DNA from: Gemmataceae bacterium
GTDB taxonomy: Bacteria > Planctomycetota > Planctomycetia > Gemmatales > Gemmataceae
Direction of reading: 5' to 3'
Assembly: GCA_019747655.1 (NCBI GenBank)
Contig: JAIEQO010000290.1
Coordinates: 1 to 47,620, forward strand
Length of the DNA stretch: 47,620 nt
Below, in pieces: positions 1-47,620 of the stretch; positions within the stretch are counted from its first letter, which is position 1, and every line of letters begins with the position of its first letter. The translations under genes were made by a program, and so were the position numbers. The notes beneath the pieces are model-generated. The model worked only from the letters and a program-made list of their open reading frames with translations. It was not told the origin of the DNA and did not search any database.

Positions 1-72
1 GTCGGAGAGGTCGCGGCGGTGCATGCAAGATCAGAGGCACGGCCGCCCCCCGCCGATTCAGCAGACAGAACC
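1..72 (-). mobile_element. End of a probable IS5-family element with the transposase start (MHRRDLSD..., 24->1) running off the window
   Basis: Minus strand reads cta|GGTTCTGTCTGC...; ATG at 24 gives MHRRDLSD, like the R-x-[DE]-L-[ST]-D-x-x-W N-terminus of IS5-family transposases; only 8 codons visible. Confidence 0.55.
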
Positions 73-74
73 TA

Positions 75-96
75 GTTCGTCCGGTGATAGGCTCAT
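75..96 (-). pseudogene. 5' stub (MSLSPDE) of a probable anti-sigma gene interrupted by the IS
   Basis: RBS GAGGA plus ATG 30 nt downstream of the ECF stop; frame runs into the IS end and stops. Confidence 0.4.
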
Positions 97-125
97 GTGT
101 TTTCCTCGGTTGGGTTCCCCTGTGA

Positions 126-722
126 CTACAGGTCGAACGCCGCCCTTACCTCGTCCCCGTCGATCCCCGCCGCTTCGAGACCGCGCTTCAAGCCCTGCCG
201 GGCGTCGTGCGTCAGCTTGTAAAGCGCGTTCCGCGTCAGCCCCATTTGAACGGCGATCTCAGCCTGCGGCATCCCCTTGAGCTCGGCCACCAGGGCCTGC
301 CGCTGCCGGTCGGTCAGGACGGTTTCGATGATCCGGTGCATCTCGGCGAGAACCGCCTGCCGTGCGTTCTGCGACGGCACTTCGGGCGGGGCGGGCGGAT
401 GGCGGGCCGGTGCGTCTTCGACCAGGCGGTCGAGTGAGACGTCCTTCCACTTTGCCCGGCGGAGTTCGGTGAACGCGACCCGCACCGCGATGGTCACGGC
501 CCAGGTGGTGAATCGGCTGTCGCTGCGGAACGTCGTCAGGCCGCCGAGGACTTTCAGAACCCCGTCCTGTGTCACGTCTTCGATGAACCCGTCGTCCGCG
601 GCGGCACGCCCGGCCAGCGCGCGACATAACCCGCGGTGAAGAACATCCCTCAGCTCGGCCACGGCTGCTTCTTCGGCCCCGCCGAGCAACCGCAGCCAGT
701 CCTCGTTGGTCCGCGCAGTCAC
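126..722 (-). CDS. ECF-type RNA polymerase sigma-70 factor
   Basis: Region 2 (EDVTQD...FRSDSRFTTWAVTIAVR) and region 4 HTH (LTDRQRQAL...EIAVQMGLTRNALYKL); GTG start at 722 with GGAG RBS. Confidence 0.9.
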   Translation of the reverse strand: MTARTNEDWLRLLGGAEEAAVAELRDVLHRGLCRALAGRAAADDGFIEDVTQDGVLKVLGGLTTFRSDSRFTTWAVTIAVRVAFTELRRAKWKDVSLDRLVEDAPARHPPAPPEVPSQNARQAVLAEMHRIIETVLTDRQRQALVAELKGMPQAEIAVQMGLTRNALYKLTHDARQGLKRGLEAAGIDGDEVRAAFDL

Positions 723-751
723 TAGCACTCCGAAAAAAGTTCGCACCGCCG

Positions 752-780
752 GGGTAAGACCACCCGGGGTCACAGCGTCT
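752..780 (+). promoter_or_regulatory. Possible ECF promoter for ykgB (GGTAAG...GCGTCT)
   Basis: ECF-like -35/-10 (CGTC) pair upstream of ykgB, next to the divergent ECF gene. Confidence 0.3.
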
Positions 781-838
781 GACGTGGCGTAGCGGGGCGA
801 CGAAGTTCGCCGCCCTGCCACAAGAACCGGAGACGACC

Positions 839-1345
839 ATGACCGCTCTCAACCGCCTCGATAACGTCCTGTCCGACCTCGGCACCCGTGCTGAAGCCGT
901 CGGTGGCCACGCCCTCCGCTACGGGCTGGTGCTGATCCTGTTGTTGATCGGCGGGATGAAGTTTACAGCCTACGAGGCCGAAGGCATCCGTCCGTTCGTC
1001 GAGAACAGCCCGTTCTTCGCGTGGACGTACCCGGCATTCGGCGTTCGGGGGATGTCGAGCATCCTCGGGGTGACCGAGATCATCGTCGGATTGCTGATCG
1101 CCGCCCGCCCGTGGTCCCCCCGACTCTCCGCCGTCGGCAGCCTGCTCGCGGTCGGGATGTTCCTGGGCACCCTCAGCTTCCTCGTGACCACCCCCGGCAC
1201 GTGGGTGGGCGACCTCGGCGGCTTCCCGGCCATCAGCGTGCTCGGCCAGTTCCTTATCAAGGACGTCGGATTGTTCGCGATCGCGGTCTGGTCGTTCGGC
1301 GAGGCGGCGAGGGCGGCCCGCCGGTCGGCGGCCGGAACCCCGTGA
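839..1345 (+). CDS. ykgB: YkgB/RclC family (DUF417) inner membrane protein
   Basis: Motifs IGGMKFTAYEAEGIRPFVENSPFF, FLGTLSFLVTTPG, GQFLIKD. Confidence 0.88.
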   Translation: MTALNRLDNVLSDLGTRAEAVGGHALRYGLVLILLLIGGMKFTAYEAEGIRPFVENSPFFAWTYPAFGVRGMSSILGVTEIIVGLLIAARPWSPRLSAVGSLLAVGMFLGTLSFLVTTPGTWVGDLGGFPAISVLGQFLIKDVGLFAIAVWSFGEAARAARRSAAGTP

Positions 1346-1348
1346 ACC

Positions 1349-1763
1349 TCACCCGCACCTCCGGGGGCCGCGTGCCCCCGGCGAAGCCGCAGACAGGCCG
1401 TCCGTTAGTTTACTGCTGCACGGAGCCGCTCGTTCCAGAAAGCCAGCGCGACGCCGGTCCGCCGCAACCTCCAGCCGGACGGATTTTTTCCTGGTGAACT
1501 GCGGGACCCGCTCCGCGTTGACAGAGTTCGCGAGCAGCGAGTCTAGCCGATTCCGCCGCGTCACTTCCGTCTTCGCACTCGTGATCCACCAGATTGCGGC
1601 CTTACGGTACGATTCCGCCTGCTTCTCGAAAAACTTCCACACGGCCGTGCTGGCCTTCAGAAGGCCCTGACACGCTTCGGGCATCTCCACCTCCCCCTAC
1701 TCGTGGGAGTAGATGCCCGACTTGCCTTCTTTCCGGGCCTCGAACGCCTTCAGTTCGGCAGGT
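1349..1763 (-). pseudogene. YdeI/OmpD-associated family protein remnant
   Basis: Reads PAELKAFEARKEGKSGIYSHE*GEVEMPE...SYRKAAIWWITSAKTEVTRRNRL; internal TAG and missing N-terminus. Confidence 0.75.
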
Positions 1764-2073
1764 AGCCGTTATCCCGCAGCCAGGGTTCGAGAGCTTCTTC
1801 GAGGATGTCCTGGAGCGTGTTCGGCGTGGTCCCGCTGAGCTGGCGTTCGAGCGACGCACGCTTGAGAGCCGTCCCAAAGTCGGATCGGATTCGCGTGCTG
1901 AGTGGCATTCGGTTGGCGGTGGGAGCCTGCTGACTCGCCGTCGGCTCACGGCGCGTTGGAGCCGGTGTACCGTCGGCCGGCGTGGTGCCCGCCTTGCCGC
2001 CGAACACGAACTCCTTCTCCGCGGACCGATCCAATGGGCTAATGCCGTCCACGAGTGTCCTGCGCTCCTTCAT
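1750..2073 (-). CDS. Small ParA partner (ParG-like, probable ribbon-helix-helix)
   Basis: Directly after parA with GAGGGAG RBS; flexible N-terminus and C-terminal strand-helix-helix pattern (PLSTRIR...LQDILEEALEPWL). Confidence 0.6.
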   Translation of the reverse strand: MKERRTLVDGISPLDRSAEKEFVFGGKAGTTPADGTPAPTRREPTASQQAPTANRMPLSTRIRSDFGTALKRASLERQLSGTTPNTLQDILEEALEPWLRDNGYLPN

Positions 2074-2092
2074 CTCGATTCTCCCTCACGTC

Positions 2093-2767
2093 TCATGCGA
2101 CCGCCTTTCGCGTCTGTCGGCCGTTCACGTACATCGTTCGTTTGCCCGGTAACAGTTCGGCGAACAGCGCATCGACTTCTTCGGCGGCATCCTTACCGCG
2201 AGAACCGAGTTTCCAGACGACCGCCCCTTGGCCGGGGGCGTCGGCGTATACTTGGCGTTGCGTCAGCCCTGATGTTGCGACGGTGAGTCCCAACGCGGTC
2301 GCCGCGTCTTTCATGTCCTGCGTCAACCGGTACGTCTTTCCGATCATGGTCAGGGCGATCATGGCACGCGGGACGCCGCCCCGGATATCCTGGGCCTGCC
2401 GCAGCACGTTCGTCGCCTGGGTGAGTGCCCTCACTTCGAGCATGCTGGCTTTACACGGCACGAGAGCGAGGTCGGCCCTCAGGAGAAGTGCGCGACTCGT
2501 TTCCGTGTTGCTGCCGGGGCCGTCGGCGATGACGAAATCTGCTTCCTGATCGAGGAGCGGCAGGCGGTCGAGGATGGCGTCGGGGTCCGGGAGGGAAACA
2601 CTGCGAACCGCGGGTACGGCTTCCTTCGCCCATTCCGACGAGGATTGCTGCGCGTCGCAGTCGGCAAGAATGACGCGGTAGCCCTGCTCGTGGAGCCAGG
2701 CTGCCAGATGAACGGCGATGGTCGATTTCCCGACCCCGCCTTTGGAATTTGCAATGACGATAATCAC
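2093..2767 (-). CDS. parA: ParA/Soj family ATPase (short, type Ib-like)
   Basis: Deviant Walker A KGGVGKST, ADCDAQQS, IADGPG; start re-called at GTG 2767 (MIIVIANSK). Confidence 0.92.
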   Translation of the reverse strand: MIIVIANSKGGVGKSTIAVHLAAWLHEQGYRVILADCDAQQSSSEWAKEAVPAVRSVSLPDPDAILDRLPLLDQEADFVIADGPGSNTETSRALLLRADLALVPCKASMLEVRALTQATNVLRQAQDIRGGVPRAMIALTMIGKTYRLTQDMKDAATALGLTVATSGLTQRQVYADAPGQGAVVWKLGSRGKDAAEEVDALFAELLPGKRTMYVNGRQTRKAVA

Positions 2768-2792
2768 GATCAGACCCATAGCACGACAGCCG

Positions 2793-2997
2793 TCATGCTG
2801 GCAAGCAGTATGTGCATCTGACTGGCCAGTCAGCATGTCGGCATGACTTCTGGCCGGCACGATGTCCGTCCGGCATGACGGTCAGCATGATGGCCATCGT
2901 GCCAGCAGGACGACAGGCAGGATGGCTTGCGGTGCAGACGGCAAGCCTGCTGTCATGCCAGCCAGCAAGCTTGCTTGCCAGATGGCTGGCAGGCGGC
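2793..2997. repeat. 4-bp-periodic degenerate array upstream of parA (parC/parH-like centromere or operator)
   Basis: About 50 in-phase tetramers (atgc tggc aagc ... cagc cagc aagc ttgc ttgc caga tggc tggc aggc). Confidence 0.7.
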
Positions 2998-3481
2998 TGA
3001 CCCGCGATTTCCCGGGGAAATCCGGCGTATGCCGTGCATAGGGAAGACGCCTGAACGAAAAAGCTCACCAACGCCCCCCATCCAAATGCCATCTGGGGCC
3101 ATCCGACTCGTGCGCCGGAGGATCTCAAAGGTACGGCTGCGTGGAGGTCGTTCGCATCGCCCGAAGCGATGCAGGTGAGCGGTGCGGGCCTGGGTTTCGA
3201 TTATTGCAGTCGGTTGCCGATTCCGCTCGATGGGAGGCGGTCTCAACCGGTGGCTCGCAGGGCTCGCCGCCGAGGGGGAACGGAAGCCGAATCCCGCACC
3301 GACGCGGGTTCGGAATGGCCCGACGGATGACGGAAGGATGCGGCTCACAAGCGGTGTCTCCGCGGGTCGATCCGGCACACTTGAAATTGGCTCGACCTGC
3401 GCGAACAATGAACGCGGCGGACCGCAGACATACGCTCGGTCGGCTGGGTCACTGGCCGCCCCTCCACACGGGGAGACGAAG

Positions 3482-3706
3482 ATGAGTTTCTGGAGTAAAC
3501 TAAACACGTTTCTCGGCGATCTGGAGAAGCACCACGCTTCGAGTACGCAAGCGGCCTATTCGCACGGCAAGCTGGCGGGCTTGAACGGCAGCCCCAGTGA
3601 GTATCACGTTTTCCAAGATGCCCAGCGATCGCCGGAGTGGCTGGCGGCATACGAACGGGGCTACCGGGAAGGCCGGAGCGAGCGCCAGGCCGACCGCCGG
3701 GACTGA
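3482..3706 (+). CDS. Small hypothetical protein (74 aa) with Rmf-like AYxxG...WxxxYxxG pattern
   Basis: GGGGAG RBS before ATG 3482; AYSHGKLAG...EWLAAYERGYREG. Confidence 0.6.
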   Translation: MSFWSKLNTFLGDLEKHHASSTQAAYSHGKLAGLNGSPSEYHVFQDAQRSPEWLAAYERGYREGRSERQADRRD

Positions 3707-3748
3707 ACCGCCGTTCGTCGCTCTCATCCCCGCCTGCAGCCGTTCCGT

Positions 3749-4417
3749 TCAACCCCGCTCGTGCCCCCCGTCACCGCCCCGGGATTTCAGCCGCTCGGTG
3801 TGCGTCTGGGGGTCCCGGAGTTTCCGCACCCGGTCCCGGGACGACGGGTGACTGTGACTCGCCGGGTTCCGGCTTCGTTCAAACACGGACGCCAGGGATT
3901 CCGGGTCGCCGGTGACCGCTACCGCCAGTGCGTCCGCCGCGTACTCCCGCTTGTGATGGGCGGCCCGCAGGTCGGGGACGAGCATCGCGGGGATCCGGTC
4001 CATGTCACCGTTGGCGATGTGAGCGAGTTCGTGTCCGGCGATCCCCTTGAGTTGGCCCGGCGTGTACTCGAAGAATGCTTCCTCCTTCACCAACAGTAAG
4101 TCTTCGGTCAGTACGGACGCGATACTTTGGGTGAGCGACGAATACCCGGCCAGCACTTTCACATTCGGAGGCCGGATTCCCAGTTCCGCCGACAAGGACT
4201 GCACGTCGGCGAGGAACCGGTCGTATCCTGGGAGTTGCACTGACCATTCGGGGGATCGGAAGTCGGCCCGGTAGTCGTGGAGAAGTTTGTTGGCAGCGAC
4301 AGCGCGAGCCGCACGGCCGCCCGCCCAGAACTCCACCGCTTTCACCCGTGCCACCCAGCCGACTTCGTTTAGGATGTTACCGACCCGGGTTCTCGCTTTT
4401 TCGTGCCACTTCGCCAT
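3749..4417 (-). CDS. M48/HtpX-like zinc metallopeptidase, apparently soluble
   Basis: GHELAHIANGD (HExxH), REYAADALA, SHPSSRDRV; no clear TM segments; start uncertain (4417 or 4432). Confidence 0.85.
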   Translation of the reverse strand: MAKWHEKARTRVGNILNEVGWVARVKAVEFWAGGRAARAVAANKLLHDYRADFRSPEWSVQLPGYDRFLADVQSLSAELGIRPPNVKVLAGYSSLTQSIASVLTEDLLLVKEEAFFEYTPGQLKGIAGHELAHIANGDMDRIPAMLVPDLRAAHHKREYAADALAVAVTGDPESLASVFERSRNPASHSHPSSRDRVRKLRDPQTHTERLKSRGGDGGHERG

Positions 4418-4517
4418 TCGCGATAGTAACACGAGAGAGCCATCGTTGTCACCCGTCCCGTGCGGCAGCCCGCGTGTCGTTACTCAGCCCCGGCCCGTCG
4501 ATTGGCCACGCGGTTCC

Positions 4518-4841
4518 CTATCCCGCCGCCGCAGCGATGGCGGACAGAGCGATCTCGCGTGCTTCTTCTTCGCCTTCACTCAGTCCGATCCCGTACTTCA
4601 GGTCCATGTCCACCGTCTCCGCGAGCAGGTAGTGCAAGGCTTCCAGTAGCCTCGGGGCCACGGCCATGAGCCGGATCGCGGCAAGGGCGGTCGGGGTCGG
4701 ATCACCTGGTTGCGGTAACCAGAACGTGGAACTCTCGGCAAGGACGTGCCCGTCGGCGTCGCGGACGACGGCGTAGTCTTCGGTCCCGTCGGACTCGATG
4801 TGCAGGCTCCAGGGTGTGCAGTAAGGGGTGGCTTCGGTCAT
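4518..4841 (-). CDS. Hypothetical protein of the mobile element
   Basis: AAGGAG RBS; TPW...AIRLMAVAPRLLEAL pattern common in phage/plasmid small proteins. Confidence 0.7.
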   Translation of the reverse strand: MTEATPYCTPWSLHIESDGTEDYAVVRDADGHVLAESSTFWLPQPGDPTPTALAAIRLMAVAPRLLEALHYLLAETVDMDLKYGIGLSEGEEEAREIALSAIAAAAG

Positions 4842-4879
4842 GTCATGTCTCCTTCAGGTTGCGGCCCCGCCGTTCGGGG

Positions 4880-5013
4880 CTTTCGGGGGAGCGACCGAAG
4901 CCGCCAGGACGGCCGCCGCACGGCGTCCGTGCCAAGCGAAAGACGGAGGCTCCCGCAGGGAAGCCGTCTTGGCAGCTTGCACGGGCCGGACGCGGCTTCA
5001 GCATCACCCGAAG
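4880..5013. promoter_or_regulatory. Long nested hairpin, copy A (ssDNA-promoter/Frpo-like)
   Basis: Pairs gaagccgc/gcggcttc, caagc/gcttg, aagacgg/ccgtctt; related to 7642-7788. Confidence 0.6.
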
Positions 5014-5059
5014 TAAGCCGCGGCGGCGTGGCCCTCCGGTGCAGTTGCATGTCCGTATC

Positions 5060-5470
5060 TCACCGATAGCTGCGACCCATGATCCGGGCGTACACTTCCT
5101 CGGCGTGTTCGCGTGCGTCGAAGTCACCGACCGCCATGACGCCTTCGCCGGGGATGTGGCCGTAGAGCGTCCAGAAGTCGGCCTCGAAAGGCTCGCAGGG
5201 TTCGACGGACGACGAGTGCGGTTCGTCGGTATCCCGCACGAGCCGGCACGGCTGGATTTCGTAACCGTCGAACGGTGTCGGTACGTTCGCATCCGGCGGC
5301 ATCACAGGTGCGGCTTGCTGGCCGGTTTCAAAGGCGGCAGTAAGCGCCGCCTCGACCTGCCAGACCGCCACCTCGTGGAAGTCGAGCCGGTCGGAGTTTC
5401 GGGTCGTCAGGGTCGGGATGCCGAGCAGCTTGGCGGCGATGTCGGTGATGCGAGAGTGGGTGTTTGTCAT
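5060..5470 (-). CDS. DUF6900-like domain protein
   Basis: IAAKLLGIPTLTTRNSDRLDFHEVAVWQVEAALTAAF signature; AAAGGA RBS. Confidence 0.75.
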   Translation of the reverse strand: MTNTHSRITDIAAKLLGIPTLTTRNSDRLDFHEVAVWQVEAALTAAFETGQQAAPVMPPDANVPTPFDGYEIQPCRLVRDTDEPHSSSVEPCEPFEADFWTLYGHIPGEGVMAVGDFDAREHAEEVYARIMGRSYR

Positions 5471-5498
5471 GGCGAGAGTCCTTTCTCGGGAGATGTGG

Positions 5499-6254
5499 TT
5501 ATCGATTTTTGGCGAAGACCATGCAGGTGTCGTGCAGGCCGGGGATGAAGCGACTGCGGTAGACCTTCTTGCCGCTGCTCGCCCCGTGGGAAAAGCGGAT
5601 GATGTCGGTGCAGTGCTGCCGCAGCCCGGCGGCGAACGCGAGCCGCTTGGTGTGGAAGGTGAGCGGTACGAATCCCTCGTCGCGGTCGCTGTAGTCGCCC
5701 ATCAGGACGGCCAGCTTGCCGTCGGGCTTCAGGGCCGACGCACAGTTGCGGAGGAACTGCCCGTAGCGGCGCAGGAAGTGGTCGAGCGTGGGGGACCGGG
5801 AGAGGTCGCGGGGGTCGTCGGCGTACAGCTTCATCCGCCAGTATGCCGGGTGTGCCCAGATGAAGTCGAACGTCTCGGGGCCGGGGAACTCGGCCGCGTC
5901 GCAGGCGTCGAACCCGGTGTGGATGTCGAAGGACACGCACGGTACGCCCATCTCTTCGCACACGTCCGCGCAGGTGCCCGACCCGCTCATCGGGTCGAAG
6001 ACGAGACCCGGCTCGAAATAGGTCAGCAGATCCTTGATGAGGTTGCCGCCGCAGTTGCCGGGGTAGGCACGGTCGCCGTAGTCGCCGGCGCGGTGGAAGT
6101 GGTAGAGGCTGGTCAGGTGCGGAACGGGACTGCCGTTGCGCGGGGATTGGGGCAGGCGGGCGTAGACGGGCCGGTCACACGCCTCGTTCCTCGTTGCGGC
6201 CCGTTTCATTCGCCCGGCGAAGAAGGGGTTGGTGATCAGGGTGGATTGGGTCAT
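5499..6254 (-). CDS. Orphan amino (N4-C/N6-A) DNA methyltransferase
   Basis: SAM motif VFDPMSGSGT then FDFIWAHPAYW (DPPY-like); AAAGGAG RBS before ATG 6254. Confidence 0.82.
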   Translation of the reverse strand: MTQSTLITNPFFAGRMKRAATRNEACDRPVYARLPQSPRNGSPVPHLTSLYHFHRAGDYGDRAYPGNCGGNLIKDLLTYFEPGLVFDPMSGSGTCADVCEEMGVPCVSFDIHTGFDACDAAEFPGPETFDFIWAHPAYWRMKLYADDPRDLSRSPTLDHFLRRYGQFLRNCASALKPDGKLAVLMGDYSDRDEGFVPLTFHTKRLAFAAGLRQHCTDIIRFSHGASSGKKVYRSRFIPGLHDTCMVFAKNR

Positions 6255-6289
6255 AGGGTCTCCTTTCGGGTTGTTGTGGGACGTTGCGT

Positions 6290-6907
6290 TCACGGCTCGT
6301 CTCCTTTGGCGGTAATCGCCTTTTCCAGGTCTTCGAGTCGGCTTGCAAGTCTGCTGAATCCGCCGGGGTCGTTATTAAGCCCGGAGTCCGGCAGATTTTC
6401 AGCCGCAGTCAGCAATGACTTGACCCGACGGCAGAGAAGTTCCTTAGGAAGCGTCCAGTGAATACGCCGTGTTCTTCGTCGCAGCCCTGTCGAAATCCCG
6501 GGAAATCGCAGGGATTTCGCCGAAGCACCTGGAAAGAACACGGCGTAGTTGATGGACGCCTCCTTAGCAAGGGGTCCAACGGGAAACACGCCGTTGGCGG
6601 TCGCCTCGATGAAGTCGAGATGGCACTCGCCCCGCCGGAAATCGTCGCGGGCGGTGACCAGAACGGTCCACGCTTGTTCGGTCGTGAGGTCGGGCCTGCG
6701 GGCCAGTACGTCGCTTACGGACCACACCAGGGCGACGCTGTCTTCGGCTTCCAGATGGGCGTCGAGATCGAGGCAATGGTCCCAGTCGTCGTCGGCGAAC
6801 TCCAGGAAGGTGCCAAGATCGATGTCGGCGGGGACGTGGAACCCGGACGGGTACCTCCGTTCCAGGATGTCGGCAAGGTTGAGGGTGAGTTTCTGGGTCA
6901 TAGTCAT
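6290..6907 (-). CDS. Hypothetical protein carrying a 40-codon in-frame MITE insertion
   Basis: WSVSDVLARRPDLTTEQAWTVL motif; overlaps the upstream gene (ATGA); insertion duplicates ...KE. Confidence 0.7.
   Translation of the reverse strand: MTMTQKLTLNLADILERRYPSGFHVPADIDLGTFLEFADDDWDHCLDLDAHLEAEDSVALVWSVSDVLARRPDLTTEQAWTVLVTARDDFRRGECHLDFIEATANGVFPVGPLAKEASINYAVFFPGASAKSLRFPGISTGLRRRTRRIHWTLPKELLCRRVKSLLTAAENLPDSGLNNDPGGFSRLASRLEDLEKAITAKGDEP
6447..6563. mobile_element. MITE, 117 bp, about 30-bp imperfect TIRs, TTA target duplication
   Basis: Left GGAAGCGTCCAGTGAATACGCCGTGTTCTT vs right (rc) GGAGGCGTCCATCAACTACGCCGTGTTCTT; TTA at 6444-46 and 6564-66; internal hairpin CGAAATCCC/GGGATTTCG. 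Confidence 0.85.
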
Positions 6908-7158
6908 GCCTCCTGCTGCCAGGTGGCAATCGCCCGCCTCAGGTGCGGCTCGTAGCGGTCGCCCCGCCAGGAGTTCACGCCGAATGCGACGTTGCCCAGT
7001 GCCAGTTTGTCGAGGTTGAAGACCGCGACGTGGTGGCCGGCGTCGAAGACGACTCCCAGCATCTGCCCCTCGTCGGGGTCGCGGAAGATCACGGGGTAGA
7101 ACGGTGCGCCGCAGATGCCGTTGCGGTGGTAAGTGATGTGATCGAAGTGAAGTTTCAT
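6904..7158 (-). CDS. Hypothetical protein
   Basis: GGGAGG RBS, ATG 7158; HRNGICGAPF...GVNSWRGD. Confidence 0.7.
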   Translation of the reverse strand: MKLHFDHITYHRNGICGAPFYPVIFRDPDEGQMLGVVFDAGHHVAVFNLDKLALGNVAFGVNSWRGDRYEPHLRRAIATWQQEA

Positions 7159-7168
7159 GGCGGCCTCC

Positions 7169-7324
7169 CTATTCGATCCGGCCGAGATGAAGGCGGAGTT
7201 CCTGGAACTCTCGCTCCAGGTCGTCCAGGGCGACATCGAAGTCGGGATCGATGCCGCCGGAAAGCTGGTCCGTCAGATCGAGGAGACGCGAGTGCAGGAT
7301 AAAGCGGTCGGTGTCGTAATTCAT
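7169..7324 (-). CDS. Small acidic protein (51 aa, MNYDTDRFILHSRLLDL...), not in the ORF track
   Basis: AAAGGA RBS, ATG 7324, TAG 7169, fills the gap in the operon. Confidence 0.65.
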   Translation of the reverse strand: MNYDTDRFILHSRLLDLTDQLSGGIDPDFDVALDDLEREFQELRLHLGRIE

Positions 7325-7387
7325 GCGGTATTTCCTTTCGGTTGAGTGGGTCGGAGCGGGCGGGGCCGCAGCCCCGCCCGGTGCGGG

Positions 7388-7597
7388 TTAGTCTTTCTTC
7401 TCGGTGGCGACGCGGAGGGTGATCCGGCCGTCGAGCGGGACGACTTCGATCTGGACGTTGAAGCCGTTGCCGTCGGCGTGTGGCCAGGCACTGCCGATGC
7501 GGGTCCAGAACCCCTTCTGCCCGTCGCGGTCGCGGACCTGGTAGGCGATGTGGGTCGGTCCTTTGCTCGGGGCGTCGGTCTTCTTGTTGGTCGTCAT
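7388..7597 (-). CDS. Small plasmid-type protein (WTRIGSAW motif; possible ssDNA-binding beta fold)
   Basis: AAAGGA RBS; PTHIAYQVR...FWTRIGSAWPHADGNGFNV. Confidence 0.75.
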   Translation of the reverse strand: MTTNKKTDAPSKGPTHIAYQVRDRDGQKGFWTRIGSAWPHADGNGFNVQIEVVPLDGRITLRVATEKKD

Positions 7598-7641
7598 GGG
7601 TTGGTTCCTTTCGCTTTTGCTTCACCGGCCGCGAGCATCGC

Positions 7642-7788
7642 GGCCTGATGGCACCCGTACCAAAGCCGCGGTAGGCCGGGGCGTCAGCGCACCGGGCAAG
7701 CGGAATTTCGGAGGGCACCCCCCGGGACGGAACCGTCATTCCGCTTGCGCGGCACGGCGGCGGCTTTAGGCGTGCCCGTCAGAAGGCC
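7642..7788. promoter_or_regulatory. Long nested hairpin, copy B (ssDNA-promoter/Frpo-like)
   Basis: Pairs gcaagcggaat/attccgcttgc, aaagccgc/gcggcttt, ggcctgatggcac/gtgcccgtcagaaggcc. Confidence 0.65.
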
Positions 7789-8152
7789 GTGAGTTGCGGC
7801 AGAACATGCGGATGAAACCACCCGACAGCAAAGTCAATCACCGATGCACGGGAGGAGGGCCGTGCCGAGCGGTTCATGATCAGTGCGAATGCATGGGCAA
7901 TCTTCACAGCAGCAAAAGGCAGATCGACCGCCGGTCGGCAGTCGGCAGCACGAAGAGCCAACTGACGACACCGGATCAGCGGGCACAGCAACCCAAATGT
8001 CCCGAAGGCCGGTGAAGGGGCTGATCCAGAAAGTCCAACACGAGCAACGAGAAATACCGCACGTTGTGCTGGCGTGTTGGCCGCGTGTCGGTGACAACGC
8101 GATTGCAAGAAGCCCTGCAAACCCGCGCTGGCTGTGATGGAGCAGAGAGGCG

Positions 8153-8168
8153 TTAAGGAACCGTTAAC
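8153..8168 (+). promoter_or_regulatory. TTAA-N7-TTAAC box upstream of the relaxase
   Basis: TTAAGGAACCGTTAAC; TAAAAT 5 nt before the ATG (possibly leaderless). Confidence 0.55.
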
Positions 8169-8194
8169 GAATCTGTGGTACGGTAAAATATGGC

Positions 8195-10870
8195 ATGATT
8201 CGTGTTACTCAACAGAACAGTGCCGACGGTGCCAAGCGTTACTACGCTGCGGCCGATTACTACTTGGGCGACCAGGAACTGATCGGCCAATGGGGCGGCA
8301 ACGGAGCTGCCCGCCTCGGTCTTGAAGGCACGGTCGGCAAGCAGGCCTTCGAGCAACTCTGCGACAACATCAACCCCCAGACCGGACAGCCCTTGACGGT
8401 TCGCACACGCGGCGAACGCACGGTCGGGTACGACTTCACCTTCTCAGTACCCAAGTCGGTGTCGCTGCTCTACGGCCTCACTGAAGATAAGAAGATGCTC
8501 GATGCCTTCCGCAGCGCGGTCGAGGAGACCATGCGCGAGGTCGAGTCCGAGATGAAGACCCGGGTCCGCAGGCGTGGCCAGGATACCGACCGTGTGACGG
8601 GCAACATAGTTTGGGCCGAGTTCATCCACACCACCTCGCGGCCGGTCGGCGGGGTGCCCGATCCGCAGCTTCACGCCCACGTCTTCGCCTTCAACAGCAC
8701 CTGGGACAAAAACGAGGAACGTTGGAAGGCGGGTCAGTTTAGAGAACTCAAGCGGGACGCGCCGTACTTCCAGGCGGCCTTCCGGGTGCGGCTGGCGAAC
8801 CGCCTGCAAGAAATGGGCTATGGGGTGGTGCGTAAGCGCGACGACTTCGAGATCGCGGGCGTGCCGACGGATGTGCTCAAGCGATTCTCCCGCCGAACGG
8901 AACTGATCGAGCAACTCGCACAGGAACGCGGCATCACCGATCCCGACCGCAAGGCCGAACTCGGTGCCGAGACGCGCGAACACAAGGGCAAGAACCTGTC
9001 GCTTGCCGAACTGCGCCGGGAATGGCTCATGCGGCTTACTACCGAAGAACGCACCTGGCTCGGCAAGGTCCACAAGCGCGAGACGAAACCCACCCGGCCG
9101 GAGCGGGGTGAACGCACGGCCGTGGAGCATGCCATCGACCACAGCTATGTGCGCGACGCCGTGGTGCCGGAGCGGAAACTAATGACTGAAGCACTGAAGC
9201 GCGGACTCGGTGCCGTGACGGTAGACAAGGTGGCTGATGAACTTGCCCGAAGGCCCCTGATCCGAAGTCAGGTGGAGGGGCGCGACATGGCGACGACACG
9301 GGACATGCTCGCCCTGGAATCGAAACTGGTAGCGTTCGCGCGCGACGGGCGTGGCCGCTGCCGCCCCCTCAGCGATCCCAAACGACCATTCACACGCGAC
9401 TGGTTCAATGACGGCCAGAAGGCCGCCGTGCGGCACGTCCTGGGATCAAAGGATCGAGTGATGATGATTCGCGGCGTGGCCGGAACTGGCAAGACGACGC
9501 TGGAACAGGAGATCGGAGAGGCACTGGCCGAGGTCGGGAAACCCGTCGTGGCGATAGCCCAGTCGGTTAAGGCCAGCCGCGAAGTGCTGCGTGAGGAAGC
9601 TGGGTTTGCCTCCGCCGACACGGTCGCCCGCTTCCTCAAAGACAAGGAGATGCAGGAGTCGGCGAGGGGCGGGGTGATCCTGGTGGACGAGGCGAGCCAG
9701 CTCGGTACGCGGGATATGCACTCGGTCTTTACGGTGGCCGAAGCGGTGAATGCCCGCGTCGTGCTGGTCGGGGACCGTCGTCAGCATAAGAGCGTCACGG
9801 CCGGTGAGCCGCTGAGGCTCCTGGAAGAACGCTCCGGCCTGCCTGTGGCCGAGGTCACAGAGATTCTGCGGCAGCAGGGCGACTACAAGAAGGCGGCCGG
9901 CTACTTGAGCGAAGGCCGCATCGGGGATGCGTTTGCCGAACTCGACAAGCTGAAGTGGGTGAGGGAGGTCAGCGACACGGAACGCTATCGGGAGCTTGCC
10001 GACGCCTACCTTGCGGCCGGCAAGGAGCGAACCAAAGACGGGAAACAGAAGACCGCCCTGGTGGTCTCACCGACGCACGCCGAGGCCGCACGCGTCACCG
10101 ACGCTGTGCGCAAGGCACTCAAGAAGGACGGCACACTCAAAGATGAACGCACAGTGGCGACCTATGTAGCCGCCCACCTGACCGATGCCCAGAAGGCGGA
10201 TGCCACCGAGTACGAGCCGGGCGACCTGATCCAATTCCATCAGAACGCGCGTGGGCACACGAAAGGAACGCGGCTGGTCGTCGGTAATGCAGTCGCCCCA
10301 CCGACAGACCTGGCGGCGCGGTTCGAGGTCTACCGCTCCCGGCCGCTCGCCCTGGCCGCGGGCGACCGCATCCGCGTTACCTCCGGCGGCAAGACCAAGG
10401 ACGGCAAGCACCGCCTGAGCAACGGCTCGCTGTTCACGGTCGAGGGGTTCACGGCCAAAGGCGACATCCGGGTGAACGACGGGTGGGTGATCGATAAGGA
10501 CTTCGGCCACCTGACGCACGGGTACGTCACCACCAGCCACGCCAGCCAGGGAGCTACCGTCCACAAGGTGTTCGTCGCGGCCTCCGCCGAGTCCCTGAAG
10601 GCCACCGACCAGCGGACGGCGTATGTGGCCGTCACCCGCGGTAAGGAGCAGGCGGTCATCTTTACCGACGACCGCGAGGAACTGCTGAAAGCGGCCACGC
10701 GGTCGGATACGTCGCTTTCGGCGACGGAACTGGTGGATTCCAAGCACGCGCAACCGACTGCACTGCCCAAACGCCGCCGGGCGTTCCAGCACGGCACGGC
10801 CGGACCAGATTTCGCGCCGATAGCGGCACGGCAAATCGAGCCGACTAGAGGGGACGACCATGCTCGATAA
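8195..10870 (+). CDS. mobF: MobF (TrwC/TraI-like) relaxase-helicase
   Basis: N-terminal YYAAADYY, GYDFTFSVPKSVS, HTTSRP, PDPQLHAH (HUH), Walker A GVAGTGKTT, VDEAS, HGYVTTSHASQGATV, YVAVTRG. Confidence 0.97.
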   Translation: MIRVTQQNSADGAKRYYAAADYYLGDQELIGQWGGNGAARLGLEGTVGKQAFEQLCDNINPQTGQPLTVRTRGERTVGYDFTFSVPKSVSLLYGLTEDKKMLDAFRSAVEETMREVESEMKTRVRRRGQDTDRVTGNIVWAEFIHTTSRPVGGVPDPQLHAHVFAFNSTWDKNEERWKAGQFRELKRDAPYFQAAFRVRLANRLQEMGYGVVRKRDDFEIAGVPTDVLKRFSRRTELIEQLAQERGITDPDRKAELGAETREHKGKNLSLAELRREWLMRLTTEERTWLGKVHKRETKPTRPERGERTAVEHAIDHSYVRDAVVPERKLMTEALKRGLGAVTVDKVADELARRPLIRSQVEGRDMATTRDMLALESKLVAFARDGRGRCRPLSDPKRPFTRDWFNDGQKAAVRHVLGSKDRVMMIRGVAGTGKTTLEQEIGEALAEVGKPVVAIAQSVKASREVLREEAGFASADTVARFLKDKEMQESARGGVILVDEASQLGTRDMHSVFTVAEAVNARVVLVGDRRQHKSVTAGEPLRLLEERSGLPVAEVTEILRQQGDYKKAAGYLSEGRIGDAFAELDKLKWVREVSDTERYRELADAYLAAGKERTKDGKQKTALVVSPTHAEAARVTDAVRKALKKDGTLKDERTVATYVAAHLTDAQKADATEYEPGDLIQFHQNARGHTKGTRLVVGNAVAPPTDLAARFEVYRSRPLALAAGDRIRVTSGGKTKDGKHRLSNGSLFTVEGFTAKGDIRVNDGWVIDKDFGHLTHGYVTTSHASQGATVHKVFVAASAESLKATDQRTAYVAVTRGKEQAVIFTDDREELLKAATRSDTSLSATELVDSKHAQPTALPKRRRAFQHGTAGPDFAPIAARQIEPTRGDDHAR

Positions 10871-11369
10871 TCACACCCCGCACCAGGACCGCGTCCGCTC
10901 CAACCCGCACCTTTCGGGCCGGGTCGAGCAACCACCCAAGAAGGAGCAGGATGGCGGAGAGGGTTCTTGCCCGGCTTTTGGCTACCTAAGGGGCATCCAT
11001 GACCGTGCCCACGCCGTCGAGTTCCGCTTTCGTAACGGCAACAGCGTCTGGTTCCCTTACAACTGGCTCGGCAACTGGAAGTACGACCCGTCCGAGGGGC
11101 TGCTCCTCAAGTTCTCCGGCGACCTGGTGTACCTGGTGCTGATCCGGGGGACGAACCTCGACCGTCCGTTGGCCGAAGGCAGTGTCGATCTGATTCGTGC
11201 TGGCCTTCAGAGGCACCGCGTACTGTGGGTGCGGGAAATGGGAGAAGGGGAAGCGGCCGCGACCGGGGAATCCGGGCCGACCATCGATACCATCGAGGTG
11301 TCAGAGTTCGAGTCACACCAGGCGCTCACCGAATGGCTGGGCCGCGTTGCTCCTGCCTTCACGCGGTGA
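10860..11369 (+). CDS. Hypothetical protein overlapping the relaxase 3' end (possible relaxosome accessory)
   Basis: 11-nt overlap, GAGGGG RBS, globular composition. Confidence 0.75.
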   Translation: MLDNHTPHQDRVRSNPHLSGRVEQPPKKEQDGGEGSCPAFGYLRGIHDRAHAVEFRFRNGNSVWFPYNWLGNWKYDPSEGLLLKFSGDLVYLVLIRGTNLDRPLAEGSVDLIRAGLQRHRVLWVREMGEGEAAATGESGPTIDTIEVSEFESHQALTEWLGRVAPAFTR

Positions 11370-11414
11370 GGCCGGTTACCACGACCATATTCTGCGGCTT
11401 TCGGGCTCGGCCTC

Positions 11415-11447
11415 TTAACCCGGAATTTACCCTTCGTGCGGTAGGAT
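11415..11447 (+). promoter_or_regulatory. TTAA-N7-TTTAC box and -10 (TAGGAT) upstream of the exosortase-like gene
   Basis: TTAACCCGGAATTTAC-N11-TAGGAT. Confidence 0.5.
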
Positions 11448-11478
11448 CGCCTTTGATCTCAACCGAAATTCCGCTCCG

Positions 11479-12519
11479 ATGCCCAATAGCACTCGCTCGT
11501 CGTCATCAACTGCACCCTTCGTGATCCGGCTTCTCGGCCGCCTGTCGCCGCTCGACTGCTTCCGGGAGGAGCGATTCTGGCGATACGCACTCCTGCCGCT
11601 GGCCGGCTCGATGTTGCCGGTGTTGGTGCTTGCGATTCACAAAGGGAATCCGGTGTCGGAGAGCCTCGTGGGACTGGTCAGCGCCGTGGCACGCGCTCTG
11701 CCCACAGTACTGCTGATTCGCGTACTCGACCGTGACCCCGCAGGCCCCTTCCGCCTCCGGGTTTCGTGGACGGCACTGGCGGTGTGTTTCGTCGGGTTCA
11801 GCGGACCTATTGTGATAGGAGTACGGCCGGGCGCATGGCATGGGGCAATGCAGTCGGCAGTTTACCCGCTGCTCCTGACCGGCGTCCTGGCCGGCGTCGT
11901 GTCGGCCGTCCCGCCCGGGGAACTCATCCGCCGGGCTGCCCGCCACCGGATGCCCACGGGCCTTGCCGTCATCGGCCTTCTGCCCTACGTCCATCGTCTT
12001 TTGCTCGCACCGGAGTGGCGGATTCTCCACCCAATCTCGATCACCCTGACCCGGTGGCTGCTGGATTTGGCTGGGATCGGCACCACTGAAACCGAGTACT
12101 TCCACAAACGATTCGGGTTCGCCGTGCTGATACAGGCGCAGCACTGGGATGTGCTGATCTCGAAGGAGTGTAGCGGCTTCGCACGGGTCCTGATCTTCGT
12201 TGCGCTGTTCGCGTCGATGCTGCTCCAGAACCCGGCCCGCCTCCAGTCGTCAGTCGCGGTGGCGACCAGCTTTATCGGTGGCTTGGTAGCCGTCCTGAGC
12301 GTCGAATCCGTTCGGTGGGCAGCCTTGGTCGCCTTCGCCGAGCACACACTGCACGACGTCGGGCACACTCGCGCCGCGTATCGATCGATAGAGACGTACC
12401 ATCGTGCTGGCGGTCAATGGTCGGTATCCTTGTCGCTGGTTCTATTCGCGGCTTACTTCTACGTCGTGAGCCGCTGGCTGGACCGGCGTGCGGGACTCAT
12501 CCGGCAAACCCCAGGGTGA
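11479..12519 (+). CDS. Exosortase/archaeosortase family membrane transpeptidase
   Basis: Multiple TM segments; ISKECSG (Cys), ESVRWAAL (Arg), ETYH (His) in exosortase order. Confidence 0.7.
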   Translation: MPNSTRSSSSTAPFVIRLLGRLSPLDCFREERFWRYALLPLAGSMLPVLVLAIHKGNPVSESLVGLVSAVARALPTVLLIRVLDRDPAGPFRLRVSWTALAVCFVGFSGPIVIGVRPGAWHGAMQSAVYPLLLTGVLAGVVSAVPPGELIRRAARHRMPTGLAVIGLLPYVHRLLLAPEWRILHPISITLTRWLLDLAGIGTTETEYFHKRFGFAVLIQAQHWDVLISKECSGFARVLIFVALFASMLLQNPARLQSSVAVATSFIGGLVAVLSVESVRWAALVAFAEHTLHDVGHTRAAYRSIETYHRAGGQWSVSLSLVLFAAYFYVVSRWLDRRAGLIRQTPG

Positions 12520-12543
12520 TCCCGGAACGGCGAAGGCAGGGAA

Positions 12544-13518
12544 TCAGGGCAGAAGATCGCCATCTCCGGAAAACGCGACCGTGCAGGCAGGGAAGGCGTA
12601 GCTGCCCGACAAGCTGCCGCTGCTGCATGTGCGGCTCTCACTCTGGCAAACATCAGGCTCGGTTACCGCGTCGCTGAGATAGGCGGTCACGCTCGCCCCG
12701 TCGGCAACAGGGATGCCGTTGAACATGCAGGATGCTGGGGTCGGCGCGGGGGTCGATGTGGCAGTAGGAGCCGGCGTGGCGGTTGGCGTCGGTGCTGCTA
12801 ATACGTCACACGTCTCGTAATTGAACGATCCTGACATGGTGCCATCGTTGCAGGTGCGAGTCTCGCTCTCACAGGTATCCGGGCTGGTGACTTCGTCGAA
12901 CTGGTACGCGGTGACCGAATCGCCATGATTAATACTCGTCCCATTGAAAGAGCACTGGCCTCCACCAGGAGTGGGGGAAGGAGTAGAGGTTGGTGTGGGA
13001 GTAGGTGTCGCAGTCGGAGCAGGCGTCGGGGTAGATCCCGTAGTGCAACTGGCAGACGGAAAACTGCCTGGCGACAGGACGCCGCTGGTACAGGTCCGGG
13101 TTTCTGTCGGTTCCGCCGCGCAATTGGGGGACACGGGAACGGGATACGCCGTGACATTGCCGCCGTTCACAATGGTTACGCCGTCGAATACGCACATGCC
13201 GGCGAATGGATTAACCCGTAGAGCAGAGCAGGACATATTGACGCAATACCGATTCTCCGGCAATTTCTGGTATATGAAACCTGCCTGGCTACAGGACGCC
13301 CCGTTGTCACTGTCGAGACAGCAGCGGCCGCCGGGGTTGCTCAGGCAGGGTGTTACCCCGCCGGCGCAATACGGCGGAAACGCCGCGGAGCCGCTGTAAC
13401 ACGTCGCGGTTGAAGCCGCTCGCGCGTCGGCCGTTAAACCCGCCCACGCGAGAATCGCCGACACGGCCAAAAGAACTGATCGGCCACGAAAAAATTTTAT
13501 CGCAGAATATAATGACAT
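12544..13518 (-). CDS. Secreted Cys-rich protein with three about 50-aa repeats and Pro/Thr linkers
   Basis: Signal peptide ending ARA; 3x CxF[ND]GxxIxxGxxVTAY...E[ST]RTCxxGxxSxxSxxxxxC; PTPT linkers. Confidence 0.8.
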   Translation of the reverse strand: MSLYSAIKFFRGRSVLLAVSAILAWAGLTADARAASTATCYSGSAAFPPYCAGGVTPCLSNPGGRCCLDSDNGASCSQAGFIYQKLPENRYCVNMSCSALRVNPFAGMCVFDGVTIVNGGNVTAYPVPVSPNCAAEPTETRTCTSGVLSPGSFPSASCTTGSTPTPAPTATPTPTPTSTPSPTPGGGQCSFNGTSINHGDSVTAYQFDEVTSPDTCESETRTCNDGTMSGSFNYETCDVLAAPTPTATPAPTATSTPAPTPASCMFNGIPVADGASVTAYLSDAVTEPDVCQSESRTCSSGSLSGSYAFPACTVAFSGDGDLLP

Positions 13519-13778
13519 GAGGTGCCCGTGATGAGAGTGTACGCCACGGCAAATTATGGCACGCCCGGGGGCTTGCCGCAATCAATTTGACAGGCGGTCC
13601 CGGTCGGGACGAGATACGAACATTGCCATTTCATCCTGATCGGTCAAGCGGTTGCCGCACGCCTACCCGTATACAACTATATCGTGGCGGCCGGGGGCCG
13701 GAGTGTTTTCACGATTGATTCGCGGGCACGACTACGATATACTTCCGCCCCAGATGAATCGTGGCGGGAGCAACAAAC

Positions 13779-14267
13779 ATGTGGGCAGTGAGGGGAATGG
13801 CTGTGCTGAGCGTAATGGTGATCACGGGTGCAAAGGCGATGGACGTGCCGCAAGCCGAAGCGATCGCGAAAGCGGCCGTGGCGGATCAGGGATACCCCCC
13901 GGAGATGGCCGACCGCATGATCGCCGACACGGCAACCGTCCTTGTTTCGTTTCCGGCCTGGGCACCGCTCTACCCGGGTGCGGTGGTTTCGGCCGGCGGC
14001 AACGCCTGGGAATCGGACGAGGCGTCGCGCACGGCCAGGGGGAGCCTGAGCTTTGCCACGAAGGATTCGCGCAGCACCGTCGCGGATTTCTACGTCGAGG
14101 CGTTTTCGGCGAAGGGTGAAGTCACACAATATCGCACCGAGGAACCCTGGACGATTGAGGTGATAACATCGGATCAAAGCGAAGTGACGACCCTTAACCT
14201 TGAACAGGGAGAGGCACACAAAACCAATGCTACCCTCAATTACACTAAGGCACCAGTGCGGCAATAA
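13779..14267 (+). CDS. Hypothetical exported protein
   Basis: GGGAG RBS, signal-like N-terminus ending AKA, PAWAPLYPGA motif. Confidence 0.7.
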   Translation: MWAVRGMAVLSVMVITGAKAMDVPQAEAIAKAAVADQGYPPEMADRMIADTATVLVSFPAWAPLYPGAVVSAGGNAWESDEASRTARGSLSFATKDSRSTVADFYVEAFSAKGEVTQYRTEEPWTIEVITSDQSEVTTLNLEQGEAHKTNATLNYTKAPVRQ

Positions 14268-14289
14268 ACCATCAAGAATAGGAGAATAC

Positions 14290-15249
14290 ATGATGACACG
14301 CTTGTTATCCCTGCTAGCGATTGCAGTACTTGCTACTACACCCTTGCCTGCACAGGCTGACCAAGCGCAGATGGGCGGCGGGCTACCTTTCGAGCTGTAC
14401 AAATACGACAATGCCACGCTGTACTCCCAGAAATCCATTGTGTACGGAAAGCGTAAACTGGAGAAGAATGAGCTGGCGGTTGGGAAAATCACGGCATTGG
14501 TGTACGTGGTCAAGGGCGACCACACACCTTTGGAAATCGGCGAGAATTACAAACAGTCTTTGATAAGCCAGGGTTTTGCAATCATTGCTGAGAGCGAGGG
14601 CAAGTCGATCGGCCAGATGTGTTGGAATCTCGATCTGGAAGATATTTGCTATCGAAGCGGTGTGTATGGCGAAAACTATAAGCTGCAACTGAAGAAAACA
14701 GACGCGGCCGGCGATGCGTTCGTCGATATTGTGATCGGCCAGGCCAAAAACAAAATCAAAGGCAAGCCGGACGGGGCGGTGAAGTTGCCAGAGATGATTC
14801 TGGAGCCCGGCGAGAACACCGTGATACTGCTGATCATCACTCCTAAGAAGCTTGAGCACAAAATGGTAAAAGAGGACATGTCGTTCATCCTAGGCCAACT
14901 CAAGGAAAAGGGGAAAGTCGATCTCTACGGTATCTTCTTCGACACCGATATGGCGCAGATCAAGCCACAAAGTGCGGATGTGATTACCGAAATCGCCAAG
15001 GCGCTCCAGCAAGATCCGTCACTCCGCCTGCAGGTGGCGGGACACACCGACAATGTTGGATCGCCCGACCACAACATGGCATTATCGCAAGCACGTGCGG
15101 CATCGGTCGTGTCAGCAATAGTGGCGAAGGGTGTCGCGCCGGATCGGCTTTCCGCCAAAGGCTATGGCTCCAGCCAGTCGGTGACAGCAAACGATACCGA
15201 AGAGGGCCGTGCGAAGAACCGCCGGGTCGAGCTTTCGCGTATCTCTTGA
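14290..15249 (+). CDS. OmpA-like peptidoglycan-binding domain protein
   Basis: Signal peptide; YGIFFDTD, VAGHTDNVGS, NMALSQARA, GRAKNRRVEL; AGGAG RBS. Confidence 0.92.
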   Translation: MMTRLLSLLAIAVLATTPLPAQADQAQMGGGLPFELYKYDNATLYSQKSIVYGKRKLEKNELAVGKITALVYVVKGDHTPLEIGENYKQSLISQGFAIIAESEGKSIGQMCWNLDLEDICYRSGVYGENYKLQLKKTDAAGDAFVDIVIGQAKNKIKGKPDGAVKLPEMILEPGENTVILLIITPKKLEHKMVKEDMSFILGQLKEKGKVDLYGIFFDTDMAQIKPQSADVITEIAKALQQDPSLRLQVAGHTDNVGSPDHNMALSQARAASVVSAIVAKGVAPDRLSAKGYGSSQSVTANDTEEGRAKNRRVELSRIS

Positions 15250-15369
15250 CCGGTCGGATGGCCACACCGCACGGTCGGCACCGTTTCTTTCGCTGACCGG
15301 CTAAGCAATGGTCATGTAGCTGTTCGGACACCGAGTCGATCGACGAGGTCGCTTCAGGACCATGCCGGA

Positions 15370-15807
15370 ATGGGGTACGCCCGCGAGGGCGACGTGGTGG
15401 TCGTCCACAGCATGGACCGCCTGGCCCGCAACGTCCACGACCTGCTGACCCTGGTCAAGGGTATGACCGCGAAGGGCATCGCCGTCGAGTTCCGCAAGGA
15501 AAACCTGTCGTTCACGGGCAACGACAGTTCCATCTCCCACCTCATGCTGACCGTGCTCGGGGCCGTCGCCCAGTTCGAGCGGGATCTAATCCGCGAGCGG
15601 CAGCGGGAGGGGATCGAGGCCGCCAAGAAGCGGGGCGTCTACCGGGGCAGGCGGAAGGCATTGACGCCCGAGCAGGCGGCCGAACTCGCCCGCCGGGCCG
15701 CGGCCGGCGAAAGCAAGTCCGAGCTCGCCCGCGAGGCCGGGGTCAGCCGGGAGACGCTTTACCAGCATCTGCGGCAGGTGCGTCACACCACTCCGGGCGG
15801 GGGTTGA
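15370..15807 (+). pseudogene. 5'-truncated serine resolvase/invertase
   Basis: REGDVVVVHSMDRLARN...ERQREGIEAAK and C-terminal HTH present; the YxRVS catalytic N-terminus is not in the upstream frame. Confidence 0.8.
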
Positions 15808-16130
15808 TGGACAACCTACTTTACCTCTGCCTGGAGGCGCACAACCCCGATCGAAATCACCACCGCCGGTACGAGGTCCGGCTCTCCCGCGATCTGTTCG
15901 GCCACTGGGTGGTCACGATCGGCTACGGTCGGGCGGGGTTGGGCGTGCAACAACTCGTCTACTCGGACCCAGACCCTTTGGTCACGCGGGACATCATCCG
16001 CTACTACCTCGACCGCCGGGCGTCTGCCCCGCGGCGGCTCGGATGCGAGTACCGCCTTCGTGATCTTTCCGCGGGGCCGGGCATCGACCTCGGCTTCTGG
16101 CTCCCGCCGGAGCTGATGTCCGACGACTGA
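15807..16130 (+). CDS. WGR-domain protein
   Basis: RNHHRRYEVRLSRDLFGHWVVTIGYGRAG. Confidence 0.8.
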   Translation: MDNLLYLCLEAHNPDRNHHRRYEVRLSRDLFGHWVVTIGYGRAGLGVQQLVYSDPDPLVTRDIIRYYLDRRASAPRRLGCEYRLRDLSAGPGIDLGFWLPPELMSDD

Positions 16131-16386
16131 GGTCTCCTTCCAAGGCAGCTCATAGGGCACTTCGTGCCCCCGTCACAATCGCCGGCTATTTAGGGAGGGC
16201 ATCGGCTGGGTGATCGACAACGGGTGTGCGGTCAAGGCAATCGAACGTATCTGGCAGAAGGGAGCGGAGTGGCGAACAAGAGCGGCTCACCGCTCGCGGC
16301 ACGCACCGGATCGGCGACTGGCCGGTTCTTTCGTCAGGAACTCTTCTGGGTTGCCGGGGTTGGACCCTGCCACTTGGTCTAGCCGG

Positions 16387-18207
16387 TCATGTGGACGAAC
16401 CGCCGCCGGGCGTTCGTCCCGATTCCTTGATCTGGCGGCGCGTCAACTCCCGCGCTAGAAACCCCTCCGGGTCCGACGGGTTGTGGGTGGCGGCCTCCCG
16501 GTAGATGCCCGGCACGTTCCGAAACTCGGCGAAACGGTCGTCGGCAACGAGACGGGCGATCGTGTCCTGCACCCGTAGCAAGTATCCCTCCGGGTTCGAC
16601 GGGTAGCGGGTGGCGGCCTCCCGGTAGATGCCCGGCACGTTCCGAAACTCGGCGAAACGGTCGTCGGCCCCCAGCCGGAGGCAGGTGTCACGCACCTGGG
16701 TGAGAAACCCCTCCGGGTCCGAGAGGTAACTCACGGCCGCCTGACGGAATACAAACGGGTACTCGCGGAACTCGGCGAACCGCTCGTCGGCCTGGAGCCG
16801 GATGATCGCATCCTGCACCCGTTGCAGATAATTCTCCGGGTCGGTGGGGCGGCTGATGGCAGCGGACCGATAAATGCCTGGGGTGTCGCGGAACTCGGCG
16901 AAGCGGTCGTCGGTTGCGAGCCGAGCAGTGGCGGCCGCGACTTGCGTCAGGAACCCCTCCGGGTCGAGAGGGGACCGCTCGGCCGCCGCGCGGAAGATGT
17001 AAGGGTACTCACGGAACTCGGCGAATCGCTCGTCCGCGGCGAGGCGTGACACCGCTTGTTGCGTGCGGAGAAGAAAACCCTCCGGGTCGTTCGACCAGTA
17101 GACTGCGGCTTGGCGGAACACGCCCGGCGCGTCCCGGAACTCGGCGAACCGCTCATCAGCGGACAAGCGGGCGATCGCATCGGCGACCCGAGCGAGAAAG
17201 CCCTCGGGGTCCGACGGGTTGCCCATAGCCGCCTTGCGGAACACACCTGGGGTGTCGAGGAACGCCGCGAACCGGTCGTCGGCCGCGAGCCGAGCCGCGG
17301 TCGACGCGATTTGCGTCAGGAACCGCTCCGGGTCGGCTGGGCTGTGGAGGCTGGCCTCGATGAACAGCGAGGGGGCGTCGCGGAACTCGGCGAATCGGTC
17401 GTCGCCCGCGAGCCGCGCGGCCGACCGCTGAACGCCTAGCAGAAACCCCTCCGGGTCCGCCGGGTGAGAGAGGGCGACCTGCCGGTAAACGCCGGGGCTG
17501 CGCCGGAACTCGGCGAACCGCTCGTCGGCCTCCAGCCGGGTAACCGCCTGCTGGGTGCGGACGAGGAATGCTTCGGGGTCCACCGGGTAGCCGCGGGCGG
17601 CGAAGCGAAACACGCCTGGGGTGTCGCGGAACTCGGCGAACCGCTCGTCGGCCTCCAACCGCCAGATCGCATTTTGCGCGCGGACCAAGGCGGCCGCCGG
17701 GTCCGCCGGGTACTGCTTTGCGGCCATACGGATGAACCCAGGGGTGTCGGCCAACTCGGGGAACTGCCCGGCCAGATCGTCGAGTGCGCCGTTGAACAGC
17801 GTGGCCGCGGTTAGCGCTTCGGCGTCGCCCGCAAGAGCTTCAACGTTGACGGCCAGTTCCAGGGCGAGCAGCCGGTAGACGGTCGGCCGCAGGTCGTCCG
17901 GGACCGGTACGCGCCTCCGCCGGCACATCTCCTCGAATCGCTCGAACAAATGGCCCTGAACGTCATGGGGTACAAGAGCGGCATCTGGAGAGCCGAGCTC
18001 GGCCAGCAGTCGGCTGCCGTCCCAGGCGTCGAAACACGCTTCCAGGGTCTCGTCGGGCAGGTGGGGGCGGCCGGTGAACTTCTTGCCGCTCTCTCGCTGG
18101 ACCCGTCGGACTTCATTCATGAAATCAGCGGCCCGCTGGAGTCGCTCCGGGCGGATCGAATCGGCGATGGCGGGTGTTGAAGGTGTGGACTCGGACGGAT
18201 CGGACAC
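16387..18207 (-). CDS. Tandem-repeat protein with about 11 x 41-aa helical repeats
   Basis: Repeat D[ED]RFAEFRxxPGxFRxAAxxxPxDPEGFLxxxxxxxxRLxA; start re-called at GTG 18207 because the track start at 18249 lies inside the predicted promoter. Confidence 0.85.
   Translation of the reverse strand: MSDPSESTPSTPAIADSIRPERLQRAADFMNEVRRVQRESGKKFTGRPHLPDETLEACFDAWDGSRLLAELGSPDAALVPHDVQGHLFERFEEMCRRRRVPVPDDLRPTVYRLLALELAVNVEALAGDAEALTAATLFNGALDDLAGQFPELADTPGFIRMAAKQYPADPAAALVRAQNAIWRLEADERFAEFRDTPGVFRFAARGYPVDPEAFLVRTQQAVTRLEADERFAEFRRSPGVYRQVALSHPADPEGFLLGVQRSAARLAGDDRFAEFRDAPSLFIEASLHSPADPERFLTQIASTAARLAADDRFAAFLDTPGVFRKAAMGNPSDPEGFLARVADAIARLSADERFAEFRDAPGVFRQAAVYWSNDPEGFLLRTQQAVSRLAADERFAEFREYPYIFRAAAERSPLDPEGFLTQVAAATARLATDDRFAEFRDTPGIYRSAAISRPTDPENYLQRVQDAIIRLQADERFAEFREYPFVFRQAAVSYLSDPEGFLTQVRDTCLRLGADDRFAEFRNVPGIYREAATRYPSNPEGYLLRVQDTIARLVADDRFAEFRNVPGIYREAATHNPSDPEGFLARELTRRQIKESGRTPGGGSST
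16460..17770 (-). repeat. 123-bp coding tandem repeat array
   Basis: gaactcggcgaa-like motif recurs every 123 bp; 16485-16545 is identical to 16608-16668. Confidence 0.95.
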
Positions 18208-18239
18208 GGCGGCTCGGGAATCGTTGCTCTCTGCTAACG

Positions 18240-18271
18240 ATTCTCGCACCCGCGGGTTAACAACTCGTAAA
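18240..18271 (-). promoter_or_regulatory. TTTA-N7-TTAAC box and -10 (TGcGAGAAT) upstream of the repeat-protein gene
   Basis: Minus strand TTTACGAGTTGTTAAC-N10-GAGAAT. Confidence 0.5.
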
Positions 18272-18349
18272 CGCTATGTGCGAAGGGGATGTCACCCCGT
18301 ACCGGGGAAGTGACCGGGGGTGGCTCGCGTCCGGCGGGAGGTTCTTTAC

Positions 18350-19210
18350 TTACAACCCGAGCATGCGCGTGAACCAGGTGAGGGCGTGGAACGTCTCCGG
18401 GCGGGTCGATTCCGCCTCCCTTCTGCAATCCTCAATCGTCGGAAGGCGAAACCACCTGGCGGCCCGCGTTCGGCCGACAACCAAAGCCAGTGCCCTCGCC
18501 AGCAAAATCCGCAGGTCGAGCCATAGGCCGGCGTGCCGACAGTACCAGAGGGCCACGGCGAGCATGGACGGGTGGTGGGGCGGCGCGCCGGGGGTAAGAA
18601 GGCTGTGCAATCCCGTCAGTCCGGGCGGGTTATCGGCCCGTTCCGCCAGACCGCGGCCCTTTGCGACCGCGAAGTCCGCGAAGAAGTCGGGCGGCGGGCC
18701 GACCAAGCTCCAGTCGCCTCGCAGGACACCGAGCAGCAGCGGAGCGCGCGAGAGTCCGGTGCCAAGCAGGAATTGACCGATCCGTGTGGGCGCTCGTACT
18801 TGTCGATTTCTTGAAGAAGAATTTGTTAAACTGTCCAGCCGGTCTTCCCCGGCAACGCTTTCGGGCCGGCGAGGCACTCGCAGTTGCCGACCACGAAGAG
18901 TTCCGCCCCACCGCCCGGCGAGATCGACTCGCTCGAAGGCGGGCCTTCGCAAGATCAGGCGCACGAGCAAGGCGGCGGCGATCACGAACGGCGTCAGCAA
19001 GACGACGGCGAGCGATGAAAGTGCAAGGTCCAGGCACCATTTCGCTCGGAGATACCGCGACAGTCGCCGCAAGGCCGCTCCGCGAATGCGGGCGTGGCGC
19101 GGGGAGTGCGCGCACACCAAGTCCCGCGCCTCGTCGGCTTCTTCGGGGGTGGCGAGCCCCAACGCGGCCCGGTTGAGTCGCGTCAGGGGATTATCGGCGT
19201 CGTCCGTCAC
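18350..19210 (-). CDS. Degenerate sugar transferase (PglC/WcaJ-type phosphoglycosyltransferase) homologue with extra N-terminal segment
   Basis: KWCLDLALS, TRIGQFL, VLRGDWSLVGPPP, PGLTGL, LWLDLRIL; catalytic LDELPQ reads LSRAPL. Confidence 0.75.
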   Translation of the reverse strand: MTDDADNPLTRLNRAALGLATPEEADEARDLVCAHSPRHARIRGAALRRLSRYLRAKWCLDLALSSLAVVLLTPFVIAAALLVRLILRRPAFERVDLAGRWGGTLRGRQLRVPRRPESVAGEDRLDSLTNSSSRNRQVRAPTRIGQFLLGTGLSRAPLLLGVLRGDWSLVGPPPDFFADFAVAKGRGLAERADNPPGLTGLHSLLTPGAPPHHPSMLAVALWYCRHAGLWLDLRILLARALALVVGRTRAARWFRLPTIEDCRREAESTRPETFHALTWFTRMLGL

Positions 19211-19967
19211 GGACTGCCTCCTGCCGTGGGAACTCCAACTTTCGCTTGGAGGAGATGGCGTATTTTTCGAGCCCGAGGCCGTCTTCGGCCAATAGCCGAA
19301 GGCACACCACCCACGCCTGCCCCCAGTCCAAAATGACTTGGGCGACGTCCTCGACGGATTTTACGCTGCGTACTGGGGCAGGAATCGTTTCAGCCACTGC
19401 CGCGAGCGTCTCTTTCAGAAATCGCTCGGTTCGCTCCGGCCTGTGCCCAACCAAGTGCTCCATCGGCCCGTCGCTGGTGAAGTAGTGGAACAGGCAGAGC
19501 AGCGCCTCCGGCGTGAGCGGAGCTTCCGCGTCTTGATCAAACGGGTCGCCTTTCAGGAGGGACCGGGCAAAGGCGGTCGCGTGGCAGAAGCCGCCGAGGT
19601 TGAGAACCGCTTCGGCGGCAAGAGGCTGCCCCAACTGGCTCGGGACCGCAAACAGGACGTAGAACCGCTGGAACTCCTTGAACGGCGGGTCTTGCTCGCC
19701 GCGTATCCACCGACCGGGCGTCGCGTGGTTCGTGTTCAGCCGGCGCGCCGCCTCGGTCTTGCCCGTCTCGGTGGCCTTCAGACACTGTGCCATCCACTCC
19801 AGGGAACGCGCGGTCTGGAACCGCCACATCCCGTGCTCGAACTGGTCTACCAGTTCCTGCCGTAACTGCTCCCGCGTCATCGCCCGCAATGATTCGATCA
19901 GGCGGACCACGAGGGGGTCGTATTCCGGTACGTACTCGGGCGTGATCGTTTCCGCTTCGATGCCCAC
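19191..19967 (-). CDS. XRE/Cro-like HTH protein with C-terminal helical domain
   Basis: GKTEAARRLNTNHATPGRWIRGEQDP; GGAGG RBS before TTG/GTG at 19970/19967. Confidence 0.65.
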   Translation of the reverse strand: MGIEAETITPEYVPEYDPLVVRLIESLRAMTREQLRQELVDQFEHGMWRFQTARSLEWMAQCLKATETGKTEAARRLNTNHATPGRWIRGEQDPPFKEFQRFYVLFAVPSQLGQPLAAEAVLNLGGFCHATAFARSLLKGDPFDQDAEAPLTPEALLCLFHYFTSDGPMEHLVGHRPERTERFLKETLAAVAETIPAPVRSVKSVEDVAQVILDWGQAWVVCLRLLAEDGLGLEKYAISSKRKLEFPRQEAVRDGRRR

Positions 19968-20018
19968 CAATGTCCCTCCACCACCACTTGTCGCTTCTCT
20001 TGAGCCCACCCGCTGTCG

Positions 20019-20082
20019 CCGTGCGCGCCGCGCACGGGGGCCAAAAACCAGGGGGTAGAAATGAACAACCGGTTGGTCACAC
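20019..20082 (+). promoter_or_regulatory. Palindromic operator plus conserved promoter block, copy 1
   Basis: CCGTGCGCG-C-CGCGCACGG then AAAAACCAGGGGGTAGAA...CAACCGGTTGGTCACA. Confidence 0.7.
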
Positions 20083-20118
20083 GCCAACCGCACGACCCCG
20101 AATCGAAGGAGGTGCGAG

Positions 20119-20922
20119 ATGACACAGGTGCTCAAGAAACCGCTGCAATGGTTCAAGCCCGATCCGGGCCAGGCTCGCAAGCATTTTATCGAAGCCGAGC
20201 TTCGCGATCTCGGCGAATCGCTGCGGGTCCGCCAACTCCAGCCGGTGCTGGCAAAGCCGGACGGGACGATCATCGCCGGGGAGCGGCGCTACCGCGCCGC
20301 CGCACTGGCCGGCATTGCCACCCTCGACGTGATCGTTACCGACGAGCCGCTAACCGAGACGCAGGTCCGGATCGTCCAACTCACCGAGAACGTTCACCGG
20401 GTCGACTTGACCGAAGGGGAGAAGTACCGGGCCTGCGAGGAACTGCTGCGGCTCAACCCTGGCTGGACGAACAAGGATTTGGCGGCCCACCTGAAGCTCT
20501 CGGAGCCGACGGTGACCAAGTATCTGGCTCCGGGCCGCGCGATCCCCGAAGTTCGTCAGGCGCTGGATGCCGGGCAGGTCGGCATCACCACCGTCTACGA
20601 GATCGCCAAGGCTCCGCCGGAATCGCAGGCCCTTCTGCTCCAGATGTCGCTGGCGGGCGAATCCCGTGACGGGCTTGCTCGGCATGTCCGCTCCGCCAAG
20701 CAAAAGGCTGCTCCGCAAACGCGGGTGAAACGCATCGTCTGCCCGCTTCCGTCCGGCATCAGCGTCACGGTGTCTGGTGCTGAACTTTCGCTCGATGAAC
20801 TGATCGACGCCCTCGGCGAAGCCCAAAAGCAGGCCAAGAAAGCCCGCGAGGACGGTCTCGACGCCAAGACCTTTACGGCCGTCCTCAAGGACAAGGCGCG
20901 CAAAGGGGCCAGTCATGGATAA
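20119..20922 (+). CDS. ParB/RepB/Spo0J family protein
   Basis: QLQPVL, IIAGERRYRAA, QLTENVHRVDL, HTH; AAGGAGG RBS. Confidence 0.92.
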   Translation: MTQVLKKPLQWFKPDPGQARKHFIEAELRDLGESLRVRQLQPVLAKPDGTIIAGERRYRAAALAGIATLDVIVTDEPLTETQVRIVQLTENVHRVDLTEGEKYRACEELLRLNPGWTNKDLAAHLKLSEPTVTKYLAPGRAIPEVRQALDAGQVGITTVYEIAKAPPESQALLLQMSLAGESRDGLARHVRSAKQKAAPQTRVKRIVCPLPSGISVTVSGAELSLDELIDALGEAQKQAKKAREDGLDAKTFTAVLKDKARKGASHG

Positions 20923-22531
20923 CGCACCGACACTTCGCCAGTTGCTTCAAACGGGCCTGGGGCTGGGATTGGTCTCCTTCTCGGCCTGGGTGGCCGAACT
21001 GGGCCGTCCGTCCGATCGCTGGATGGCGCTGGCCGGCGGCATAGGCGGCGCGGCCTGCATGGTCCATGCCGTGTTCGGCAAGCGGACGCGCACGATCCGG
21101 CCGAGTGCCGATGGTCTCGAACGGGTGCTCCTGCACTGGGACGAAGAGAACGTCTTTACCGTGCGTGACCTGCTGAATTCTGCCGCGATCTTCGGCCGGA
21201 CCGGCAGTGGGAAAACGTCATCGAGCGGTCGGGCCATCGCCGAGGCGGTGGTTCGACTGCCGGGTAGCGGCGGCCTCATCATCGCGGCGAAGCCGGGCGA
21301 GGATCGCGCGTTTTGGGAAGGCGTATTCGCGGCGGCAGGCCGCAGCGATGACCTGCTTGTGTTCTCGCCCGATCATTCACTTCGCTGCAATCTGCTCGAT
21401 TACGAGATGCGCCACGGCGGCGGGCATACCCGCAACATCACCAAGACGCTTACCACCATCGCAGAGACGCTTCGCTCTAGCGATACCGACAACCGTGAAA
21501 GCTCCGACTTCTGGCAGAAAGAACAAGAACGGATGTTGTTCAACGCGGTCGAGGTGGTCAAACTCGCCACCGGTGGTGTGTCCGCTCCCGACCTGCACAA
21601 GTTTATCGGCACGGCGGCATTGTCGCCCGTCCAGTTCACCTCGACCGATTGGCTGGCGGGGTTTCACAACCAGTGCATGAAGCGGGCGTGGGAAACCCCC
21701 AAGTCCACCGTCACGCAGCACGACTTTGACCTCGCCAAGGAGTACTGGCTCGGTGAATTCCCTGTCATGGCGGATAAAACCCGCTCGTCGATCCTTACTG
21801 GCGTAATGGGCATCCTTCACACTTTCAACACGGGCATCGTCCGCGAGTTGGTCAGCACCACGACGAACGTTACGCCGGACGACTTATTTCGCGGCAAGTT
21901 CATTTTCGTTGACATGCCGGTGTCGGACCTTGGGGATGTTGGAGCGTTCGTCTCCGGAGGCCTGAAGTATCTCTGCCAGCGTGCCATCCTTCGCCGCAAA
22001 GCCAGCGAGTCGGCGAACGTCGCCGTGATCTGGGCCGACGAAGCGCAAGGCGTGGTCACGTCGTTCGACGCTCCGTTCTTGGCTCAGTGCCGCAGTCACC
22101 GTGGCTGTGCCGTTTACATCAGTCAATCGCTTCCCGGCTACTACGCCGCCCTCGGCGGCGAAGCGGGCAAGCGATCTATTGATGCCCTGCTGACCAACTT
22201 CAGCACGAAAGTCTTCCACGCCCTGGGCGACCTGGAAACGGCGGAGTGGGCAAGCGGACTGGTTGGCAGGTCTTTGCAGACCTTCACCGGCGGCTCGATG
22301 GGACAGCAAGACGGGGTGTACGACACGTTGATAGGCCGCTCCCAATACCAGGCCAACTTCTCGCAATCCTTTGAATCCACACTGCAAGCCAACGCCTTCC
22401 TGCACGGACTAAAAACCGGCGGGCAGGTGGCTGGCTTTGTTTGCGATGCCTTCGTGATCCGCACGGGTGAGCCCTTCGTCTCCGGAGCAAATTGGCTGAA
22501 GCGGAGCTTCTCGCAGCGGCCCGGCCGCTGA
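20915..22531 (+). CDS. Type IV coupling protein (VirD4/TraD-like ATPase)
   Basis: Two N-terminal hydrophobic segments, Walker A GRTGSGKT, Walker B VIWADEAQ, CRSH...SQSL, DLETAEWASGLVG. Confidence 0.88.
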   Translation: MDNAPTLRQLLQTGLGLGLVSFSAWVAELGRPSDRWMALAGGIGGAACMVHAVFGKRTRTIRPSADGLERVLLHWDEENVFTVRDLLNSAAIFGRTGSGKTSSSGRAIAEAVVRLPGSGGLIIAAKPGEDRAFWEGVFAAAGRSDDLLVFSPDHSLRCNLLDYEMRHGGGHTRNITKTLTTIAETLRSSDTDNRESSDFWQKEQERMLFNAVEVVKLATGGVSAPDLHKFIGTAALSPVQFTSTDWLAGFHNQCMKRAWETPKSTVTQHDFDLAKEYWLGEFPVMADKTRSSILTGVMGILHTFNTGIVRELVSTTTNVTPDDLFRGKFIFVDMPVSDLGDVGAFVSGGLKYLCQRAILRRKASESANVAVIWADEAQGVVTSFDAPFLAQCRSHRGCAVYISQSLPGYYAALGGEAGKRSIDALLTNFSTKVFHALGDLETAEWASGLVGRSLQTFTGGSMGQQDGVYDTLIGRSQYQANFSQSFESTLQANAFLHGLKTGGQVAGFVCDAFVIRTGEPFVSGANWLKRSFSQRPGR

Positions 22532-22555
22532 ATCACGGCCTGAGTCTGCCGGACG

Positions 22556-22617
22556 GTGCGCGGCGCGCACGGGTGGAAAAACCCAGGGGATAAAACTTAT
22601 CAACCGGGTTGGTCACA
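22556..22617 (+). promoter_or_regulatory. Palindromic operator plus conserved promoter block, copy 2
   Basis: GTGCGCG-G-CGCGCACGGG then AAAAACCCAGGGGATAAAA...CAACCGGGTTGGTCACA. Confidence 0.7.
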
Positions 22618-22695
22618 ACGCGGCCACACAAGCCCGGGATGTTCACCCGAAATGTTCACACCGGCCCGAATGGGCCACAGACCTTGGAGGTTTAC

Positions 22696-23268
22696 ATGTT
22701 TTCGCAACAGCAACAACAGGGCGGTCGCCCGGGCATGGGCGACTCGTTCAACGCCCTGTACTTCGCCGCGAACTGTTTCGCGCTCTGCTTCACGCCGTTC
22801 TTGCGGCGCGACTTGGGCCGCAACGCCATCGGCGTTGCCGGTCTCGGGGCGGGAATCCTCATCCTGTTCTGGGGCAGCTACAGCCACACCATCGCCCTGT
22901 GGTGGTACTTCCTGGCCTGGCTGATCGCACTCATCGGGCAACGCATCCGCACCTTTCAGAACACCCTCAAGGGGATTGTCCCGCACTCTCGCTACCCTGG
23001 CTATCCGCATCTGGCGTTCAGGCTGGTTCCGCGAATTAAGTCCGAAGCGAACGCACGGGCGGTTGAGGCTTTCCTGCTACTCGGCATCGGCGGTCTCATC
23101 GCCATGTTCGACAAGCCGTTCGGCGCTTTCCTTATGACTGGCTTCCCCAGTCTCTTATTTCTGGAAGCGGTGTCCGTCGAGTTCACGCGATCCCAACTGC
23201 AACAGATGCGTGACGCGGAGATCGCGCAACGTGATCTAGCCGAGCGGTATCGAAACGGCCGCTTCTAA
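22696..23268 (+). CDS. Hypothetical multi-pass membrane protein
   Basis: GGAGG RBS; several hydrophobic segments; HSRYPGYP; C-terminal MRDAEI helix. Confidence 0.8.
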   Translation: MFSQQQQQGGRPGMGDSFNALYFAANCFALCFTPFLRRDLGRNAIGVAGLGAGILILFWGSYSHTIALWWYFLAWLIALIGQRIRTFQNTLKGIVPHSRYPGYPHLAFRLVPRIKSEANARAVEAFLLLGIGGLIAMFDKPFGAFLMTGFPSLLFLEAVSVEFTRSQLQQMRDAEIAQRDLAERYRNGRF

Positions 23269-23312
23269 CCCCCAACCCATGAACTACCCCCAACCTGAAA
23301 GGAGGTGTGCCA

Positions 23313-23657
23313 ATGTCAGAGGACACGAAAACCTGGCAGCAGCAACTCGCCGCGTTCGCCAAGGGCGTCGTCACCGAGGCGTTGATGCCGGCAGCCGAGA
23401 AATTGATCCCGCAAGGTGCAGCGGAGTTGTCCCAGGCACTGTACACGGGCGTCGGCTACATGCCATACGGCCCAACGGAAAAACCCGTTCCGATGGAGAT
23501 GGATCACGGCGTTCATGGGCCGCAGTCGGTTCAGGAATCGTCGCAGCAGACACCGCAAGCCGCCGAAGCGGCTCCCCAAGAATCCTACGCATCCATGCTG
23601 AGCACCTATGCCGCCAAGGCCCAGGAGCAACAGCAAACAAAGGAGTCAGTTCGATGA
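23313..23657 (+). CDS. Hypothetical protein
   Basis: AAGGAGG RBS; QGAAELSQALYTG..YMPYG; Q/E-rich tail. Confidence 0.78.
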   Translation: MSEDTKTWQQQLAAFAKGVVTEALMPAAEKLIPQGAAELSQALYTGVGYMPYGPTEKPVPMEMDHGVHGPQSVQESSQQTPQAAEAAPQESYASMLSTYAAKAQEQQQTKESVR

Positions 23658-23878
23658 TTTATGCAAGCATCCAAAGCGACATCGGCCTCGTCCTCGCCAT
23701 CATCGGCGGGTGCTTCGGCATGATGCTCTACCTGATCGGCTTGGCCGGATACATGACGGCCCGGCACATGAAACGTGACTACGACCGGAAGGGCAAAGCC
23801 AAGGGACTCGCCAAGAAAGCGGGTACCACGGCGCTGACTGCACTGCTGAAGCGTCTGTTCCTCGGCCGGTGGCGGTAA
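23654..23878 (+). CDS. Small membrane protein with basic C-terminus
   Basis: ATGA overlap, AAGGAG RBS, one long hydrophobic segment. Confidence 0.7.
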   Translation: MIYASIQSDIGLVLAIIGGCFGMMLYLIGLAGYMTARHMKRDYDRKGKAKGLAKKAGTTALTALLKRLFLGRWR

Positions 23879-23935
23879 CCCTCAACCACAATCCGAGTCA
23901 CCCGAACTTCGGGTGACTCTTCTCAAGGAGACATC

Positions 23936-24328
23936 ATGCAAACGCGACTCAAATTCACCTGCGAGCACTGTGACGCTCACCTCTCCGCCAAGCCCTCCGC
24001 CATCGGGCGCAGCGTGGATTGTCCCCGCTGTGCGGAACCCGTCACGGTGCCACAGACAACAGCTCTGGTCCCGATCAAGCCCCGGTTGGTGGTGCCGGAG
24101 GTGATCGATGACGACGAGCCTCCGCGCAAGCTCGTCCGTCGTGACCGACGACGCCAGTCGTCCACCACGCCGGTCGAACTCTGTCTTCCCGGGCAACTCG
24201 GTGGCATTAAGGCCGAGGTGGACCGCGAGACCAGCAACATGATGGCTACGACGTTCCTCGGCGGACTGCTCGTAGCCCTCGGTGCGGTGTTGTTCTCGAT
24301 GTTCGGTGGCAAGTCGAAGTCCGCGTAA
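23936..24328 (+). CDS. Zn-ribbon protein with C-terminal TM helix
   Basis: CEHC...CPRC; AAGGAG RBS; hydrophobic C-terminus. Confidence 0.82.
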   Translation: MQTRLKFTCEHCDAHLSAKPSAIGRSVDCPRCAEPVTVPQTTALVPIKPRLVVPEVIDDDEPPRKLVRRDRRRQSSTTPVELCLPGQLGGIKAEVDRETSNMMATTFLGGLLVALGAVLFSMFGGKSKSA

Positions 24329-24349
24329 CTTTCGTCCCAACCCACAGAG

Positions 24350-24376
24350 CGGCGAGGGGCTTCCTCGCCGTTCTTT
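24350..24376 (+). terminator. Possible intrinsic terminator
   Basis: CGGCGAGG-ggctt-CCTCGCCG-TTCTTT. Confidence 0.45.
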
Positions 24377-24393
24377 ACCTGGAGGTTCCTGTC

Positions 24394-24636
24394 ATGGCAG
24401 CACTACTCTTGTTTCTGTTCGGGCTCTTGATTGTCCTTTCGCTGTTGGCCGGGATCGCTTACGTGGTCATCACGGTCCATGACCATATGAGCACGTCCCC
24501 GGAAGCGGCCAAGGCAATTTACGACCATGTGTTTCTGCCGGTGTTCGTCGGAGTACACGAGCCGGAAAAGCCCAAATCGTCGAAAGAACCGTCGGAAGCC
24601 GATCCCGGAATCGATCTGGATGAATTCAAGTTGTAA
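24394..24636 (+). CDS. Small single-TM protein
   Basis: GGAGG RBS; N-terminal hydrophobic helix. Confidence 0.72.
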   Translation: MAALLLFLFGLLIVLSLLAGIAYVVITVHDHMSTSPEAAKAIYDHVFLPVFVGVHEPEKPKSSKEPSEADPGIDLDEFKL

Positions 24637-24756
24637 CACGTTCGCCTCCCCGGAAGGAAAGTCCTTCCGGGGGGCTTGCAGGTGGATCTTTTTCTCGGGC
24701 AGCCCGACTGCCTCAGCAACGTAACACGATTCTGACACGCCAAACCGGAGAGACCT

Positions 24757-25167
24757 ATGGATCGCGTGCAACCGCAACCGCCTACGGCACACGACCTGTT
24801 CCAAAGCTTGTGCGCGGCGACCGTGCGGCATGCGTGCGTCGTGCTGCGTCTTGCCGATTCCCCGCACCACGCTCCGCGCATCATGGAACTGCTTCGGACC
24901 GCCCCGCGCAACACGGCTGAGGCCCGCGACCCAGACTTTTACGGGCGTTCGTTCTGCTGCGAGAGCCTGCGGATCGCTTCCCGCTATTTCAGCCGTCCCG
25001 GCGGTCACGTCGAGACCGAGACGGCCCTGAAGGACGCCGAGTGGCATTTCCTCGGCGTCATCCCGCGTCTTCCTGCGAACCAGCGGCGGCAACTCGAAGC
25101 CGCGGTCGCCGGTGTCATTTCCGGGATGCTCCTTGGCCAGAAGGACTTGCCCTTGCGGGCGGGATAG
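24757..25167 (+). CDS. Hypothetical protein
   Basis: GGAGAG RBS before ATG; no recognised motif. Confidence 0.6.
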   Translation: MDRVQPQPPTAHDLFQSLCAATVRHACVVLRLADSPHHAPRIMELLRTAPRNTAEARDPDFYGRSFCCESLRIASRYFSRPGGHVETETALKDAEWHFLGVIPRLPANQRRQLEAAVAGVISGMLLGQKDLPLRAG

Positions 25168-25235
25168 TCCCGACCTTCGGGAACCAGAAACGCAACCCTA
25201 CAGGTGCCGTAGACGCCAGACCGAGGTCAACTGCC

Positions 25236-25523
25236 ATGACGCTTGAAGAACGGCTAACGCGGATCGAGGCGCTGCTGCTCGGGCTTACGCACCGGCAGGA
25301 GTCGCGTCAGTGGTACTCGGTTGGCGAGTTCGCCCGCCTGGTTGGTCGCAGCGAGTTTACCTGCCGCGAGTGGTGCCGACTGGGCCGGGTCGCGGCGCAG
25401 AAGAAGGCCAGCGGCCGGGGCGCTCATGCGTCCTGGGCCATCTCCCACGAGGAGTACGAGCGGTTTCAGCGCGAGGGGCTGCGGCCGCGTGCCCGCCGGA
25501 ACGAAAGTGACGACGACACATAA
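25236..25523 (+). CDS. Excisionase-like HTH protein, paralog 1
   Basis: WYSVGEFARLVGRSEFTCREWCRLGRV; GAGG RBS, ATG 25236. Confidence 0.82.
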   Translation: MTLEERLTRIEALLLGLTHRQESRQWYSVGEFARLVGRSEFTCREWCRLGRVAAQKKASGRGAHASWAISHEEYERFQREGLRPRARRNESDDDT

Positions 25524-25635
25524 TTTCTGAGCGGGGGTCGCCCTGAGCGCCGGAACAGGTACAGCAGCGAAACCCGCGATCTTCCGGAACCAGACTCAAG
25601 CGATCACCGACAGCCCGATCGATTGCGAGAACGTC

Positions 25636-25935
25636 ATGAGCACCGACATACTCAACGACCTGGCGGCCCGCCTGGCTCGCATCGAACAGGCCCTCGACCT
25701 GCTCGTGCGGCAGCGAACTGTCAAGGAATGGTACTCGACCGCCGAGGTCGCCCGCCTGCTCGGCAAGGCCGAATTCACCGTCCGCGAGTGGTGCCGACTC
25801 GGGCGCGTCAAGGCCGAAAAGAAGAAGTGCGGCCGCGGCGTTGCCGGCGAATGGATCGTCTCGCACGAGGAACTGACGCGCGTCCGCAATGAGGGGCTGC
25901 TGCCCGAGCCGAATCCGTACCGGCATGTGAGGTGA
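25636..25935 (+). CDS. Excisionase-like HTH protein, paralog 2
   Basis: WYSTAEVARLLGKAEFTVREWCRLGRV. Confidence 0.85.
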   Translation: MSTDILNDLAARLARIEQALDLLVRQRTVKEWYSTAEVARLLGKAEFTVREWCRLGRVKAEKKKCGRGVAGEWIVSHEELTRVRNEGLLPEPNPYRHVR

Positions 25936-26097
25936 GCGAGGCGGGCATTTCGCCCGGGCCGGCACTCGTCGACTCCGGACGGAACAACTCCACACTCCGA
26001 CCGACAAGGGCGCGAAAGGTACGGGAAAGAGTTTCCAGAGTTTCCTTAACTCGCTCTCGATGCCTGTCGTCGTTGCCCACTCTCCACGCACCGCACG

Positions 26098-26556
26098 TTA
26101 CTTGTAAAATCGTTGCAACTGATCCGCGGGAACATACATCGGCTGTTCAAAAACGAGATGTCCGTTGGCGGTGAAGTAACCGCAGTTTGCCAGTCGCACG
26201 CGGTCGCATAGGTCTCGAACCGAACCCGAATAAAACTTACTAAACACCAGCCACTTCGTGAGACTGTCGATAAATCGCTTGCCTTCCACCAGTTTGGATC
26301 CGGCCAGCGATAGGCCGAAGGGGACGAGCCAATCGGCGACGAGTGACAGAGCCTGATCGGCGGGTTGATTTCGCGGAAGCAGGAAATAATTCTCGACCCC
26401 CTCGTTCAAGTGAAGGCTGAGAAGACGAATGACCCGACCCTCGTCGTAGAGTGCCTCGTTCGGTTCGACGTTGATCGTCGCCTTTTGGCCGCCTTCGTAG
26501 GTGACTTCGACGAGGAAGGGTTGAGTGTTCGTGTCAAGGCGAATGCTGTTCGGCAT
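26098..26556 (-). CDS. Hypothetical protein
   Basis: GAGG RBS before ATG 26556; globular composition (MPNSIRLDTN...). Confidence 0.6.
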   Translation of the reverse strand: MPNSIRLDTNTQPFLVEVTYEGGQKATINVEPNEALYDEGRVIRLLSLHLNEGVENYFLLPRNQPADQALSLVADWLVPFGLSLAGSKLVEGKRFIDSLTKWLVFSKFYSGSVRDLCDRVRLANCGYFTANGHLVFEQPMYVPADQLQRFYK

Positions 26557-26664
26557 GGCCGCGAAACCTCGTCCGCGAGAGACGAACGGAGCCGTCCAAT
26601 CGGTGCCACCGAGGATCGGCAGAAAGTTCTGTACACTCAATTGTACCCGTGGTACTCTCAACCC

Positions 26665-27069
26665 ATGACTGAAAAAGAGAAAAAGCCCCAGCAAGCCAGC
26701 GACTCGGCCCAACTCCGCGAATTCGCTCGCCGGCTCCGGAACGGGGCCACATGGCTGGAGCGAGTTTCGTTCGGCTTGGTAGCGGGGGCGTGGGTCGCCG
26801 AATCGCACGACGGGCGGGCGGGCAGTCCAACCCGGTGGACCCGGAGCGCTTGCACCATGATGGCCAAGCTCGTCGGCTTGGGCTCTTTGGTCGTGGCTTG
26901 GGGAAAACAACACCAAGCCGACGAACTGGAATCGTACGCTTCGCTCGTTGAACCCCCTGCCATGCGGCCGGCACCCGGTTCGGGTATCGGGGAAGACGAT
27001 TTCCGAGAACGGTCAACCTCCTGTCACGTCGATTCGCTTGTCTCCGATCGCGGGCCGCGAGCCAAATGA
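26665..27069 (+). CDS. Hypothetical protein with two hydrophobic segments
   Basis: TGG-TACTCT -10 six nt before ATG (possibly leaderless). Confidence 0.5.
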   Translation: MTEKEKKPQQASDSAQLREFARRLRNGATWLERVSFGLVAGAWVAESHDGRAGSPTRWTRSACTMMAKLVGLGSLVVAWGKQHQADELESYASLVEPPAMRPAPGSGIGEDDFRERSTSCHVDSLVSDRGPRAK

Positions 27070-27188
27070 ACGCGGGCCGGCCACCTGAATAAATGCTCCC
27101 TGTTCGTCCCAAGATTGTTGTGCGATCCGGCTCGCTCGAGTTCCTTCCCTTCGGCCACGGACAACAGGAACGGTTGCATCCAGGCCGC

Positions 27189-27287
27189 AAAACCTCCGGG
27201 CACGAAGACCGACCCGCGCCCGGCTTTCTGCACGCGGGACCGAATCTTGCTCTCGACGCTATCTGGGAGTTGACGGGCGGCTCTCAT
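27189..27287 (-). pseudogene. N-terminal fragment of a DUF6088/AbiEi-like antitoxin
   Basis: SVESKIRSRVQKAGRGSVFVPGGF then similarity is lost. Confidence 0.5.
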
Positions 27288-27379
27288 CTCAGAAAAGATG
27301 CCACGTTTTTCATAGACGATCAAGCTCGAAGCCGGCACGAATCGATTACCGGAATCCGCAAAGCGGCTGGGAAAACGGA

Positions 27380-27397
27380 AGGGCAGAAAGAGGGCAG
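27380..27397 (+). repeat. AGGGCAG direct repeat (possible integrase arm-type sites near the element end)
   Basis: AGGGCAG-aaag-AGGGCAG, 11-bp spacing, about 130 bp from the inferred junction. Confidence 0.4.
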
Positions 27398-27518
27398 CAT
27401 TGGCCCTTCACCTTCACTATTGCCGCCCTATAATGCCAGTGTAGATTTGCCGCAATTGGTGGTCAAACAAAGACTTCCAACGCAACCTCGATTTCACTGC
27501 AACACGTCCTCAACCGCT

Positions 27519-27974
27519 TCAACTAAGTGCAGCGCCTGGTTCGGCGTCTTGGCTATACCGGGCGGCGACCAACTCGCCGATTTCGCCGCGCATGCCCCGC
27601 ACCACGCTGAATGGGCTACAGCCGTAGTTGTTCTCGACCCGCGGGTCCGCGCCCGCACGCAGCAACAGTAGGATGACGCGGTCGTCCTTCCCCCAGTTCT
27701 GGACTGCGGTCCACAGCGGCACGTTGCCGTGGTTGTCAGCCCGGTTCGGGTCCGCGCCGTTCTCCAACAGCAGGGTGACGGCCTCGACCCGCTTCTCTTG
27801 GATGGCGACATGCAACGGTGTGTACCCGGCGTCGTCGCCTTGGTTCGGGTTGGCACCGCCGGCCAGTTCCCGCCGCATCTCGGCCAGGTCGCCAGCGAAC
27901 GCCAGGTTCCAGAGCGGCGTGCGACCATACTCATCGACGCCAGGGCGCAGCTTCCGCTTCGGCCACCTCGGCAT
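27519..27974 (-). CDS. Ankyrin-repeat protein (integron gene cassette)
   Basis: GRTPLW, GYTPLHVAI, GNVPLWTAV, GADP repeats; GGAGGG RBS. Confidence 0.92.
   Translation of the reverse strand: MPRWPKRKLRPGVDEYGRTPLWNLAFAGDLAEMRRELAGGANPNQGDDAGYTPLHVAIQEKRVEAVTLLLENGADPNRADNHGNVPLWTAVQNWGKDDRVILLLLRAGADPRVENNYGCSPFSVVRGMRGEIGELVAARYSQDAEPGAALS
27526..27545 (-). other. Truncated attC (R'' and start of L'' only)
   Basis: Minus strand GCCGAAC-CAGGC-GCTGCAC; complementary to the GTTCGGC in front of the gene; no matching second arm downstream. Confidence 0.65.
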
Positions 27975-27991
27975 CGCCGCGACCCTCCGCC

Positions 27992-28010
27992 GCCGAACTT
28001 GTGGTTATCC
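27992..28010 (-). other. attI-like site / cassette left junction
   Basis: Minus strand GGATAAC-CACAA-GTTCGGC (AAC-N5-GTT), 17 nt before the ankyrin ATG. Confidence 0.6.
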
Positions 28011-28383
28011 TAACCGTTGCTGCGCGTTAGAGCAGCCTGGCCAGTCAGGCTAACGCTCAGCGGGCTCCTGTCTACTTCCGAGTAAACACCCACCTCATCG
28101 CCCTCGGACGATGTCGGGCGAAGCAAATGCCCCGCGTGTTCCGATCGCTAACCGGGACCGCCAGCCGGCCACTCCAAAGTCGACACTTTCGGCCTGTCAG
28201 CAAAGCGCCACTCCCCGGCTGTCGCTTCCGCTCGTGGCGGGAAGCATCCGGTCGGCGACCTCGAAGCCGACCGGCCTCCCTGATCCGTCGGTGGCGGGGT
28301 GGCGGGCGCGGCCGGCTTCCGTTGGCTCCCAGCCGGCGTTCGAGGCGATTTTCGCACCCCCACTCAGCGGATTGCAACCGGTA

Positions 28384-28812
28384 CTACGCCTTCTTCCGGG
28401 CCGCCCGGGCCTTCGGGGTGTTGGCCACGAACTGCTTGCCGGCCTTCGACCCGGCCCGCTTCTTGGCGTTGGTCGCCTTCTTCTCGGCCGGGGTCAACTC
28501 GTCCCAGGCCTTCTCCGGCAGGTAGCGGGTGGTCCCGCCCTCGCGGGCCGCCGGCTCGCCGTCGGACGTGGTCCACTTCTCGTCGGTCCACTCCGACAGG
28601 TGCTTCTGGGCCGGGCTCTTCTTCCCCGTGTACCCGCCCCCGGCCTTCTCGTACTCGGCCTTCAGGAGCTGCGCCTTGCGGGCGCTCCACTGCCCCGGCT
28701 GCCCGCCCTTGTCCCCGGCCATCACTTTCTTCTTCAGCCGCTCCCGCAACGCCGGGTCGGTGTACGGCCCGGCCGACCCCTTCGCCCCGCTCGCCTTCTT
28801 AGTGGTGGCCAT
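28384..28812 (-). CDS. DUF5872-like basic protein
   Basis: YTDPALRERLK...GGQPGQWSARKAQLL...EYEKAGGGY. Confidence 0.8.
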   Translation of the reverse strand: MATTKKASGAKGSAGPYTDPALRERLKKKVMAGDKGGQPGQWSARKAQLLKAEYEKAGGGYTGKKSPAQKHLSEWTDEKWTTSDGEPAAREGGTTRYLPEKAWDELTPAEKKATNAKKRAGSKAGKQFVANTPKARAARKKA

Positions 28813-29231
28813 CACTTGCCCCCCGACTTCGCGGTCCTCTTGGTGGCGCCGACCGACTTCTTAGCCGCCCCGCCCGTCCCGTCGCCCTGGGCCTGGTGGT
28901 ACTGCTCCAGCAGCTTGGTGCCCTTGTCGGCCAGCTTCTTGGCCTCGGCCTCGGTCTTCGGGGCCTTCTCGCCCCACGCCTGGGCCTGCAAGGCGAGCCG
29001 GGTCGGCTCGCCGTTCTCGTCCTGTAGTGGGCCGCGGAGGTTGGCGTAGTGCCGGCGGAGGAACGACCCCTTCCGCTTCATCTCCTCCGGCGTCTTCGGC
29101 GTCCCCTTCACCCCCGGCTTCAGGTTCGCCCCTTCCTTCTCCTTGAACATCTTCCGCCCGGCCGCGGTCAGCCCGCCCTTCGGGTCCTTCGTCGGGGCCT
29201 TCTTCCCGGCCGCCTTCCTCGTCGCCGCCAT
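28812..29231 (-). CDS. DUF6321-like basic protein
   Basis: KDPKGGLTAAGRK...GANLKPGV...RKGSFL; GGAGGG RBS. Confidence 0.8.
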   Translation of the reverse strand: MAATRKAAGKKAPTKDPKGGLTAAGRKMFKEKEGANLKPGVKGTPKTPEEMKRKGSFLRRHYANLRGPLQDENGEPTRLALQAQAWGEKAPKTEAEAKKLADKGTKLLEQYHQAQGDGTGGAAKKSVGATKRTAKSGGK

Positions 29232-29373
29232 GTCGCCCTCCGGGTTCGGGTTCCGTCGTGCGACGAGGCAGCAACCGCCGTACCATCGCCCGGTTGCGAT
29301 CCGCCCTCCAGACCCACCCGGCCCGGCCGCCGCCCGGCTACAATGGGGCAACGCGCCCCGCACGAGGACCCCG

Positions 29374-31083
29374 ATGGACCCCCAGGAAGTGCAGACCCCC
29401 GGCGGGATCGTCCACACGTACCAGCGGTACGACCCGGTGAACGTCCCCGGCCCGGCGTCGAACCAGCCCGACCTCGTCTCGCCGATGATGGACCACCTGC
29501 TGGAGTTCGGCGACACGGACGAGTTCACCGAGGAGCAACTGGCCAACGCGATCCACCTCGACCCGTCCCAGATCGCCGGCCTCGGGCCGAGCCTCCAGGC
29601 GATCAAGGAGATGCTGGAGGAGCGGAAGCGGAAGATTCTGGCCACCTACGAGACCAAGGCCGCCCAGAAGGCCGCGGCCGAGGCGTTTCGCCGGGCGTCG
29701 CAGGAGCTGAAGCCGCCCCAGAAGCTCGCCGAGCGGTATCGCAAGGCGGTGAAGGAGGAACAACTCCACGAGCTGGAGTCGCTGTACTTCCGGGTCGGCA
29801 ACGACCGCGACCCGTTCGCCCAGGGGCTCGTCCCACTAGTCGACAAGCTCGGCGACAAGTACCAGGTCGACGAGCTGGCCGGGAAGTACGACTTCACCGG
29901 CCGGGAGAAGATGGACGTGCCGAAGGCGCTGGAGGTGAAGGAGGAGCTGGAGACGATCGACAAGCTGCTCAAGCAGATCGAGGAGGCCAAGAAGACGGCG
30001 CAGCTCGCCATCATCGACATGGAGGAACTGCAGCAGTACGCCGACCCGGGCGACCTCGACCGGCTGCGGGCGCTGCAGGAGCAGATCGAGAACTACATCA
30101 AAGAACAGGCCGAGCGGCAGGGCCTGGAAGGGGACGGCAGCGGCAAGTACCGGCTCACCCCGAAGGCCCTGCGGCTGTTCCAGTCGAAGGTCCTGACGCA
30201 AATCTTCAACGACCTCCAGGCCAGCCGGTCGGGCCGCCATCCGGACGCGGTGGTCGGCGAGGGGGCGGTCGAGTCGCCCCGGACCAAGCCCTACGAGTTC
30301 GGCGACTCGGCCGCCCAGATGGACATCCCGGCCAGCATGACCAACGCGCTGTTGCGGGACGGCCCGGGGCTGCCGGTCCGGATGCGGCCGGACGACCTGG
30401 TCATCCACCGGACCCGGGTGAACCCGAAGGCGGCGACGTGCGTGCTGCTCGACATGAGCGGGTCGATGGGCTACGGCGGGCTGTACGTGAACGTCAAGCG
30501 GATGGGGCTGGCCCTGGACGGGCTGATCCGGTCCGAGTACCCCGGCGACTACCTCCAGTTCGTCGAGATGTACACGTTCGCCAAGCCGCGGCACGTCTCC
30601 GAGGTCCCGCACCTGATGCCCAAGCCGGTGACGGTCCGGGACTGGCAGGTCCGGCTGAAGGCCGACATGTCCAAGCCGGAGATGAGCGAGTTGACCATCC
30701 ACCCGCACTTCACCAACATCCAGCACGGGCTCCAGACGGCCCGCCGGCTCCTGGCCAACCAGGACACCCCGAACAAGCAGGTGGTGCTCATCACCGACGG
30801 GCTGCCGACCGCCCACTTCGAGGGGAGCACCCTGTTCATGCTCTACCCGCCCGACCCGCGGACCGAGAAGGCGACCCTGCGGGAGGCGATGCTGTGTGCC
30901 CGGGAGGGGATCACCATCAACATCTTCCTGCTCCAGACGTGGAGCCAGAGCCGGGAGGACGTGCGGTTCGCGTACAAGGTGGCCGAGTCGACGAAGGGGC
31001 GGGTGATCTTCACCGCCGGGCGGGACCTGGACCGGTTCGTCGTGTGGGATTACATCAAGCGGCGGAAGCAGATCGTATCCTGA
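29374..31083 (+). CDS. VWA domain-containing protein
   Basis: MIDAS LLDMSGSM, TNIQHGL, ITDGLPTAH; GAGGA RBS. Confidence 0.9.
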   Translation: MDPQEVQTPGGIVHTYQRYDPVNVPGPASNQPDLVSPMMDHLLEFGDTDEFTEEQLANAIHLDPSQIAGLGPSLQAIKEMLEERKRKILATYETKAAQKAAAEAFRRASQELKPPQKLAERYRKAVKEEQLHELESLYFRVGNDRDPFAQGLVPLVDKLGDKYQVDELAGKYDFTGREKMDVPKALEVKEELETIDKLLKQIEEAKKTAQLAIIDMEELQQYADPGDLDRLRALQEQIENYIKEQAERQGLEGDGSGKYRLTPKALRLFQSKVLTQIFNDLQASRSGRHPDAVVGEGAVESPRTKPYEFGDSAAQMDIPASMTNALLRDGPGLPVRMRPDDLVIHRTRVNPKAATCVLLDMSGSMGYGGLYVNVKRMGLALDGLIRSEYPGDYLQFVEMYTFAKPRHVSEVPHLMPKPVTVRDWQVRLKADMSKPEMSELTIHPHFTNIQHGLQTARRLLANQDTPNKQVVLITDGLPTAHFEGSTLFMLYPPDPRTEKATLREAMLCAREGITINIFLLQTWSQSREDVRFAYKVAESTKGRVIFTAGRDLDRFVVWDYIKRRKQIVS

Positions 31084-31096
31084 CCGGACAAAAACC

Positions 31097-31194
31097 AGCC
31101 ACGGATGAACACAGATCAAACACGGATAAAGTCACAATTCATTGAATCTGTCCGATCCGTGTTCATCCGTGTTCATCCGTGTTCATCCGTGGCT
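31097..31194. repeat. Inverted repeat of ACACGGATGA-type 10-mers (REP/MITE-like) between convergent genes
   Basis: agccacggatgaacacagatcaaacacggat vs (atccgtgttc)3atccgtggct. Confidence 0.8.
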
Positions 31195-32545
31195 CGGTTC
31201 GTCCGCGGGACCGCAGCCGGTCGCCCTCGGCACGGAGTTCGTCCGCGCCCTCGAACTCGTCGCCGTCCATGACCGTGTCGTCGATGTGGACGCCGCGGCC
31301 CTCGAAGGCGTACACCGGGCCGAGCACGTCGATGACGGTCGGGTTCGTCCGGGGCGTCCGCGGCGGGGCGAAGTACCCCTCGACCACCACCGCCTGCTCC
31401 CGATACTCGGGGTACTCCATCAACAGGGCGTGGAGCTTCCTCAGTCGGTAGTGCGGGACGGTGGCGTACAGGTGGTGGGGCAGGTGGTAGTCCTGGCCCA
31501 TCGGGAAGACCGCGAGGCGGACGGCCGGGGCGACCAGGAACGTCCGGGTGTTGGTCAGCCAGCCGCGGCCGCCGTTGCCGTGCTGCACGACCTGCCGGAG
31601 GATCATGAAGAAGGCGAACGAGGTGAACAGCGGCACCAGCCAGAGCACGACGTAATAGCCGACGGCCGGGGCGCCGGTCAGCTTGGTGATGATGGTGAGC
31701 GCGGTGAAGATGGCGGTGATATAGCCGACCCGCAGGATCGATGTATAGCGGGCATGGATGACCGGGTGCAGCCGGCTCTTGTGGTACTTGCCGTCGGGTA
31801 GCCCCAGGAACACGACGCTGACCGCCAGCCACATCACCGCCGGGACCACGGCCAGGGCCCACACGTCGGCCGTGTAGAAGAGCGTCGTCAGCGTGGCGAC
31901 CAGGGCGAGCAGGTAGACGACGCCGACCCGGACGGCCCCCTTCGACGGCGTCCGGCCCTTCAGCATGTACGGGTTCTTGTCGGTGCCGGTGGCGTTGTAG
32001 TTGGCCCGGACCCGCATGAACCGGACCAGCCGCGGCACCCAGAGCTGCTTCAGGAGCGACCGGACGGCCGCCCGCCGGGGGATCGGGAAGTCGTGCCAGT
32101 GGCCGCTCTCCTTCATCTGCGACAGGTCGGGGTCGCGGTCCGGGTCGTTGACGAACTGGTGGTGGGCGAGGTGTTGCAGCCGGTAGTGGTAGATGCTGCT
32201 GAACAAGGGGAACATGGTCAGCAGGTCGGCGGAGAGGTCGTTCAGGACGCGGCCGCGGAAGAGGATGTGGTGCGACCCCTCGTGGGCCAGCCCGCTGAGC
32301 TGGTGCTGCCCGGCACCGACCAGCACGATGCCGACCAGCGCGACCGGCAGGTTCCACCACCACGACAGGGCGAAGGATTCGCGCGCCTCGAAGAGCCAGA
32401 CCGCCCCGCCGATGACCGCGGCGAGGTACAGGTAGATGGCCCCGAGGTAGAGCCAGTTGGTGAAGTTGTCGGTCCGGCGGAGGTCCTGCAACCGGGCCTT
32501 CAGGGCCGGGTCGGAGAGTGAGCGAGGAAGGTCGGCAACGGCCAT
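31163..32545 (-). CDS. Fatty acid desaturase family protein
   Basis: His boxes HEGSH, HLAHH, HLPHH; TM segments. Confidence 0.9.
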   Translation of the reverse strand: MAVADLPRSLSDPALKARLQDLRRTDNFTNWLYLGAIYLYLAAVIGGAVWLFEARESFALSWWWNLPVALVGIVLVGAGQHQLSGLAHEGSHHILFRGRVLNDLSADLLTMFPLFSSIYHYRLQHLAHHQFVNDPDRDPDLSQMKESGHWHDFPIPRRAAVRSLLKQLWVPRLVRFMRVRANYNATGTDKNPYMLKGRTPSKGAVRVGVVYLLALVATLTTLFYTADVWALAVVPAVMWLAVSVVFLGLPDGKYHKSRLHPVIHARYTSILRVGYITAIFTALTIITKLTGAPAVGYYVVLWLVPLFTSFAFFMILRQVVQHGNGGRGWLTNTRTFLVAPAVRLAVFPMGQDYHLPHHLYATVPHYRLRKLHALLMEYPEYREQAVVVEGYFAPPRTPRTNPTVIDVLGPVYAFEGRGVHIDDTVMDGDEFEGADELRAEGDRLRSRGRTEPRMNTDEHG

Positions 32546-32557
32546 CCGGTAAGCCCC

Positions 32558-32604
32558 GTAGGGTGGGTCGAGCGGACCATCCGCGGTCCGCGCCCAGACC
32601 CACC
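32558..32604. repeat. GTAG-type REP
   Basis: GTAG-GGTGGGTC...GACCCACC. Confidence 0.65.
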
Positions 32605-32610
32605 ATCCCA

Positions 32611-33402
32611 TCACCCGCCGGTGTACAGCTTCCGCACCTTGCGGGCGATCAGCCAGTTGGTCAGCCGGGGGAAGAACTTGTTGAACCGCAAGAGCCGCCG
32701 GGCCTCGCCGCCCAGGACCGTCTCCGTCTTGTTTGAGCGGATCGCCAGGACGATCCCGGTCGCCACGTCGGCCGGGGTCATGCCCTTGTCGAACCGCAGG
32801 TCGGCCTTGCCGTCGGTCCGCAGCCAGTTCTTGTCGAACCCGCTGTCGGTCATCCCGGGCACGATGGTCAGCACGTCCACCCCGAACCGGGCGAACTCGC
32901 CCCGCCACGCCTCCGACATGCCCACCAGGGCGAACTTGCTCGCGGAATACTCCGGCCACGCCGGCATCCCCTTGCGGCCGCACATCGAGGTGACGTTCAC
33001 CACGCACGGCTGGACGCCGTCGGTCAGGTGCGGCAGGGCGCACCGGGTCAGCTCGACCGGGCCGAAGAAATTCACCTCCAGCACCCGCCGGTTGATTTCC
33101 TCGGTCGACGAGGCGAAGTGGCCCCAGCTCCCGACCCCGGCGTTGTTCACCAGGATGTCGAGCCCGCCGAGGTGGCGGACCGCCTCGTCCACCAGCCGCC
33201 GGCGGTCGTCCGGGCTGGTGATGTCCGCCGGGATGGCCACCGCGTCCGGGAGCCGGCCGGCCAGCTCGCGGAGGGCGTCGGCGTTCCGCCCGGACACGGC
33301 CAGCCGCGCCCCGGCACCGGCCAGCGCCTCGGCGGTGGCCCGGCCGATGCCGCCGGACGCCCCGGTCAGGATCACCCGCTTGCCGGCCAGGTCCCGCGCC
33401 AT
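32611..33402 (-). CDS. SDR family oxidoreductase
   Basis: TGASGGIG, NNAG, YSASK. Confidence 0.95.
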   Translation of the reverse strand: MARDLAGKRVILTGASGGIGRATAEALAGAGARLAVSGRNADALRELAGRLPDAVAIPADITSPDDRRRLVDEAVRHLGGLDILVNNAGVGSWGHFASSTEEINRRVLEVNFFGPVELTRCALPHLTDGVQPCVVNVTSMCGRKGMPAWPEYSASKFALVGMSEAWRGEFARFGVDVLTIVPGMTDSGFDKNWLRTDGKADLRFDKGMTPADVATGIVLAIRSNKTETVLGGEARRLLRFNKFFPRLTNWLIARKVRKLYTGG

Positions 33403-33513
33403 CACGCCCTCCCCTCCTTGCCCAGTTTACCGGCCGCGGTTGGGCTTCCCAGCCTCGGACCGGCCGGTTTACCATGCCGGGCCCCCGATTCCCCGTCACG
33501 GACGGCACGACCG

Positions 33514-34806
33514 ATGCGGTGGCTCCTGGTCGGGTACATGTTCCTGTTCATCGACCGGCCGTTCGAGGTCTGGCCGTGGCTCGGGGAGCTGCACGTCGAG
33601 CGGGCGTACATGCTCCTGACCCTGGCCGCGTGGGCGGCCTACCCGGGCAAGCGGTTCCTGCCCAACCTCCAGCACGCGGCCTACGCCGGGTTCGCCGCCG
33701 CGGTGCTGCTGGCCTGGGGCATGAGCCCGTGGGCCGCCCAGGGCGAGCACGTCGTCGAGGACTGGCTGAAGGTCGTCGTCTTCTACGTCATCCTGGTGAC
33801 GACGATCCACGACGAGCGGGGGCTGAAGCACGTCGCCGTCGGGTTCCTGGCGGTGATGGCCCTGTACCTCATGCACTCGTTCCGCGAGTACCTGGGCGGG
33901 CGGCACACCCACCGGATGGGGATCAGCCGGATGGTCGGGGTGGACACCACCCTGGGCGACCCGAACAGCTTCGGGGCGAGCATCGTGCTGGCCCTGCCGG
34001 TTGTGGTGGCCGTGTGGCGGGCCGGGGTCGGCGGGCGGCTCGGCCGGCTGCTGCTGCTCGGCTACGTCGGGCTGTCCTGCCTGTGCATCCTGCTGACCGG
34101 GTCTCGTGGGTCGCTGCTGACGCTGCTCGTGTGGTTCCTCATACTCATCGCCGGGACCCGCCACCGGCTGAAGTACCTGGCCGCGTTCGTGGTGGCCGCC
34201 CCGCTGGCGTACCTGGCCCTGCCGGAGTCGCTCCAGAACCGGTTCGAGACGATCGTGAACCCGGAGGCCGGGCCGAAGAGCGCCCAGGAGTCCGGCGAGG
34301 GCCGCATCCAGGGGTTCTTCATGGGCATGGACCTGTGGGCGGCCAACCCGCTGACCGGGATCGGGCCCGGGGCGTGGCGGCCGGCGACCGGGGCGAAGGC
34401 CGAGTCGCACAGCCTGTACGGCCAGCTCGCCGGCGAACTCGGTACGGCCGGGGTGGTCGCCTTCCTCGGGATGCTGGCCGCGTTCGTCGTCAACGTCCGG
34501 GCGGTCGGGCGGGCCCGCCGCGGCGAGTGGCCCGAGCAGCAAAATGACCTCGTCTACGGCCTCGGCCGGGCCGTCGGGGTGACGGTCTTCCTGTTGCTCT
34601 TCCTCGGGGCGATGGGGCACAACCTGTTCCGGTTCACCTGGCTCTGGTACGGCGGGTTCCTGGTCATCGCCCGGTACTGCGTCGCCCGGCGGATCGCGGA
34701 CTGGGACTACGCGGACGAGCCCGAAGCGGTTGACGAAGACTGGGCGGTGGACGCCGAGCCGGTCCCGGCCGGGTGGGTCGTCCACCCGCCGCACGCCCAC
34801 CGCTGA
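33514..34806 (+). CDS. O-antigen ligase (Wzy_C) family membrane protein
   Basis: GDPNSFG, LTGSRG, PLTGIGPG, HSLYGQLAGELG. Confidence 0.88.
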   Translation: MRWLLVGYMFLFIDRPFEVWPWLGELHVERAYMLLTLAAWAAYPGKRFLPNLQHAAYAGFAAAVLLAWGMSPWAAQGEHVVEDWLKVVVFYVILVTTIHDERGLKHVAVGFLAVMALYLMHSFREYLGGRHTHRMGISRMVGVDTTLGDPNSFGASIVLALPVVVAVWRAGVGGRLGRLLLLGYVGLSCLCILLTGSRGSLLTLLVWFLILIAGTRHRLKYLAAFVVAAPLAYLALPESLQNRFETIVNPEAGPKSAQESGEGRIQGFFMGMDLWAANPLTGIGPGAWRPATGAKAESHSLYGQLAGELGTAGVVAFLGMLAAFVVNVRAVGRARRGEWPEQQNDLVYGLGRAVGVTVFLLLFLGAMGHNLFRFTWLWYGGFLVIARYCVARRIADWDYADEPEAVDEDWAVDAEPVPAGWVVHPPHAHR

Positions 34807-34907
34807 CGGGCCGTGCGTCCGTTCGGGAGGGCGAGCCTCCCGAGCACAGGCCTCCCGGCCTGTGCTCGACACCCGGCGGCTTGCATCGGCCGCGCGGTTC
34901 CCGCAAA

Positions 34908-36479
34908 ATGAAGGGGCGTCGCGTGGCCGGGTTCCGGCCGCGGCCGTCCCCCGGGAGCCGCACCGTCGTGCCCGTCCCCCGCTCCGCTAGCCTCGCCCGC
35001 GGCCTGGCCGTCGCCTCGGGCGTTCTCCTCGGGGCGTCGCTCCTGCCGGCCCAGCAGCCGCTCGGCTCGCGGGTGGAACTCGGCGGGTCCGGGCCGCTGT
35101 CGGCGGACGCAATCAGGAAGGCCCTGGAGGGGCTGGGCCCGACCCTGCCGGGGAACTTCGAGGACCTCGTCCGCGACCGCCTGCTGCGGGACAACCCCTT
35201 GCTCAAAAAGGGGATGGTCGACGAGCAGATCAAGCGGCTCGCCAACGACCCGGCGTTGATGAAGAGGTTGGAGGCCGAGGCCCGGCGTCGGGCCGACGCG
35301 AAGGCGGCCGGCGTCGCCCCCGGCAAAGAACGGCCGCTGCCGCCGGAGTTGGAGAACTGGCTCAAGAACAACCCGCCCCAGCTCACACCGGGCGCGCCGA
35401 AGGTCGGCCCCGACGGTCGACCGGCGGGCGGTCCGCCCAACCCCGTCGGGCCGCCGGGCAAGGACGGGAACGCCGGCCGGCCGGGGCCGCCCCCGATCCA
35501 GCCGGTCCCGGCCGACCCAAAGGGCAACCGCCCCCAGCCGCGACCCGGAACCCCGGGGGGCGACCCGAAGGGGGCTAACCCGGGCACCCCACCCGGCAAG
35601 CCGCCGGCGCCCCCGGCCCCGGGCTCACCCGCCGCCGGCCTCGACGAGCCGGAGTCGCCGCGGGAGAAGGCGACCCGGGCGGCCGCCGCCATGTGGGAGC
35701 GGAACGTCGGCCCGCTGGACGAGACCCCGGCCGTCAAGCGGGCCCTGTTCGACCTCGTCGCCGGCACCGAGGACCTGACCGACGGCGAGGGGAACAACTT
35801 CTGGGACCGGCTCCTGAAGGAGTCCGGCGAGTCCGAGTCGTTCAACGACTTCCTGGGCGACGCCGCGAAGGGGGAAAGCTGGAAGCTCCCGGACTTCGAC
35901 TTTAAGCTCCCGTCCCTGGGGCTGGGCGACTCCACCCCGGACATCGGCGGCCCGACGGCGGGCGACGGCCCGCGGGAAAGCTGGTGGTCGCGGAACTTCG
36001 GCAGCCCCGAGCGGCGGGCCCCGCGGCCGCCGTCGGCCGGGGGCGGGTTCAACATCGGCGTCCCCGGGATGGAAGGGTCGTGGCTGCCCGTCGTCCTCTT
36101 GGCGGCGGTGCTGCTCGGCGGGCTGATCTGGTGGCGGTTCTGGGTGCTCCGGGACGACCCCCGGGAGGCCGCGGCGGCCCTCGGCGGGCTCGGCCCGTGG
36201 CCGGTCGACCCCCGCCGGATCACCACCCGGGCCGACGTGGTCCTGGCGTTCGAGTACCTGAGCGTCCTGATCTGCGGGCCGTCGGCCAAGACCTGGACGC
36301 ACAACACCATCGCCCAGGCCCTCTCCGACCTGGCGGCCACTCACGGGGAGGCGGCGGTGATGCTGGCCCGGCTGTACGAGCTGGCCCGGTACACCCCGGC
36401 CGACGAGCCGCTCTCCACCGCCGAGCTGGCCGAGGCCCGCCGGCTCGTCTGCCGACTGGCCGGGCTGGACCCCGAATGA
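34908..36479 (+). CDS. Pro-rich membrane protein with DUF4129-like C-terminus
   Basis: TM near C-terminus, LARLYELARY motif; start uncertain. Confidence 0.7.
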   Translation: MKGRRVAGFRPRPSPGSRTVVPVPRSASLARGLAVASGVLLGASLLPAQQPLGSRVELGGSGPLSADAIRKALEGLGPTLPGNFEDLVRDRLLRDNPLLKKGMVDEQIKRLANDPALMKRLEAEARRRADAKAAGVAPGKERPLPPELENWLKNNPPQLTPGAPKVGPDGRPAGGPPNPVGPPGKDGNAGRPGPPPIQPVPADPKGNRPQPRPGTPGGDPKGANPGTPPGKPPAPPAPGSPAAGLDEPESPREKATRAAAAMWERNVGPLDETPAVKRALFDLVAGTEDLTDGEGNNFWDRLLKESGESESFNDFLGDAAKGESWKLPDFDFKLPSLGLGDSTPDIGGPTAGDGPRESWWSRNFGSPERRAPRPPSAGGGFNIGVPGMEGSWLPVVLLAAVLLGGLIWWRFWVLRDDPREAAAALGGLGPWPVDPRRITTRADVVLAFEYLSVLICGPSAKTWTHNTIAQALSDLAATHGEAAVMLARLYELARYTPADEPLSTAELAEARRLVCRLAGLDPE

Positions 36480-38008
36480 CCCGCCCCGCCGTCCTCGCCG
36501 CGGCCGCCCTGCTCGCCCTGGCGGCCGCCGCCCCCGCCCAGGAGCCGCAGCCGGCCGGCAAGGGCGTCCCGGCCGACGGGACCGAGGTGTTCCGCTGGCT
36601 GCTGCACAGCCGGGAGGTGAAGCCGATCACCGAGGCCGAGTTCAACCGGCGGACGCGGGACCAAAACTTCGGCGACCTGATCGTGATCGTCCTCGGGCAA
36701 TCGCAGCCGGGCCGGAACCGCTTCGACCCCCTCGCGTTCGGGAACTGGGTGCTGCAGGGGGGCGGGGCGGTGCTCGTGGCGGCCGACGGGTATACCCTGT
36801 TCGGCGGCTTCCTCCCGCTCAACCAACGGGGCGCGCGGGCGTCCATCAGCGGGTCCCCGGTGTACACGACGGACCCGACGGCCGGGTACGCCGGCCAGCC
36901 GGGCTGTCCGTTCGCCGTCCCCCGGACCCCGCCCCGGGGGCAGGCCGACCGGCCCGAGTGGGGCCTCTTCGCCGGCCTCGACCGGGTGGCCACCAACAGC
37001 CCGTCGGCACTCACCCTGCCGACGACCGGGGGCGAGTTCCGGGCCGTCCTCGCGGGCTTCCCCCCGTCGGCCCGGCAGGGATTCGGGTTCCAGGACCAGA
37101 ACGCGCCGCTCCCGCCCGGGGCGGTGTTGGCCGCCGGCGGGTCCGGCCCGCACCCGGACACCGGCCGGCCGTACCGGCTGCTGGCCGTCGCCGACCCGAA
37201 CGTCTTCACCAACGACCTGATGGTCCCGATCGAGAACGTCCCGCCGCCGGACAACCTCCGGTTCGCCAACCGGGTGGTGTCGTTCCTGGTCGAGGAGGGA
37301 GCCGAGGACCGCCGCAAGGCCTGCCTGTTCGTCGAGAACGGCCGGGTGGTCGAGGGTTTCGAGGACCTGCGGGACTACCTCCGCCCGCCGGGCCCGCCGA
37401 TCAGCCTGCCGGGCCTGGGGCAGCTCCAGGAGAAGTTCGTCGAGATCGGCGACGAGGTCGTCGACAAGCTTCAGGAGAAGGACGCCGTCCACCGCAACCT
37501 CCTGTCCGGGGACGAGGCGGTCGAGCGGCACCGGGTCCGGGAGGTGGCCGGCGTCCTGCTCGGCCTGGCGGCCGGCTGGGCGGCCCTGCTGGTGGTGCGT
37601 AGAGTGTGGGGGGCGCGGCAGCCGGGGAACCTGCCGCCGCCCCCGCCCGCGGGCCGGCCGCCGCCGCGGGAGGGGACCCGCCCGGCCGGGGTGTTCGACC
37701 GCCGGCAGAAGGAACTGCTCCGCCGGGACGACCTGACCGAGCCGGTCCGGGCGGCCGTCCGGGAGATGTTCCGGGAGGCCGGGGCCCCGGCCGACGCGGG
37801 CGACCGGCTGCCGGGGGTCCGGGTGTCGGCCGAGGTCCGCCGGCCGGACACCCTGCTGGACGCCCTGGACGAGCTGTGGGCGGTCGGGTTCGGCCGCCCC
37901 GGGCGGGTGACGGCCCGCCGGTGGGCCGCCCTGGAGCCGCTGTTCGTCCGGGCCAAGAAGGCCCACGCCGACGGCAAGTGGAGCTTCGTGTGGTACGAGC
38001 CGGCGTGA
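36476..38008 (+). CDS. Exported/membrane protein of the MoxR operon (DUF4350-like)
   Basis: ATGA overlap, signal peptide, GGAVLVAAD, ADPNVFTNDLM...DNLRFA. Confidence 0.72.
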   Translation: MTRPAVLAAAALLALAAAAPAQEPQPAGKGVPADGTEVFRWLLHSREVKPITEAEFNRRTRDQNFGDLIVIVLGQSQPGRNRFDPLAFGNWVLQGGGAVLVAADGYTLFGGFLPLNQRGARASISGSPVYTTDPTAGYAGQPGCPFAVPRTPPRGQADRPEWGLFAGLDRVATNSPSALTLPTTGGEFRAVLAGFPPSARQGFGFQDQNAPLPPGAVLAAGGSGPHPDTGRPYRLLAVADPNVFTNDLMVPIENVPPPDNLRFANRVVSFLVEEGAEDRRKACLFVENGRVVEGFEDLRDYLRPPGPPISLPGLGQLQEKFVEIGDEVVDKLQEKDAVHRNLLSGDEAVERHRVREVAGVLLGLAAGWAALLVVRRVWGARQPGNLPPPPPAGRPPPREGTRPAGVFDRRQKELLRRDDLTEPVRAAVREMFREAGAPADAGDRLPGVRVSAEVRRPDTLLDALDELWAVGFGRPGRVTARRWAALEPLFVRAKKAHADGKWSFVWYEPA

Positions 38009-38030
38009 TGTACAACCCACCCGGGACCGT

Positions 38031-38126
38031 CGCCCCGGGCTACGTTGTGTCGGGCCTTCGGCCCTCAACTCCTGTTCCGGAGGGCCGAAGGCCCGTGACA
38101 GCATAGCCCGGGGTGAAGCCCCGGGT
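38031..38126. repeat. Inverted pair of REP-like elements
   Basis: gccccgggctacgttgtgtcgggccttcggccctc vs gagggccgaaggcccgtgacagcatagcccgggg. Confidence 0.7.
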
Positions 38127-38173
38127 CGGGTTCGAGCGAACCTTAAACACTCCTACACTCAACACTCTTCATC

Positions 38174-39190
38174 ATGAGCCTGGCCCCGTCGGCGAACCAC
38201 GACACCGCGGCCGGCGGCCGCGACTCCCGCCCGGCCCGGGAGCTGGCCCAGCACGCCAAGCTGCTCGGCCAGCAGGTGACGGCCGAGGTCGCCCGGGTGG
38301 TGGTCGGGGCCGAGGCCGTCACCCAGCAGCTCCTGATCGCCCTCCTGTGCGCCGGCCACGTCCTCCTCGAAGGCGTCCCGGGGGTGGCCAAGACGACCCT
38401 GTCCAAAGTCTTCGCCAAGCTACTCGGCTGCCAGTACCAGCGGGTCCAGTTCACCCCCGACCTGCTCCCGTCGGACGTGACCGGCACGTCGATCTACGAC
38501 CGGAACAAGAGCGACTTCGTCCTCCGCAAGGGGCCGATCTTCACGCAAGTTCTGCTCGCCGACGAGATCAACCGGGCCCCGGCCAAGACCCAGTCGGCGC
38601 TGCTCGAGGCGATGCAGGAGCAGCAGGTGACGGTGGACGGCCAGTCGCTCCCGCTCGACCTGCCGTTCCTCGTACTGGCCACCCAGAACCCGATCGAGCA
38701 GGAGGGCGTCTACCGGCTGCCCGAGGCCCAGCTCGACCGGTTCCTCCTGCGGGTCGAGATGGGCTACCCCGGGTTCGACCACGAGGTCGACCTGCTGAAG
38801 CTGCACAGCCGGCCGCCGGCCGACCTCCGCACGCTGTTCACCCCCGAGCTGATTCTGGGACTTCAGGCCCGGCTGCCGGCGGTGTACGGGGAGGACGGGC
38901 TGTACGAGTACATCGTCCGGCTGGCCGAGGAGACGCGGAAGCACCCGGACGTGTCCCTCGGGGCGAGCCCGCGGGCGGCCCTGAACCTGCTCAAGTCGGC
39001 CCGGGCCCGGGCCGTCCTGGACGGCCGGCATTATTTCACCCACGAGGACGTGCAGGCGGTCGCCTTCCCGGTCCTCGGGCACCGGCTGATCCTCCGGCCG
39101 GAGGCCGAGATCGAGGGGAAGCACGTGGCCGACGTGGTCCGCGAGGTGCTGGCCGCCGTCCGGGTGTTCGAGGTCGAGAGCCGCGGCTAA
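38174..39190 (+). CDS. moxR: MoxR family AAA+ ATPase
   Basis: LLEGVPGVAKT, RVQFTPDLLPSD, LADEINRAPAKTQSALLEAM, LPEAQLDRF. Confidence 0.96.
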   Translation: MSLAPSANHDTAAGGRDSRPARELAQHAKLLGQQVTAEVARVVVGAEAVTQQLLIALLCAGHVLLEGVPGVAKTTLSKVFAKLLGCQYQRVQFTPDLLPSDVTGTSIYDRNKSDFVLRKGPIFTQVLLADEINRAPAKTQSALLEAMQEQQVTVDGQSLPLDLPFLVLATQNPIEQEGVYRLPEAQLDRFLLRVEMGYPGFDHEVDLLKLHSRPPADLRTLFTPELILGLQARLPAVYGEDGLYEYIVRLAEETRKHPDVSLGASPRAALNLLKSARARAVLDGRHYFTHEDVQAVAFPVLGHRLILRPEAEIEGKHVADVVREVLAAVRVFEVESRG

Positions 39191-39192
39191 CG

Positions 39193-39287
39193 ACCCGGGG
39201 CTGTCGCCCCGGGCTACGGTGTCGCGGGCCATGGGCCCACCGGTGACACCTTGAGGGCCGGCGGCCCCAAACAACAGTGCCCCGGGC
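39193..39287. repeat. REP-like element related to 38031-38126
   Basis: cccggggctgtcgccccgggctac...gagggccggcggcccc...gccccggg. Confidence 0.55.
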
Positions 39288-39315
39288 GGCCGCCCCCGGT
39301 GTGATCGTTCAACAC

Positions 39316-41340
39316 ATGCTCACCGCCCGCGGTTGGTGGTTCCTGGTGACGGTCGGGGTCGTCCTCCTGCTCGGGGTGGCGGTCCTGCCGTACTACACCG
39401 TCGCCCCGGTGGCGGTCGCCCTGCCGCTGTTGATCTGGTTCGCCGCCGAGTGGGCGCTGTTCCACGCCCGGGCGAACGCCGTCCTGCCCCGGCTGCGGGC
39501 CACCCGCCGGGTCGTCCAGGCCGGCCGGGAGGTGCCGACCGTCTGGGCCGGGCTGCCGTTCGAGGTCCACGTCGACGTCGAGCACGACGCCCCGGCCGGC
39601 TTCCCGCAGGTGCTGCTCGAAGACCGGCTGCCGCAGGCGGCCGAGCGGGTCGCCGGGGTGCCCGGGAAGTTCGCCGACCTCCGGCCGCACGACCCGGCCC
39701 GGATCGAGTACACCGCCCGCTGCCCGGCCGCCGGGGTGGCCCGGTTCGAGGGCGTCCGGGTCCGGGTGTCCGACCCACAGGGGTTCTTCTACCACCGGGC
39801 CTTCCTCCGCGACGGGGTCGAGGTCCTGGTCCTACCGCCGCTGACCGACGAGGAAGGCCGGCAGCGGGCCGACAAGCGGTTCAACACCCTACCCCCGCCG
39901 GGGGCCCACCGGCTCCGCCGGCCGGGCTCCGGAGGCGAGCTGCTCGACCTACGCGACTACCGCCCGGGCGACCCGCCGAAGATGATCGCCTGGAAGGCGT
40001 CGGCCCGGCGGGACACCCTGATCACGAAGGAGTACGAGAGCGACGTGCCAGTGCGGTGCGTGCTGTTCCTGGACACCTCGGACGGGGTCCGGCTCGGGCC
40101 GCCGGGGAACACGCCGCTGGTCCGTCTGGCGGCGGTGGCGTCCGGGCTGGCCCAGGCGGCGGCCGCCGGGCGGGACCTGGTCGGGCTGACGACGTTCGAC
40201 GAGGCCGGCGTGAAGGGCGTCCCGCCGGCCCGGACCCGGCTCCACACGACGGGGCTACTCCGCCGGCTGGCCGAGGCGTCGGCCCTCCAGCCCGGGACGG
40301 GCGACGTGAGCGTGGAGGCGCTGACCGCCCGGGCGTACCCGCTGGCCCGGGAGCTGTACCCGGAGCTGATGGGCAAGCGGGCCAACCGGATGCCGTTCGG
40401 CCGGCACTGGGTGCCGATGCTCGACCGGTGGTGGGGGTGGGCCCTGTTGGGCCTGGCGTTCTCCCCGTGGTTCTTCCTGACGGCCTTGTACTTCCGGCAG
40501 ATGTGGCTGTTCCGGCCGTGGGCCGAGGCGATGGCCGCCGGGACCGTCCAACTGGCGAAGTGGTGGGGCAAGAGCCAGGTCTACGTCCTGTTCCTCCCGG
40601 TGCCGGCGAAGCTGGCGTTCTTCGTCCTCCTGTTGGCCGCCCCGTTCTACCTGTTCGTGTCCGTCTGGCTACTCCGGGCGGCGATCCAGTCGCTCGCCAT
40701 CCTGTTCGGGGGCAAGGCGAGGGAGCGGGCCAAGCGGAAGCGGCTGGCCGCCCTGCTCGCCCTGCACGACGGGACCGGCCCGGCCGGGGTCGAGCGGCTG
40801 CTCCAGGACGACCCGGCCTACGCCACCCGGGTCGGGGCGTTCCTGGAGCGGCACCAAACCCGGGTCCCGGTCCCCTTGTACGACGAGCGGGGCCGGTTCC
40901 GGTTCCGGTGCGAGGGGAAGGCCCAGGTCCTCGGGGCGGCGATGACCGCGGCCGTCGGCCGGGCCCGGGACAACGAGCTGTATGTCATCCTGGCCGACCT
41001 GACCGAACTCGGGCCGGCCCTGGACCCGGTGGTGAAGGCCGCCCGGCGGGCCCGGGCCCGCCGCCACCACGTCCTGGTGATCGTCCCCTGGCCGGCCGAC
41101 GTGCCCCCGCCGGACGAGGAACCCGGGGCGACCTTCGACCCGGCCAGGAAGCGGCCGCCCCGGAGCCTGGTGCCGCTCGTCCAGGCGGCCCTGACCCGCC
41201 AGTACCACACCCAGTACCGGGCCCTCCGCCGGTCGCTCGGCCGGGTCGGGGCGACGGTCATCCGGGTGGGCGAAGACGACCCGATCCGGCTGGTCCTGGA
41301 CCGGCTCGACCGGCTCCGGGGGATGCGGAGCCGCCGATGA
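39316..41340 (+). CDS. DUF58 domain-containing protein
   Basis: LRDYRPGDPPKMIAWKASAR...TKEYE; follows moxR. Confidence 0.9.
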   Translation: MLTARGWWFLVTVGVVLLLGVAVLPYYTVAPVAVALPLLIWFAAEWALFHARANAVLPRLRATRRVVQAGREVPTVWAGLPFEVHVDVEHDAPAGFPQVLLEDRLPQAAERVAGVPGKFADLRPHDPARIEYTARCPAAGVARFEGVRVRVSDPQGFFYHRAFLRDGVEVLVLPPLTDEEGRQRADKRFNTLPPPGAHRLRRPGSGGELLDLRDYRPGDPPKMIAWKASARRDTLITKEYESDVPVRCVLFLDTSDGVRLGPPGNTPLVRLAAVASGLAQAAAAGRDLVGLTTFDEAGVKGVPPARTRLHTTGLLRRLAEASALQPGTGDVSVEALTARAYPLARELYPELMGKRANRMPFGRHWVPMLDRWWGWALLGLAFSPWFFLTALYFRQMWLFRPWAEAMAAGTVQLAKWWGKSQVYVLFLPVPAKLAFFVLLLAAPFYLFVSVWLLRAAIQSLAILFGGKARERAKRKRLAALLALHDGTGPAGVERLLQDDPAYATRVGAFLERHQTRVPVPLYDERGRFRFRCEGKAQVLGAAMTAAVGRARDNELYVILADLTELGPALDPVVKAARRARARRHHVLVIVPWPADVPPPDEEPGATFDPARKRPPRSLVPLVQAALTRQYHTQYRALRRSLGRVGATVIRVGEDDPIRLVLDRLDRLRGMRSRR

Positions 41341-42239
41341 GCGCCGCCGACCAACCGCCCGAGGTGCAAGCCCCCGACCCGGACACCCTCCGGGGCCGGT
41401 TCCACGCCCCCGAGGTGCGGAACGCCCTGTTCGCCGGGTTGGCGGCGCTGGCCCTGGTGTTCGTCGTCCTGTTCGCCCGCGACACCGACCTGGGGGGGCT
41501 GTTGATCGTCATCCTGGGGGCGGCGGGGATGGTGCTGCGGTGGACGGCCGCCCCGCCGCTGGTCCTGCTGCTGCTCGCCTACTTCCTCGTCTTCCCGGAA
41601 GGCATCCCGGACCCGATGCCCCGGCCGTGGGCGGTGGAGGCGGACCGGTTCGCCGTGCTGGACATGGTGCTGGCTGCGGCGGTGCTGGTGTACGTCGGCT
41701 GCCACTACCGGGTGTACGGGCTGGCCGAGCGGGCGTTCCCGGCGGAGTACCAGGTGCCGCCCCGGGACGAGGGCCGCCCCCCCCGCCGGGACCCGGCCAC
41801 CGTCCGCCCGGAGGAGCCGGTCCGGCTGGCCGCCTTCGCCGTCGCGGCGGCGGTCGTCGGGCAGCTCGTCTGGTGGGGGATGACGACGGCCACCCTCGAC
41901 CCGGCCGGCGACCTGCCGGTCCGGTTCGACGTGCCGCAGACGCCGCCCCGACCGCGGGCCGGGGAGCGGCCGGCCGAGCCGCCGCTGTTCCCGGCCCCGG
42001 TCACGCGGCTGTTGTTGTTGGTCGGGCTGGTGCTCTTCGCCGGGCTGGCCGGGCGGGTGGTGTTCGGGTACTGGCGGCTCCGCCGGCTCTCCCCGGCCGA
42101 GGCCGGGCTGGTCCTCCAGGAGGCGGCCTGGGACGGAGTCCGGCGGGAGCGGGTGCGGATCGAGCGGTGGCGGGTGTGGGGGCGGGGCCGGCGTGCGAAG
42201 CGGGCGGCGAAGGCCAACCGGGACGGAGGCGGGCGATGA
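41337..42239 (+). CDS. Hypothetical membrane protein
   Basis: ATGA overlap; multiple TM segments. Confidence 0.8.
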   Translation: MSAADQPPEVQAPDPDTLRGRFHAPEVRNALFAGLAALALVFVVLFARDTDLGGLLIVILGAAGMVLRWTAAPPLVLLLLAYFLVFPEGIPDPMPRPWAVEADRFAVLDMVLAAAVLVYVGCHYRVYGLAERAFPAEYQVPPRDEGRPPRRDPATVRPEEPVRLAAFAVAAAVVGQLVWWGMTTATLDPAGDLPVRFDVPQTPPRPRAGERPAEPPLFPAPVTRLLLLVGLVLFAGLAGRVVFGYWRLRRLSPAEAGLVLQEAAWDGVRRERVRIERWRVWGRGRRAKRAAKANRDGGGR

Positions 42240-42574
42240 GCTACTGGGTGCGGGAGGTCGGCGGGTGGCTGCTGGTCCTGGCCGGGCTGTACCTGTTCGG
42301 CCAGGCCTACGACCTGCTCTTGCGGCGGCGGCTGTTCGAGGCCGTGCCGGCCGTGTTCATGGGGTTCGTGGTGTTCCGCGGCGGCATCCACCTCTTGAAG
42401 GTGGCGGTGGCCGCCCAGGCGGCCCGGCGGCTGCCCGAGGCCCTGGCCGGGGCCGGCGGGCGGAAGCTGGCCCGGCCGGTCGGGCGGCCGGTCGGCCCGA
42501 CGCGGCTGGACACGGTGCTCCCCGGGCCGAAGACGGCCGGGGGCCGCCGGCCGGCCACCGCCGACCGGGACTGA
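42236..42574 (+). CDS. Small membrane protein
   Basis: ATGA overlap, GGAGG RBS, two TM segments. Confidence 0.8.
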   Translation: MSYWVREVGGWLLVLAGLYLFGQAYDLLLRRRLFEAVPAVFMGFVVFRGGIHLLKVAVAAQAARRLPEALAGAGGRKLARPVGRPVGPTRLDTVLPGPKTAGGRRPATADRD

Positions 42575-42577
42575 CCG

Positions 42578-43285
42578 ATGCCGCCGCCGACCGACGACGT
42601 GCGGGCCGTCTTCTTCGACGCCGTCGGGACCCTCCTTTTCCCCGACCCCGGGGCAGTGGCCGTCTACACCGAGGCCGCCCGCCGGCGGGGCGTGGACCTG
42701 TCACCCGACCTCGTCCGGGCCCGCTTCTGGGCGGCGTACCAGGCCGAAGAGGTGGCCGACCTCGCGGCCGGGTGGGCAACGAGCGAAGCCCGGGAGGAAG
42801 CCCGGTGGCGGCGGATCGTGGCCGACACCCTGCCGGAAGTCGGTGACGGCCTGTTCGCCGAGCTGTTCGGGCACTTCGCCCGGCCCGACGCCTGGCGGGT
42901 CGACCCGGACGCGGCGGCTCTGTTCGCGGAGCTGGCCGGCCGCGGGATCGTCCTCGGGATGGGGTCGAACTACGATGCCCGGCTGATGTCGGTGCTGGCC
43001 GGGCACCGCGAGCTGGACCCGCTGGCCGGCCGGGTGGTGGTGAGCGCGGCGGTCGGGTGGCGGAAGCCGGCACGGACGTTCTTCGCCGAGGTGGAACGCG
43101 CCGCCGGCGTCCCGGCCGCGGACATCCTGTTCGTCGGCGACGACCTCGACAACGACTACCACGGAGCAACCGCCGCCGGGCTGCGGGCGGTGCTGCTCGA
43201 CCCGAACGCCCGGCACCCGGACGTGTCCGACCGAATCACCAGACTGAGCGGAATACTGGACAGGGTAACAGGATCGGCCGGATAA
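42578..43285 (+). CDS. HAD-IA family hydrolase
   Basis: FDAVGTL, SN, KP, VGDDLDND. Confidence 0.93.
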   Translation: MPPPTDDVRAVFFDAVGTLLFPDPGAVAVYTEAARRRGVDLSPDLVRARFWAAYQAEEVADLAAGWATSEAREEARWRRIVADTLPEVGDGLFAELFGHFARPDAWRVDPDAAALFAELAGRGIVLGMGSNYDARLMSVLAGHRELDPLAGRVVVSAAVGWRKPARTFFAEVERAAGVPAADILFVGDDLDNDYHGATAAGLRAVLLDPNARHPDVSDRITRLSGILDRVTGSAG

Positions 43286-43336
43286 ATACCGTACATGCTC
43301 TGTTCCAACATCCCGTCTCATCCTGTTATCCTGTCA
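43258..43336. repeat. Inverted GACAGG(A/G)TAACAGGAT-type repeat between convergent genes
   Basis: gacagggtaacaggat vs atcctgttatcctgtc. Confidence 0.6.
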
Positions 43337-43349
43337 AACATTTTTCGCC

Positions 43350-44615
43350 TTACGCCCTACCGGCGTGAAGGTCTTCCATCACCGCCTGTGCGGCCCGCCA
43401 CCCGCTCGTCATGGCCCCGTCGATCGACCCGTTGTCCCGGTGGTCGCCGCAGACGTACAGCCCGGGCTGGAGCCGCACCGGCCGCTGCCACGGGTCGAGC
43501 TTCCCGGCCGTCTGGTCCGGCAGCGAGTGCGGGATGCGATCGACCCGCAGGAGCCGCCACCCGGTCACGTCCGGGCCGAACCAGTCGGTCAACTGGGCGC
43601 GGACGAGCCGATCGAGTTCGTCGTCGGGTTCGGTGAACAGCCCGACGCACGACGCCGACACCAGGGCCTTGCCCGGCGGGGCGTAGGCGGGCGAGGCGTT
43701 CGACATCACCACGAGCGAGTTGACCGGGCCACGGCCCTCGCCGTCGAGGCAGAGGATGGGCTCGTCCACCGGCGGCCGGTCGGCCGCGTAGTACAGGGTG
43801 GTGCTGCCGTTCGACCCGGGCTCGGGCACGTCCTCGCCGAGGAGCTTCGCCGCCGCCGGCCCGTCGGTCGCCACGACCACGGCCCCGGCCCGCAGCACCT
43901 CCCCGCCGGCCAGCGTCACCTCCCGCTGCCCGACCGCCTCGACCGCGGCGTTTAACCGGACCGAGTCGGTCGGGAGCTTGGCCGCGATCTGCTCGGGGAT
44001 GGCCTGCATCCCGTTCGCGGGGACGGCCCCCGGCCCCTCGGCGAACATCCGGAACACGAACCGGAAGAACCGGCTGGACGTGGCCAGGGTCTTGTCCAGG
44101 GCGACCCCGCCGAAGAACGGGCGGAACAGCCGGTCGATCATCTTGTCGGTGAACCGGCCGTTCCAGCGGAGCAGGTCGAGTGTCAGCCGCTCGTCTTTTG
44201 TGAACTGGTCTTCGAGCTTCCCGGCACCGGTATCCCAGGAGAACGGCAGCAGCCGGAGCTTGTCCCGGGCGGTGCCGACGCCGTTGAACAACGACAGCCC
44301 GGCGGCCAGCGGCTCGCTCCGGGGGTCGGCCACCCGGCGGAACTTCCCGCCGACGCGGACCAGGGCCCCGCGGGTGAACGGCTTGAGGTCGAGGGCGTCG
44401 AGGTCGAGGACCCGCCGCCCCTCGGGGTAGGCGGTCAGGTAGATTTGGAACCCGCGGTCGAGCCGGAAGCCGTTCACGACATCCGTGCGGACGCGGCCGC
44501 CGACGCCGTCCGAGGCTTCGAGGATGCGGAACGACTTGCCGCACTCGGCCAGCCGCTTGCCGCAGCAGAGGCCGGCCAGCCCGGCCCCGACGATCAGCAC
44601 GTCCGGTTCGGTCAT
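43350..44615 (-). CDS. FAD-dependent oxidoreductase (amine oxidase family)
   Basis: IVGAGLAGL, GGRVRTD, LDRGFQ, GAMTSG. Confidence 0.92.
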   Translation of the reverse strand: MTEPDVLIVGAGLAGLCCGKRLAECGKSFRILEASDGVGGRVRTDVVNGFRLDRGFQIYLTAYPEGRRVLDLDALDLKPFTRGALVRVGGKFRRVADPRSEPLAAGLSLFNGVGTARDKLRLLPFSWDTGAGKLEDQFTKDERLTLDLLRWNGRFTDKMIDRLFRPFFGGVALDKTLATSSRFFRFVFRMFAEGPGAVPANGMQAIPEQIAAKLPTDSVRLNAAVEAVGQREVTLAGGEVLRAGAVVVATDGPAAAKLLGEDVPEPGSNGSTTLYYAADRPPVDEPILCLDGEGRGPVNSLVVMSNASPAYAPPGKALVSASCVGLFTEPDDELDRLVRAQLTDWFGPDVTGWRLLRVDRIPHSLPDQTAGKLDPWQRPVRLQPGLYVCGDHRDNGSIDGAMTSGWRAAQAVMEDLHAGRA

Positions 44616-44635
44616 GCCCTTCAGCTTACGGCCGG

Positions 44636-45361
44636 CTACTTCTTCGGCTTCCGCTTCGCCCCGCCCTTCTTCGGCTTGGCGACCGGCTCGTCGGGCAAGT
44701 CGGTGAACAGGTCGGCCACCGTGAGCTTGAGCGCGGGTAGTACCCCCCCCCCGGTCAGCGTGTCCGCCGGACCGAGCATGGTAGCCTCATCGGCCGATGT
44801 GTAGACCTGCACGGTCCGCCGCTTCGGGTCGACGACCCACACAAGCCGGACCCCGGAGTCGAAGTACTCTTTCCGCTTACGCTTCATTTCGCGCGGCGTG
44901 TTGCTCGGGCTGAGCACCTCGACGGCCAGGTCCGGCGCGATCGTCGGGATCGGCTCACGCGGCACCTTGCGGTTCGGCAGCCGGTCCCAGTGCGTGAACG
45001 ACACGTCCGGCGCCCGAACGTACCGAGACGAGATGCGGAGGAAGGCATCGCCGCCGAGCAGCATGCCGACCCCGCCGACCCGCTCCGACAACCGCCCGAT
45101 GAAAAGGATGAGGTTGATGGCGACGAATCCGGCGTCGACGGACACGGCTTTCTCCACCAGGGTACCGTCGGTGAGTTCGAACTTGCGGTGTTCCTTGCAG
45201 TAAATCCGGTAGACGTCTTTCGCCGTTGCCGTTCCGGGCGGCGGGTCGAGCCGGACCCGGTTGGCGGGCACCCCGAGGTCGCGGAGCAGTTCATCGTTCA
45301 TTACGTACGTCGGCCGCCGGGCCTTCTTCGGCGGCCGGGTCGTCCTCGCGGCGGATGCCAT
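44636..45361 (-). CDS. Uma2 family endonuclease
   Basis: RAPDVSF, APDLAVEVLSPSNT, YFDSGVRLVWVVDP; GGAGG RBS. Confidence 0.93.
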   Translation of the reverse strand: MASAARTTRPPKKARRPTYVMNDELLRDLGVPANRVRLDPPPGTATAKDVYRIYCKEHRKFELTDGTLVEKAVSVDAGFVAINLILFIGRLSERVGGVGMLLGGDAFLRISSRYVRAPDVSFTHWDRLPNRKVPREPIPTIAPDLAVEVLSPSNTPREMKRKRKEYFDSGVRLVWVVDPKRRTVQVYTSADEATMLGPADTLTGGGVLPALKLTVADLFTDLPDEPVAKPKKGGAKRKPKK

Positions 45362-45390
45362 CGCTCGTCCTCCGTGTGTGGATGCCGGGG

Positions 45391-46980
45391 TCAGCCGTTG
45401 GACGGGGCCGGGACGGCGAGCAGGTCGTCGGTCGGCTTGAGCCGGTCCCGGAGCTGCCGCCCGGCCACCCGGTTGACCACCTCCAGGTACGCTAACGCGC
45501 TGGCCTCGACCACGTCCACGCTGACCGCCCGGGCCCGGGACCGGCGGCCGCCGTGGTCGATCTCCACCTGGGCCTCGCCCAGCGCGTCCATGTCCTGCGT
45601 CACCGACCGGACCCGGTAGTCGACCACCTTCACCGCCACCCCGGTCACCCGGTCGATGGCCTTGAACAGGGCGTCGATCGGCCCGTTGCCGACGGCCGCG
45701 TCCCGCCGGACCGTGCCGCCCGTGTGCCGCAGGGCGACCGCCGCCGAGGTCTGCGAGCCGGTCCCGGCCGTGCTGGTGAACCCGGCCAGGGCCCACGTCG
45801 CCGCCGCCCCGGCCTGCAACTGGTTCTCGGCCAGGGCCTCGATGTCGGCGTCGTACACCTCCTTCTTCTTGTCGGCCAGCCTCTTGAACTCCTCGAACAG
45901 CCGGTTGAGCTGGTCGTCGGTCAGGTGGTAGCCGAGGGCCGTCACCCGCTGCTTCAGGGCGTGCCGGCCGCTGTGCTTGCCGAGCACCAGCTCGGTGCTG
46001 GGGATGCCCACGTCCTCCGGCCGCATGATCTCGTAGGTGCTCCGCTCCTTGAGCATCCCGTCCTGGTGGATGCCGGCCTCGTGGGCGAAGGCGTTCTGCC
46101 CGACGATGGCCTTGTTCCGCTGCACCGCCATCCCGGTGATGTGCGACAGCTTCCGGCTGACCGGGTGCAGGAGCCGGGTGTTGATCCCCGTGGTCAGGTT
46201 GTAGAAGTCGTGGCGGGTGCGGAGGGCCATGACGACCTCTTCCAGGGCCGTGTTCCCGGCCCGCTCGCCGATCCCGTTGATCGTGCATTCCACCTGCCGG
46301 GCGCCTTCCTGGAGGGCGGCCAGGGTGTTGGCCACGGCCAGCCCGAGGTCGTTGTGGCAGTGGACGGACAGCACGCACTTGTCGATGCCGCGGACGTGCT
46401 GCTTGAGGTGCCGGATGACGGCCGCGTAGTGGCTCGGCACGGCGTACCCGACGGTGTCCGGGATGTTCAGCGTCGTCGCCCCGGCCTCGACCGCCTTCTC
46501 TACGACTTCCGCGAGGAAGTCGAGTTCCGTCCGGGCCGCATCCTCGGGCGAGAACTCGATATCTTCGCAGTACCCGCGGGCGCGTTTGACGCCCTCGACC
46601 GCCCGGGCGACCACCTCGGCCGGGGTCATCCGCAGCTTGAACTCGCGGTGGATGGCGCTGGTGGCCAGGAAGACGTGGATGCGGGGCCGGGCGGCCTCCT
46701 TGATCGCCTCGGCCGCCCGGTCGATGTCGGCCGGGTTGCACCGGGCCAGGCCACAGATGACCGGCCCGCGGACCTCCCGGGCGATCGCCCGGACGGCCTC
46801 GAAGTCGCCCGGGGAGGCGATCGGGAACCCGGCCTCGATCACGTCCACCCCGAGGTCGGCCAGGGCCCGGGCCATCTCCAGCTTCTCCCCGAGGTGCATG
46901 CTGCACCCCGGGCTCTGCTCGCCGTCGCGCAGGGTGGTGTCGAACACGAGGACGCGGGCGGGGTCGGCCGGCGGGGTCAT
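45391..46980 (-). CDS. leuA: 2-isopropylmalate synthase
   Basis: [45 protein letters not shown]. Confidence 0.97.
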
Positions 46981-47001
46981 GGCGGGGTCTCCGGCGGGGG
47001 G

Positions 47002-47042
47002 TAAACGAAAGCGGCCCCGGAACCTGTCGGTGTCCGGGGCCG
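47002..47042 (-). terminator. Attenuator terminator upstream of leuA
   Basis: Stem CGGCCCCGGA/TCCGGGGCCG followed by CTTTCGTTT on the minus strand. Confidence 0.7.
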
Positions 47043-47063
47043 TGGTCGTCGCGGGGTTGGGGT

Positions 47064-47144
47064 TCAACCGTCGCGGGATGCGGGACCGCCCCGGGCCTGT
47101 CGGCCGAGCAGTAGGAGCCCCGGAAGCAGTCGTGCCGCGGTCAT
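47064..47144 (-). CDS. leuL: leu leader peptide MTAARLLPGLLLLGRQARGGPASRDG
   Basis: 26 aa, six Leu codons including a CTC CTA CTG CTC run; GAGG RBS; precedes the terminator and leuA. Confidence 0.75.
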   Translation of the reverse strand: MTAARLLPGLLLLGRQARGGPASRDG

Positions 47145-47207
47145 GCTGGTGAACCTCTGCCGGTAATGTAAGGGACGCCGGCCCGGGATGCAACCCGACT
47201 CCGCCGG

Positions 47208-47620
47208 CTACCGGCTGTACCCGTACCGGTTGCCGAACCGGTCGGCCGTCCGGTTGAGCCGCACGTCGAACCACCCGACGGCGGCGGTAACGGCCGTGGC
47301 CAGCCCGCCGTCCCGGACCTTCGGCACCCACAGCTCGGCCCGCACCTCGTCCCCGGCCCGGCGGACCGTCAGGGCGGCCGGCGGCAGGGCGTCGAGCGCC
47401 TTGGCCACCTCGGCCCACGCCTTCGTCTCGGCCTCGGTCTGCTTGGCCTCGAAGCCCGGCGGGGGCGGGGCCTCGAACCGCCGGACCCGGCCCGGCAGCG
47501 GCGGCCCGGCGTTCGACGGCGTGGCCACCGGCCCGACCGACCGCAGGGCGTCGCTCAGCCCGTTCAGTGCGGCCGAGAGCGAGACCGTCCCGACCACCGC
47601 CGGGGCCGGGTCGCCGGCCG
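47208..47620 (-). CDS. 3' end of a hypothetical protein (partial)
   Basis: Open frame with typical codon bias running from the window edge. Confidence 0.65.
   Translation of the reverse strand, partial: AGDPAPAVVGTVSLSAALNGLSDALRSVGPVATPSNAGPPLPGRVRRFEAPPPPGFEAKQTEAETKAWAEVAKALDALPPAALTVRRAGDEVRAELWVPKVRDGGLATAVTAAVGWFDVRLNRTADRFGNRYGYSR

Follow-up and report, generated by a model that had tools for sequence, protein, structure and literature searches.

Organisation of the repeat gene

The window, by which we mean the whole 47,620-nucleotide stretch of DNA that was analysed, contains a gene for a repeat protein (16387..18207, minus strand). The gene belongs to an unnamed family in which variation is focused on a few positions of the repeat unit, it is linked to a mobile element with a MOBF relaxase, and it has a promoter box in common with the relaxase gene. 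The longest form of the open reading frame extends over 18249-16387 (620 aa). The likely product is a protein of 606 aa that begins at the GTG at 18207, the start given in a preliminary description of this DNA. This start is preferable to 18249 because related genes begin at the matching residue, where five homologues read V[ST]D[PR], and because the 42 nt that precede it contain the conserved promoter.

The encoded protein opens with a conserved N-terminal domain of about 130 aa (17773..18150, this and the following features being on the minus strand), which is found throughout the family, is predicted to be all-helical and contains the motif FERFEEMCRR. The domain is followed by a degenerate first unit of 41 aa (17650..17772; residues 160-200), nine full 41-aa units (16543..17649; residues 201-569) with variable positions 12, 16, 20 and 21, and a partial last unit (16444..16542) that starts at residue 570. 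The units keep an exact phase of 41 aa and 123 nt, and Tandem Repeats Finder returned a period of 123. The unit count of the preliminary description (one degenerate, nine full and one partial) is thus confirmed, as are its lists of residues at positions 16 and 19-21, and the 61-nt identical run that it placed in the last two units is exact, with copies at 16608-16668 and 16485-16545. The protein ends in a short tail (16387..16443, including the stop codon). This tail had been described as basic and flexible; it is modelled with low confidence and is only mildly basic (four Arg/Lys, two Asp/Glu), and the protein as a whole is acidic, with a pI of 5.05, a net charge of -20 and an average charge of -0.2 at the start of helix 3.

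DNA of the gene is present in 20 of the 24 sequencing runs listed, from 12 studies that are mostly biofilm, drinking-water and groundwater metagenomes and may include the one from which the DNA came; no RNA dataset carrying the gene was found among the runs listed. Pieces from the four runs that were compared cover 24-30 of 30 bins of the gene. In two of these runs the gene sequence does not deviate at any nucleotide; the other two carry natural alleles, which retain the reading frame. Close alleles differ by 20 silent and 13 replacement codons in the subset listed. Among the replacements are two-base swaps that turn F into H at unit position 16 and S into N at position 20, and a Y>N change at position 21 is seen in L003.

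The mobile element and neighbouring genes

The repeat gene lies in a lower-GC stretch that also encodes a MOBF relaxase, a VirD4-like coupling protein, ParA, ParB, a resolvase and a methylase. The MOBF/TrwC relaxase-helicase gene (8195..10870, plus strand) is followed by a serine resolvase, present as an N-terminally short open reading frame, and a WGR-domain gene (15370..16130, plus strand) that converge on the repeat gene, with a ParB-like gene and the gene for the VirD4-like coupling protein further along (20119..22531, plus strand). The open reading frames scanned in the window included none that could be recognised as a VirB-type mating-pore gene. The earlier proposal that the gene sits on a mobile element is supported by the relaxase, by the coupling protein and by related elements, one of which (G132) matches positions 1750-27548 of the window in pieces at 74-96% DNA identity.

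Within these elements, the location of the repeat gene differs. In G132, L011, L012 and L013 it faces away from the relaxase gene at a distance of about 300 bp, in the window and in L003 it adjoins the WGR gene, and in L015, a locus of the Gemmataceae genome G197, it is found downstream of the relaxase operon, implying that the gene moves within the element. The relaxase is present in 83 of the 252 genomes of the host family, and the repeat gene is intact in four, so the repeat gene is optional cargo. Further members of the family have chromosomal locations (L001, with trp genes, recG and ldtR as neighbours; L017; L019) or lie near phage, transposase or toxin-antitoxin genes (L014 and L018).

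Positions 7790-8139, upstream of the relaxase gene and likely on the oriT side, have no match in the G132 element, and their flanks are 85-90% identical; it is at this slot that the repeat gene is found in relatives. Positions 11479-15249 hold lower-GC cargo encoding an exosortase-like membrane protein, a Cys/Thr/Pro-rich secreted protein and an OmpA-domain protein, and exosortase-like genes resembling that of the window are found in L013 and, in pieces, in G132. On the minus strand at 18350-20273, upstream of the repeat gene and divergent from parB, are two genes, one diverged and resembling bacterial sugar transferases, the other unannotated and possibly encoding a helix-turn-helix; relatives have an XRE regulator at this place. 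A neighbour at L007 was considered as a homologue of the 169-aa gene, and this was unsupported.

Short, charged tails ending in Arg are found on the M48-like peptidase encoded at 3749-4432, on the relaxases of the window and of L011-L015, and on several repeat proteins. These tails are possible type IV export signals. Among repeat proteins, 28 of 134 end in Arg, against 14% of 2425 host open reading frames. The idea that the repeat protein is a transferred effector draws weak support from its C-terminus, as charge and terminal Arg are just slightly above the host background.

A promoter box in common with the relaxase gene

Upstream of the repeat gene, a TTTA-N7-TTAA box (18257..18271, minus strand) lies 11 nt before a -10-like hexamer (18245-18240), and an inverted repeat, AATCGTT-N10-AACGATT (18219..18242), forms a putative operator that is kept, with up to 2 mismatches, in L011, L012, L013 and L016. 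The relaxase promoter has a perfect TTAA-N7-TTAA box (8153..8167, plus strand) in the same geometry. When one mismatch is allowed, a TTAA-N7-TTAA box is found 59-70 nt upstream of the start both in the window and in 11 of 17 homologous loci, where 0.56 would be expected, a count that covers loci with upstream DNA other than L003, L014 and L017, uses starts chosen by the analyst and includes about half kin. The box is at a fixed place in 27 of 30 related relaxase promoters (L035-L064; L080-L109), and 26 of the 30 loci fetched with a stricter pattern were relaxase promoters. Just five TT[AT]A-N7-TTAA boxes occur in the host genome, and those of the repeat gene and the relaxase gene are two of them; a one-mismatch box is also seen at 11415. 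From this arrangement it is likely that the repeat gene is co-expressed with the relaxase.

The sequence and geometry of the box fit a CtrA-activated promoter, and are also pho-box-like. The full CtrA site has the same sequence and, in promoters that CtrA activates, is located around -35 to -39 (PMC4287350). A search of 251 genomes of the host family yielded no CtrA; the best CtrA-like identity was 38% in G000 and 41-43% in the 13 best of the 251 genomes, and the reference protein scored 423 bits on the CtrA model. The L001 locus, which looks alphaproteobacterial, has four boxes. In the host, judging from gene names assigned by reading the sequence, a pstS-like gene has TTCA-N7-TTCA upstream and a PhoB-like regulator is encoded after a pstB-like gene, and Streptomyces PhoP is described as binding 11-nt repeats (PMC2275107). 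The reader of the box is likely an OmpR/PhoB-type regulator. The repeat protein itself was considered for this role and rejected, since 27 of 30 relaxase promoters have the box, the repeat gene is present in just one of their fetched flanks, and it is intact in only four of the 252 genomes.

An unnamed family of repeat proteins

A full-library search recovered 270 family representatives (clusters at 50% identity) at E up to 0.001, and 171 at 1e-10. The best 150 of the 270, together with earlier matches, make up the set of 153 proteins and 20 loci that was analysed. Members have the N-terminal domain in common and carry 1-12 detected units each, with a median of 3 among 100 apparently complete proteins, as counted with a strict profile that misses some degenerate units. 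The source records call members hypothetical or give them automatic names that are unrelated. Among the hosts named there are planctomycetes, an alphaproteobacterium, Acidobacteria, a Phycisphaerales bacterium and Ca. Levybacteria. The gene is rare, with matches in 6 of 252 genomes of the host family (the four intact copies include that of the host's own genome), in none of 400 other genomes of the phylum, and in 2 of 401 genomes of the class of the Rhodospirillaceae MAG, one being the seed and one marginal. The isoelectric points of the family are split, with 51% of members above 8 and 22% below 6. Tandem doubles of the domain and array are found in P0016, P0021, P0025, P0033 and P0115, and several loci are broken or truncated (L005, L018 and L016). 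A branch with shorter units of about 37 residues is represented by P0079, P0136 and P0146, and one of its members is from Ca. Levybacteria. The protein at L002:204-1859 is fused to ankyrin repeats and P0108 has a long unannotated C-terminal extension. The record for L013 (G021/G656) is titled Alcaligenaceae, and by genome it groups with the planctomycete family of the window.

No curated family fits the protein in Pfam, NCBIfam or PDB sequence searches, and the family profile matched only designed helical proteins (E 2e-4). No armadillo, HEAT, ankyrin, PUF or PPR model matched P0001 at E up to 1. There was a weak match to TPR_14 (E 0.04; 15 bits, below the curated cut-off of 23.5). DUF7638 (PF24644) reached 28.6 bits when summed across the repeats (cut-off 27), with no single stretch passing, and its matches at E up to 1 were limited to 10 of the 105 members, which looks like repeat noise. 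There was no usable match in the ESM Atlas for the whole protein or the N-terminal domain, no match in BFVD at E up to 0.001, and no relative in viral contigs or in phage and plasmid records. No relatives of 1286-3670 aa were found, which is weak evidence, and a description of a 41-residue repeat family of this kind was not found in the open-licence literature.

Variation is focused on a few positions of the unit

Among 530 units, the within-protein difference is highest at positions 20 (0.87) and 16 (0.84). The same two positions stand out in homogeneous arrays (14 of the 79 arrays with 4 or more units, the units being at least 70% identical and the first unit dropped), where position 16 differs in 76% and position 20 in 68% of unit pairs and the median position differs in 14%. 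Positions 35, 21, 12 and 31 come next (0.45-0.39); since 35 (0.45), 31 (0.39) and 23 (0.37) vary too, positions 12 and 21 are no outliers by variation alone. In P0039 and P0020, units are about 90% identical to one another and vary mainly at 12, 15, 16 and 19-21. Replacement differences were found at position 16 in 84% and at position 20 in 75% of pairs in three homogeneous arrays with DNA. The preliminary description had placed variation at 9-12 and 19-21. For the former, homogeneous arrays agree at 12 (0.39) and 10 (0.34) and disagree at 9 (0.05) and 11 (0.08), and for the latter the residues had been given correctly, but position 19 is 76% aliphatic. Two elements with relaxases that are 83% identical carry arrays that differ at most variable positions. 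We take the scaffold to be held constant by duplication and conversion.

The residues used at these positions are drawn from small alphabets: G/S/W make up 77% at position 12, R/H/Y/Q 63% at 16, H/N/G/S/R 71% at 20 and Y/N/H 79% at 21, and acidic residues are rare at these positions, with Asp and Glu nearly absent at 12, 20 and 21. Position 15 is Arg or Lys in about two thirds of units and there is a conserved Arg/Lys at position 30 as well. Over 133 units, the mean charge per unit is +1.0 for helix 2, +1.2 for the start of helix 3 and -1.8 for helix 1. Coupling among the variable positions is weak (z of 4.0 for 20-21 and 3.6 for 16-20, against 7-8 for scaffold pairs). There are 344 different triplets at 16/20/21 in 608 units and 116 different pairs at 20-21, where HN, NN and NH are common and the top four pairs cover 23% of 609 units. 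Judged from its sequences, this is a diversified surface and not a four-word cipher. The triplet diversity, the weak coupling, the low coverage of the top pairs and the median of three units make it doubtful that the arrays read one ligand unit per repeat with a TALE-like code, as had been suggested.

Predicted structure

An AlphaFold2 model built from a 105-sequence alignment reached a pLDDT of 93.5 and a pTM of 0.77, with all five models above 92, and superseded a single-sequence model (pLDDT 63). Each unit is predicted to form three helices, at positions 2-7, 11-20 and 25-41. Positions 12, 16, 19 and 20 would fall at i, i+4, i+7 and i+8 of helix 2, and 21 just after it. The placement of the variable residues on one helix face, proposed from the sequence, is supported by the model, where that face lies beside the conserved Arg/Lys at 15. 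The model of three-helix units, which no curated family describes, also supports the reading of the protein as an alpha-solenoid with an N-terminal helical domain, the latter being present family-wide and predicted to be all-helical with no recognised fold.

The confident model has no good match among solved folds. Foldseek returned nothing at E up to 0.001 (best E 0.019, TM about 0.2 or less, rmsd about 30 A). With both models, TALE and BurrH chains ranked first among PDB chains and mTERF1 lower (E 1.0-2.0; structural alignment Z 2.1-2.4). In a second comparison, TALE and BurrH chains and designed left-handed toroids gave Z of 3.5-4.9 (TALE up to 4.9, rmsd 7-30), and the best Z of VIA among 48,161 chains was 5.2, for TBC domains over the N-terminal domain, values so low that, as the tool warns, they may reflect merely a common helical arrangement. 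We read the TALE-like matches as a shared local arrangement in the model, not homology. No armadillo, PPR, PUF or HEAT chains were among the fold matches listed for a model of over 400 residues.

Comparison with known repeat proteins

TAL effectors and their relatives (AvrBs3/PthA, RipTAL, Bat/BurrH and STAR) resemble the repeat protein in several respects: their helical units are arranged in tandem, the scaffold of the unit is fixed and its hypervariable residues end a short helix, the first unit, after an N-terminal helical region, is degenerate, and the last is partial. TALE units are described as left-handed two-helix bundles (PMC11514114), with a twist and rise that match B-DNA per base pair (10.1101/2024.09.05.611252). 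In contrast to the fetched TALE-like units of 33-35 residues, those of the present family have 41 residues and an extra short helix. They also have four variable positions in place of two, lack a few dominant words and seem to form a different superhelix, and the hosts are mostly environmental bacteria and mobile elements. An alignment by eye that placed positions 20-21 on the RVD was rejected after Pfam, profile and PSSM tests all failed. The Pfam TAL model has no match at the locus at E up to 10. In a comparison with Xanthomonas TALE units, whose profile has little diversity, 30 of 200 shuffles were equal or better, and single units from Xanthomonas, Bat and RipTAL had PSSM z values of 0.0 to 0.6, which did not surpass those of shuffles or of Sel1 and ankyrin units. 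A very long unannotated protein of a Rhodovastum plasmid (L075) has a weak TALE match in tblastn (30% identity, E 8e-9).

Left-handed solenoids are rare, mTERF being among them, and the predicted three helices per unit are a likeness to mTERF and pTERF proteins. STAR, MOON and pTERF were described by Hu et al. 2024 (PMC11417379), where pTERFs, from MAGs and mostly of Bacillota, have 3-11 tandem units, and different arrays bind different DNA motifs. According to that description, on which the comparison is based, pTERFs have annotated mTERF motifs, unlike P0001; the present family also has its own conserved N-terminal domain. mTERF was absent among the 6 families that match P0001 at E up to 1 and among the 25 most frequent of 145 families matched across 105 members. 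Four to six units superpose about unit-for-unit on designed left-handed alpha/alpha toroids (4yxx, 8c3w; Z 3.7-4.4), a six-repeat toroid giving Z 4.4 with rmsd 5.5 over 169 residues and another an rmsd of 2.9 over 109. The toroids differ in being artificial, two-helix, closed rings. This overlap hints at tight curvature in the modelled solenoid.

With PUF, PPR and armadillo proteins the repeat protein has in common, by prediction, variable residues at i, i+4 and i+8 of one helix per unit, and it differs from them in the absence of a Pfam match in P0001. An armadillo unit of about 42 residues is close to the 41 found here. We take helix lengths of 6/10/17 within 41 residues to resemble those of armadillo units, and have counted this in favour of a protein ligand.

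Possible ligands and mode of action

A sequence-specific nucleic-acid binder best fits the homogenised scaffold, the base-reading residue types on one helix face and their conserved basic neighbours. The repeat protein is tentatively regarded here as a putative modular binder of specific double-stranded DNA, the sequence being set by unit positions 12, 16, 20 and 21, a reading to which we give somewhat less than an even chance. According to the model, the protein would fold into a curved three-helix solenoid in which helix 2, ending directly before 21, would present 12, 16 and 20 on one face beside Arg/Lys 15, and the acidic helix 1 would face away. Each unit would likely contact bases through several independent side chains and possibly cover more than one base pair, which the tighter curvature suggested by the toroid overlap would suit, and with several base contacts per unit 3-12 units would suffice. 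Since no catalytic domain was recognised, the protein would presumably act by occupying its site, as a repressor or roadblock. It would likely be switched on together with the transfer genes and be optional for transfer.

The reading of duplex DNA is weakened by fold matches that are below significance, by the lack of a TALE sequence signal and by the acidity of the window member, and also by the ankyrin fusion in L002 and a variable-position alphabet that fits protein surfaces as well, Tyr, His, Asn, Ser, Gly and Trp being typical of these too. A search of low power for a one- or two-base code in the DNA upstream of the repeat and relaxase genes at 10 loci placed the real arrays within or near three shuffled controls over 7 settings; they exceeded all three controls in one of the 7, by 2 units.

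The protein may instead be a solenoid that binds proteins or peptides through a diversified surface, in the manner of armadillo or ankyrin proteins, serving for example in anti-defence or interference, or as a secreted effector. The acidic window member, the aromatic and small-polar alphabet, the near independence of the variable positions, the fusion in L002 and the many short, basic tails that end in Arg all agree with such a role. We consider it rather unlikely, as P0001 gave a weak TPR_14 match at E up to 1 and none to models of armadillo, HEAT, ankyrin or PUF repeats, the Arg/Lys at 15 and 30 and the rarity of Asp/Glu at 12, 20 and 21 suit a polyanion, and the nearest of the weak structural matches are nucleic-acid binders. 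If the polyanion were single-stranded, as RNA or transferred DNA, stacking and edge contacts of the kind made by PUF and PPR proteins might be provided by Arg/His/Tyr at 16 and Trp/Tyr/His at 12, which are stacking-type residues predicted to lie on one helix face; the relaxase, with which the promoter design is common, makes single-stranded DNA, and a modest charge suits recognition led by the bases. There is no PUF or PPR sequence match, however, arrays with a median of three detected units would give little specificity at one base per unit, and the weak coupling is unlike that of a two-position code, so that a single-stranded ligand appears distinctly unlikely.

The possibility that the protein is a very remote TALE relative with two insertions, in which 20-21 would be the RVD and each unit would read one base pair, was also weighed. 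By eye, positions 10-21 and L29/V32/Q33/I36/L39 can be aligned to positions 2-13 and helix b of TALE units, HN, NN and NH are common at 20-21, and TALEs top both Foldseek lists. Against this stand the failed Pfam, shuffle and PSSM tests, the apparent difference in superhelix (rmsd about 30 A), the greater variation at 16 than at 20-21 and the large number of different pairs, and we regard such a relationship as highly improbable. Relaxed drift at the surface of a cargo protein that is structural or decaying would account for the broken and truncated loci and for the rare, patchy occurrence of the gene. It is hard to reconcile with the variation of the same positions, over the same small alphabets, in otherwise homogenised arrays, with alleles whose changes are mostly silent and keep the frame, or with the conserved promoter, and we give it very little credence.

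Implications

Natural repeat scaffolds that recognise nucleic acids through a modular code are, to our knowledge, few, and every one of them has been turned into a tool. It is possible, and somewhat less than evenly probable, that the family represents a novel class of solenoids that bind nucleic acids, are programmable and have no sequence relationship to TALE, PPR, PUF and mTERF proteins, with a multi-residue code on helix 2 (12/16/20/21) that is rewritten by duplication and conversion, and that it is spread or delivered by conjugative elements and switched on with the relaxase. If true, this would add a new programmable binder beside the TALE and PPR proteins. The family is bacterial and compact and offers natural arrays by the hundred, in some of which the units are 90% identical outside the variable sites, so that the existence of a code is directly testable. 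Should the ligand instead be protein, the family would still be an undescribed, diversified binding scaffold without a matching solved fold. If the nucleic-acid reading is true, mobile elements carry retargetable binders.
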